Part shown: piece by piece, positions 1 to 47,591 of the stretch | How positions within the stretch are numbered: position 1 is the first letter of the stretch | How the letters are laid out: every line of letters starts with the position of its first letter | NCBI GenBank assembly: GCA_947623995.1 | Contig: CANQIN010000003.1 | Coordinates: 1 to 47,591, forward strand | Reading direction: 5' to 3' | DNA length: 47,591 nucleotides | Source: an uncultured Bacilli bacterium | GTDB lineage: Bacteria > Bacillota_I > Bacilli_A > RF39 > UBA660 | Translations under genes and position numbers: made by a program | Notes under the pieces: generated by a model | The model's database searches: none | The model's input: the letters and a program-made list of their open reading frames with translations, nothing else | Told to the model about the DNA's origin: nothing

Positions 1-525
1 ATTTTAATGGCTGAACTGGTGGCAATCTCAATTGAAGATGTAGAAAAATCGGTTTGGGTAACGATTCTTCCTTTAGCACTTTTAGCGGGTTTAGAAATTC
101 TTTTAGCTTTTATCTCAATTAAATCACGGCATTTTAGGGCTCTTTTTGATGGCAAACCTTCCTTAATTGTTTGTGATGGTAAAGTAAATTATAAAGAGAT
201 GATTAAACAACGTTATAGTATGGATGATTTACTTATCAGTTTAAGACAAAAAGAAATCAAAGATATTGAAGAAGTAGAGTATGCTTTTCTAGAGCCTAAT
301 GGTAAATTATCAATCTTTAAATATAATTTTTTTCATACTAAAACTACTTATCCAATGCCTTTAATATTAGATGGCGAGATTAATAAAAAAACCTTAGAAT
401 ATTTAAAACATGATAAATCTTGGCTAGAAGAAAAACTTGCTTTAAGGCATTTAACCATTGATGAAGTCTTCTATGCTTTTTATAAAAAAAATAAAATTTA
501 TATAATTACTAATACTGAACTTTAA
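1..525 (+). CDS. DUF421/YetF-family membrane protein, 5' truncated by the window edge
   Basis: Frame is open from base 1. Motifs DGKPSLIVCDGKV, DDLLISLRQK, VEYAFLEPNGKLSIF and PLILDGEI are typical of YetF/YrbG. Confidence 0.85.
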   Translation: MLMAELVAISIEDVEKSVWVTILPLALLAGLEILLAFISIKSRHFRALFDGKPSLIVCDGKVNYKEMIKQRYSMDDLLISLRQKEIKDIEEVEYAFLEPNGKLSIFKYNFFHTKTTYPMPLILDGEINKKTLEYLKHDKSWLEEKLALRHLTIDEVFYAFYKKNKIYIITNTEL

Positions 526-532
526 TTCGACA
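526..532 (-). promoter_or_regulatory. Spo0A box (TGTCGAA) upstream of the 574 operon
   Basis: TTCGACA on + is an exact TGNCGAA on -, within a 48-bp intergenic gap. An extended -10-like TGtTATAAC lies at 551-559. Confidence 0.45.
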
Positions 533-573
533 AATTATTTAAAGTAAATGTGTTATAACATTATTGTGATATT

Positions 574-1002
574 ATGAAAAAGAAATTATTAATTATGTTT
601 TTTGCCCTTTTATTAGGAGGGTCTATGGCTTTAATAACTTTATATAAGTTAAATTTTAAAGCTAAAACTTATCCAGTAGCCATCTATCAATTAGGCGTTT
701 ATAAAAGCTACGATAATGCTTTAAAAAAAGCTCAAACGGCAAAAGGGGCAATTATTATTTCTCATGATGATAATTACCAAGTAATCGGGGCAATAGCAAG
801 TTCTAAAGAGTCGCAAAATAAATTAGCTAATTTATTAAAAAATGAACAATTAGATTATTATTTAAAAGAATTAGATTTAAATGAAGAATCTAAAGAAACC
901 ATTGATGAATATGAATTATTAATTAATAAAACTGATGATTTAGAAGTTTTAAAAAAATTAAATGAAGAATTATTAAAAAGTATTTTAGAGAGGATGAAGT
1001 AA
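574..1002 (+). CDS. Membrane-anchored protein with a SPOR-like domain (syntenic position of spoIIB)
   Basis: N-terminal TM helix, then YQLGVYKSYDNA resembling the SPOR QxGxF motif. Lies directly upstream of radC. Confidence 0.5.
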   Translation: MKKKLLIMFFALLLGGSMALITLYKLNFKAKTYPVAIYQLGVYKSYDNALKKAQTAKGAIIISHDDNYQVIGAIASSKESQNKLANLLKNEQLDYYLKELDLNEESKETIDEYELLINKTDDLEVLKKLNEELLKSILERMK

Positions 1003-1686
1003 ATGAAAGATATGCCATTAGATGAACAACCAAGAGAAAAAGCCTTAAAATATGGATTTTCTTCTTTAAGTGATGCCGAATTATTAGCTATCTTACTTAG
1101 AACGGGAACAAAAGAATTAAATGTTAAAGAGTTAGCCTTAGAAATATTAAAAGAAATGAATAATTTAAATGGCTTACAAAATAGTCGAATATCAAAACTT
1201 TCTAGTATCAAAGGAGTTGGCAAAGTTAAAGCCATTACCATCTTAGCGGCTTTAGAATTAGGCAAAAGATTTAATAAAGAAAATAATTTTAAAGCTCTTA
1301 AAATAAGAGAAACTAAAGATGTTTACAATGCTTATAAAGATGAATTAGAAAATGATGTTCAAGAAAAGTTTATGGCCGTTTTTTTAAATAATCAAAATAT
1401 TGTTTTAGCAAGTAAAATTTTATTTGTGGGGGTTTCCAATCAAAGTTTAATTGAACCTAAAATTATTTTTAAAGAAGCCATGCTTTATAATGCAACTAGA
1501 TTAATTGTTATTCATAATCATCCCAGTGGTAATCCCTCTCCTAGTAAAGAAGATTATTTAGTAACAGACCAAATTATGGAAGCAGGTAATTTACTTAATA
1601 TTAGATTAATAGACCATTTAATAATTGGTAAAGAAAAATATTTTAGTTTTTATGATTATATTAAAGGAGGAGTAGTTCATGAATAA
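1003..1686 (+). CDS. radC: RadC (JAB/MPN domain) protein
   Basis: PREK...LSDAELLAILLRTG, HhH motif IKGVGKVKA, JAB motif HNHPSG...S.ED and DHLIIG. Confidence 0.97.
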   Translation: MKDMPLDEQPREKALKYGFSSLSDAELLAILLRTGTKELNVKELALEILKEMNNLNGLQNSRISKLSSIKGVGKVKAITILAALELGKRFNKENNFKALKIRETKDVYNAYKDELENDVQEKFMAVFLNNQNIVLASKILFVGVSNQSLIEPKIIFKEAMLYNATRLIVIHNHPSGNPSPSKEDYLVTDQIMEAGNLLNIRLIDHLIIGKEKYFSFYDYIKGGVVHE

Positions 1687-2335
1687 AAAAGTAATTATTC
1701 TTTTTATTTTATTTATCTTTTTAATGTTTTATTTTTTAAAAGATCCTGTATTAGCTTTATTATTTAAAAATGATTTTAATTTAGAAACCAAAATATGTAA
1801 TGATGAAGAAAATTATCAAAAATTAAAAAAAGAATATGATGAATTATTAGAATATAAAACAATTATTAATGATAATATTATTAGTAAAGTAATTATTCAT
1901 GACCCTTTAGAGTTTTTTCAATCTATAACTATTATTAAAGGTAAAGAAGATAATATTAATGTAGGAGATTTAGTTGTTAATGAACTAGGTTTAGTAGGTA
2001 TTATTAGTAAAGTAAATAAACATACTTCTATTGTTGAATTACTTCCTAATAAAAATACTCATATTGCTGTTCATATCGGTGATGTGGATGGTTTACTGGA
2101 AAGTGATAATGGCAAGTTAATTATTAAAAATATTACTAGAAATGATAATATTAACGTTGATAGTGAAGTAACTACCTCAAATTATAGTTTACTACAAACT
2201 GGTTTATTAATTGGTAAAGTAAAAGAAATTCATGAAACAAAAGAAAATTTAAGTTATGAAATCTTAGTTGAGCCAAGTGTCGATTTTAATGATTTAAATT
2301 ATGTAAGTATTAGAAAGAATGATAACTATGAATAA
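1679..2335 (+). CDS. mreC: Rod shape-determining protein MreC (short form)
   Basis: TM helix plus coiled coil, ITIIKG...GLVGII, VTTS...GLLIGKV and VEPSVDFNDLNYV. Syntenic after radC. Confidence 0.9.
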   Translation: MNKKVIILFILFIFLMFYFLKDPVLALLFKNDFNLETKICNDEENYQKLKKEYDELLEYKTIINDNIISKVIIHDPLEFFQSITIIKGKEDNINVGDLVVNELGLVGIISKVNKHTSIVELLPNKNTHIAVHIGDVDGLLESDNGKLIIKNITRNDNINVDSEVTTSNYSLLQTGLLIGKVKEIHETKENLSYEILVEPSVDFNDLNYVSIRKNDNYE

Positions 2336-2678
2336 GATAATTGCCTTTTTACCATTTGTTTTTTTTAATGAAGATGATACTTATCCTTTTATTTTATGTT
2401 TTGCTCTAACCTTTGATTTTCTAATTTATAATACTTATTTTTTAAATACTATCTTTTTTACCGTTTTATATTTATTAAATAAAGAATTTAAAACTAAACA
2501 TAATTTATTTTTATATCTATTTAGAAATGTTTTAAATTTAACAATTGGTTTATTATTTTATAGTTTAATAAATAGTATAATTTTACCAATCGAAAATTTT
2601 ATTTGGACTTATCTTATAAATATCTTAATTTCAACAATTATTTTTCTCTTCCATAAAAAAACTTTAGTCATAAAATAA
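2328..2678 (+). CDS. mreD: Divergent MreD-like integral membrane protein
   Basis: Hydrophobic multi-TM protein overlapping the mreC stop codon. Assigned mainly by synteny. Confidence 0.55.
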   Translation: MNKIIAFLPFVFFNEDDTYPFILCFALTFDFLIYNTYFLNTIFFTVLYLLNKEFKTKHNLFLYLFRNVLNLTIGLLFYSLINSIILPIENFIWTYLINILISTIIFLFHKKTLVIK

Positions 2679-2696
2679 ATTAATTAATCATATGCT
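2667..2696 (+). promoter_or_regulatory. sigmaE-like promoter of spoIVF
   Basis: gTCATAAA (2667-2674), N14, CATATGCT (2689-2696). Matches the B. subtilis sigmaE consensus, and spoIVF is a known sigmaE operon. Confidence 0.65.
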
Positions 2697-2712
2697 TTTT
2701 TAGGTGAGAGTA

Positions 2713-3336
2713 ATGAATGAAATAGAATTAGTAAAAAAAAGACATCAACAAAGATTACAGAAAATAAATAAAGATAGTAATAAAGATGATAAAAAAATTA
2801 GTAAAATCTTTTCTAAAATTTTATTAAGTGTTATTTTTATTTTAATAAGTTGTATTTATATTCATTTAGATGAAGGCAATTTAGATAAATTTAAAAAATA
2901 TTTTTTTGAAGATAATTTAACTTTTGCTAAAATAAATGAAGGCTATCATAAATTATTTGGATCGTTATTTCCTAGCGTAACTAATAATGAAGATACCGTC
3001 TTAGCTAGCAATAATGTTTCTTTAAATGAAGTAGAAGCTTATAATGATGGGTATAAAATTATAGCTACTAAAAATTCTCCTATCAGTGTTATTACTAGCG
3101 GAATTATTGTTTTTTTAGATGAAAAAGAAGGATATGGTAAGACCGCGATTATTCAAGGAATAGATGGCTATGATATTTGGTATGGCAATATTACTGATCC
3201 AAGTGTTAAGTTATATGATTATGTTGAAAAAGGGACTATTCTAGCTAATAGTAATGATGATTTTTACTACAATGTTTTTTATAAAGATGGTAATAAAGTA
3301 AGCTATGAAGATTATTACAAACAAATGGCAAATTAA
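2713..3336 (+). CDS. spoIVFA: SpoIVFA-like protein (TM plus degenerate M23 domain)
   Basis: Single TM helix. M23-like SGIIVF...YGKTAIIQ...WYGN...VKLYDYVEKG lacks the zinc-binding His residues. Lies upstream of an M50 protease. Start placed at ATG 2713 after RBS AGGTGAG. Confidence 0.8.
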   Translation: MNEIELVKKRHQQRLQKINKDSNKDDKKISKIFSKILLSVIFILISCIYIHLDEGNLDKFKKYFFEDNLTFAKINEGYHKLFGSLFPSVTNNEDTVLASNNVSLNEVEAYNDGYKIIATKNSPISVITSGIIVFLDEKEGYGKTAIIQGIDGYDIWYGNITDPSVKLYDYVEKGTILANSNDDFYYNVFYKDGNKVSYEDYYKQMAN

Positions 3337-4036
3337 TTACTTTACTTACTTTTACTTTTTTTTAGCTTTTTTATGTGGTTATTTTAAAAATAGTTGTTTC
3401 ATTTTTTTAATTGTAATTATTCATGAATTAGGACATATTTTAACCATTAAATTATTTAAATATCAAATTTTATCTATAACACTTTATCCATTTGGCGGAA
3501 TAACTAAAATAGATAAACCCATTAATTCATCTATCAATAAAGAACTTCTAATCGCGTCTTCTGGTATTTTAATGCAACTCGTATTAAGTTTATTTATTCA
3601 TGATAAATTATTTAAATATTATAATTTAATGATTATGCTTTTTAATATCTTACCAATTATTCCTTTAGATGGTCATAAAATAGTTAATTTAATATTAGAT
3701 AAATTCTTACCATATGAATCTTCTTTAAAATATAGTAATTATCTTAGTATTATATCTTTAATAATATTTATTATTTATAATATAATAAGTCCTAATAAAA
3801 ACTATTTAATCTGTTCATTTTTAATTTTTACCATTATTATGACTCTTAAAAATCAAAAATATTTAATTAATAAATTTTATTTAGAAAGATACTTATATTC
3901 TTTTCCCTATCATAAAATTGAAAGTAATCAAGAAACTAATATTCATCTTTTAAAAAAGAATACTCTTCATTTTTTTAAATATCATAATCGTTATATTCAT
4001 GAAAAAGGTTTATTAAAACAAATTTTTAAACAATAA
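3305..4036 (+). CDS. spoIVFB: SpoIVFB-like M50 intramembrane metalloprotease
   Basis: HELGH, PFGG and FNILPIIPLDG motifs. Synteny spoIVFA-spoIVFB-rplU. Confidence 0.85.
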   Translation: MKIITNKWQINYFTYFYFFLAFLCGYFKNSCFIFLIVIIHELGHILTIKLFKYQILSITLYPFGGITKIDKPINSSINKELLIASSGILMQLVLSLFIHDKLFKYYNLMIMLFNILPIIPLDGHKIVNLILDKFLPYESSLKYSNYLSIISLIIFIIYNIISPNKNYLICSFLIFTIIMTLKNQKYLINKFYLERYLYSFPYHKIESNQETNIHLLKKNTLHFFKYHNRYIHEKGLLKQIFKQ

Positions 4037-4064
4037 TAAAAAACAAATTTTTAAACAATAATAC
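4015..4064. repeat. 25-bp tandem duplication at the spoIVFB stop / IS insertion point
   Basis: aaaacaaatttttaaacaataataa (4015-4039) is followed by aaaacaaatttttaaacaataatac (4040-4064). Confidence 0.9.
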
Positions 4065-4185
4065 TGTGAAAAATTTTTAAAAATGTTACATAAATAAAAA
4101 TGAATAATTAGTAAAAATGTTACATAACAAAATATATGAATTTTATAAAAAAAAAATAAATTAATAATTAGTAAAAATGTTACAT
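4065..4185 (+). repeat. Left-end subterminal repeats (3 copies of about AATAATTAGTAAAAATGTTACA)
   Basis: Copies at about 4067-4091, 4101-4125 and 4161-4185. Confidence 0.9.
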
Positions 4186-4235
4186 TTTTTTGTTAAAAAC
4201 ACTTTCTTGTCATTTAAGACAGGGAGGTATAAGTT

Positions 4236-5591
4236 ATGTTAAATGATAATGAAAAGAAAAAGTATGAAATCATTAGTAAAGTTATTAATGGTGAAATAAC
4301 AAGAAAGGAGGCAATGGCTGATTTAAATTTATCTAGACAACAAATTTATAGATTAATTAAAATATATAAATCAAAAGGTCAAGAAGGTTTTATTCATGGT
4401 AATCGTGGTAAAGAAAATAAAAATAAATTAGATGAAAAAATAATTGAAGAATTAGAAGAAATTTATTTAACTGATTTTTATGATTTTAATTTTGAACAAT
4501 TTTATGAAAAGAAAGTATTAGGCAACTATAATATATCTTATGATGCAATGCTTAAACGATTTACTAATGATGATATTATCTCTCCCTTTGCACATAAAAA
4601 AACAGTAAAAAGGTATAATGAAAAAATGAAAAATGTAATAGAAAAGGAAGAAAAAGTTGAACCAGAAAAAGTTGAATTATTTAAGTCAAGAATAATAGCA
4701 GCTGAAAAAGCACATATAAGAAGATCTAATAATTTATTTGTATTTGGACAAGAAATACAGATGGATGCTTGTCAAGGAGTATGGTTTGGTAAAATCCCCT
4801 CTTACTTACACTTAGTCGTAGATAAAGCAACCAAAAAAGTTTTATTTGGATGGTTTGAGTATGAAGAAATCACAAGAGGATATTTTGTTTTACTATTCAA
4901 TACCATAATTAACTATGGAATACCCGCAAAAATTAAAACAGACAATAGAAGTTCATTCTCTGCAAATAATGCAAAAAATAAGGAAAAAAAGACTTTTTTA
5001 ACACAGTTTGGAAAAGTTTGTGAAAGATTAAATATTGTTTTAGAAACTTCTAGTATTCCTACAGCTAAAGCTAATGTTGAAAGAGAAAATGGAACATTCA
5101 AAAAAAGATTAGCTGCTGAATTAAGATATGAAAATATAACAACAATTGATGAAGCTAATGACTATCTAAATAAAGTTTTTATACCATACATGAATAAAAA
5201 ATTTTCTTATGCAATTGATGAAAAAACATCTGTAATGAGAAAAAATACATATACAGAAGAAGAATTAAAATTAATAATATCCGAAAGAACAAATAAGATT
5301 ATTGATAATGCTTCCTCAATCTATTACAACTATAATTACTATGTTCCAGTTGATCCTAACACAGGAGATATTACATGTTTTTCAAAAGGAACTGAATGTA
5401 CTTTTATAATTAATTATGATGGTGATTATTGGGGTAAAATTGAAAATCATTATTATCAATTATTAAAATTAGAAAATCGTGATTCAATTATGAAAAAAGA
5501 AAGTAAAATTGAACAGCCAAAAAAAGAACATCAAAAATTTATTCCACCTGCAAATCATCCTTGGCGAAAAAATATGATGCTCAAACGTTAA
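4236..5591 (+). CDS. DDE transposase (ISNCY/IS1202 type)
   Basis: N-terminal HTH LSRQQIYRL...IHGNRG, catalytic-type motifs QMDA, KTDN and AKANVER, C-terminal PPANHPWR. RBS GGGAGG. Confidence 0.95.
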   Translation: MLNDNEKKKYEIISKVINGEITRKEAMADLNLSRQQIYRLIKIYKSKGQEGFIHGNRGKENKNKLDEKIIEELEEIYLTDFYDFNFEQFYEKKVLGNYNISYDAMLKRFTNDDIISPFAHKKTVKRYNEKMKNVIEKEEKVEPEKVELFKSRIIAAEKAHIRRSNNLFVFGQEIQMDACQGVWFGKIPSYLHLVVDKATKKVLFGWFEYEEITRGYFVLLFNTIINYGIPAKIKTDNRSSFSANNAKNKEKKTFLTQFGKVCERLNIVLETSSIPTAKANVERENGTFKKRLAAELRYENITTIDEANDYLNKVFIPYMNKKFSYAIDEKTSVMRKNTYTEEELKLIISERTNKIIDNASSIYYNYNYYVPVDPNTGDITCFSKGTECTFIINYDGDYWGKIENHYYQLLKLENRDSIMKKESKIEQPKKEHQKFIPPANHPWRKNMMLKR

Positions 5592-5593
5592 TA

Positions 5594-5724
5594 TTGGGGC
5601 TTTGCCCCAAACCCCAAGGTTTATCGCTTAGGGCTTTCAAAAAAAGAAATATATATCTTTTTTGCTTAGCATTATTTAAGTGCTCTGGTCACTCCTCAGT
5701 GTTGCCATATCCCCTTAAATAACA
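5594..5724 (-). ncRNA. Candidate IS-encoded structured RNA (about 130 nt)
   Basis: Locally GC-richer non-coding segment with several stems, downstream of a consensus minus-strand promoter at 5731-5758 and ending in hairpin TTGGGGC-AAA-GCCCCAA. Confidence 0.5.
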
Positions 5725-5730
5725 ATTACT

Positions 5731-5758
5731 ATTATATTTATTGTTTACAAATTGTCAA
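5731..5758 (-). promoter_or_regulatory. Inward-facing sigmaA promoter in the IS right end
   Basis: TTGACA (5758-5753), N16, TATAAT (5736-5731). Both hexamers are exact consensus. Confidence 0.75.
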
Positions 5759-5768
5759 TATTTTAATA

Positions 5769-5874
5769 AGAGACATTTTCACTAATTATTAGCGAATTAC
5801 ACTTATTTTTAGATAGAGACATTTTCACTAATTATTTGTAAAAAAATTAGAGACATTTTTGCTAATTATTCACA
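5769..5874 (-). repeat. Right-end subterminal repeats (3 copies of AGAGACATTTT(CA/TG)CTAATTATT)
   Basis: Copies at 5769-5790, 5815-5836 and 5849-5870, inverted relative to the left-end copies. Confidence 0.9.
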
Positions 5875-5891
5875 GTTTTAAACAATAATAC

Positions 5892-5920
5892 TTTACATTC
5901 ATCTAAAATATGATTAAAAT
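5892..5920 (+). promoter_or_regulatory. sigmaA-like promoter for the 5944/6557 gene pair
   Basis: TTTACA-N17-TAAAAT immediately right of the IS, followed by RBS AAGGAAG. Confidence 0.55.
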
Positions 5921-5943
5921 AATCACTTAAAGGAAGTGTTAGT

Positions 5944-6552
5944 ATGTTTGATTTAAAAGCTTATTTAGTTGAATTTGATACTTTAATGAGTGAGACAATT
6001 GAAGTATTAATTGATGAAACATCAAAAATTTATGATGAAGCAATTTATGAAATAATTCTTCATTCTACAATAAATTTAAAAAAAATTATTACTAATACTT
6101 CATATGATAAAGTATATTCTGTGTATCCATTTAAAGGAATTAATAATATTTTTGATATCAATATTAAAGCTTTAGATGAAATAGAAAGATTAGTATATCA
6201 TTTAAAACAAAAAGAATACATAAGTATTGATATTAATTTAATGCTAGCTAGATTACTTATCTGTGAAAAAAATAATTTAATGGCTGTATGTAAATTATAT
6301 GTTCCTAAAAATAAACAAGTAGATTGTCATAAAAATATTGAAAATAATATTCATAAAAGAAATTTATTAAAGTCTCTTACTAATAATTTTTATTATTTAG
6401 GAGTTAGTAAAGAGCCGGATTTAATTCTTTATAATGTTTTTGAAAATAATCTTAAAGATGAATATAAAATACCAGTAATTGAAAATATTATTAATTATCA
6501 TTATGAAGGTAATTTATTAAGAGAAAGAATAAATGAAATAGTAAAAAGGTGA
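5944..6552 (+). CDS. Hypothetical alpha-helical protein (paralog of the next ORF)
   Basis: 202-aa ORF with RBS. No recognised family. Confidence 0.75.
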   Translation: MFDLKAYLVEFDTLMSETIEVLIDETSKIYDEAIYEIILHSTINLKKIITNTSYDKVYSVYPFKGINNIFDINIKALDEIERLVYHLKQKEYISIDINLMLARLLICEKNNLMAVCKLYVPKNKQVDCHKNIENNIHKRNLLKSLTNNFYYLGVSKEPDLILYNVFENNLKDEYKIPVIENIINYHYEGNLLRERINEIVKR

Positions 6553-6556
6553 AGAA

Positions 6557-7183
6557 ATGGAAGATGAATTTGATTTAGTAACTGAAAATTTAAATAATAA
6601 TATTATTGAAATTAATAAAATATTACTTAATATTTGTAATACCAGTGAAGAAATTAAACAATTAATTACCGTTTATTATAAAAATATATTAGATTTAGAA
6701 ACCGGAATCCCATATGAATTAAAATATCCTTATACAGGAATGAAAGAAGAAATTATTTATCGCGTTAATGTTATTAATAATTTAGCTGAATTATTAAGAA
6801 AATTAAGTAAAATAAAATATTCCAATAATGATTTAAATAAAGAATTTCTTAATTTATTAAACAAAGAAAGACAATTTTATATAACTTATGGCAAAATCTT
6901 TTTTGAGCCAATTGCTTGGGAGGAATGGCAAAATTTTGTTAAAGAAAAATTAACTTTAAGAAAAGAATTAATTCACACACTTATCCTAGCAATTAGATTA
7001 TTACAAGATGAATATCCTGAAGAAGCTTTAGATGAATTTCATGAATTAGATGATATAGGTGAGAATAAAAAATATGAAATATTAGATTTTATGGCCGAAT
7101 ATCATATTGAACAGAGATATATAAAAGATTATTTTATAAATAATACTATCAATAATTTTATTGATGTAATATTTAATCGTTAA
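6557..7183 (+). CDS. Hypothetical alpha-helical protein (paralog of the previous ORF)
   Basis: 208-aa ORF with RBS AAGGTGA. Shares spaced motifs with 5944..6552. Confidence 0.75.
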   Translation: MEDEFDLVTENLNNNIIEINKILLNICNTSEEIKQLITVYYKNILDLETGIPYELKYPYTGMKEEIIYRVNVINNLAELLRKLSKIKYSNNDLNKEFLNLLNKERQFYITYGKIFFEPIAWEEWQNFVKEKLTLRKELIHTLILAIRLLQDEYPEEALDEFHELDDIGENKKYEILDFMAEYHIEQRYIKDYFINNTINNFIDVIFNR

Positions 7184-7211
7184 AAAGAATAGAATTATAG
7201 TAGCATTTTGT

Positions 7212-7240
7212 TTGACATTAAGACGAATATTTGATAGAAT
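7212..7240 (+). promoter_or_regulatory. sigmaA promoter of the rplU operon
   Basis: TTGACA-N17-TAGAAT with an extended -10 TG. Confidence 0.85.
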
Positions 7241-7254
7241 TTAGTTGTTTTATG

Positions 7255-7335
7255 AAAAAGAAGCAAAGCTTTTATAAAACCGCACGAAAAAGGTTAAAAA
7301 TCAAGAAAATTGATACCTTCACGGCGCGTCTTAAT
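7255..7335 (+). ncRNA. Ribosomal protein L21 leader
   Basis: CCGCAC...AAGGT...ACCTT...GGCGCGTC arrangement in the rplU 5' UTR, resembling the Firmicutes L21 leader. Boundaries approximate. Confidence 0.7.
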
Positions 7336-7358
7336 TAAAGTTAAAGAGGAGGTAAGAA

Positions 7359-7658
7359 ATGAAAGCTATTTTTGTAACAGGTGGGAAACAATATTATGTA
7401 AATGAAGGAGATACTATTTATGTTGAAAAAATAGATGCTCCAGTTGACAGCGAAGTTACTTTTGATGAAGTATTATTTGTTGATGGCGTTGCAGGGGACC
7501 CAATTGTTGAAGGCGCTAAAGTGGTATGTAAGGTTGAAAAACAAGGAAAACAAAAGAAAATTATTGTTTTTAAATATCATCCTAAGAAGAAATATCGTAA
7601 AAAACAAGGACATCGTCAACCATATACTAAATTAGTAGTTAAAAAGATTGTGAAATAA
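7359..7658 (+). CDS. rplU: 50S ribosomal protein L21
   Basis: TGGKQY and [10 protein letters not shown] motifs. Confidence 0.99.
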
Positions 7659-7975
7659 TGATTACAGTTAAAATTAAAAAAGAAAAAAAGGAAGTAAAAC
7701 AAATTCTTTTTTCCGGTCATGCTTTATATAAAGATTTTGGAAAAGATATTGTATGTGCTGGAGCATCAGCTATTTTAACGACTAGTGTAAATGCTATCTT
7801 AAAATATGATAAAAATGCTTTAAAATATACAATTGAAGATGATGTTTTAGTTAAAATTTTAAAAACGGATAAAATTATTAATTTATTAATTGACAATATG
7901 ATTGATTTATTAAAAGAATTAAGTAATGATTATCCTAAAAATATTATAGTTAGAGAGGATGAAGAAAATGAATAA
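7658..7975 (+). CDS. prp: Ribosomal-processing cysteine protease Prp (YsxB)
   Basis: SGHA...DIVCAG catalytic motifs. Located between rplU and rpmA. Confidence 0.95.
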
Positions 7976-8255
7976 TTTAATGAAGTTAAACATCCAATTA
8001 TTTGCTCATAAAAAAGCCCAAACATCTACTCAAAATGGTAGAGATAGTGAAGGAAGAAGATTAGGGGCTAAAGTTGGTGATGGACAACTTGTTAGTGCAG
8101 GTAGTATTTTATATCGTCAAAGAGGTACTAAAATCTATCCTGGTACTAATGTAGGTATGGGAAAAGACCATACATTATTTGCTAAAATAACTGGTAAAGT
8201 TAAATTTGAACGTTTAGGAAGAGATAAAAAGAAAGTAAGCGTTTATGAAGGATAA
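7968..8255 (+). CDS. rpmA: 50S ribosomal protein L27 with a Prp-cleaved N-terminal extension
   Basis: [10 protein letters not shown]...NGRDS...RQRGT. Start placed at ATG 7968 by RBS spacing. Confidence 0.98.
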
Positions 8256-8290
8256 AAGATTTTGTAAAGATAATGCAAAATCTTTTTTTT
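8256..8290 (+). terminator. Rho-independent terminator after rpmA
   Basis: aagattttgta...tgcaaaatctt stem followed by a T-run. Confidence 0.8.
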
Positions 8291-8331
8291 ATTTTGGCAA
8301 AAATGTGATATGATAATAGCAGGGTGAGAGT

Positions 8332-9918
8332 ATGAAAGAGAATAGAAAAAAAGTAATAATGTATACAACATTAGGAATAATTGCTCTAGGAATAGTTGCT
8401 TTAACAGTAACTTATGCTTATTGGCGATTAACTAAAGAACAAACTAAAAAGAATGTTATCCAAACAGGTTGTTTTAGTATTAATTTTACTGGAGAAAATG
8501 ATATAACATTAAATAAAGCTTATCCAATGAAACCAGAAGAATTGGAAAACTTTTTAAGTACAGAAACACCATATCATTTTACTATAGAAAATACTTGTGA
8601 TAATTTAGCAACAGCTACAATAAATTTAGAAAGCTTAAATGCAGGATCAGAAAAACAATTAAATGATGAATATATAGATGCAATACTTTATGAAACTGAT
8701 TATCATAATAATTTAAATAGCGAAAAGCAGTTAAATGAAAGTATGTATAATGATGAAAATAAAGTAATAAGTAATTCACTACATGCTTATGAGTTATACA
8801 ATTTTGTATTACAAAAGGGAGAAACCAAGAGTTTTAATCTATTACTTTATATGGATTCAAATACCCCAATGGAAACTGCCAATATGAATGCGACTTGGAA
8901 AGGGAAAATAACATTAAGTGCTGGCTATAAAGAAGAAAAGGTAAGTATTCCAACAATTGAATTAGGAAATGATATTCAACCAGTAGAAAATGGTGATGGA
9001 CTTTATGCTGTTTCTCATGATGTAAGTGAGATAAGTACCAATTGGAATCAAACAGAATATCGATATGCAGGAGCAAATGTTAACAATTACGTATCATTTA
9101 ATAATGAAATTTGGCGAGTAATAGGTAAAGTAAATGTTCAAACTGATAACGGAGTTGAACAAAGATTAAAAATAGTAAGAACTGAAGTAGAAGGCCAAAA
9201 AGGATTTGGCAATCATGCATGGAATAAAACAACAAAAAATGATTGGACAATATCAACATTAAAAGATATGTTAAATGGAATATATTATGAAAGTAGCAGT
9301 GGTGATTGCTATATGGGAGATAGTGGTGATACAGCTGAACAATTAACTTGTGACTTTACAGGAGAAGGTATAATGCCTAAAGGTTTAAATTCAATATCAC
9401 AAAATATGATCGATAAAGATATTTTATGGAATATTGGCGGATATAGTGATAATGAAATTACAATAGATCAATTTTATGAAAAAGAACGTGGTAATATTTA
9501 TGGTAACAATTATTATTCTACACATCCAGTAGAATGGAGTAACGAAACAGATATTGGGGGGAAACATAATGGAATAGGTTTAATTTATCCAAGCGACTAT
9601 GGTTATGCAACATCTGGAGGAAAAGCGTGCTTTGAAGTAAATATTAATGAAACTGATACAAATTGTGGTACAAATAATTGGTTAAAGCCAAAAAACAATT
9701 ATATGTGGTTTTTAACTACAGATACTCATCGTGGATATGATACCTTTATAATAGGTTCTGAAGGTCATATTTATATGGAGGAAAATGTTGATTTTGCATA
9801 TGAAATTTGGCCAACTCTATACCTAAAATCTTCAGTTAAAATAACATCTAATCCTCATCTAGAACAAGATTATGGAAGTATTGATAATCCATTTCAATTA
9901 ATTGATACTTCATTGTAA
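8332..9918 (+). CDS. Secreted/surface protein: SipW-type signal peptide, TasA/camelysin-like N-domain, and a C-terminal domain shared with the 16931 locus
   Basis: N-terminal TM ending in VTYAYW. The first ~200 aa are highly similar to the 30919 protein. The C-part has YRYAGANVNNYVSFNNEIWRVIG, IGLIYPSDYGYA and PTLYLK. Confidence 0.8.
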   Translation: MKENRKKVIMYTTLGIIALGIVALTVTYAYWRLTKEQTKKNVIQTGCFSINFTGENDITLNKAYPMKPEELENFLSTETPYHFTIENTCDNLATATINLESLNAGSEKQLNDEYIDAILYETDYHNNLNSEKQLNESMYNDENKVISNSLHAYELYNFVLQKGETKSFNLLLYMDSNTPMETANMNATWKGKITLSAGYKEEKVSIPTIELGNDIQPVENGDGLYAVSHDVSEISTNWNQTEYRYAGANVNNYVSFNNEIWRVIGKVNVQTDNGVEQRLKIVRTEVEGQKGFGNHAWNKTTKNDWTISTLKDMLNGIYYESSSGDCYMGDSGDTAEQLTCDFTGEGIMPKGLNSISQNMIDKDILWNIGGYSDNEITIDQFYEKERGNIYGNNYYSTHPVEWSNETDIGGKHNGIGLIYPSDYGYATSGGKACFEVNINETDTNCGTNNWLKPKNNYMWFLTTDTHRGYDTFIIGSEGHIYMEENVDFAYEIWPTLYLKSSVKITSNPHLEQDYGSIDNPFQLIDTSL

Positions 9919-9929
9919 AATTTGTGTCT

Positions 9930-9960
9930 AAGACTAACTTGTTTTAAGTTAGTTTCTTTT
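9930..9960 (+). terminator. Probable terminator
   Basis: actaactt-gtttt-aagttagt stem followed by ttctttt. Confidence 0.6.
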
Positions 9961-9996
9961 ATTATGTGCTATACTTAATATATACTAGGTGATGTT

Positions 9997-12138
9997 ATGA
10001 ATGAGATAGATACTAAATTAAAAAATATTTTATATAAAAAGATTGATATAAATGATGAAGATACCTCAGAAAAATACTTTAATCATTTAGATCATTTAAT
10101 TGATGCTGTAATTAAAATAAGATTTAAAAATATTAAAAATAATTTCTTAAGTATCGATGAAATGGATTATTTTTTAAAACAAGGTATTGATTTTGTCTGT
10201 GATAAAAAAGATGAAAAATATTTAAAATTAATTACTGAAGAAATAATAAATAAAATTAAAACAACTATTAATTATCCTGTTGATATTAATTTTAATGACT
10301 TACATCACTTTGTTTTAGATGTTTATCATATGGTTAGTTATGCGGATACTTTTCCAAAAGAAACTGTTAATGATATGTATAGTTTAATCTTAAATAAAAT
10401 AGAAGATGCTTACTTTAAATTAACTAAAAAAGAAATTAAAGATGAATTATGTGAAGAATTAGATTTTACTTCTAAAAAAGAAAAAACTATTATAACAAGT
10501 TATAAATTAAAAAAAGTTAATGAAAAAATTAAAAAAAGAGAATATGATAAATTAGGAATATCAAAAAAAGATTTAGAATTAAAGCTTAAAGATAAAAGAA
10601 AAAGTATCTTAAATATTAAAGATATTATAAAAAATAAAATTATAATTAGTGAAGATAATTTTAAATATTTTGAAGAAAGATTTATTCAAGGTTCTTTAAC
10701 TAGTGAAGAAATAACTAAATTATTAAATTGTGAAAATAAAATTAGTTTAAAAATTTTAAAGAAATATAATGAAGCATTATTAGAAATTAGTAAGAATATT
10801 GAAATTGATAAAGTTGAAAAAAATAAATTATTATATCAAAGAAGACATAAAGTTGGTTTTGATTATAATAATTTTGTTATTGTAAATAATACTGATTATT
10901 TATATTATGTTGAAGAAATTATTAAAAGTTTACCAGAATATTTAAAAGAAAAGATTATTAATAATGCTAAAACTTATGAAGAAATAACTTTTTTAATTCC
11001 TTTTTTAGAATTCTTTCCTGAATTAAATGTCGATAAATACTGTAAAATATTAAAAAATTATTCGGTAGTTAAAGAAAGTATTTTAAAAGATAAAGTATGC
11101 AAGGAAAGGTATATTTCTGACCAAGAATGGCTTACAAATCATCTTTTAGATATTATTACTTTATCTTTAGGTTATTCTTCGGTTAATGAAGCTGAATATG
11201 CTTTACTGGGAAAAGAAATATATGATAAAAATCCTTTAAGAAGTTCTAAATATGCGGAATTTTATTTAAAGATGCTTAATAAAAATAGTTCATATTTACC
11301 AATAATTACAAATAATTATCAAGGATATAGTTATGAATTAAGTAATTATCATGATAAAGAAAGATTATTAATTGGGGTTAATTGTGAAGGTAGTTGTATG
11401 GATTTATTTCATAATAAAGGAAGAGAAACTTATGAAAAAGTCTTATTAGATAAAGATGCTGATGTTGTTATGATAAAAGATCCTAATCATAATTTTTATG
11501 GCAGAATTTTAGTATTTCGTAAAGGTAATTTTGTTTTAATGGGACCAATTAGAAATAAAAGTATTAAACATGATCGTAATGAATTTGATAAAAATTTAGT
11601 TAAACATATTGCTTTAAATATCTTAAAAGAAAGTATGAAGAATAATGATAATATTGATTTTGTTTTTATGGCTAATACCACATTTTATAATGATAAAGGA
11701 AAGTCGATAAATGATTTTATGGTTTTAAATGATGAGCGATTTGCTACACTTTTTCCACATGCTGATTTAGATGAAAAAGTATTAGTTTTAGCTTATAATC
11801 CAGATAAAAAATATGTATCATTTAATGTTAATTCTAAAGAAGAGTACCATCTGTCTCATCAAAAAATTAATTATAATCCTAGTAATGAAGATGTATTAAG
11901 AATTATTGCGATTAATAAATTATTAAATCCTAGTAATGATAATACTATTAAACCTTTTGATAAAAATGATTATTTAAAAGTAATTGTTGGTGAATGTTGG
12001 TTTTTAGCCTTAAGAAAAGATTATACTATTTTAGAATGTTTACTTCCTAATGCTGATAAATTAAGTGTTAATGAATTTGTCAATGCAAAAATGAAATTAA
12101 TGGAAAATGCTGAAATAAATAAACCTCCTATGTTATAA
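9997..12138 (+). CDS. Large hypothetical cytoplasmic protein (713 aa)
   Basis: Long ORF with RBS AGGTGA and extended -10 TGcTATACT. Helical K-rich N-half, alpha/beta C-half containing GSCMD and GRILVFRKGN. Confidence 0.8.
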   Translation: MNEIDTKLKNILYKKIDINDEDTSEKYFNHLDHLIDAVIKIRFKNIKNNFLSIDEMDYFLKQGIDFVCDKKDEKYLKLITEEIINKIKTTINYPVDINFNDLHHFVLDVYHMVSYADTFPKETVNDMYSLILNKIEDAYFKLTKKEIKDELCEELDFTSKKEKTIITSYKLKKVNEKIKKREYDKLGISKKDLELKLKDKRKSILNIKDIIKNKIIISEDNFKYFEERFIQGSLTSEEITKLLNCENKISLKILKKYNEALLEISKNIEIDKVEKNKLLYQRRHKVGFDYNNFVIVNNTDYLYYVEEIIKSLPEYLKEKIINNAKTYEEITFLIPFLEFFPELNVDKYCKILKNYSVVKESILKDKVCKERYISDQEWLTNHLLDIITLSLGYSSVNEAEYALLGKEIYDKNPLRSSKYAEFYLKMLNKNSSYLPIITNNYQGYSYELSNYHDKERLLIGVNCEGSCMDLFHNKGRETYEKVLLDKDADVVMIKDPNHNFYGRILVFRKGNFVLMGPIRNKSIKHDRNEFDKNLVKHIALNILKESMKNNDNIDFVFMANTTFYNDKGKSINDFMVLNDERFATLFPHADLDEKVLVLAYNPDKKYVSFNVNSKEEYHLSHQKINYNPSNEDVLRIIAINKLLNPSNDNTIKPFDKNDYLKVIVGECWFLALRKDYTILECLLPNADKLSVNEFVNAKMKLMENAEINKPPML

Positions 12139-12163
12139 TAAAAATAACAAAGGAGGATTCTTT

Positions 12164-13438
12164 ATGTTTCAAGATGAAGTAAAACTTAAATTAGTTGCTG
12201 GTAAAGGTGGCGATGGCTGTACTTCTTTTCGAAGAGAAAAATATGTTCCTATGGGTGGACCTGATGGTGGAACTGGTGGCCATGGGGGAAATATTGTTTT
12301 TGTTGCTGAAAAAGGATTAAAAACGTTAGTTGATTTAAAATATCATAAAATTATTAAAGCAACTAAAGGAGAAAATGGTAAGGGTAAAAATATGACTGGT
12401 AAAGACGCCAAAGATGTGATTATTAAAGTCCCTTTAGGAACGACTATTTATGATGATGATACAAATCTTATTCTTGCAGATTTAACGGTTGATAAAGAAA
12501 GTGTTATTGTTGCCCATGGTGGAAGAGGGGGAAAAGGTAATAAAGCTTTTGCAACTCATGATAAACCAGCCCCATCTTTTTCTGAACTTGGTGAACCAGG
12601 TGAAATAAGATACATTAAATGTGAATTAAAATTACTTGCTGATGTTGGGTTAATTGGGATGCCTAGTGTCGGTAAATCATCTATTTTGGCAAGTGTATCT
12701 AATTCTAGTCCTAAAATTGCTAGCTATCATTTTACGACTTTAAACCCTAATTTAGGTGTTGTAACCTTAAAAGATCAATCTACCTTTGTATTAGCAGATT
12801 TACCAGGTTTAATTGAAGGCGCTAGTCTTGGAGTAGGGCTAGGTATTAAATTTTTAAGACATGCTTCTCGTTGTAAGATTTTAGCCCATGTTATTGATAT
12901 GTCAGCAAGTGAAGGAAGAAATCCTATCGAAGATTATGAAACAATTAGAAAAGAAATTAATTCTTATAGTGAAAAATTAGCAAATAAAAAAGAAGTTATT
13001 ATTGCTAATAAAATGGATCTTCCAAGTGCTAATGATAATCTAAAATTATTTAAAAAACGTTATCCTGATAAACAAATATTTGAAGTATCAGCTCTTAATC
13101 ATACCGGTTTAAATGAATTATTAGAATATTTAAAACAAATGTTAGATACAATATTAGATGAAAAAGTCTATAATGAAGATGAATATGAAAGTACCATTAT
13201 TTATCGCTTTAAAAATGAAAAACCATATACAATTAGTAAGGAAGAAGGTATATGGATAATTAAAGGTAAAGAAATTGAAAAATTATTTGCTATGACTAGA
13301 TTTGATGAAGAAGAAGCTATTGATAGATTAATGCGTAAATTAAGAGGAATGGGTATTGATGAAGAATTAGAACGTTTAGGAGCTAAAAAAGGCGATGAAA
13401 TAGAAATTAATAATTATATCTTTGAATGGAAAGATTAA
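12164..13438 (+). CDS. obgE: GTPase ObgE
   Basis: Gly-rich Obg fold, GMPSVGKS, DLPG and NKMD motifs, C-terminal OCT domain. Confidence 0.99.
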   Translation: MFQDEVKLKLVAGKGGDGCTSFRREKYVPMGGPDGGTGGHGGNIVFVAEKGLKTLVDLKYHKIIKATKGENGKGKNMTGKDAKDVIIKVPLGTTIYDDDTNLILADLTVDKESVIVAHGGRGGKGNKAFATHDKPAPSFSELGEPGEIRYIKCELKLLADVGLIGMPSVGKSSILASVSNSSPKIASYHFTTLNPNLGVVTLKDQSTFVLADLPGLIEGASLGVGLGIKFLRHASRCKILAHVIDMSASEGRNPIEDYETIRKEINSYSEKLANKKEVIIANKMDLPSANDNLKLFKKRYPDKQIFEVSALNHTGLNELLEYLKQMLDTILDEKVYNEDEYESTIIYRFKNEKPYTISKEEGIWIIKGKEIEKLFAMTRFDEEEAIDRLMRKLRGMGIDEELERLGAKKGDEIEINNYIFEWKD

Positions 13439-13752
13439 TTAGTTAATTTTAAAACGGAACCTACAACAATTTTTTCTTTAGTTTGAGTAGGAATTAAAAA
13501 TATATGAACTTTTTTCTTATCTTTTTTAACATGAATTATTTTATTTTTAGGGACATCTCTAAAAATTTTTTCTACTTGATAATCTAAATTAGTTACTAAA
13601 ATATTAATATTATTTTTTCTAAGATATGTTGTAACTGTATTAGTATTAGGATAATAAATAATTTTATCATTTACTTTATTAGCTAAAACTTTTTCTTTTA
13701 AACTTTTAACTTTAATAACTTCATAATGTTTTAAACCTAATTTTATTTTCAT
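13435..13752 (-). CDS. Small basic protein, degenerate DUF192-like
   Basis: YYPNTNTVTTYL...INILVTN...VPKNKI resembles the DUF192 pattern. RBS AAGGTGA. Confidence 0.5.
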   Translation of the reverse strand: MKIKLGLKHYEVIKVKSLKEKVLANKVNDKIIYYPNTNTVTTYLRKNNINILVTNLDYQVEKIFRDVPKNKIIHVKKDKKKVHIFLIPTQTKEKIVVGSVLKLTN

Positions 13753-13855
13753 AAACAATCACCTTACTAAATTATATATTTATCTTGTCAAATTAGAACA
13801 AAAAGATTTTTTTAAATAAAAAAGTATGATATAATTTTTAAAGAATAAAAGATGG

Positions 13856-15892
13856 GTGAAGAATATGTTTGGAAAAATTAAATTTATTAGTGAATCTGCA
13901 GCTCATGTAGAAAATACTTTAAGTGCTGATGAAACAACCGATTTAATGAATTTACATGTTATTTTTGAAGCGCCAAATCAAAGAATTTTAGGTGAAGTAG
14001 CGGAGATAAATCCTGATAATATTAAAATTACGTTTTTAGGTGAATATATTGATGACAGGTATGTTAATGGTGTTATAAGAAAACCTTTAATATCTAGTAG
14101 AATAAGAGTTATAAATCAAACTGAATTACAAAAATTAATTGGTTTAAAAGATGATAATACTTTTGAATTAGGCAAAAGTGCTATTTATAAAAATTATACT
14201 GTTTATCCTAGTATAAATGATTTCTTTTCTAATCATTTCTTTATCTGTGGTAACTCTGGTTCTGGTAAAACACATGGTGTATCAAGAATTATTCAAAATG
14301 TTTTTAAAGATGTAAAAGTATTAAAGAAAAATTCTAATATTTTCTTATTTGATGCTTATGGCGAATATAAGCATGCTTTTAGATCAATTAATGAGTATAA
14401 TCCTGACTATCAATATAAATTTATTACTTCTAATATTCAAGAAGACAGTGATGTACCTCTAGAAATACCAATGTGTTTATTAAAACTTGATGATATGGCT
14501 TTACTTTTGCAAGCATCTACTCACAGTCAATTGCCAATCATCGAAAGAACTATTAGACTTGCCAAAATATTCTCTCAAAACAGTCAAGAAAGTGAAACAT
14601 ATAAAAATCATTTAATTGCTAAAGCACTGCTTGCCATTTTATTTAGTAATCAAACAACTGCCCAAAAGAAAAATCAAATTTTTACAATAGTTGAAACTTG
14701 TCACACTAAAGATTTTGATTTCGATACAAGAATAGCTGGAGTAGGTTTTACAAGAAGTTTTGCTGAATGTTTTGAAATCGATTCTAATGGTAATTTTGGT
14801 GAATCAGTTTTAATTACCGATTATATTTTAAAACATATTAATGAAGAATTAGAAGAAACTAAAGAACCAGAAACTTATTCTTACTCAATGCTTGATTTTT
14901 CTAAAGCTCTAGAATTTACTTTAATCAGTGAAGGTTTCTTAAATAATCAAGCTGTAGCTGATGATGCCACAATATTAAAGGTACGTATTAGTTCGATTTT
15001 AAATACTAAAGTTGGTACTTATTTTGTTAATAATGGTTATATTACAGCTCATGAATTTGCTAAAAATTTAGTAATGTTAAATGGCAAGAAAGCTCAGATA
15101 ATTAATATTAATTTAGAAGATGTTGATGATGTATATGCTAAAGTAATTGTTAAGATTTTCTGTCGAATTATTTTTGATTATACTAAAAGTTTAGAAGATC
15201 GTGCTAGTATGCCATGTCATTTAATCTTAGAAGAAGCTCACCGTTACATTCAAGCTGATAATGATACTTTCTTACTAGGTTATAATATTTTTGATAGAAT
15301 TGCTAAAGAAGGTCGTAAATATGGAACTATATTAGGAATAATTTCCCAAAGACCTGTTGAAATAAGTGATACAGTTGTTGCTCAAGTATCTAATTTCTTA
15401 ATTTTTAAAATGACCCATCCTAAAGATTTAAAATATATTGAAGAAATGTTACCAAATATTTCGGCAGATGTTATTGAAAAACAAAAAACTTTACAACCTG
15501 GTAGTTGTGTTGCTTTTGGTGGAGCCTTTAAAATACCTATGATTATTAGAATGGCTATGCCAGATCCACCACCTTATTCATCTAACTGTAATGTTAAAAA
15601 TTGCTGGACAAAAGAAACAACTGAAGAAACAAAAGAACCTATTAATATAGAAAATAATCAAACTAATCAATTTAACTATACACAAGCTCCAATAAATAAT
15701 TTTGGATCAACCAACGAACTAGCTCAAACAACAAATAACAATCCAACTCAAAAGCAAAATATGACTCAAATGCCAACTGCTCAAAACTCTCAATTTTTTA
15801 ATCAAAATATTCAACCAACTAATCAAGAACCTAACTTAAATTCTCAAACTATACAAATGCCTGAAGCAAGATTTATTCAAAATGATAATTAA
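13856..15892 (+). CDS. HerA/FtsK-superfamily ATPase (DUF87) with an Asn/Gln-rich disordered tail
   Basis: N-terminal HAS-barrel-like region, Walker A GNSGSGKT, FDAYGEY, Walker B LEEAHRY, AKEGRKYG and SQRP. Confidence 0.9.
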   Translation: MKNMFGKIKFISESAAHVENTLSADETTDLMNLHVIFEAPNQRILGEVAEINPDNIKITFLGEYIDDRYVNGVIRKPLISSRIRVINQTELQKLIGLKDDNTFELGKSAIYKNYTVYPSINDFFSNHFFICGNSGSGKTHGVSRIIQNVFKDVKVLKKNSNIFLFDAYGEYKHAFRSINEYNPDYQYKFITSNIQEDSDVPLEIPMCLLKLDDMALLLQASTHSQLPIIERTIRLAKIFSQNSQESETYKNHLIAKALLAILFSNQTTAQKKNQIFTIVETCHTKDFDFDTRIAGVGFTRSFAECFEIDSNGNFGESVLITDYILKHINEELEETKEPETYSYSMLDFSKALEFTLISEGFLNNQAVADDATILKVRISSILNTKVGTYFVNNGYITAHEFAKNLVMLNGKKAQIININLEDVDDVYAKVIVKIFCRIIFDYTKSLEDRASMPCHLILEEAHRYIQADNDTFLLGYNIFDRIAKEGRKYGTILGIISQRPVEISDTVVAQVSNFLIFKMTHPKDLKYIEEMLPNISADVIEKQKTLQPGSCVAFGGAFKIPMIIRMAMPDPPPYSSNCNVKNCWTKETTEETKEPINIENNQTNQFNYTQAPINNFGSTNELAQTTNNNPTQKQNMTQMPTAQNSQFFNQNIQPTNQEPNLNSQTIQMPEARFIQNDN

Positions 15893-15917
15893 TAAAATTA
15901 TATGACACAACATAGAA

Positions 15918-15946
15918 TTGATATTTTAGTAGTTATTTGCTACAAT
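15918..15946 (+). promoter_or_regulatory. sigmaA promoter for 6S RNA/tcdA
   Basis: TTGATA-N17-TACAAT with an extended -10 TG. Confidence 0.75.
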
Positions 15947-15954
15947 TAAATTAC

Positions 15955-16115
15955 CAAATGATAGTAAGATTTGCATAAAACCGACTATGGTGATACTTGG
16001 GAATCGGATACTCTATATGGTGTAGAAGACTAATCCATTAAGTGAATTAGGATCCTAAAGTATAGATATGATGCCCCCCTGCTAGCTAGCGGGATTTTAT
16101 CACACTTACTTCTTT
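15955..16115 (+). ncRNA. ssrS: 6S RNA
   Basis: Closing stem agtaag/cttact, internal TTGGGA and CCCCCTGCT..AGCGGG motifs. Sits directly upstream of a tcdA/yrvM homolog, as in B. subtilis bsrA-yrvM. Ends approximate. Confidence 0.8.
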
Positions 16116-16137
16116 GGTTTTTTTAATGGAGGAAAAT

Positions 16138-16797
16138 ATGTTTAATAGATTAGAATTATTAATAGGAAATAATCTCAAAAAATTAAAAAAAGCTAATATT
16201 TTACTTATTGGTTTAGGTGGAGTAGGAGGCTATGTTTTTGAATGTTTAATTAGAAGTGGCATAGAAAATATTACTGTAATTGATTATGATAAATTTGAGA
16301 TAACTAATTTAAATAGACAAATTCTAGCTACAAATAAAACATTAAACAAAAATAAAACGGATATTGCTTTAAAAAGAACTTTAACAATTAATCCAAATGC
16401 TCATATTAAACCAATAAAAATTGCTTTAAAAGAAGAAAATATAAAAGAATTAATAAATAATTCTTATGATTATATTATTGATGCTTGTGATGATGTTAAA
16501 ACAAAAATTAGTTTAATAAAATATACAAAAGACAATAACCTAAAATTAATATCTTGTATGGGAACAGCTAATAAAAAAAATCCATTATTATTTAAAATAA
16601 CGAATTTAGATAAAACTTATAATGATCCTTTAGCAAAAAAAATTAGAACATCTCTACCAAAAAGATATTTAAATACCAAAGTTCTTTGGAGTAGTGAAGT
16701 GCCTATAAATAAAGGAAGTCTTGGCACTTTTTGTGCGATTCCCATGACAGCTGGGTCAATAATTGCTCAATATGTAATAAATGAATTATTAAAATAA
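16138..16797 (+). CDS. tcdA: tRNA threonylcarbamoyladenosine dehydratase (ThiF/E1-like)
   Basis: GLGGVGG, TNLNRQ, IIDACD and DPLAKKIR motifs. Start placed at ATG 16138 after GGAGG. Confidence 0.9.
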   Translation: MFNRLELLIGNNLKKLKKANILLIGLGGVGGYVFECLIRSGIENITVIDYDKFEITNLNRQILATNKTLNKNKTDIALKRTLTINPNAHIKPIKIALKEENIKELINNSYDYIIDACDDVKTKISLIKYTKDNNLKLISCMGTANKKNPLLFKITNLDKTYNDPLAKKIRTSLPKRYLNTKVLWSSEVPINKGSLGTFCAIPMTAGSIIAQYVINELLK

Positions 16798-16930
16798 TTT
16801 AAAAAATTAAACGATATGGATTATCTTATATTAGAAATATTTTCAATTTTCATAGTTGAATTTAAATAACCGTTCACCTGTCCAATTAATTAAACATAGT
16901 TGCCAAATGTAATAGTTATTGAATAATTTT

Positions 16931-18147
16931 TTACAAAGAGATTTGGAAAGGATTACTAATTGATCCATACATATTATCCCTATGTTCAAAAATACTAATA
17001 TTATTTTTTAAGTATACAGTAGGCCATACCTGATAAGAATCATAAATCCATGGATTAGCAACTGCTCCATCTGCATTAAAATAAATACCAATTCTATAAT
17101 CTGAAGCATCAGGTGTAATAAACCAATTCCATGTTATTTGAAAAAGCCAATTTTTGCTAAAACAACCATCAAAACTATAATGATGTAAATCTTTTGATAA
17201 ACATGCATTTTGAACATTTAATCCAACTGCATAACCGAAATCACTAGGATAAATTAAACCAACTCCATTATGAAATAATAAATCATTTTCAGCATTCCAT
17301 ACATTAGGGAAATTAATATTAGCAGTAAATTCTGATCTTTCACTTTCATAATACTCACTTGCCGTAACTTCAGAAGTTAATGCTCCACCAATATTCCACA
17401 CAATATCATTATCAATCATATTTTGAACATTTTTTAAACCATTTGGTTGATCACCATTTCCAGTAAAATCGCATTGTTCTTTTTCGATATTTTTATGATA
17501 ACAATCGCCAATACCACTATTATAATAAATACTATTTAACATATCTTTTAAAATTGATGTTATCCAATCATTTTTAGATAAATCATAAATATAACTTCCA
17601 AAATTTTTTTGACCTTCTATTCCATTTTGTCTAACAATTTTTAATCGTTCTTCAATAATACCTTTAGAATTTTGAACTTTCATAACTCCAACGATTCGCC
17701 AAATTTCATTATTAAATATAATATAATTATTAGGATTTAATTCCAATATATCTTAAATTATTATCTTTTGTTCCTAATTCACCTAAATTTTCTTCTCCAT
17801 CATAAATTAATTCGGACTTATTATCTTTGGCTAAATTTTTAATATATTCAATTACATTAACTTTTTTACCAAAATATAAACTACATTTAGTTTTACTTTT
17901 ACTTAAGAGCACATTTATTTTCATCCCAAAAAATGCTTGGACCATTATCACAATCACCACGTTCAAAAACAAAACCTTCTGAATTATCTTTTGTTGGCAT
18001 TGAATCTATTTTGTCATTCCCAATATAGTAACTAATAAAGACATCATCTTTAGACATTTTATTATTAACGATATGTATAAAAAATACATTAATAATTATA
18101 ATTAAACATACAAAAAATAACTTTTTTAAATAATTTTTATTATCCAT
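16931..18147 (-). pseudogene. Surface protein gene split by two frameshifts (three ORF fragments)
   Basis: Fragments 17899-18147, 17730-17972 and 16931-17746 join into one protein whose C-domain is paralogous to 8332..9918 (LRYIG/NPNNYIIFNNEIWRIVG). Shifts lie near 17900-17915 and 17741. Confidence 0.85.
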
Positions 18148-18163
18148 AAACCCTCACCTATAT

Positions 18164-18196
18164 ATTATAGCCCATAACCTCCCCCCCCTATATCAA
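18164..18196 (-). promoter_or_regulatory. Promoter-like element with a G8 tract in the spacer
   Basis: TTGATA (18196-18191), N21, TATAAT (18169-18164). C8 on + at 18181-18188. Confidence 0.45.
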
Positions 18197-18288
18197 GTGG
18201 AAACTGGGAATATTAGTTATTTTTAGTACAGTTTTTTTTTGACACTTATAATATATAATTTCGTTTTATAATTAATAATAAATAAAAA

Positions 18289-19152
18289 TCATTTTAAATA
18301 TTCTAATAAAAGATTTTCATTTCTATTTTGATAAATAATAGAATAGAGTAGAGTAATTATTTTTAATTCATATTTTTTATTTTTTAAATAATTATAAAGT
18401 ATTTCTAACATTATATAACCTTCAACTGTATTGTTTTTTAAAAAATCTGAAGCTTTATTACGATTATTTGCAATATATGTGCCATATGTAAAGTTGCGAG
18501 AATTTACACTTGTACCAGTCATAAAATAATCACCAATTGTTCCATAAAGAATTTTAGGATTTTTTAATTCTTGGAAAGCTTTAGTTAAATATGTTGCTAC
18601 TGATGAATATGATTTTGTTATTTCATAAATTATACCTGAACCAATAGCAATAATATTTTTAAAAATACTATAAAATTCTAAATGAGATTCATATTCTTTA
18701 TCAATAATTACATAATTAGGCATTAATTTTTTTAGTAAATTATTATCATTATTTGTTAAAGTAAATCCTGTAGGATTATTATTTTTTAAATCACTAGCTA
18801 AATTAGGTCCTGCAAAAAAGTAAATTTCTTCTTGCTTTAATTTTCTTTTTGTGTATGATAAAAGAAATTCATCTTCAAGCATTCCTTTTGTTCCAATATA
18901 TACAGGAATATTTTTAATAATTTCTAATTTATCAATAATATTTTTAAAAAATGGTGAAGAGACTAATATAAAAATCACCTCAGCATTTTTTATACTATCA
19001 TTTAGATTAGTCATATAATTTATTTTAATTTGTTCTTCTAATTTAACAATCTCTTTTTCATCATGAACCCACATTGTTACCCTGTTTTTTTCTTTTAATA
19101 AATTAGTCATGCCAAGAGCAAAAGCTCCACACCCAATTATTGTTACATTCAT
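18289..19152 (-). CDS. gpsA: NAD(P)H-dependent glycerol-3-phosphate dehydrogenase (short, divergent)
   Basis: IIGCGAFA Rossmann motif, TKG, GPNLA, KNIIAI and GD...T..S.NSRN. Confidence 0.85.
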   Translation of the reverse strand: MNVTIIGCGAFALGMTNLLKEKNRVTMWVHDEKEIVKLEEQIKINYMTNLNDSIKNAEVIFILVSSPFFKNIIDKLEIIKNIPVYIGTKGMLEDEFLLSYTKRKLKQEEIYFFAGPNLASDLKNNNPTGFTLTNNDNNLLKKLMPNYVIIDKEYESHLEFYSIFKNIIAIGSGIIYEITKSYSSVATYLTKAFQELKNPKILYGTIGDYFMTGTSVNSRNFTYGTYIANNRNKASDFLKNNTVEGYIMLEILYNYLKNKKYELKIITLLYSIIYQNRNENLLLEYLK

Positions 19153-20351
19153 TATTTACCACCTTTCATTTCTTCATGAATTTTGTTTAAATTTGTTTCA
19201 TATTTATTATTTTTAGGATGATAATATTTTTTACCTAATAATTCTTTAGGTAAATAATCTTGTTTAACATAACTATTTGGATAATTATGAGGATAAAGAT
19301 AAGTTGTTGAGCTAGTTTTAATATGACTTGGAACATTTCCCGTTGTGCCTTTTCTAATGTCATTTAACGCTTCATCACCGGCCATATGAGCTGAATTTGA
19401 TTTAGGCGATAAAGCCATTTCCGTTATTACAGTTTGTAAAGGAATTCTTGCTTCGGGAAGCCCCACTAATTCAGCAGCATGAATAGCCGCCATAACTTTC
19501 GGACCAATAGAAGGATTAGCAAGACCAATATCTTCGTAAGCAATAACACTCATTCTCCGATAGATACTATCTAAATCTCCAGCTTCAATTAATCTACTTA
19601 AATAGTGAAGGGCAGCATCAACATCACTACCTCTAATTGATTTTTGAAAAGCCGATAAAACGTCGTAATGACCATCTTCGTTTTTATCGTGAAAAAAGAT
19701 TGGTTTAGTTCCCATTTCTTTTAATAATTCTAAAGTTACTTCATGATTATTAGAACTATAATAAGCAATTTCTAATTCTGATATAGCATTTCTTAAATCT
19801 CCAGAACTAGCTCTAGCAATAACCATTAAAGCATCATCATCCACTTTAATATCATTTAAATAAGAACAAGCTTTTTTAAGCCCTAAAATAATATCATCAA
19901 TACTTAATTCATGAAGTTCAAATATTTTAACGCGTGACCTAATTGCTGGATTAATTTTATGATAAGGATTAGAAGTAGTAAGGCCAATTAAAGTTATTAA
20001 CCCTGATTCAATATGAGGAAGTAATAAATCTTGTTTATCTTTATTCATTCTATGAATTTCATCAATTATTAAAATCATACTACCATGCATTTTAGCTTCA
20101 GCAATCGCAATATCAAAATCTTGTTTATTATTAATTGTCGCATTTAAAAACTTATGAGGTAAATTTAATTCCATTACAATCGCATTAGCAATTGATGTTT
20201 TACCTATACCAGGCTTACCATATAAAATCATTGAACATAAATGTTTATTTTTAACTAAATTAGAAATAATTTTATTTTCCCCAATTAAATGTTGTTGTCC
20301 AATTACATCACCTAATTTAACAGGTCTCATTCTATTTGCTAAATTTTCCAT
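19152..20351 (-). CDS. rarA: Replication-associated recombination protein A (MgsA)
   Basis: LANRMRP, GKPGIGKT, DEIHR and SAFQKSIRGSD motifs. Confidence 0.98.
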   Translation of the reverse strand: MENLANRMRPVKLGDVIGQQHLIGENKIISNLVKNKHLCSMILYGKPGIGKTSIANAIVMELNLPHKFLNATINNKQDFDIAIAEAKMHGSMILIIDEIHRMNKDKQDLLLPHIESGLITLIGLTTSNPYHKINPAIRSRVKIFELHELSIDDIILGLKKACSYLNDIKVDDDALMVIARASSGDLRNAISELEIAYYSSNNHEVTLELLKEMGTKPIFFHDKNEDGHYDVLSAFQKSIRGSDVDAALHYLSRLIEAGDLDSIYRRMSVIAYEDIGLANPSIGPKVMAAIHAAELVGLPEARIPLQTVITEMALSPKSNSAHMAGDEALNDIRKGTTGNVPSHIKTSSTTYLYPHNYPNSYVKQDYLPKELLGKKYYHPKNNKYETNLNKIHEEMKGGK

Positions 20352-20392
20352 ATCATCACCGTCTTACCAATTTATTATATCAAAACATTCGT

Positions 20393-20421
20393 TTGACAAT
20401 CAAGTTTTAAATCGTTATACT
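20393..20421 (+). promoter_or_regulatory. sigmaA promoter of xerD
   Basis: TTGACA-N17-TATACT. Confidence 0.8.
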
Positions 20422-20439
20422 TAAATTGGAGTAAACATT

Positions 20440-21324
20440 ATGAAAAATAAATATTTAAATTTATATCTAAATTATTTAAAATATGAAAAAAAACTTAGTA
20501 ATAATACTATAATATCTTATGAAACCGAATTAAAAGAATTTGAAGATTTTTTTCCAAATCATAATTTATTACAATTATCTACTAATGATCTTTTTAAATT
20601 TATTAAATATCTAGATAACGAAAAAAAAGTAACAGCTAGAACTAAATCTCATTATATAACGGTTATAAATAATTTTTATGTTTTTTGTCTAAAAGAAGAT
20701 TATCTTAAAAAAAATCCCTGTGAAAGCATTTGGCAACCTAAAATAACTAAAGCTTTACCTCAAGTCCTAACTTACGAAGAAGTAGATAAATTATTAGATA
20801 TTAATATAACTAATGCTTATACAGCTAGAACTAAAGCTATGTTAGAATTAATATACGCAACAGGGATAAGAGTAACCGAATTAATTACTTTAAAATTTAA
20901 TCATGTCGACTTATTTAACGATATTATAAAAGTTGAAGGGAAGGGGAGTAAAGAAAGAATAGTTCCAATTAATCAATCTGCTAAAAAATATTTAGAAATT
21001 TATTTAAATGAATATCGTTCAAGTTTAATAAAAAAGGGAAAAAATTGTGATTATTTATTTTTAAACAATCGTGGTTTAGGAATTACTAGACAAGGTTTTT
21101 ATAAATTGATTAAAAAACAAGCTAGTGAAGTAGGAATAACTAAAGATATTAGTCCTCATACTTTAAGACATTCTTTTGCCACCCATTTACTTTTTAATGG
21201 AGCCGATTTAAGGGTAATTCAAGAACTTTTAGGTCACAGTGATATTACTACAACCCAAATGTATACTCACTTAACTAATGAACAATTAAAAAATGAATAT
21301 TCTAAAACCCATCCTCGTTATTAA
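20440..21324 (+). CDS. xerD: Tyrosine recombinase XerD (RipX)
   Basis: ELIYATGIRVTE, GKGSKER, TRQGF, HTLRHSFATHL and LLGHSDITTTQMYTH. Confidence 0.93.
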   Translation: MKNKYLNLYLNYLKYEKKLSNNTIISYETELKEFEDFFPNHNLLQLSTNDLFKFIKYLDNEKKVTARTKSHYITVINNFYVFCLKEDYLKKNPCESIWQPKITKALPQVLTYEEVDKLLDINITNAYTARTKAMLELIYATGIRVTELITLKFNHVDLFNDIIKVEGKGSKERIVPINQSAKKYLEIYLNEYRSSLIKKGKNCDYLFLNNRGLGITRQGFYKLIKKQASEVGITKDISPHTLRHSFATHLLFNGADLRVIQELLGHSDITTTQMYTHLTNEQLKNEYSKTHPRY

Positions 21325-21330
21325 AAAAAA

Positions 21331-21362
21331 ATAAGAAGAAACAACTAATCGTTTCTTCTTAT
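21331..21362. terminator. Bidirectional terminator between xerD and the small ORF
   Basis: ataagaagaaac / gtttcttcttat inverted repeat with A/T-rich flanks. Confidence 0.8.
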
Positions 21363-21367
21363 ATTAA

Positions 21368-21499
21368 CTAACAATCTCTTCTATTATTTCTTTCGTTGTT
21401 GTTTTTTTCTTCTCTTTTGTTTGAATTAGAACGTTGTTCTTGATTTCTTCTAGAATTATTGTTAGAACGATTTTGTTTTTCGTTATTGTTCTTTTTCAT
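21368..21499 (-). CDS. Unannotated 43-aa Asn/Arg-rich protein, candidate small spore protein
   Basis: Sequence MKKNNNEKQNRSNNNSRRNQEQRSNSNKREEKNNNERNNRRDC. Strong RBS GGGAGGT, sigmaG-like promoter upstream, terminator downstream. Confidence 0.75.
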   Translation of the reverse strand: MKKNNNEKQNRSNNNSRRNQEQRSNSNKREEKNNNERNNRRDC

Positions 21500-21519
21500 T
21501 ATAATTTACCTCCCACTTA

Positions 21520-21548
21520 TATTATGGATTACTTTAAATAAAGCATAC
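21520..21548 (-). promoter_or_regulatory. sigmaG-like promoter
   Basis: GTATG-N17-CATAATA versus consensus GHATR-N17/18-CATWHTA. Confidence 0.65.
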
Positions 21549-21610
21549 TTTAAATTAGTTGCCAATGTTTGGTAGATTTGTTAAAATTAATTAAAGAAAG
21601 GTGAATATTT

Positions 21611-22534
21611 ATGAATACCAAATATTTTTTATTATATGAAAATAATGGTTATTTAAAATTTATTGATAATAAATTAATAATATATAAAGATATATCTGAA
21701 ATAGATTTAAAAACTTTTCAATATTGTAAAAATGATTTTTTAACAGAATATAATTTAAAAGACCAAAACATTATTATTGCTAAAATAACATTTAATAAAG
21801 AAAATAATTACTATAATGTTACGTTATATAATCCTTTATTTAAATTAAATAAAAACATAAGTGATAATAGATTTAATCAAATTCAAAAAGTAATGTTAGA
21901 TCGATTATCTAAAGTTATTAATAAAAAGAAAGTAAAGTTATTAGATTCAACTTCATCATATAAATCATTATTAAAAAGTATATTTGATGAAATTATTACT
22001 GATAATGAAATGAAATATTATTTAACATTAGATAATAGTAATATTGATAAAAAAGTTAAAGAAAAAATATTAGAAATGGATAAAAATTATAATTGGTCTT
22101 TTTCAAAAGCTGATGATATTTTAAAATCATATATGGAATTTAGAAATTTATTATTAGAATTTTTTAATTATTATTGTAAAAATTTAAAACAAGATTTATA
22201 TGTGCCTGAAAATTATTTATTTCCCAGTGAAATTTTTGACTATCAAACATCTTTTTATATAAATTCTTATGAAGCTTCAAATGATATTGATAAAAAATTA
22301 GATCAAGAACATATAGATCAAGAATTTAATAAATTTCAAAAAATATTACAAATTAGAAATTCTCCATTTGATGATGAAGAAATAGGTAGAATGTATAAAA
22401 TTAATGGTGTAAACGGAGTAATGAAAAATTTTGATGGAAATCGAATTTATTCTTTAACTAAAGAAGATTTATTAAGACTAGGTTTAATAACCGAAGAAGA
22501 ATATTTAAAAAGGGAAGGGGAATTAAAACCATAA
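21611..22534 (+). CDS. Hypothetical protein
   Basis: 307-aa ORF with RBS AAGGTGA. No recognised family. Confidence 0.75.
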   Translation: MNTKYFLLYENNGYLKFIDNKLIIYKDISEIDLKTFQYCKNDFLTEYNLKDQNIIIAKITFNKENNYYNVTLYNPLFKLNKNISDNRFNQIQKVMLDRLSKVINKKKVKLLDSTSSYKSLLKSIFDEIITDNEMKYYLTLDNSNIDKKVKEKILEMDKNYNWSFSKADDILKSYMEFRNLLLEFFNYYCKNLKQDLYVPENYLFPSEIFDYQTSFYINSYEASNDIDKKLDQEHIDQEFNKFQKILQIRNSPFDDEEIGRMYKINGVNGVMKNFDGNRIYSLTKEDLLRLGLITEEEYLKREGELKP

Positions 22535-22564
22535 TTTAATCATATAGTTTAATGGTGAAGAACT

Positions 22565-23311
22565 ATGCAAATTATTATTCCTTTAGTAATTTCTTCAATT
22601 GCTGGATTATCTACAGTACTAGGATCTTTAGTAATATTTCATAAATGGCAAAGAGAACATATTAATAAATTCATTGTCTTTGCTTTATCTTTTTCATTAA
22701 CGATTATGATTGGAATATCCGTATTAGAATTAGTACCTGAAGCAACTTATTCCATACTTACTGAATATAAATTAGTATGGGGAGTATTTTTTTCTCTAAT
22801 TGCTTTTACATTAGGAATAATAATAATTTACTATATAAATAAAAAAATAACTGCCAAACAAGATGATTTGTATAGGGTAGGGATACTATCAATGATTGCT
22901 TTAATGCTTCATAATTTACCAGAAGGAATTGTAACCTTTTTAAGTTCTTATCAAAATATTGCCTTAGGATTAAAACTTAGCTTAGCTATAATGTTTCATA
23001 ACATACCAGAAGGTATAAGTATTGCAGTACCAATTTATTATTCAACAGGGAGCAAAAAAAAGGCCATAAAAATGACTTTTATATCAGGACTTGCAGAACC
23101 ATTAGGAGCCTTTTTAGCCTTTATCTTTTTAAGTAAATATATTACTGATTCAATGATTGGTTTTATATTATTATTTGTAGCAGGATTAATGATAACATTA
23201 TCAATTCATGATTTGTTTCCAAAAGCCAAAAAATATCATGAAGATGAATGGATATATATTGGAATAGGTATTGGAATTATCTTTTTATTATTTAATCAAT
23301 TTGTTTTATAA
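22565..23311 (+). CDS. zupT: ZIP-family metal transporter (ZupT/GufA-like)
   Basis: HNLPEG and HNIPEG motifs, SGLAEPLGA, multiple TM helices. Confidence 0.93.
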   Translation: MQIIIPLVISSIAGLSTVLGSLVIFHKWQREHINKFIVFALSFSLTIMIGISVLELVPEATYSILTEYKLVWGVFFSLIAFTLGIIIIYYINKKITAKQDDLYRVGILSMIALMLHNLPEGIVTFLSSYQNIALGLKLSLAIMFHNIPEGISIAVPIYYSTGSKKKAIKMTFISGLAEPLGAFLAFIFLSKYITDSMIGFILLFVAGLMITLSIHDLFPKAKKYHEDEWIYIGIGIGIIFLLFNQFVL

Positions 23312-23343
23312 AACAGAGTATCAATTATTAAATAAAATTATCT

Positions 23344-23371
23344 AGTTAACATAAGATATATTATGCAATTT
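23344..23371 (-). other. dif (XerCD chromosome dimer resolution) site
   Basis: Minus strand reads AAATTGCATAA-TATATC-TTATGTTAACT, the 11-6-11 layout. The right arm is one mismatch from B. subtilis TTATGTAAACT and E. coli TTATGTTAAAT. Intergenic, at the gene-orientation switch. Confidence 0.85.
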
Positions 23372-23510
23372 AGATGATAACTTAAAAAATTAAATTTAAA
23401 AACTTCTGCAAACATTAATTATCCAAATAACAATAAGTAATCCATTACACATTGCTGTTAATTAAATTATCTAATTTATCAGATTTTATTTTACATCAAT
23501 TTTATCTTCC

Positions 23511-23740
23511 ATTAAATACACATAATTTGCATCGAAACTTTGTAAAATAATTAAATATTTTACTTGATAACAATTTTTATTTATTTCGAATTTTGCATCG
23601 AAATATTTTTTTATGAATAAATTATTCATCTAAATACAATTTTATATTTTGCATTGAAAATATTAAACATGAATAATTATAATTAATAACTTAAATACAA
23701 TTTTTAACTAAATCAAAATATATAATGAAAATTAATAATT
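23511..23740. repeat. Degenerate ~60-bp AT-rich repeats
   Basis: TTTGCATYGAAA at 23526, 23592 and 23648. TAAATACA at 23513, 23631 and 23692. Palindrome ATGAATAA-A-TTATTCAT at 23613-23629. Confidence 0.55.
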
Positions 23741-23851
23741 GTAATTAATATTATATATATAAACATAAACAAATTATTTATTTTTTTAATATATATATTT
23801 AGTAGTTAAGATTTATTACATATTTAAGTAAAATTAAAAAATTAAATATTT

Positions 23852-23877
23852 AAAAAAAGTAGGGGACCCCCTACTCT
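23852..23877 (-). terminator. Terminator of the HTH gene
   Basis: Minus strand AGTAGGG-GGTC-CCCTACT followed by a T-run. Confidence 0.8.
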
Positions 23878-23919
23878 TCTCTATTAATATTTTAAAATGT
23901 AAAGTAATTGTAAAGCATA

Positions 23920-24696
23920 TTAAACTTTACGAGATTCAATCTCAGCCATTTTTTCCATTACTTCAGTAGCATTTTCGGTAGTAATTTTACTATATCCTAA
24001 TTCTTTTAAAGCTTGAACTTTTAAAGTATTTAACTGTTGAGTACGACCAAGTTTTTCTTCATTTTTCTTATCAATTTCTTGTTCCCAACGATGGTGCGAT
24101 TCAGTTAATTTACTCCTTGAAGCTCCTCCATTATTATACAAATTTAAAGCTGTATATAGTATTCCTTCAAAAATAAATTGTCGGTCTTCATTAAATTTAT
24201 ATTCATCAACTTTAGTAAAACCAGTAGTCTTAGACATATAACCAAAAATATATTTTATTTCAGGAACATTATCCATAGATTGTAACATATGATATAAATA
24301 AGTAAAAACATAAAAATTTTCTTTAGATTTTTTTTCGTCTAAAAATTTTTCTTTAATTATATTAACAATATTAGTTAGTAAAGTTTGCGATTCTTTATCA
24401 AGGCTTTTTATTTCTAAATAATTACCTTTATTATTTTCTCCTCTTCCAGGTTGATTTAATCGATCTTCAACGCTCATCATATAATCAGTAGTAACTTCTA
24501 TTTTACTAATAGATTTTTCATCACCATCTTTAACATCTAAAAGTTTTAATAGCAAAATTTTTTTTTCTTTTGGCCATTTAGTAACATCATCAATTTCCAA
24601 ATAATTATATACCATTTGCCTAGAAACCCCTAAATATTTAGCAAGTCTAACCTTAGATATTCCTAATTCTTGCATTAAATCTTTTAATTTTTTCAT
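23920..24696 (-). CDS. XRE-type HTH protein with an uncharacterised helical C-terminal region
   Basis: LGISKVRLAKYLGVSRQMVYNYL HTH motif. Confidence 0.85.
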   Translation of the reverse strand: MKKLKDLMQELGISKVRLAKYLGVSRQMVYNYLEIDDVTKWPKEKKILLLKLLDVKDGDEKSISKIEVTTDYMMSVEDRLNQPGRGENNKGNYLEIKSLDKESQTLLTNIVNIIKEKFLDEKKSKENFYVFTYLYHMLQSMDNVPEIKYIFGYMSKTTGFTKVDEYKFNEDRQFIFEGILYTALNLYNNGGASRSKLTESHHRWEQEIDKKNEEKLGRTQQLNTLKVQALKELGYSKITTENATEVMEKMAEIESRKV

Positions 24697-24730
24697 TTTG
24701 TTAACCTACTCTCTTAATATTTACAAGTAC

Positions 24731-24760
24731 ATTATAAAATACTTAACACTTTTATGTCAA
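24731..24760 (-). promoter_or_regulatory. sigmaA promoter of the HTH gene
   Basis: TTGACA-N18-TATAAT. Confidence 0.75.
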
Positions 24761-24780
24761 GTAAAAAAGCTTATTTTCCC

Positions 24781-25785
24781 TTAAAATAAGCCTTTAAAAC
24801 TATTTTCAAAATTTTTAATAACATTTTGTTGTTCGTGAACATAGTAACTTTTCAATAAATTAGAATGAAATTTAACTGGATGTATTTGTTTTAATTCTTT
24901 TAATGTTTTCTTTTTAATATTTATACCTATATTAATTAAATTTTTAAAACTATTATTAATTGTAAACGATTCATTATCTAAATACTTTTCAGTTATTAAA
25001 GTAGCATAAAAAGTTTTAATTTCTTTTAATTTATTAGGATATTTAGTTAGATAAAACTCATAATCACATACTAATTCATCAATTGTTTTAAGTTTTTTAT
25101 TCTCAATATTATATATTTTATTAATAATTATTGGATAAGGCATATTTTCTTCATATGAAAAATTATTAAACATTTCATTTAAAGTAGCAGTTTTAGATAA
25201 ACGTTTACCTTCATAAAAATAGTGATTATAAAAGTATTTGGAAGTAATATATTTAACTATTTCATTTTTATTAAAATCTTTATCATAAGCATCTGGATAA
25301 TACTTTTTCATAAAAGAAGATGATGCTTTATAACCATAAATATATGCTTTAATTTCTTCATCAATCTTATTGTAATTTATATTCCAAAACATTCCGTCTT
25401 CATTATCTACATAATCAATTGCTGAAAATAATGATGTTAAATTAAAACAAGATTCTTTATTAGCAAGTTCAATTATTAAAACATGATATAATTCGTGATA
25501 TAGACAATTAACAAATTCTGAAAAACGTTTTTGATAATTAGCATTTTCTTTAAATAATTGCTTAATATTAAAAGTAAGTTGATGAAAATAGATTGGTTTT
25601 AAATTCATATCATAAGAACATATGCTAAGCGTATTACCAATATCTTCTATAATATTACTACTAAATTCAATTACTAATTCCAAGTGATATTTTTTAGCCA
25701 TTATTTTATAAAATTCATGCGCAAATTCTTGATAATCTTTTTTATTGGCATTTAAATAGTCAAAACAAGTTATTTTAGATACCAT
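24781..25785 (-). CDS. Hypothetical protein with a zincin-like HExxH motif
   Basis: LYHELYH followed about 35 aa later by EEIKAY. Overlaps the mnmA 3' end. Confidence 0.65.
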   Translation of the reverse strand: MVSKITCFDYLNANKKDYQEFAHEFYKIMAKKYHLELVIEFSSNIIEDIGNTLSICSYDMNLKPIYFHQLTFNIKQLFKENANYQKRFSEFVNCLYHELYHVLIIELANKESCFNLTSLFSAIDYVDNEDGMFWNINYNKIDEEIKAYIYGYKASSSFMKKYYPDAYDKDFNKNEIVKYITSKYFYNHYFYEGKRLSKTATLNEMFNNFSYEENMPYPIIINKIYNIENKKLKTIDELVCDYEFYLTKYPNKLKEIKTFYATLITEKYLDNESFTINNSFKNLINIGINIKKKTLKELKQIHPVKFHSNLLKSYYVHEQQNVIKNFENSFKGLF

Positions 25786-26882
25786 AATTCCTCATCATCT
25801 TTCATTACTTTTTTAATTATGCCACTGCCCAGGCATTCATCACCTTGATAAAAGACGCAAAACTGACCAGGCGTAACAGCTTTAAAGCCATCGGGATAAT
25901 TAACTTTTATTTCATTATTTTCTAAATATTCTAAGGTAACTGGAACATCCTCACTACGATATCTAAATTTAGCTGTACAAGATGTTGGACGATCATCACT
26001 AATAAAGTTTACTTCTTCTAAATAGCATAAATTACTTACTAAGAATTTACTATCTTCACCAAAAGCAACATATAAAATATTTCTACTAACATTTTTACCA
26101 CAGACATAATGACGTTCTTCATACCCAGAAATACCAATATTTCTTCTTTGCCCAATAGTATAATTCATTAAACCATTATGTTTACCAATTACTTCATTAG
26201 TTTCCACATTAATTATATCTCCAGGATTAGGTTTTAAATAATTTTGAATAAATTTTTGAAAATTTCTTTCACCTATAAAACATATTCCTGTTGAATCTTT
26301 TTTCCTTGCCACATTAAGACCAATATCAATTGCTATTTGTCTTACTTCTGGTTTTGTTAATTCTCCTATTGGAAATAAGACATCCACTAATTGTTCTTTT
26401 TTTACTTGGGCTAAAAAATAGGTTTGGTCTTTATTTAAATCAATTGCTCTAAATAGTTTACCATCTTTTATTCGAGCATAATGACCTGTTGCCATGTATT
26501 TAGCACCCAAACGTTCTGCTTCTTTTTTAAAGACATCAAATTTAATATATTTGTTGCATAAAAGATCAGGATTAGGAGTTCTTCCAAGTTTTAATTCTTT
26601 TAAAAAATAAGAAAAAACATTATCCCAATATTCTTTAACAAAATCAATTCGATGTAATTTAATACCTAATATTTCACAAGTTTTTAAAGCATCATTATAA
26701 TCAACTTCTTGAGGACATATTTCATTATCTAAATTAGGATTACCTAAAGTATCATTATTTAGCATTGAGTCCCAGTTGCGCATGAATAAACCTTCTACTT
26801 CATAGCCTTTTTTTTGAAGTAAATAGGCAGCTACAGCAGAGTCTACTCCCCCACTCATTCCAATAATAACCTTTTCTTTCAC
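25770..26882 (-). CDS. mnmA: tRNA 2-thiouridylase MnmA
   Basis: MSGGVDS, TPNPD..CN, ATGHYA, KDQTYFL and DSTGICFIG. Start probably GTG 26882. Confidence 0.98.
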   Translation of the reverse strand: MKEKVIIGMSGGVDSAVAAYLLQKKGYEVEGLFMRNWDSMLNNDTLGNPNLDNEICPQEVDYNDALKTCEILGIKLHRIDFVKEYWDNVFSYFLKELKLGRTPNPDLLCNKYIKFDVFKKEAERLGAKYMATGHYARIKDGKLFRAIDLNKDQTYFLAQVKKEQLVDVLFPIGELTKPEVRQIAIDIGLNVARKKDSTGICFIGERNFQKFIQNYLKPNPGDIINVETNEVIGKHNGLMNYTIGQRRNIGISGYEERHYVCGKNVSRNILYVAFGEDSKFLVSNLCYLEEVNFISDDRPTSCTAKFRYRSEDVPVTLEYLENNEIKVNYPDGFKAVTPGQFCVFYQGDECLGSGIIKKVMKDDEELWYLK

Positions 26883-26919
26883 ACCAATCACTTCCAAATC
26901 ACATGTATTATAACAGAAA

Positions 26920-27498
26920 TTACTTAAGAAGGAAATGAAAAATATTAAGGATATGAGAACTTATTAAAAAAGAAATAAATTCAGCCGTAAAAGCTATAAA
27001 AATAAGTACTAAAGATAAACCAATCAATCTTAAGATAAATACTTCATTATCTTTTTTATACAAGATTCTTCCTATTACATTCCGACAAATCTCTAAGCAT
27101 TTAGGAAATAACAAAAATAGAAAGATTAAAAATAATAAATTAGTAAATAAAATAAAGAGTAAAGCAAATAAGAAACCATTTAATTTAAAAGTTAAAGAAA
27201 AAATAGTTATTAAAAAACCAATATTTAAACCTTCAATAAAAAATGTCATGGTAAATAATGGTATTCCAATTGCTAAAATACTAGATATTAATAAAAAACA
27301 TAAGATACTAAAATGACTTATTAAATTAATAAAAGTTAAACCTTTAATGTTACTTTTATATTGAGTTAATAGAGGTATAAAATCATTTTTAGTATTAAAA
27401 GCTATTACTACTCCCATAATTATTCCTAAAACTAATAAAACACTTATAAAAAGCATTATAGTACGGCGTTTTTTCATATATTTTACTATGACGTTCAC
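26920..27498 (-). CDS. spoIIM: Stage II sporulation protein M-like membrane protein
   Basis: Five TM helices with GIPL...EGLNIGF and AFTAE motifs. sigmaE-like promoter upstream. Start placed at GTG 27498 after AGGTGA. Confidence 0.7.
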   Translation of the reverse strand: MNVIVKYMKKRRTIMLFISVLLVLGIIMGVVIAFNTKNDFIPLLTQYKSNIKGLTFINLISHFSILCFLLISSILAIGIPLFTMTFFIEGLNIGFLITIFSLTFKLNGFLFALLFILFTNLLFLIFLFLLFPKCLEICRNVIGRILYKKDNEVFILRLIGLSLVLIFIAFTAEFISFLISSHILNIFHFLLK

Positions 27499-27514
27499 TA
27501 TTATCACCTAGTAA

Positions 27515-27543
27515 AGTTTATTTACAAAACCCCTATTTTATGA
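27515..27543 (-). promoter_or_regulatory. sigmaE-like promoter of spoIIM
   Basis: TCATAAA-N14-AATAAACT, the same -35 and spacing as the spoIVF promoter. Confidence 0.6.
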
Positions 27544-27565
27544 TAAATTTATAGTGGGTGAAATA

Positions 27566-27661
27566 ATGAAAAAGAAAACAAGACAAATAGTAACATGGAT
27601 TACTTTATTTATAATGGTTGGTGGCATAGTAGCAAGTATTGTTGCTTACACCTTACAATAG
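27566..27661 (+). CDS. Unannotated 31-aa membrane miniprotein (Prli42/DUF4044-like)
   Basis: Sequence MKKKTRQIVTWITLFIMVGGIVASIVAYTLQ. RBS GGGTGA and promoter TTTACA-N17-TAAATT (27521-27549). Confidence 0.75.
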   Translation: MKKKTRQIVTWITLFIMVGGIVASIVAYTLQ

Positions 27662-27726
27662 TGGTATGAATTACCATTCTTTTTTTTTACTTATAAGCCA
27701 TAATAGTATTAGGTAAGGTGATTTAA

Positions 27727-28704
27727 ATGAAAAAAGTATTAATCACATTAATTGCATTTTTAGGAATGCCTTTAAGTATTTTAGCCTATTCTAATAAGGT
27801 TGTTTTAGGTGGCGAAAATATTGGTATTCATATTGATACAAAAGGAATACTAGTTATTGGTTTTTATCAAGTAAATGGTAAAATATTAAAAGGTAATCCG
27901 GAAATTATGATTGGTGATGAAATAGTTAAAGTAAATGATAAAAATGTTAATTCAATTGATGAATTAACAACGGAAATTGAAAAAAATATCGTTAATAATG
28001 AAGTAAATTTAACTATTAAAAGAAATGATAATTTATTATCTACTACTCTACCCTTAGAACAAGTAGATGGCATCTATAAAACCGGATTATATGTTAAAGA
28101 TAATATAATGGGAATTGGAACATTAACTTATATTGATCCAGAAACTAAAATTTATGGAGCTTTAGGACATGAAGTATTAGAAAGTAAAACTCTAAAAATG
28201 GTTGAAGTAAAAACAGGTAGTATTTTTGAAAGTAATGTAACTTCAATAAAAAAAAGTACAGATGGAACAGCTGGAGAAAAGAACGCTAATTTTAAGTTTG
28301 AAAACACTTACGGCACGATAAATGAGAATACCACAAACGGAATATTTGGTAAATGGCAAAAACAAATAGATAGTAATACTATTGAAATAGCTGAACCTAA
28401 TGAAATAAAAATTGGGCCAGCTAAAATATATACCGTTTTAAATGGTAATGAAAAAAAAGAATATGATATAAATATTACATCTATTCAAGATTACAATGAT
28501 ACCAAAAATATGACATTTGAAATAAAAGATCAAGAATTAATTAATAAAGCAGGTGGTATTGTACAAGGTATGAGTGGTTCACCAATAGTTCAAAATAATA
28601 AATTGATTGGAGCAGTTACTCATGTTATAGTAGACCATCCAACAAATGGATATGCTATATTTATTACTACAATGCTAAAAAAAGGTGATAAAATAAACAA
28701 TTAA
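27727..28704 (+). CDS. spoIVB: SpoIVB serine peptidase (S55, PDZ domain)
   Basis: GGENIGI, a PDZ domain, GIGTLTYID, YGALGH, GGIVQGMSGSPI and GAVTHV. Confidence 0.95.
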   Translation: MKKVLITLIAFLGMPLSILAYSNKVVLGGENIGIHIDTKGILVIGFYQVNGKILKGNPEIMIGDEIVKVNDKNVNSIDELTTEIEKNIVNNEVNLTIKRNDNLLSTTLPLEQVDGIYKTGLYVKDNIMGIGTLTYIDPETKIYGALGHEVLESKTLKMVEVKTGSIFESNVTSIKKSTDGTAGEKNANFKFENTYGTINENTTNGIFGKWQKQIDSNTIEIAEPNEIKIGPAKIYTVLNGNEKKEYDINITSIQDYNDTKNMTFEIKDQELINKAGGIVQGMSGSPIVQNNKLIGAVTHVIVDHPTNGYAIFITTMLKKGDKINN

Positions 28705-28705
28705 A

Positions 28706-28746
28706 AAAGAAAGTATATGTTGATTAAAACTGTACTTTCTTTTTTT
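28706..28746. terminator. Bidirectional terminator
   Basis: aaaagaaagta / tactttctttt inverted repeat between convergent genes. Confidence 0.75.
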
Positions 28747-28747
28747 A

Positions 28748-30919
28748 TCATTCAAAACTTACACCTTGCCAAGATGAATGAGGTGGCCTTGGAGCATCAG
28801 TTCCACTAAACATACTAGTTATTACTACTGAAGGATTATGAGTAAAATTTTCACCATAATTAATATCTGTTAAATTACCATCAGTGATAAACATAGCGGA
28901 CATATCATTTACAAGATTTGTATCAAAATTACTAATATTTAAGTTTTGAAGATTACTCATAAAACCAAACATAACACGCATATTGGTTACATTACTAGTA
29001 TCAAAACTGCTTAAATTCAAAGAAGTTACTGGTAAACTCATAAACATGCTATCCATATTTGTAACATTACTTGTATTAACATTTTCTAAAATTAAACTAT
29101 TAAAATTTGAATTATTACTAAGCCCAGAATTAGAAGCAAAACTTTTTGCTATACTATCATTAAACTTCCAATTACTGATATTTAATTCAGTTAAACTATT
29201 CATGCTATAAAACATAGCCGTAGTACTAGTTAATTTAGTTGTATCAAACATACTCAAATCTAACGATGTAAGTCCAGAACAACCATTAAACATTGAAGCC
29301 ATATTAGTTACATTGCTTGTATCAAAACTATTTAAATCCAAACTTTGTAAATTGCTTAAGCCCAAAAATAAATTAGTCATATCTGTTACTTCATCTGTTT
29401 TAACGTTATTTAATATTATAGTTTGTAAAGATGAAGGAGCTCCAGGGCCAAAAGCATTCTCGCTTCCCCCAAACCCAATAGTAACCTTATTAAAATTCCA
29501 ATTACTTAAATTTAAAGTTTGTAATTTATTTGAACCAAAAATCATACCATTCATATTTACTAAATTATCAGTATCAAAAGCACTTAAATCTAGGGTTTCT
29601 AAATTGTTTAAATCAGAAAACATATTTTCTACAGTTGTAACATTTGCGGTATCAACATTATTTAAAATAATAGTTTTCAAAGGTATTTCTACATTATCAT
29701 ATGGTTGCAACCAAGTTACAGAAGAAAAATCTTTTGCAAGAGCATCATTTAATTTCCAGTTACTTAAATTTAATTCTTGTAATGATGCCATATTGCTAAA
29801 CATTTTAGCAATATTTATAACATGACTAGTATCAAAAGCACTCAAATCTAAGTTTGTTATTGAAGAACAATCTTTAAACATTTCAAACATATTCGAAACA
29901 TTTGATGTATTAAAACTTGATAAATCTATGGAAGACAGACTACTCATATTGTCAAACATATCCATCATAATAATTACATTACTAGTATCTAAATTTTCTA
30001 AACCAATTATATCAGTTACATTTGAATAACCATTAAATAAATTACTACTATCAGAATTTGCCTTAACTCCTCCATCTCCTTGTAAATATCCAACACAGTT
30101 TGCATCACCTATTTCACATACAACATAACTTTCGATACTATTATCTTGTTTTGCACTTTCATCAAATGGACCATATACTACTTTATTATCACTTGTTTTA
30201 CGTTTTTTACTATCTTCTATCACAATTTGTTTTATATTAATTTTATATTTCCACATTCCGTTACTATCAGAAGAACTTATTGTTCTTATTGTTCCTGCAT
30301 TAATAAATTTATCATTAGTATATTCTGTACTTAAAGTTATTTTTCCTTTCCAACTTGCATTCATATTTGCTTCTTCCATTGGTGTATTGGCATCCATATA
30401 TAATTGTAAATTAAAATTTTTTGTTTCTCCTTTTTTTAATGTAAAATTATATAGCTTATATGCATGTAATGAATCTTCTAAAACTTTATTTTCATCATTA
30501 TAGATACTTTCAATTAATTGTTTTACGCTATTTAAATTATTATGATAATCTGTTTCATAAAGTATTGCATTAATATATTGGTCTTGTAATTGTTTTTCTT
30601 CTCCAGCATTTAAACTTTCTAGGTTAATTGTTGCTGTAGCTAGTTCATTACATTCATTATGAATTGTAAAATGATACGGTGTTGCTGTACTTAAAAATTT
30701 ATCTAATTGTTCATTTGACATTGGATAGGCTTTAGGTAAATTAATATCATTTTCGCCAGTAAATGATATATTTAAACAAGCTGAATTAACAACGTTTTCG
30801 CCCGTTTGCTGTTTTGTTAGTATCCAATAGGCATATGTTACTCCTACAACTAATAATATTGTTCCTATTACTCCTAAAATCATTAAGATATATGTTCTAC
30901 TATTATTTTTCTTTTCCAT
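28748..30919 (-). CDS. Surface protein: SipW-type signal peptide, TasA-like N-domain and BspA/DUF285 leucine-rich repeats
   Basis: VGVTYAYW signal end. N-domain paralogous to the 8332 ORF. Repeated LDLSxFDTSNVTNMxxMF units. Confidence 0.9.
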   Translation of the reverse strand: MEKKNNSRTYILMILGVIGTILLVVGVTYAYWILTKQQTGENVVNSACLNISFTGENDINLPKAYPMSNEQLDKFLSTATPYHFTIHNECNELATATINLESLNAGEEKQLQDQYINAILYETDYHNNLNSVKQLIESIYNDENKVLEDSLHAYKLYNFTLKKGETKNFNLQLYMDANTPMEEANMNASWKGKITLSTEYTNDKFINAGTIRTISSSDSNGMWKYKINIKQIVIEDSKKRKTSDNKVVYGPFDESAKQDNSIESYVVCEIGDANCVGYLQGDGGVKANSDSSNLFNGYSNVTDIIGLENLDTSNVIIMMDMFDNMSSLSSIDLSSFNTSNVSNMFEMFKDCSSITNLDLSAFDTSHVINIAKMFSNMASLQELNLSNWKLNDALAKDFSSVTWLQPYDNVEIPLKTIILNNVDTANVTTVENMFSDLNNLETLDLSAFDTDNLVNMNGMIFGSNKLQTLNLSNWNFNKVTIGFGGSENAFGPGAPSSLQTIILNNVKTDEVTDMTNLFLGLSNLQSLDLNSFDTSNVTNMASMFNGCSGLTSLDLSMFDTTKLTSTTAMFYSMNSLTELNISNWKFNDSIAKSFASNSGLSNNSNFNSLILENVNTSNVTNMDSMFMSLPVTSLNLSSFDTSNVTNMRVMFGFMSNLQNLNISNFDTNLVNDMSAMFITDGNLTDINYGENFTHNPSVVITSMFSGTDAPRPPHSSWQGVSFE

Positions 30920-30979
30920 AGCAATCCTACTTTCTATATATATCTTAACATAATAATTAATGTTTAAACTAAATAATTA

Positions 30980-31011
30980 AAAAAATTTACATTTTTTGAT
31001 GTAAACTTTTT
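30980..31011 (-). terminator. Probable terminator after the CDF gene
   Basis: tttacat / atgtaaa inverted repeat with A/T runs. Confidence 0.55.
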
Positions 31012-31881
31012 CTATTTTTTAATATTCATTGGATTAACATGAATTACAGCTAAAGAAATAATATCTAATTTTGTTAATTCTTTTTCAATGTTATTGGCTA
31101 TTTCATGAGATTCAAAAGTTGACATATTACCATCAACAAAAATTGTTAAATTAACTTGAAATTGATAACCTATTGGTGTTGAATTAACATGATTTACTTT
31201 TAAAACTTCAGGATGTTTTTTTACTATTTCAATAACTTTTTCTTTAGTTTCTTCATCAATAGAACGATCCATTAATATTTTATATGCTTCAATAAAAATT
31301 TTTAAAGCACTATAAAGAATCCAAGAAGAAATAACAACCCCAATTAAACTATCTACCCAAAAAATGTTTTTCATTGCACAGATACTTGCAATTAAATTAC
31401 CACAAGTAAGTAAACAATCATTTTTATGGTCAATAGCATTTGATAAGATTAATAAATTGTTATATTTTTTTCCTACTTTTTTTGTATAAATATATAAAGC
31501 TAATTTTGTAATTATCGTAATAATACAAACAATAATTAAATAAATTGAAAAATGGTAATTACTTGATACAAAAAAAGATTTAAAAGAAACATAAAATAAA
31601 TTTAAACTAATATATATCATTGAAATAGCAATAAAGATGGAATAAATATATTCAGCTTTACCATAACCTAAATTATGTTTTAAATCACGTGGTCTTGAAG
31701 CAATTTTATTACCTACAAAGGTTAAAATAGATGAAAAAATATCTCCTGCACTATTAAAAGCGTCAGCAATCATTGCTTGACTGTGACTTACAAAAGCAAC
31801 TAGAAATTTAATTATTAGTAAAAATAAATTACCAAATATTCCTAAAATACTTACCTTTCTAGCTGTATCATATCTTTGCAT
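31012..31881 (-). CDS. Cation diffusion facilitator transporter (FieF-like)
   Basis: SQAMIADAFNS..D, GYGKAE, DHKND and a C-terminal dimerisation domain ESHEIA...IHVNP. Confidence 0.93.
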   Translation of the reverse strand: MQRYDTARKVSILGIFGNLFLLIIKFLVAFVSHSQAMIADAFNSAGDIFSSILTFVGNKIASRPRDLKHNLGYGKAEYIYSIFIAISMIYISLNLFYVSFKSFFVSSNYHFSIYLIIVCIITIITKLALYIYTKKVGKKYNNLLILSNAIDHKNDCLLTCGNLIASICAMKNIFWVDSLIGVVISSWILYSALKIFIEAYKILMDRSIDEETKEKVIEIVKKHPEVLKVNHVNSTPIGYQFQVNLTIFVDGNMSTFESHEIANNIEKELTKLDIISLAVIHVNPMNIKK

Positions 31882-31896
31882 TTTAAAAACCTCTTT

Positions 31897-33306
31897 TTAA
31901 TATTGTTTACCAAAGTATATTTTATGGGCTGCTTTTTTATTACAAACTACGCAGTTACCATCAGGAGTTTCTTCTTCTAAGATGCATCTGCTTTTTAGAC
32001 CAGTATCATCTTTAATTTTATTTTCACACTCTTCACTACCACACCAATTAATTTTAATAAATCCTGGTTTTTCTTTAGCAATTGTTTTAAATTCTTCATA
32101 ATCATGAGCTTCATATAACATACTATTTCTTCTTTCTAAAGCCCTGTTATACATATCTTTTTGAATGGTATCTAATAATTCTGTTATTTTATTTTTAACT
32201 TCACTAGTTTTAACTTTAATTTTTTCTAGGGTATCTCTTCTAACTAAAGTTACTTCATCATTTTCTAAGTCTCTTAAACCAACTTCAATTCTAATTGGAA
32301 TACCTTTTACTTCAGCTTCGGCGAATTTAAATCCTGGAGATTTATTACTATCATCTATTTCATAAGTAACATCTAAATCTTTAGTAATTTCACTTATTGT
32401 TTTAGTTACTTTTTCATCATCACCAATTGAAATAATAATAACTTTAGTAGGCGCGATTTTAGGAGGTAGGACTAGGCCATGATCATCTCCATGCGTCATT
32501 ATGATTGCCCCGATCATTCTTGTAGTTACTCCCCAGCTTGTTTGATATGGGGTTTGTAAATTATTATTTCTATCTAAGAAAGTAATATTAAAAGCTTTAG
32601 CAAAGTCTTGACCAAAATAATGACTTGTTCCATTTTGAAGTGCTACTCCATCATACATCATCGCTTCAATAGTATAGGTTTTAACGGCTCCTGCAAATTT
32701 TTCTTTTTCGGTTTTTAAGCCAACAATAACTGGTAAAGCTAAAATATTTCTTTGAAAGTCTTCATAGACATGAAGCATTTGTAAAGTTTCATTTAAAGCT
32801 TCTTCTTCCGTTTCATGCATGGTATGACCTTCTTGCCATAATATTTCTCTACTTCTTAAAAAAGGTCTAGTTGTTTTTTCCCATCTAACAATTGTACACC
32901 ATTGATTATATAATTTTGGTAAATCACGATATGATTTAATAACATTTTTATAATAATCACAAAATAAAACTTCACTTGTTGGTCTAACACACATTTTTTC
33001 TTCTAATTCTTCTTCTCCACCATGGGTTACCCAAGCAACTTCAGGTGCAAAGCCTTTTACATGGTTTTTTTCAACATTTAATAGTGATTCTGGAATAAAT
33101 AAAGGCATTTGAACATTTTGATGACCTAATTTTTTAAATTCAGCATCCATTATTTTTTGGATTTCTTCCCAAATTGCATAACCATTAGGACAAATAATCA
33201 TACTTCCTTTAATATTAGAATAACTAACTAAATTGGCAGCCATACATACATCAGTATACCATTTAGCAAAATCTTCATCTCTTGGTGTAATTTTAGTTAG
33301 TTTCAT
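31897..33306 (-). CDS. proS: Prolyl-tRNA synthetase (archaeal/eukaryote-like type)
   Basis: RPTSE, RWEKTTRPFLR, WQEGHT and QTSWG motifs, C-terminal zinc domain ending FGKQY. Confidence 0.98.
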   Translation of the reverse strand: MKLTKITPRDEDFAKWYTDVCMAANLVSYSNIKGSMIICPNGYAIWEEIQKIMDAEFKKLGHQNVQMPLFIPESLLNVEKNHVKGFAPEVAWVTHGGEEELEEKMCVRPTSEVLFCDYYKNVIKSYRDLPKLYNQWCTIVRWEKTTRPFLRSREILWQEGHTMHETEEEALNETLQMLHVYEDFQRNILALPVIVGLKTEKEKFAGAVKTYTIEAMMYDGVALQNGTSHYFGQDFAKAFNITFLDRNNNLQTPYQTSWGVTTRMIGAIIMTHGDDHGLVLPPKIAPTKVIIISIGDDEKVTKTISEITKDLDVTYEIDDSNKSPGFKFAEAEVKGIPIRIEVGLRDLENDEVTLVRRDTLEKIKVKTSEVKNKITELLDTIQKDMYNRALERRNSMLYEAHDYEEFKTIAKEKPGFIKINWCGSEECENKIKDDTGLKSRCILEEETPDGNCVVCNKKAAHKIYFGKQY

Positions 33307-33538
33307 CTTCTTCACCTTCATCTACTTTAAAATCAACTAATTCATTATTTTCATTTAAAATTTTATTAACTTGTTTAGTAGCATTATCTAATTTTTCTTG
33401 ACAAAATTTAACTAAATTCATTGCTGTAGTATATTTACTCATCGCGTCATCCAATGAAATATTACCACTTTCTAAATCTTTAACAATTTGTTCTAATTCA
33501 CTTAAAGCACTTTCAAATGTTTTATTTTTATCTTTCAT
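33293..33538 (-). CDS. xseB: Exodeoxyribonuclease VII small subunit
   Basis: FESALSELEQIVKDLESG.ISLD motif. Confidence 0.95.
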   Translation of the reverse strand: MKDKNKTFESALSELEQIVKDLESGNISLDDAMSKYTTAMNLVKFCQEKLDNATKQVNKILNENNELVDFKVDEGEEDETN

Positions 33539-34799
33539 TTTTACTCTCCTTTACAATAACATTTAAACTTCCTTTACTTAAAAGTATTTCTAGTTCATCT
33601 TTTACTTTAACATCACTAGCATCTTTAATTATCTTACCATCTTTTTTAACTAAAGAATAGCCATTATCTAAAATATTTAAGGGATTTAATAATTTTAAAG
33701 TTTGAATAATATATTTTAAACTATTTTGTTTATTAAGAATTATAATATTCGGATTTAAAATTATGTAATGCTCTTGATATTTTTTTAATAAAAATTCTTT
33801 TTTTTCAATTAATTTTTGATAACTATTATGTAAGTTTTCAATAATACCATCTAATTTTTGTAATTTTATATCGTATAGAACTGTTGGATTTTTTAAAATA
33901 TAATTATCTTTATTAATCTTTAAACGATGTCTTAAATTATCTAATTTATTAATCATGGCATTACTGGTTTTAATTTCATAAGTCTTTAAAATATTTTTAA
34001 CTTCTAATATTGTTGGTACGGCCATTTCTGCTGCTCCTGTAGGTGTTGGAGCTCTAAGGTCTGCTACATAATCAGAAATGGTAAAATCTACTTCATGACC
34101 TACAGCACTTATAATTGGAACTTTAGAGTTATAAATAGCTTTTGCGACAATTTCTTCATTAAAGGCCCATAAGTCTTCAATTGAGCCTCCACCTCTTCCG
34201 ATAATTAAAACATCAATATCATAATTATTAGCCATTTCAATTTGTTTAACAATACTTGGGGCAGCACTAGCACCTTGGACTAAAGCTGGAAATAAAATCG
34301 TTTCACATATCGGATATCTTCTTTTAATCGTACTTAAAATATCTTTAATTGCGGCTCCAGTAGGCGCGGTTACAATCCCTATTTTTTCTGGATATTTTGG
34401 TATCGGTCGTTTATGAGCTTGATCAAAATATCCTTCACTTTGTAATTTCTTTTTTAATTCTTCATATTTTAAATATAAATTACCTAAACCATCTTGTTCC
34501 ATTTTATCAATATATATTTGATAAGATCCACCAACTGGATAAACACTAATTCTTCCTTCTACTAAAACATTCATCCCATCTTCTGGTTTAAATAAAAGAT
34601 GTGCAGCACTACTTTTAAACATAATAGCACTTAATCTTGAATAATCGTCTTTTAAAGTCAAATAAATATGGCCTGTTGAATGAATTTTTAAATTACTAAT
34701 TTCTCCTTTAAGCCATATTTTTTTTAAATAAATATTTTTATCAAACATTAATTTAATATAATTATTTATTTGACTAATTGTTATATATTTTGGTTCCAT
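33528..34799 (-). CDS. xseA: Exodeoxyribonuclease VII large subunit
   Basis: GEISN, RGGGSIEDLWAFN, SAVGHEVD and RAPTPTGAAE motifs. Confidence 0.98.
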   Translation of the reverse strand: MEPKYITISQINNYIKLMFDKNIYLKKIWLKGEISNLKIHSTGHIYLTLKDDYSRLSAIMFKSSAAHLLFKPEDGMNVLVEGRISVYPVGGSYQIYIDKMEQDGLGNLYLKYEELKKKLQSEGYFDQAHKRPIPKYPEKIGIVTAPTGAAIKDILSTIKRRYPICETILFPALVQGASAAPSIVKQIEMANNYDIDVLIIGRGGGSIEDLWAFNEEIVAKAIYNSKVPIISAVGHEVDFTISDYVADLRAPTPTGAAEMAVPTILEVKNILKTYEIKTSNAMINKLDNLRHRLKINKDNYILKNPTVLYDIKLQKLDGIIENLHNSYQKLIEKKEFLLKKYQEHYIILNPNIIILNKQNSLKYIIQTLKLLNPLNILDNGYSLVKKDGKIIKDASDVKVKDELEILLSKGSLNVIVKESKNER

Positions 34800-34803
34800 T
34801 TAA

Positions 34804-35208
34804 TCAACTTCTTTTCTCTTCTTTTTTTAAATATTTATCTAAAGTAGCATTAATCATTTTAGCAAGTTCTTCATCACAATATTTTTTAGTTAAATTAATT
34901 GCTTCATCAATAGCTACAACATCAGGAGTATCAGAGTATTTTATTTCATAAAAAGCCATTTTTAAGATAATTGCTCCTAATTTATCTAAACGATTTATTT
35001 TCCAATCTTTTAAATAATTATTAGCAAGTTCTTCTAATTCTTCATTTTTTTCTATAACACCTTTTACTAAACTTTCAACAAATTGATCTTTTTTATTAAT
35101 ATTTTCATTAATAATATCATCTAGTTTATACGGTATATGATTATCATTATTAATACTAATTTGATATAAAATGGTCATTACTTTAGCTCTTGCTTCACTT
35201 CTAGTCAT
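34804..35208 (-). CDS. nusB: Transcription antitermination factor NusB
   Basis: RSEAR...LYQ, VAIDEAINL.K and INATLD motifs. Confidence 0.95.
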   Translation of the reverse strand: MTRSEARAKVMTILYQISINNDNHIPYKLDDIINENINKKDQFVESLVKGVIEKNEELEELANNYLKDWKINRLDKLGAIILKMAFYEIKYSDTPDVVAIDEAINLTKKYCDEELAKMINATLDKYLKKEEKRS

Positions 35209-35320
35209 AATTTCACCAACTTTCTTATTAATTTTATCAAATAATAAATAATATTACTAGAAATAATTTATTATTATTGTTCAAAATCTTAAAAAGTGAT
35301 AGAGTAATATTGTGATAGAT

Positions 35321-36121
35321 ATGAAGAAAAAAAGAAAGTTTAGATGGTCATCATTAATTATTTTAATTGCTTTATTAGTTTTTATATATTCAAGTTTTAA
35401 AATTATTAATTGGTTTATTGATAATCACAAAAATAATAAAATTATGAATGATATAACCGATCAAATTACTATTAATGAGGAAGTAAGTGAAAATGTTATT
35501 CAAAATGAAGAAGAAATAAAAGAAGATGATCCATATTGGTATTTTATTAAGATGAATTTAATGGATGTTGATTTAACTAATTTAATTTCTATTAATAATG
35601 ATACAGTTGGGTGGTTAAAAGTTTTAGGCACTAATATTAATTATCCTTTTGTACAAGCAAGTGATAACAATTATTATTTAACTCATGATTTTTATAAACA
35701 CCATAATAATGCTGGTTGGGTATTTTTAGATTATCGAAATAATAAAGAATTAAATAATCAAAATAATATTATTTATGCTCATGGAAGAGCTAATGAAACA
35801 ATGTTTGGTAGTTTAAAAAATGTTTTAGCTAATGATTGGCTTAATAATCAAAATAATTTTGTTATTGAAGTATCTACTAAAGATAAAAATAGTTTATGGC
35901 AAGTATTTTCTGTTTATAAAGTTCCTAATACAAATGATTATATTGAAACAAAGTTTAATAATGAAGATGATTTTAATAATTTTATTAATAAATTAATTAA
36001 CCGAAGTATTTATGATTTTAAAACAACTGTTAATAAAAATGATCATATTCTTACTTTATCTACTTGTTATAATGATAATATTAAAGTTGTATTGCATGCT
36101 AAATTAATTAAAACTAGTTAA
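35321..36121 (+). CDS. srtB: Class B sortase
   Basis: N-terminal TM, INYPFVQ..DN.YYL.H, G.VFLDYRN, IIYAH...MFGSL and LTLSTC. Confidence 0.9.
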   Translation: MKKKRKFRWSSLIILIALLVFIYSSFKIINWFIDNHKNNKIMNDITDQITINEEVSENVIQNEEEIKEDDPYWYFIKMNLMDVDLTNLISINNDTVGWLKVLGTNINYPFVQASDNNYYLTHDFYKHHNNAGWVFLDYRNNKELNNQNNIIYAHGRANETMFGSLKNVLANDWLNNQNNFVIEVSTKDKNSLWQVFSVYKVPNTNDYIETKFNNEDDFNNFINKLINRSIYDFKTTVNKNDHILTLSTCYNDNIKVVLHAKLIKTS

Positions 36122-36140
36122 AAAAAGAAGCTTTTGCTTC

Positions 36141-37277
36141 TTATTTTAAATTTCGATTAAATTCCCTAAATTCACTATCTGAATCTAAATCAGTTTTAAG
36201 TAGTTGTTCAAATAATTTCTTTTGATCACGTGATAATTTAGATGGTGTAATAACTTTAATAATAGCATACATATCACCTTTACGCATACTATTTGGTACT
36301 TTAAGACCTTTGCCTTTTAATTTATATTTAGCGCCCGTATTTGCTCCAGCTTTAATATCCATAACAACATTTCCATAAATAGTAGGTATTTCTTTTTTAC
36401 AACCTAAAGCGGCTTCAGCAAAATTAATTGGTACTTCAATATATAAATCTTCACCATCACGTTCATAAAATTTACTTTGTTCAACAACACATTCAATATA
36501 AATGTCACCATTTGCTCCACCATTAATACCTGCTTCACCTTTTCCAGATATTCTTAGTTGGTAGCCTGTATCAACACCTTCAGGAATATGAATAGATATT
36601 GTTTTTTTACGTTTTACATGACCAGTACCAGAACATTTTGAACAAGTTTTTTTATAACTTTTACCTTTTCCTCCACATTTTGGACAAACATTTTGACTTT
36701 GAATTACTCCAAAGATGCTTCGTTGTTCACTCATTACTCTTCCACTACCATGGCAATATGAACAAGCAGCTTCATCAAAACCACCTGCGCCATGACATTC
36801 ATCACAAGTTTCATTTAACATTAAATCAAAATCTTTATCAACTCCAAATGCAGCTTCCATGAAAGTTAAATCAACTCTTAAAAGGGTATCTTTTCCTTTA
36901 CGAGCAGATGTTCTACTACCACCGCCACCAAAGAAGTCAGAAAATCCGCCAAAGCCGCCAAAACCACCAAATGATTCACCAAAAGCAGCTCTTAAGATTT
37001 CGCCTAAATCAATATCGCTAGCATCAAAACCACCAAAACCACCTGCTCCAGCACCATCGAAAGCCGCATGGCCAAATTGGTCATATTGACTTCTTTTTTG
37101 GGGGTCAGATAAAACTGCATAAGCTTCGCCAATTTCTTTAAATTTTTCTTCCGCACCCGGTTCTTTATTTATATCAGGATGATATTGTTTTGCAAGTTTA
37201 CGAAACGCTCTTTTAATTTCTTCATCACTGGCATTTTTATCGACACCTAATACTTCATAATAATCTTTTTTATTCAT
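36141..37277 (-). CDS. dnaJ: Chaperone DnaJ
   Basis: J-domain HPD, G/F-rich region, four CxxCxGxG repeats. Confidence 0.99.
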
Positions 37278-39073
37278 TACGCATCACCTTCATATATTTC
37301 TCTAAATTTAGCTATTAAAGAATCAAAATATTCAATTGCGCGTTTGTATGTTTCAGCACTTTCTAAATCAATTTTTAAAATAGCATATATTTCGGTTGGA
37401 TTTTTATCAGAACCAGTCTTTAAAAACTTCAAATAATTTTCTAACATTTCTTTATCACCATTAATTATTTTATCAGCCACATTAGCCGCTACACAAACAC
37501 AAATGGCATAGCTAAATAAATAATAATTCATATAATAATGACTTCTGGTAACCCAACCATCTTTAAGATATTTATGAGTTTTAACACTAGGTCCTAAATA
37601 TTTTTTAAGACTTTTTTTAGATAAATTATCTAAGTATTCTTTAGTTAAGCTTCCATCATTAGCCACAACTTGATACATATCTTTTTCCATTAAACCTTCT
37701 CTTACCGCACCAAATAAATTATTTTCAATGACATTTAAAATATTTTCAATACCAGATAATTTTTCTTCTTTACTACTACCTTTTTTAGCTAAATAATTAG
37801 ATAGTAAAAATTCATTAGTTAAAGAGGCAACTTCACAAACAATATTAGGACTTTCTAAATATTGTAATGGATTATTTTCTTTAATAAATTGATGATGAAC
37901 ATTATGTCCAGCTTCATGTGCAATTGTGGATACCGAATCTAAATTACCATTAAAACTTAATAATATTCTGGAATCTTGTTTTAGAGTTCCAAAAGAATAA
38001 CCACCACTACATTTACCTTGATATTCACAATAATCAATATAACGATTAGTAATAATCTTTTCAAACTTATTTAAATATTCTTTACCTAAAGGTTCTAAAG
38101 AATTTCTAATAATATTCTGAGCCTCTTTAATACTATATTCTTTTTTATTATGACTCATTGGTAAAGCTATATCATAATAATTAAATGGTTCTAATTTTAA
38201 AACATCTTTTTTTAATTCATAAAATTTATGTAAAACATCTAAATTTTTTTCGGTTGTTTCACATAATGTTTTAAATACTTTATCACTTAATTCTAAAGAA
38301 AATAATTTTTGTTCCCATGAACTAGAAAATTTATAAATACTTGCTAATTGTTCTTCCATACTTATATATGAATTTAATAAATTAGCATTAACATCACTAT
38401 ATTGGTCAATTACTTTATGAAAATTCATATAAGCTTTTTTTCTAACTTCTTCTTTTGGATTACGCATTAATTTACGAAAATTAGTTGAAGTAATTAAGAC
38501 TTTTTCACCATCAACTGTAACATAACCATAATGATGATTTTTATTTAACATAGTTGATGAAATATCATCAAAATGATCCATAGCATTAACTAATTTAGTT
38601 ACAATAATATCTTCTTCTTCATTTAAAATATGATCTTTAAAACGATAAATATCATCTAAAACAGCTTTATATTCATTTAATTTAGGATTTTTAGTAAATA
38701 AAGATTGATATTCTTCTTTACTTAATTTTAATAGTTCTGGATTAAAAAAACTTAAAGCTGTTTCTAATTTTCCATTTAAAATAATTGTTTTATTTTTTCT
38801 TTCAATATTTTTAGATATTCCTAGTTCTTGGTCATTAATTAAATGAGCATAGACATATAAATCTTCAAATAAAGCTAAAGTATTTATTTCAAAATTTAAA
38901 AATTCATATAATTTATCTGCATCTTTAGTACAACCAACATAATTTTTAATTTTATTAATATTATTTTCTAATTCTTGTAAAGATTTATTAAATTCTTCTT
39001 CATTTTTAAAGAAAGATGTTAAATCCCATTTGTATTCTTCTTCTACTTCATCTCTAGTCTTATATGTTTTCAA
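37277..39073 (-). CDS. pepF: Oligoendopeptidase F (M3B)
   Basis: YKWDL, GK.SGGYS, HEAGH and EVAS..NE motifs. TTG start after RBS AGAGG. Confidence 0.93.
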
Positions 39074-39104
39074 AATAAACCTCTTTTCTATTAAACGCGT
39101 GAAA

Positions 39105-39124
39105 GGTTCTAGTTTCCTAGAACC
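39105..39124 (-). terminator. Hairpin between dnaK and pepF
   Basis: GGTTCTAG-N4-CTAGAACC with only a short T tail on the minus strand. Confidence 0.6.
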
Positions 39125-39135
39125 ATCACTTTTAA

Positions 39136-41516
<2,381 letters not shown>

Positions 41517-41517
41517 C

Positions 41518-42525
41518 TTAATCCTCCTTATTTAATTGTTCATTAATATATGATAAAAGGCCAACAACCCTAGCATATTCCATTCGCTTAGGTCCTATAA
41601 TAGCAATTGTCCCATCTTCCCCATTACGATGGAATGTAGTTTTAATAATCGTTACATTAGGGTCAAATTCATTTTCACCACCAATATAAACATTAACTCC
41701 TTCTTCATCATCACTTGCTTCAATCTTATTAATAAAATTTTCATCATCAAATTTAGAAAGAATTTTTTTAACTTCTTCTACATTATTATATTCTGGAGCA
41801 TCTAATAAAAAGTTTGCTCCACTAACATGAACATTTTCATGAACTTTACTTGCAAAATCATGAAATGTTTTAGAAAAAATATTATATACTGTTTCATATT
41901 GTTTAATTTTATCAGCAATAATTGGTTTAATTTCATATTCAAGTCTTTCTGAAACTTTTCTAATTGGTGTTCCAATAAGCATTTTATTAATAATATCACA
42001 AGTTTTAACAATTTCATCAATATTAATATTATTAGGCAAGTTAAATTGTTTATTTTGAACAATACCATGATCAGTACATACTAAAGCAACAATCTTATTA
42101 TTAGCTAATGGAATAATCGATACTTGTTGTAAAGTATTATCCATTGATTTTTTTCCTAAAACAATACTTGTATAATTAGTTATTTCACTAATTATTTCAA
42201 CACATTGATTAATCGCATCAGATAGTTGTAATTCCTGATTTTGAAAAATTGTTTGTAATTTTAAAACATCTTCACCAGTTAATTCTTTAGGTTTCATTAG
42301 TTTTTCAACATAATACTTATAACCTTTTTCTGATGGAATACGACCAGAAGAGATATGATTTTTCTCTAAAAAACCTAATTCTTCTAATTTAGCCATTTCA
42401 TTTCTAATTGTAGCCGATGAACATTGTAACTTTTTGCACAACGACTTACTTCCAACAGGCTTAACTGTTTTAATATAAGATTCCACAATATACTTTAGAA
42501 TACTTTCTTGTCTATTGTTCATCAT
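41518..42525 (-). CDS. hrcA: Heat-inducible repressor HrcA
   Basis: PVGSK, SSATIRNEM, SSGRIPS and IIGPKRMEY motifs. Start placed at ATG 42525 after AGAGG. Confidence 0.97.
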   Translation of the reverse strand: MMNNRQESILKYIVESYIKTVKPVGSKSLCKKLQCSSATIRNEMAKLEELGFLEKNHISSGRIPSEKGYKYYVEKLMKPKELTGEDVLKLQTIFQNQELQLSDAINQCVEIISEITNYTSIVLGKKSMDNTLQQVSIIPLANNKIVALVCTDHGIVQNKQFNLPNNINIDEIVKTCDIINKMLIGTPIRKVSERLEYEIKPIIADKIKQYETVYNIFSKTFHDFASKVHENVHVSGANFLLDAPEYNNVEEVKKILSKFDDENFINKIEASDDEEGVNVYIGGENEFDPNVTIIKTTFHRNGEDGTIAIIGPKRMEYARVVGLLSYINEQLNKED

Positions 42526-42535
42526 TTCACATCCT

Positions 42536-42562
42536 CTAGCACCTAATATATGCAAGTGCTAA
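42536..42562. promoter_or_regulatory. CIRCE element 1
   Basis: CTAGCACCT-N9-AAGTGCTAA versus consensus TTAGCACTC-N9-GAGTGCTAA. Confidence 0.85.
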
Positions 42563-42566
42563 ATTA

Positions 42567-42594
42567 ATTATACTAAAAAATTAGCACTTGTCAA
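42567..42594 (-). promoter_or_regulatory. sigmaA promoter of the hrcA operon
   Basis: TTGACA-N16-TATAAT. Confidence 0.8.
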
Positions 42595-42607
42595 TATAAA
42601 ATGCTAA
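42581..42607. promoter_or_regulatory. CIRCE element 2, overlapping the -35 box
   Basis: TTAGCACTT-N9-AAATGCTAA. Confidence 0.8.
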
Positions 42608-42685
42608 TTTAAATTAAAATATGTAAATAATAGTAAATTACTATTTCTGCAAAACATAGATTATTTAATAATATTAAATAATACT

Positions 42686-42928
42686 TTATGATATTATCAT
42701 TGGTTCAACAATTTCCCATTCTTCTTCTAGCATTTCTTCTGGATCAGCAGGTATAGAAACAGGAACATCATCAATATCTATAGTTACAACTTCTTCAACA
42801 CTAGGTTCAGATATTATATTATTAAATGTATTATTTACATTATTCTTTGTTTTTATAATAAAAATTGAACTTATAAAAATTATTATAGCCATAATTAAAA
42901 TTACTATTACTTTTTTATTTTCAAACAT
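42686..42928 (-). CDS. Small single-TM protein with an acidic tail
   Basis: RBS AAGGTGA, N-terminal hydrophobic helix, D/E/P-rich C-terminus. Confidence 0.65.
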   Translation of the reverse strand: MFENKKVIVILIMAIIIFISSIFIIKTKNNVNNTFNNIISEPSVEEVVTIDIDDVPVSIPADPEEMLEEEWEIVEPMIIS

Positions 42929-42981
42929 TTCTATCACCTTTCTTTTTTATTATGTTTTTAGTCAAATAATTTAAATATTAG

Positions 42982-45900
42982 TTAAAAATTAAATTTTGGC
43001 CCGCCAATATTATTTCTCACTGTTACACTATCAGCAATTGTTATAACAGCAGTAGAGGCATTTTTAACTACAGTTGGATAATTAGAACTTGAATTTTCAA
43101 TTATTGTATTTCCTGTTATATTTACATTAGAATTTGTATAACAATAAAGTGCATTAGAATTTGAAGCAGAAATTCCGCCACCACTAATACTAGCTTTACC
43201 TCTTATTACTAATGGTATTTTTTGATCACTAAATGAAGAGATTTTTCCACCAGTCATATTTAAAGTTGTATTTTCAAAAGTTGAAACTAATACTGATGCA
43301 TCCCCATAAATATTACCTCCATAAATATTTAGAGTCCCTGCTGTTATAGCAATTATTGAATTTGAACCATTAGTAGTAATATCAGCTGTTTTATCTATTG
43401 TTATAGTTCCGCTGCTACTTATTGCAGTACCTACTTCAGATTTTATTGTTCCACCATTAATAGTTGTATTATTTACATTACCAACTGATATTCCATTCGA
43501 ACTTTTAATTGTTCCTCCATTAATAGTTGATGTGCCAGCAACATATACAGCATAAGAAACATCACTAGTAATTGTTCCGTCAGTCATATTTAAAGAACCA
43601 GTACTACTGACATTAACTGTAATAGTATTAGCTGCCATAATATTTCCTCCATTAATATTTAAAGTTCCATAAGTATATATTGCTGGATATTTAGTATTAT
43701 TATCACCAACACTTATATTAGCTGTACCATTAATTGTTAAGGTTGAAGATGCTTGATTAGATATAGCATTACTATTTTCAGATGATATACTACCACCACC
43801 TATAGTCGAATTACCTTTATTATAAAAAGCAACTAAACTTTCACTCTTTACAGTTCCATTTTTCATTTCTAAACTACCAGATGTTCCAACATATACCGCA
43901 GCATTTGTCGAAGATGAAATATTTCCTCCACTTATATTAGCTTCTCCTAAATTATATAAACCATATTGTTCGGTATTATTTATAAATCCATTAGTCATAT
44001 TTAAAGAACCTGTATCAGCTACATAAACTGTAGGCGTCTTAGATGCCGAACTAGTTCCTCCATTAATATTTAAAGTCCCATATGTTAAAATAGCTGGATA
44101 TGAAGTAGTATCACATGAACCACTTACATTTGCCGTTCCAGTAATAGTTGCTTCACTGCGATTAATTATGGCATTTTTATTTGATGATATATAACCACCA
44201 CTAATTGTTAAAGTTCCACTATTACTTACACCTACTCCGTCTTCACTTTTTATAGTACCATTTGTAATTTCTATTATTGCTTTTTGGTCATTATTTACAG
44301 CAGCACCTGTTGAAGAATTCATTTCCCCACCGTTCATATAAGCACTTCCAAAATTATATAATGCATGCGCACTATTGCTAGTTATACTCCCAGATGTCAT
44401 ATTTAAAGAACCTGTATCAGTTACATAAACAGCAGTAATATTTTCAGCTGAAATATTTCCACCATTAATATTTAAAGTTCCATAAGTATATACTGTTGGA
44501 AATTGAGTATTACTATCAGCAGTACTTATATTAGCTGTACCATTAATTGTTAAAGTCGAATTTTCTCTATTATTTATAGAATTATTATTTACAGATGATA
44601 TATTACCTCCACTAATAGTTGAAGTACCACTATTAAATAAAGCAACACCATCAACATTTGTAACATTACCAGATGTCATATTTAAAGAACCAGAATCATT
44701 TACGTAAACTGTAGAAGTTTTTGAAGCCAAAATAGTTCCACCATTAATATTTAAATTTCCATAAGTATATATTGTTGGATATCCAGCAGTATCACTACCA
44801 CTTACATTAACTAGACCACTAATTGTTAAAGTCGAAGAGGCTTGATTAATAATAGCATTACCACTTTCCGAAGATATTTTACCACCACTAATAGTTGAAA
44901 TACCACTATTATTGATAGCAGAAGAGCCATCACTTGAAACTGTACCTGCTGTCATATTTAAAGAACCAGTATTACTCACATAAATTGTAGAACTTTTAGA
45001 TGACGTAATAGTTCCACCATTAATATTTAATTTACCATTATTAAATATTAAATATTGAAAATCATAATCTCCACTACTTTCAGATATTATATCAGTATTA
45101 TTAATATTTAAAATCCCACAGTTATTTAATAATAAATTGCTTTTCAAACTATTTGTTTTAACAATTATGTTTTTTAATGTTATATCATTATTACTTTCAT
45201 TTGTTATAAATCCATTATTAGCTATTATTGTATATTTATTTTCACCATCGCTTGTTATGATTTCTTTTTTATTAGCTATATTTAAACTTAGTGGTTCACT
45301 TGTTATATCTGTTAATAATATTATTTGTCCTTCATTTTTTACTTGTTTATATCCTTTTTCCACTGTTAATATTGGATTATTTCTACTTCCATCACCAGTT
45401 TCATCATTCCCATCTTTAGAAACATATACTGTTTCATAAGCCACATTTACTTTTTTACTTATTTCTTTACTATTTCCAACATTATCAGTTACCTTTACAT
45501 ACACTATATAACTTCCATCAGCTTTGTCATTAAATGTATATGTTGATCCATCATTTTTTTGATATGGTTGTTTATCTATTTTATATTCATAATATGCTAT
45601 ATCACTACCTGCATCTTTACTTGCACTAGCATCTATAATAATTTTATTTTCTTCTACCTTTGCTATAAATGATACTTCTGGATCATCTTTATCAATATTT
45701 GTTATATTTTGAGATATTGGATATGTATAGATATTTCCAGCATTATCTTGGACCTTTATTATGATGTTTTCTTCATTCACTTGATATTCTTTAGTATTTT
45801 CTAATTGCCAAGAAGTTCCACCATCAAAGCTATATCTATTTGTATCATGTAAGCCACTTCCTCCTGTATCTGCTGCTCCTTCTATTGTTAAGGTTACACT

Positions 45901-47591
45901 TCCATTTATCCAACCATCAGTACTTTTACTTACTCTGGTTATACTTGGTGGTTCTTTTTCTATATTTGTTATTTCTTGTTTTGTTGGATAGGTATAAATA
46001 TTCCCAGCATTATCTCTTACTTTTATTATGATATTATTTTCATTTGCTGAATATTCTTTTGTGGCACTTTCTTGCCAATCTACCCCATTATTAAAACTAT
46101 ATCTTTTACTATCATGTAAGCCACTTCCTCCACTATCTGTTGCTCCTTCTATTGTTAACGTTACACTTCCATTTGTCCAACCATCAGTACTTTTACTTAC
46201 TCCAGTCATACTTGGTGGTTCTTTTTCTATGTTGGTTATACTTTGAACTGTTTGATAAGTATAAATATTCCCGGCATTATCTCTTACTTTTATTACTATA
46301 TCACTTTCATTTGATAAGTATTCTTTTGAAGCACTTGCTTGCCAATCGGTTCCATTATTAAAACTATAGGCTGCTGTATCATGTAAACCGCTTCCTCCAG
46401 AATCACTTGCTCCTTCGATTGTTAGAGTTACTGTTCCATTTGTCCAACTATCAGGACTCTTTTTTACTCCTGTTATGCTTGGTAATTCATTTTCGATGTT
46501 TGTTATTTCTTGTTTGGTTGGATATTCATAAATGTTTCCAGCATTATCTTGTACTTTTATTACAATATTACTTTCATTGGCTTTATATTCTTTGGTGTTT
46601 TCTAATTGCCAATTAACTCCTCCATCAAAACTATATCGTTCTTTATCATGTAGACCACTTCCTCCTAAGTCTTCTGCTCCATTAATAGTTAGAGTTACAC
46701 TTCCACTTGTCCAATTACTTTCACTTTTACTTACTCCACTTATACTTGGTAAACTTTGGTCTATTTTTAAAGTTGTACTTTTTGTTAAACTTCTATTTTT
46801 TGCTTTATCGAAACACCTATAATACCTTGTTTCATTATGATTCCCTGTATAGGTTTTTGATATTGTATTATCACTTAATGTTTCACTCATTTTTGTATAG
46901 TCATTATCATTTGTACTTTCTTCACAATAATCAAAGGCACTTCCACTTGATATATTACTGATATTTATTTTCACTGTTACATCTTCATTTGTCCATCCTG
47001 TTTTTTCATTTACTACTTCTATTGTTGGAGCATCTTTATCTACTTTTTCTACTGTAATATTTCTACTACTTACATTTCCTACTTGATCTTTAACATGGAT
47101 ATACCATTTGGTATTTACATCGACACTTTTCTTATATGTTTGTTCTTCGGTTAAATTATCTTGTTTTGTTAAATTTCCTTCATTTATTGTCTCACTTGTA
47201 CTATATTCATATCCTGCTATTCCACTATCTTTATCTATTACCGTTGCACTTATTTCATTTGTTTGTTCCCATTCACTACTTACATTCATACTTTTGATAT
47301 CTGGTCCATCTGTATCAATATTTGTGATACTTTGAACTTCTTCATATGTATAAATATTTCCAGCATTATCTTGTACTTTTATTACAATGTTGTTTTCATT
47401 TGCTAAATATTCTTTGGTGTTTCCTAATTGCCAATTAACTCCTCCATCAAAACTATATCTATCTTTATCATGTAGACCACTTCCTCCTAAGTCTTCTGCT
47501 CCATTTATTGTTAAAGTTACACTTCCACTTGTCCAATTACTTTCACTTTTACTTACTCCACTTATACTTGGTTCTGTATGATCGATATTTG
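42982..47591 (-). CDS. Giant repetitive surface protein (over 1530 aa, 5' end outside the window): Ig-like repeats plus a C-terminal beta-helix-like region
   Basis: The frame stays open from the track start at 47289 to the window end. ~89-aa repeats (WT.GSVTLTI.GA.D.GGSGLHD..YSF..G..WQ...KV.DNAGN), then YVSKDGNDETGDGS..NP, then GxLNINGG/LNMTxG repeats. Confidence 0.9.
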   Translation of the reverse strand, partial: NIDHTEPSISGVSKSESNWTSGSVTLTINGAEDLGGSGLHDKDRYSFDGGVNWQLGNTKEYLANENNIVIKVQDNAGNIYTYEEVQSITNIDTDGPDIKSMNVSSEWEQTNEISATVIDKDSGIAGYEYSTSETINEGNLTKQDNLTEEQTYKKSVDVNTKWYIHVKDQVGNVSSRNITVEKVDKDAPTIEVVNEKTGWTNEDVTVKINISNISSGSAFDYCEESTNDNDYTKMSETLSDNTISKTYTGNHNETRYYRCFDKAKNRSLTKSTTLKIDQSLPSISGVSKSESNWTSGSVTLTINGAEDLGGSGLHDKERYSFDGGVNWQLENTKEYKANESNIVIKVQDNAGNIYEYPTKQEITNIENELPSITGVKKSPDSWTNGTVTLTIEGASDSGGSGLHDTAAYSFNNGTDWQASASKEYLSNESDIVIKVRDNAGNIYTYQTVQSITNIEKEPPSMTGVSKSTDGWTNGSVTLTIEGATDSGGSGLHDSKRYSFNNGVDWQESATKEYSANENNIIIKVRDNAGNIYTYPTKQEITNIEKEPPSITRVSKSTDGWINGSVTLTIEGAADTGGSGLHDTNRYSFDGGTSWQLENTKEYQVNEENIIIKVQDNAGNIYTYPISQNITNIDKDDPEVSFIAKVEENKIIIDASASKDAGSDIAYYEYKIDKQPYQKNDGSTYTFNDKADGSYIVYVKVTDNVGNSKEISKKVNVAYETVYVSKDGNDETGDGSRNNPILTVEKGYKQVKNEGQIILLTDITSEPLSLNIANKKEIITSDGENKYTIIANNGFITNESNNDITLKNIIVKTNSLKSNLLLNNCGILNINNTDIISESSGDYDFQYLIFNNGKLNINGGTITSSKSSTIYVSNTGSLNMTAGTVSSDGSSAINNSGISTISGGKISSESGNAIINQASSTLTISGLVNVSGSDTAGYPTIYTYGNLNINGGTILASKTSTVYVNDSGSLNMTSGNVTNVDGVALFNSGTSTISGGNISSVNNNSINNRENSTLTINGTANISTADSNTQFPTVYTYGTLNINGGNISAENITAVYVTDTGSLNMTSGSITSNSAHALYNFGSAYMNGGEMNSSTGAAVNNDQKAIIEITNGTIKSEDGVGVSNSGTLTISGGYISSNKNAIINRSEATITGTANVSGSCDTTSYPAILTYGTLNINGGTSSASKTPTVYVADTGSLNMTNGFINNTEQYGLYNLGEANISGGNISSSTNAAVYVGTSGSLEMKNGTVKSESLVAFYNKGNSTIGGGSISSENSNAISNQASSTLTINGTANISVGDNNTKYPAIYTYGTLNINGGNIMAANTITVNVSSTGSLNMTDGTITSDVSYAVYVAGTSTINGGTIKSSNGISVGNVNNTTINGGTIKSEVGTAISSSGTITIDKTADITTNGSNSIIAITAGTLNIYGGNIYGDASVLVSTFENTTLNMTGGKISSFSDQKIPLVIRGKASISGGGISASNSNALYCYTNSNVNITGNTIIENSSSNYPTVVKNASTAVITIADSVTVRNNIGGPKFNF
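45690..46770 (-). repeat. Four tandem 267-bp intragenic repeats (a fifth copy at about 47310-47591)
   Basis: The GATAATGC(T/C)GG anchor recurs at about 45737, 46004, 46271, 46538 and 47360. Confidence 0.9.

Follow-up and report, generated by a model that had tools for sequence, protein, structure and literature searches.

Insertion sequences (IS) are the commonest mobile DNA in bacteria and, to our knowledge, the RNAs known from them are each tied to one family. In IS10 (RNA-OUT) and IS200 (art200), a promoter located inside the element and opposite to the transposase gene gives rise to an RNA which is thought to restrain transposition. Regulators of the RNA-OUT type overlap with the transposase mRNA and are complementary to it, usually at its 5' end or ribosome binding site. 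The bridge or seek RNAs of IS110/IS1111 elements and the omega RNAs of IS200/IS605 elements use variable loops or a guide segment that match the target and donor DNA, and each of these serves one protein family (DEDD recombinase, TnpB or IscB). In case of staphylococcal IS256, a sigma-B-dependent antisense RNA at the 3' end is described to restrain the element (PMC10266640). Tn916 carries, by the account given in PMC11658703, an insulating terminator T1 along with a cis-acting antiterminator RNA, canT, and HK022 put, Bacillus EAR and pLS20 conAn2 are further processive antiterminator RNAs of mobile elements; the logic set out in PMC11658703 for circle-forming elements is that foreign read-in is blocked while the element's own transcripts pass. 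Another small-RNA gene, ssr9, is reported in a few Pseudomonas putida strains downstream of the transposase gene of ISPpu9 (IS110 family), and according to that report it has copies of the IS ends of its own on both sides (MITE-like) and is complementary to another IS-encoded RNA (PMC12288879).

In our study, a stretch of 47,591 nucleotides from an uncultured Bacilli bacterium (hereafter the window) was analysed. It very probably contains a structured RNA gene of about 135 nt, predicted to be transcribed inward from a strong sigma-70 promoter at the right end of an insertion sequence, convergent with the transposase gene and belonging to a large, uncatalogued and portable family that is spread over unrelated IS families. 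The RNA looks like an undescribed portable module of mobile DNA. The carrier is an IS1202/ISNCY-type insertion sequence of 1810 bp (4065..5874, plus strand) with TGTGA...TCACA ends, which are also present in its relatives, and a 16-bp direct repeat TTTTAAACAATAATAC flanks the element at 4049-4064 and 5876-5891. Its transposase gene (4236..5591, plus strand) is an ORF whose product of 451 aa combines an HTH at its N-terminus with a DDE (rve-like) core. The protein matched the NCBIfam model NF033594 (ISNCY transposase) with 260.9 bits against a cut-off of 250 (E = 2e-77), and the Pfam models HTH_28 and HTH_29 above their cut-offs; the match to rve was weak (18.6 bits against a cut-off of 32.6). 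On the basis of the HTH and DDE core, the family model, the ends and the target duplication, the carrier can be assigned to the IS1202 family (formerly ISNCY). As summarized in bioRxiv 10.1101/2022.12.17.520857, elements of this family have TGT...ACA ends and target duplications of 5-6, 15-17 or 27-28 bp depending on the subgroup. The subgroup of the present element is ambiguous, because the exact flanking repeats of 25-28 bp found in thirteen IS relatives point to IS1202-like elements whereas the 16 bp at the window copy point to ISTde1-like ones.

Both ends of the element carry repeats. At the left end (region 4065..4185, plus strand), three copies of a terminal/subterminal repeat ending in ...AAAATGTTACAT (about 4065-4091, 4102-4125 and 4163-4185), with equivalents in the relatives, are presumed to be the binding sites of the transposase. 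The right-end region (5770..5874, plus strand) holds three subterminal repeats GAGACATTTT.ACTAATTATT (5770-5791, 5816-5836 and 5850-5870), which are conserved in the relatives, as well as the terminal TCACA of the IS. A hairpin sequestering the Shine-Dalgarno sequence of the transposase mRNA was found in all the elements, with or without the RNA, and inspection by eye gave no covarying complementarity between the RNA and the 5' end of the transposase mRNA. The C-terminal ..PPxNHPWRK motif of the transposase was considered as a marker of the RNA and was rejected, since the RNA-less elements have the motif too.

A non-coding gap extends from the transposase stop codon TAA (5589-5591) to the innermost right-end repeat (5770). 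The preliminary description of this locus had found the gap to be GC-richer than its surroundings, which was confirmed (G+C of 0.35-0.38 in 150-nt windows within 5500-5724 against 0.12-0.33 elsewhere in 4000-5949), and it had drawn attention to an exact inward promoter on the minus strand. This predicted sigma-70-type promoter (5731..5758, minus strand) consists of TTGACA (5758-5753), N16 and TATAAT (5736-5731), starts 12 nt inward of the innermost right-end repeat and is the sole match of 12/12 to the consensus in 3900-6000, a region that shows no general excess of promoter-like matches (10 against an expected 16.8). The structured RNA (5594..5724, minus strand) has a predicted length of about 131-135 nt; its 5' end would lie about 7 nt past the -10 hexamer, and its last conserved helix ends at 5594. 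The covariance model (R1) scored 160.3 bits on positions 5589-5730 of the window. The 5' domain (5673..5722, minus strand) is formed by P1 (5714-5722 with 5673-5681) around conserved internal loops and by P2a/P2b (5686-5707) with a GRGG loop. It is followed on the same strand by P3, an A-run/U-run hairpin (5639..5663), by the single-stranded conserved segment GCGAUAAACC (5618-5627) with the local helix H3 (5611..5636), which is present only in the clade of the window element, and by the G+C-rich terminal hairpin P4 (5594..5610), which is preceded by a second copy of its own 5' arm (5611-5617). The stems and hairpins drawn in the preliminary description (P1, P2, the A-run/U-run hairpin, the GCGAUAAACC segment and the terminal hairpin) were all recovered at the same positions. 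The conserved part of the RNA stops 2 nt outside the stop codon and has no overlap with the coding sequence. P3 is present in the window in a short form, a weak A-U hairpin with no terminator predicted, and in the long-form relatives it encloses an inner hairpin and a U-run resembling an intrinsic terminator. The fold of the minus strand has an energy of -41.3 kcal/mol (z = -3.6), which was reached by none of 200 shuffles, and that of the plus strand -34.2 kcal/mol (z = -2.7).

The structure was tested in two independent sets, namely the IS relatives, where the covariance model gave 57 strong matches (83-160 bits) from 68 sources, and 66 distinct metagenome sequences. A hand-drawn structure and realignment with the covariance model were used, since P2 and P4 were the only helices that RNAalifold recovered from the raw MAFFT alignment. 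Pairing was observed in 91.2% of the cells among the IS relatives and in 90.6% among the metagenome loci, against 40-59% and 42-53% for the respective slid controls. Both-sided changes occurred in 30 of 38 pairs in the former set and in 35 of 38 in the latter, and in neither set did any of 500 shuffles reach the observed value. As the RNA is conserved with compensatory changes in 57 strong matches among the relatives and in 66 metagenome sequences, the feature is far beyond chance. The earlier proposal of a dedicated, separately promoted structured RNA, which lies inside the IS and is encoded on the minus strand, facing the transposase gene convergently, is supported.

The individual helices behave in the same manner. 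All nine pairs of P1 show both-sided changes in each set. Position 1 of P2a is AU in 28, UA in 25 and GC in 3 of the IS relatives, and two pairs of P2b covary about 1:1 in this set. For P3, 96.3% of the cells pair and 8/8 pairs covary in the metagenome set; for P4, pairing reaches 94.2% (relatives) and 95.3% (metagenome) with 6/7 and 7/7 covarying pairs, respectively. H3 pairs in 74.2% of the cells among the IS1202-like relatives and in 62.6% family-wide, and it was therefore rejected as a family-wide helix, being real in the clade of the window element. The GCGAUAAACC motif is retained in 97 of 114 distinct instances. For a putative closing helix P0, formed by the 5' leader with the bases ahead of GAUAAACC, inspection by eye gave one compensatory case (L153) but many U-U mismatches. 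The duplicated 5' arm of P4 gave no separation as an alternative pairing (cognate 4.09 against non-cognate 4.07), and no conserved frame of a small ORF was seen by eye inside P3, where some members have start-like codons.

The excess of G-U over A-C combinations, counted in the minus sense, is 40:2 (relatives) and 44:5 (metagenome) for P1, 34:12 (metagenome) for P3, and 9:7 (relatives) and 8:3 (metagenome) for P4, and in 55 of 56 sequences the P1-P2 domain folds more stably on the strand of the RNA. These counts, along with the folding energies, place the predicted RNA on the minus strand, which is that of the promoter. The promoter is also conserved family-wide: out of 110 distinct instances, 65 have a match of at least 10/12 on the RNA strand and 3 have one on the opposite strand. 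Its distance from the core is fixed; among the 93 instances with a score of 9 or more, there are 67 in which the -10 hexamer ends 22-24 nt ahead of the core. In the long forms, an inner hairpin resembling a terminator (-8 kcal/mol or lower, then a U-run) is found on the RNA strand in 27/62 and on the other strand in 3/62, and the short forms have it in 0/35; the U-run in G+C-rich members is on the RNA strand only. In RNA libraries the shares were small, amounting to 0.04-0.07 of the words sampled. Contigs of relatives (85-99% alike) that had been assembled from such libraries carry no strand, start or end; they span 5542-5740 in 3 of 4 runs, these 3 coming from two studies, and those of runs X2 and X3 extend beyond the predicted RNA start.

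No family of Rfam 15 matches the RNA. At the gathering threshold, the only match in the whole window was the L21 leader (7268-7341), and at E up to 10 the region 5500-5950 gave three chance-level matches, none of them over the RNA. The search of 20 loci with family members found only Bacillaceae-1, located elsewhere in L128, and that of L156 (3120-3440, E up to 10) found miRNA and snoRNA noise only. No description of the RNA was found in the literature, where the motif lists of PMC11109978 and PMC8040213 might hold it under a provisional name.

The interpretation of the RNA has to be widened beyond one DDE family, as the same RNA is present in elements of the IS21, IS3, IS256, IS30-like and IS66 types and in further mobile settings; the statement in the preliminary description that similar sequences follow other Firmicute transposases was found to be correct. 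The near-invariant core occurs inside IS21 (after istB), IS3, IS256 and IS1202-like elements, convergent with the last gene, and also upstream of IS30-like and IS66 transposase genes. In the window element, in an IS3 element and in an IS256 element, the RNA lies inside the IS. A convergent ORF that ends at most 40 nt from the RNA 3' end was found at 44 of the 71 metagenome RNA sites, and these ORFs are IS1202-like (26), IstB (7), IS3-type (5), IS256 (2) and other (4); the proteins neighbouring the RNA comprise IS1202-like, IstB, IS3-type rve, Mutator-type, HTH_38 and IS66 proteins. At four loci, which represent three diverged IS30-like elements, the module separates the left end from the transposase gene and precedes this gene by 45-68 nt in the same direction. 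The orientation is not universal, since at two loci (L111 and L157) the RNA is downstream of, and co-directional with, an AAA_22/TniB-like gene. The RNA is also found in other mobile and non-IS contexts, the G+C of its matches lies between 0.31 and 0.71, and the labels of the carrier contigs are gut, sediment and fermentation.

Nine of the 63 IS1202-like relatives are devoid of the RNA, namely an eight-member sister clade, as placed by a quick tree, and one further element, and RNA-less relatives are present in several genomes. The RNA is dispensable in this sister clade. The genome of the window has one RNA match only and no solo copy. A blastn search with three family members against 72,556 plasmids (classic IS256 carriers included) gave no match, and the core pattern had 0 matches in viral contigs. 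The core pattern was present in 1 of 401 genomes of the phylum sample, which is the window's own, and in the class sample the model had matches in two genomes out of 151, the window's own among them; MAGs often lack repeats, so neither count is evidence of absence.

The present RNA is similar to the antisense RNAs of IS10, IS200 and IS256 in having an IS-internal promoter opposite to the transposase gene, and the IS256 case shares its 3' location. Whereas those RNAs are IS-specific and directly overlap the mRNA, the window RNA has a near-invariant core which occurs in unrelated IS families independent of the protein. The overlap seen in the RNA-OUT type is missing, the conserved RNA of the window ending before it reaches the stop codon, so that an overlap would require read-through, and in the IS30-like elements the RNA is in sense orientation. 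The order of promoter, structured RNA and intrinsic terminator near the end of a mobile element, as presented for put, EAR, conAn2 and canT in PMC11658703, was observed in 27/62 long forms and 0/35 short forms of the family and is absent in the window. In that account a 341-nt piece of canT was active and a 291-nt piece was not, more than 291 nt being required, and canT is read outward across the joined ends, whereas the present RNA has 135-200 nt and reads inward, and its short form in the window has no predicted terminator. Sequence likeness to known antiterminator RNAs was not found in a comparison that covered EAR (through Rfam, no match). The ISPpu9-ssr9 pair, as far as PMC12288879 describes it, is alike in having a separately promoted small-RNA gene just past the transposase gene that is unneeded for transposition; the present RNA differs in having no ends of its own and in occurring in many IS families and habitats. 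The MITE-like arrangement of ssr9/MITEPpu9 was not observed, there being no end copy between the transposase stop and the RNA and a single copy in the genome. As in the guide RNAs, a structured non-coding RNA occupies a non-coding IS end, but its loops are invariant and have no target match, its carriers encode transposases of several DDE families and IstB, and no DEDD recombinase, TnpB or IscB was found among the neighbours of the family members.

Among the roles that had been offered for the RNA (regulator, transposase cofactor or targeting guide), we infer that regulator is the best reading. Our tentative proposal, plausible though somewhat short of probable, is that the RNA serves as a cis-acting structured 5' leader of an end-proximal inward transcript and sets the transcription entering the transposase gene. 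The near-invariant P1-P2 core would bind something universal, which may be RNA polymerase during transcription, as with processive antiterminator RNAs, or a common ligand or host factor, and the core would set how much transcription passes the P3 hairpin/terminator and P4 into the transposase gene. In the window IS and in the IS21, IS3 and IS256 elements, inward transcription would be antisense and may dampen transposase expression through antisense pairing or polymerase collision, whereas in the IS30-like elements the module would be a sense leader of the transposase gene. Since the promoter abuts the terminal transposase-binding repeats, transposase bound at the IS end could also feed back on RNA synthesis. 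The outer part of P3 and P4, which lie beyond the inner terminator, covary on the RNA strand, and this implies that transcripts must pass the inner terminator. Precedents for such a leader are the terminator and antiterminator RNA of Tn916 (PMC11658703) and the 3' antisense RNA of IS256 (PMC10266640).

In comparison to riboswitches, the core is conserved like an aptamer and the terminator-like hairpin comes next; mutually exclusive pairing between them was not seen by eye in about 25 sequences. The missing alternative pairing, unlike a classical riboswitch, counts against the leader, and so do the orientation at L111 and L157 and the missing sequence likeness to known antiterminator RNAs (EAR). 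The short form of the window, having no predicted terminator, leaves little to 'gate' here, which also counts against it.

The conserved core and its own promoter fit a free-standing trans-acting RNA equally well. Such a small RNA would be cargo of the IS, its P1-P2 core binding or sequestering a conserved host protein or RNA, e.g. a factor restraining mobile DNA, and its position and inward orientation would reflect the non-coding room and the avoidance of transcription into host genes. The promoter is strong, the core is near-invariant over the whole G+C range and beside unrelated transposition proteins, the terminator-like hairpin directly after the core in 27/62 long forms would release an RNA of about 100 nt, the RNA is accessory (9/63 relatives are without it) and non-IS contexts exist. 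We nevertheless consider this explanation rather unlikely, as conservation and covariation on the same strand extend to the helices and the GCGAUAAACC motif beyond the inner terminator, and as it does not predict a 3' hairpin lying within 40 nt of a convergent stop codon at 44/71 sites or the leader position in IS30-like elements.

The RNA may also be regarded as a selfish hitch-hiker which rides in the IS with no role in transposition and benefits the host or itself, as proposed for ssr9 beside ISPpu9 in the account of PMC12288879, which provides the precedent. It is dispensable for the eight-member sister clade and one more element, and its occurrence with at least five transposase families points to exchange between elements. 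On the other hand, the RNA is not surrounded by IS-end copies of its own, unlike ssr9, and sits between the stop codon and the innermost repeat; the genome of the window has its one match and no solo copy; and the strong purifying selection on about 32 nt of the core and on the promoter demands a function. These points make the hitch-hiker an improbable explanation.

Still less probable is a transposition cofactor or targeting guide, joining the transpososome or pairing with target or donor DNA like bridge and omega RNAs, a reading that is already disfavoured. The RNA does lie inside the element beside the transposase-binding repeats, and RNA-guided mobile elements are a known theme. However, a cofactor specific for one transposase is unlikely because the same RNA sits with several transposase families, its carriers having unrelated proteins (IS1202-like, IstA/IstB, IS3, IS256 and IS30-like). 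The guide role suggested in the preliminary description found no support either, as the single-stranded parts of the RNA are near-invariant while the targets differ, and its variable parts are internally covarying helices. In nine elements with exact target duplications of 26-28 bp, the longest match between RNA and target was 7.4 nt for cognate against 7.1 nt for non-cognate pairs, i.e. no excess for the diverse targets, and the RNA-less relatives in several genomes also speak against it. Lastly, it is highly improbable that the conserved hairpins work as DNA structures or belong to the plus-strand transposase mRNA as its 3' UTR or terminator: the A-run/U-run hairpin of the window's clade does resemble a two-way terminator, the strand signal of the three stop-proximal helices is weak in the IS-relative set (T 20:18, H3 44:25, H4 9:7) and the H3/H4 energies are equal between the strands, but the G-U over A-C excess of P1 and of P3 (wider set) is on the minus sense, the promoter is conserved on that strand, the inner-hairpin U-run is confined to the RNA strand in G+C-rich members, and in the IS30-like elements the entire module with its P4 precedes the transposase gene, which excludes that it is the 3' UTR of this gene.

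This study has a number of implications for the annotation and biology of insertion sequences. The 170-200 bp 'empty' tail of many IS elements would, on the sequence evidence, be a gene. The presence of the RNA in IS1202-like, IS21, IS3, IS256, IS30-like and IS66 elements suggests that these have in common a layer of transposon control or host interaction which is missing from the catalogues, and the family provides a defined test object consisting of a core of about 55 nt, a promoter and a terminator-like hairpin. More speculatively, and as a doubtful possibility at present, this may be the first RNA class common to unrelated IS families, a portable control module that engages, through its invariant core, some universal machine of the cell and couples transposase expression, in sense or antisense, to one input. 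The most attractive candidate for this machine is the transcribing RNA polymerase, the RNA then being a miniature antiterminator like put or canT; a common metabolite is the alternative. Should the core work on RNA polymerase or respond to a signal, a compact regulatory part of a new kind would be at hand; should it bind a host factor, that factor would be marked as a general transposon partner. Hence, if the portable control module is true, many different transposons would tie the expression of their transposase to the same cellular input.

Every sequence feature listed in the preliminary description is present in the window. The gap from the transposase stop codon (5589-5591) to the innermost right-end repeat (5770) has a G+C content of 0.35-0.38, against 0.12-0.33 elsewhere in 4000-5949, in line with the GC-richer non-coding gap described earlier, and the exact TTGACA-N16-TATAAT promoter on the minus strand (5758-5731) is the sole 12/12 match within 3900-6000. 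The predicted RNA has about 131-135 nt (5594-5724). The minus-strand fold has an energy of -41.3 kcal/mol (z = -3.6), and none of 200 shuffles was as stable; the plus-strand fold has -34.2 kcal/mol (z = -2.7). An Rfam search had been proposed; no Rfam 15 family was found at this site at gathering thresholds over the whole window or at E up to 10 over 5500-5950, nor was any Rfam family found at the metagenome sites of the RNA. Elsewhere in the window, an L21 leader (RF00559, 43.9 bits; gathering score 36) lies at 7268-7341 (+), upstream of an rplU-like ORF (7359-7658).

The carrier is the one IS in the window (4065-5874) and is present as one copy in the genome. It has TGTGA...TCACA ends, three subterminal repeats per end and a single gene, coding for a 451-aa transposase (4236-5591, plus strand). 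The transposase passed the NCBI ISNCY transposase model NF033594 with 260.9 bits (cut-off 250), and Pfam gave HTH_28 and HTH_29 together with a weak rve match. The traits of the element fit the IS1202 family as described in the available part of bioRxiv 10.1101/2022.12.17.520857, which makes no mention of any RNA. A 16-bp direct repeat (4049-4064 and 5876-5891) borders the IS on both sides. In the left flank (4019-4064) the sequence surrounding the stop codon of the upstream ORF (3305-4036) is present twice in tandem, the period being about 26 nt, and the right flank (5875-5891) contains just the last 16-17 nt of this repeat. Since thirteen relatives make exact target duplications of 25-28 bp, in diverse, A+T-rich targets, and the window copy has only 16-17 nt, its flank looks rearranged or like the scar of an earlier insertion. 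A further hairpin in the transposase leader (CTTGTC...GACAGG, 4205-4235) lies just 5' of GGAGG and its 3' arm overlaps the Shine-Dalgarno sequence; the same design is found in relatives with and without the RNA, and it may mask translation from read-in transcripts.

A protein-based scan of species-representative genomes yielded 67 loci with transposases 49-87% identical to that of the window, and 63 regions (the window and 62 of the loci) had enough downstream sequence. The RNA directly follows the stop codon in 54 of these regions and is absent from nine. The alignment of the relatives has obvious compensatory changes and a conserved minus-strand -35/-10 pair at constant spacing to the first stem. 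A six-helix structure was drawn by hand on the MAFFT alignment of 53 distinct sequences (RNAalifold recovered only two of the six helices from the raw alignment), and the covariance model R1 built from it matched 58 times in 68 sources, all but one match scoring 83-160 bits. In the R1 alignment of 56 distinct rows, standard pairs were found in 91.2% of cells as compared to 80.1% in shuffles, with changes on both sides at 30 of 38 pairs (243 cells); slid controls pair at 40-59%, and none of five measures was reached by any of 500 shuffles. As this alignment was fitted to the drawn structure and is biased in its favour, a second, independent set from metagenomes matters.

Eight of the nine RNA-less elements group together (SH-aLRT 92) in a quick maximum-likelihood tree built from 52 full-length transposases, and the ninth, L066, stands alone amid RNA-bearing ones; the RNA is dispensable. 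In L066 an unrelated stretch (4338-4460), with a simple terminator-like hairpin recognized by eye, occupies the place of the module, which looks like replacement rather than decay. The C-terminal ..HPWRK motif of the transposase was rejected as a marker of the RNA, being found both with and without it. Binning places some carrier contigs in Muribaculaceae, Bacteroides or Acidaminococcus, despite the very high A+T content of the elements and their presence otherwise in Bacilli-type MAGs; this points to either transfer between phyla or mis-binned short IS contigs.

Scanning of metagenome contigs with a 26-letter IUPAC pattern of the core around P2 gave at least 120 stretches, and R1 matches 78 of the 80 loci listed at E up to 0.001. 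Among the matches listed, 71 (including L101, described below) reach E up to 1e-7 and the G+C content is 0.31-0.71; gut, sediment and fermentation metagenomes appear among the contig names. The 66 distinct rows among the matches listed have 90.6% of cells paired, as compared to 69.1% in shuffles, and both-side changes at 35 of 38 pairs (568 cells), values reached by none of 500 shuffles; slid controls pair at 42-53%. Covariation, a check named in the preliminary description, supports the structure in both sets. Also among the matches listed, P1 and P2 of the 5' domain, the outer middle helix (P3) and the terminal hairpin P4 have 95-99% of cells paired, whereas the local helix H3 is paired in only 62.6% and is therefore a feature of the window's clade.

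A-C on the minus sense would be G-U on the plus sense, and the count of G-U against A-C therefore serves as a strand test. In the relatives the minus-sense count for P1 is 40:2, and for 55 of 56 sequences the minus sense gives the more stable P1-P2 domain; the other helices leave the strand undecided (middle hairpin 20:18, H3 44:25, P4 9:7). In the metagenome set, among the matches listed, the counts are 44:5 for P1, 34:12 for P3 and 8:3 for P4, so that the promoter's sense is favoured for every helix, which settles those undecided in the first set. Assembled contigs of RNA libraries, which carry no strand or ends, cover the RNA region in three runs from two studies; two of them extend beyond the predicted RNA start, and they hold small shares of the stretch.

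From 5' to 3', the family consensus comprises the promoter, a short U-rich leader in many members, P1 of variable, covarying sequence, a nearly invariant, roughly 32-nt core (including GGAUAGGGCAA, the GRGG-looped P2 hairpin and GAGCA), P3, a single-stranded GCGAUAAACC motif, a duplicated G-rich arm and the P4 hairpin. Of 110 distinct instances, 65 match TTGACA-N16-18-TATAAT at 10 or more of the 12 positions on the RNA strand, and three do so on the opposite strand of that DNA. Where the score is 9 or higher (93 instances), the -10 hexamer ends 22-24 nt 5' of the core in 67 cases. The P3 of long forms surrounds an inner hairpin with a U-run after it. Inner hairpins with a strength of at least -8 kcal/mol occur in 27 of 62 long forms on the RNA strand versus 3 of 62 on the other; the terminator-like hairpin is found in none of 35 short forms, the window RNA being a short form. 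The segment 3' of the U-run can also pair with the 5' arm, making up the covarying outer P3, hence transcripts must get past the inner hairpin at least sometimes.

The R1 scan of 151 genomes of the class gave one further match, inside an IS3-family element (L101) with 40-nt terminal inverted repeats (1425-1464 and 2907-2946). Its RNA occupies the gap from the stop codon to the right inverted repeat, convergent as in the window, and the adjoining OrfB matches NF033516 (E = 5.9e-79). A 41-nt direct repeat (93% identical; L101 1339-1376, 1384-1424, 2951-2991) borders this element, and an extra copy of its inverted-repeat sequence lies just beyond the right end, an arrangement that suggests a nested or tandem insertion. 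Among the matches listed, a convergent ORF (at least 100 aa) ends within 40 nt of the RNA 3' end at 44 of 71 metagenome sites; by Pfam and family assignment, 26 are IS1202-like, seven IstB of IS21, five IS3-type (HTH_21 + rve), two IS256-type (Transposase_mut) and four other, and three further IstB genes lie 185-197 nt from the RNA. At locus L128 the RNA is enclosed by IS256-type inverted repeats (216-241 and 1680-1705); a Bacillaceae-1 RNA (RF01690, 45.4 bits) lies just outside this element at 76-141 (-). Two tandem head-to-tail IS21-type elements (L176) carry RNA copies after each istB (3419-3609 and 6362-6552; 95.6 and 55.8 bits), and two copies facing each other about 200 nt apart (L093, 549-690 (-) and 885-1068 (+)) imply a right-end-to-right-end junction of two IS copies.

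The RNA is not always convergent with the neighbouring gene. Three diverged IS30-like elements, found at four loci and coding for HTH_38 proteins of 406-410 aa, have the module placed 45-68 nt 5' of the transposase gene and in the same direction, with the left end on its other side. It also precedes an IS66 transposase gene by 341 nt (L130), and it is found 3' of an AAA_22/TniB-like gene in the same direction (L111, L157) and next to a tyrosine integrase gene (L155). In every IS with ends placed, the RNA promoter adjoins an end and is directed inward. The RNA is a member of a broad, uncatalogued family common to several IS families. The earlier interpretation thus stands in part, the RNA being real, promoted, on the minus strand and probably a regulator, and was too narrow in confining it to one DDE family.

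No description of the RNA was found in the literature on IS1202/ISNCY, structured or non-coding RNAs of IS families, IS antitermination, IS256 antisense or RNA-guided DDE systems, in RNA-motif surveys, or by its own motif strings. In its available part, the survey PMC11109978 has a class of 'mobile/repeat sequence candidates' whose sole text example has a different motif, and the available text of PMC8040213 leaves transposases unmentioned; the RNA is in neither of these texts, and the supplementary lists may hold it under a provisional name.

Over a wide span of G+C contents and with unrelated protein partners, the core keeps the degree of conservation of a riboswitch aptamer, and this points to a universal partner. 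The RNA's own strong predicted promoter abuts the presumed transposase-binding end, predicted transcription runs toward the transposition genes (antisense in four families, sense in the IS30-like elements), and a terminator-like hairpin often lies between the core and these genes, with helices past it still conserved. We tentatively favour a leader that acts in cis and governs the extent to which end-initiated transcription is let into the transposase gene, because it covers the universal-looking core, the end-abutting promoter and the inward direction with the terminator-like hairpin. A free-standing, trans-acting RNA binding a host factor is the main rival, and a somewhat doubtful one. A selfish hitch-hiker resembling ssr9 of ISPpu9, as the available part of PMC12288879 presents it, is unlikely. 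A transposition cofactor or guide is very improbable, as the carrier proteins are unrelated and the RNA is not tied to one transposase; the targeting guide suggested earlier, in its programmable form, finds no support in the longest RNA-to-target match in nine RNA-bearing elements among the thirteen relatives with exact duplications (7.4 nt cognate, 7.1 nt non-cognate). A plus-strand or DNA structure is scarcely credible.

The cis-acting leader gains plausibility from two precedents, as given in the available parts of their reports: an insulating terminator with a cis-acting antiterminator RNA in Tn916 (PMC11658703), and the restraint of staphylococcal IS256 by a 3' antisense RNA (PMC10266640). 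Such a leader would set the amount of end-initiated transcription reaching the transposase gene, and in the window IS this transcription would be antisense and hence repressive.
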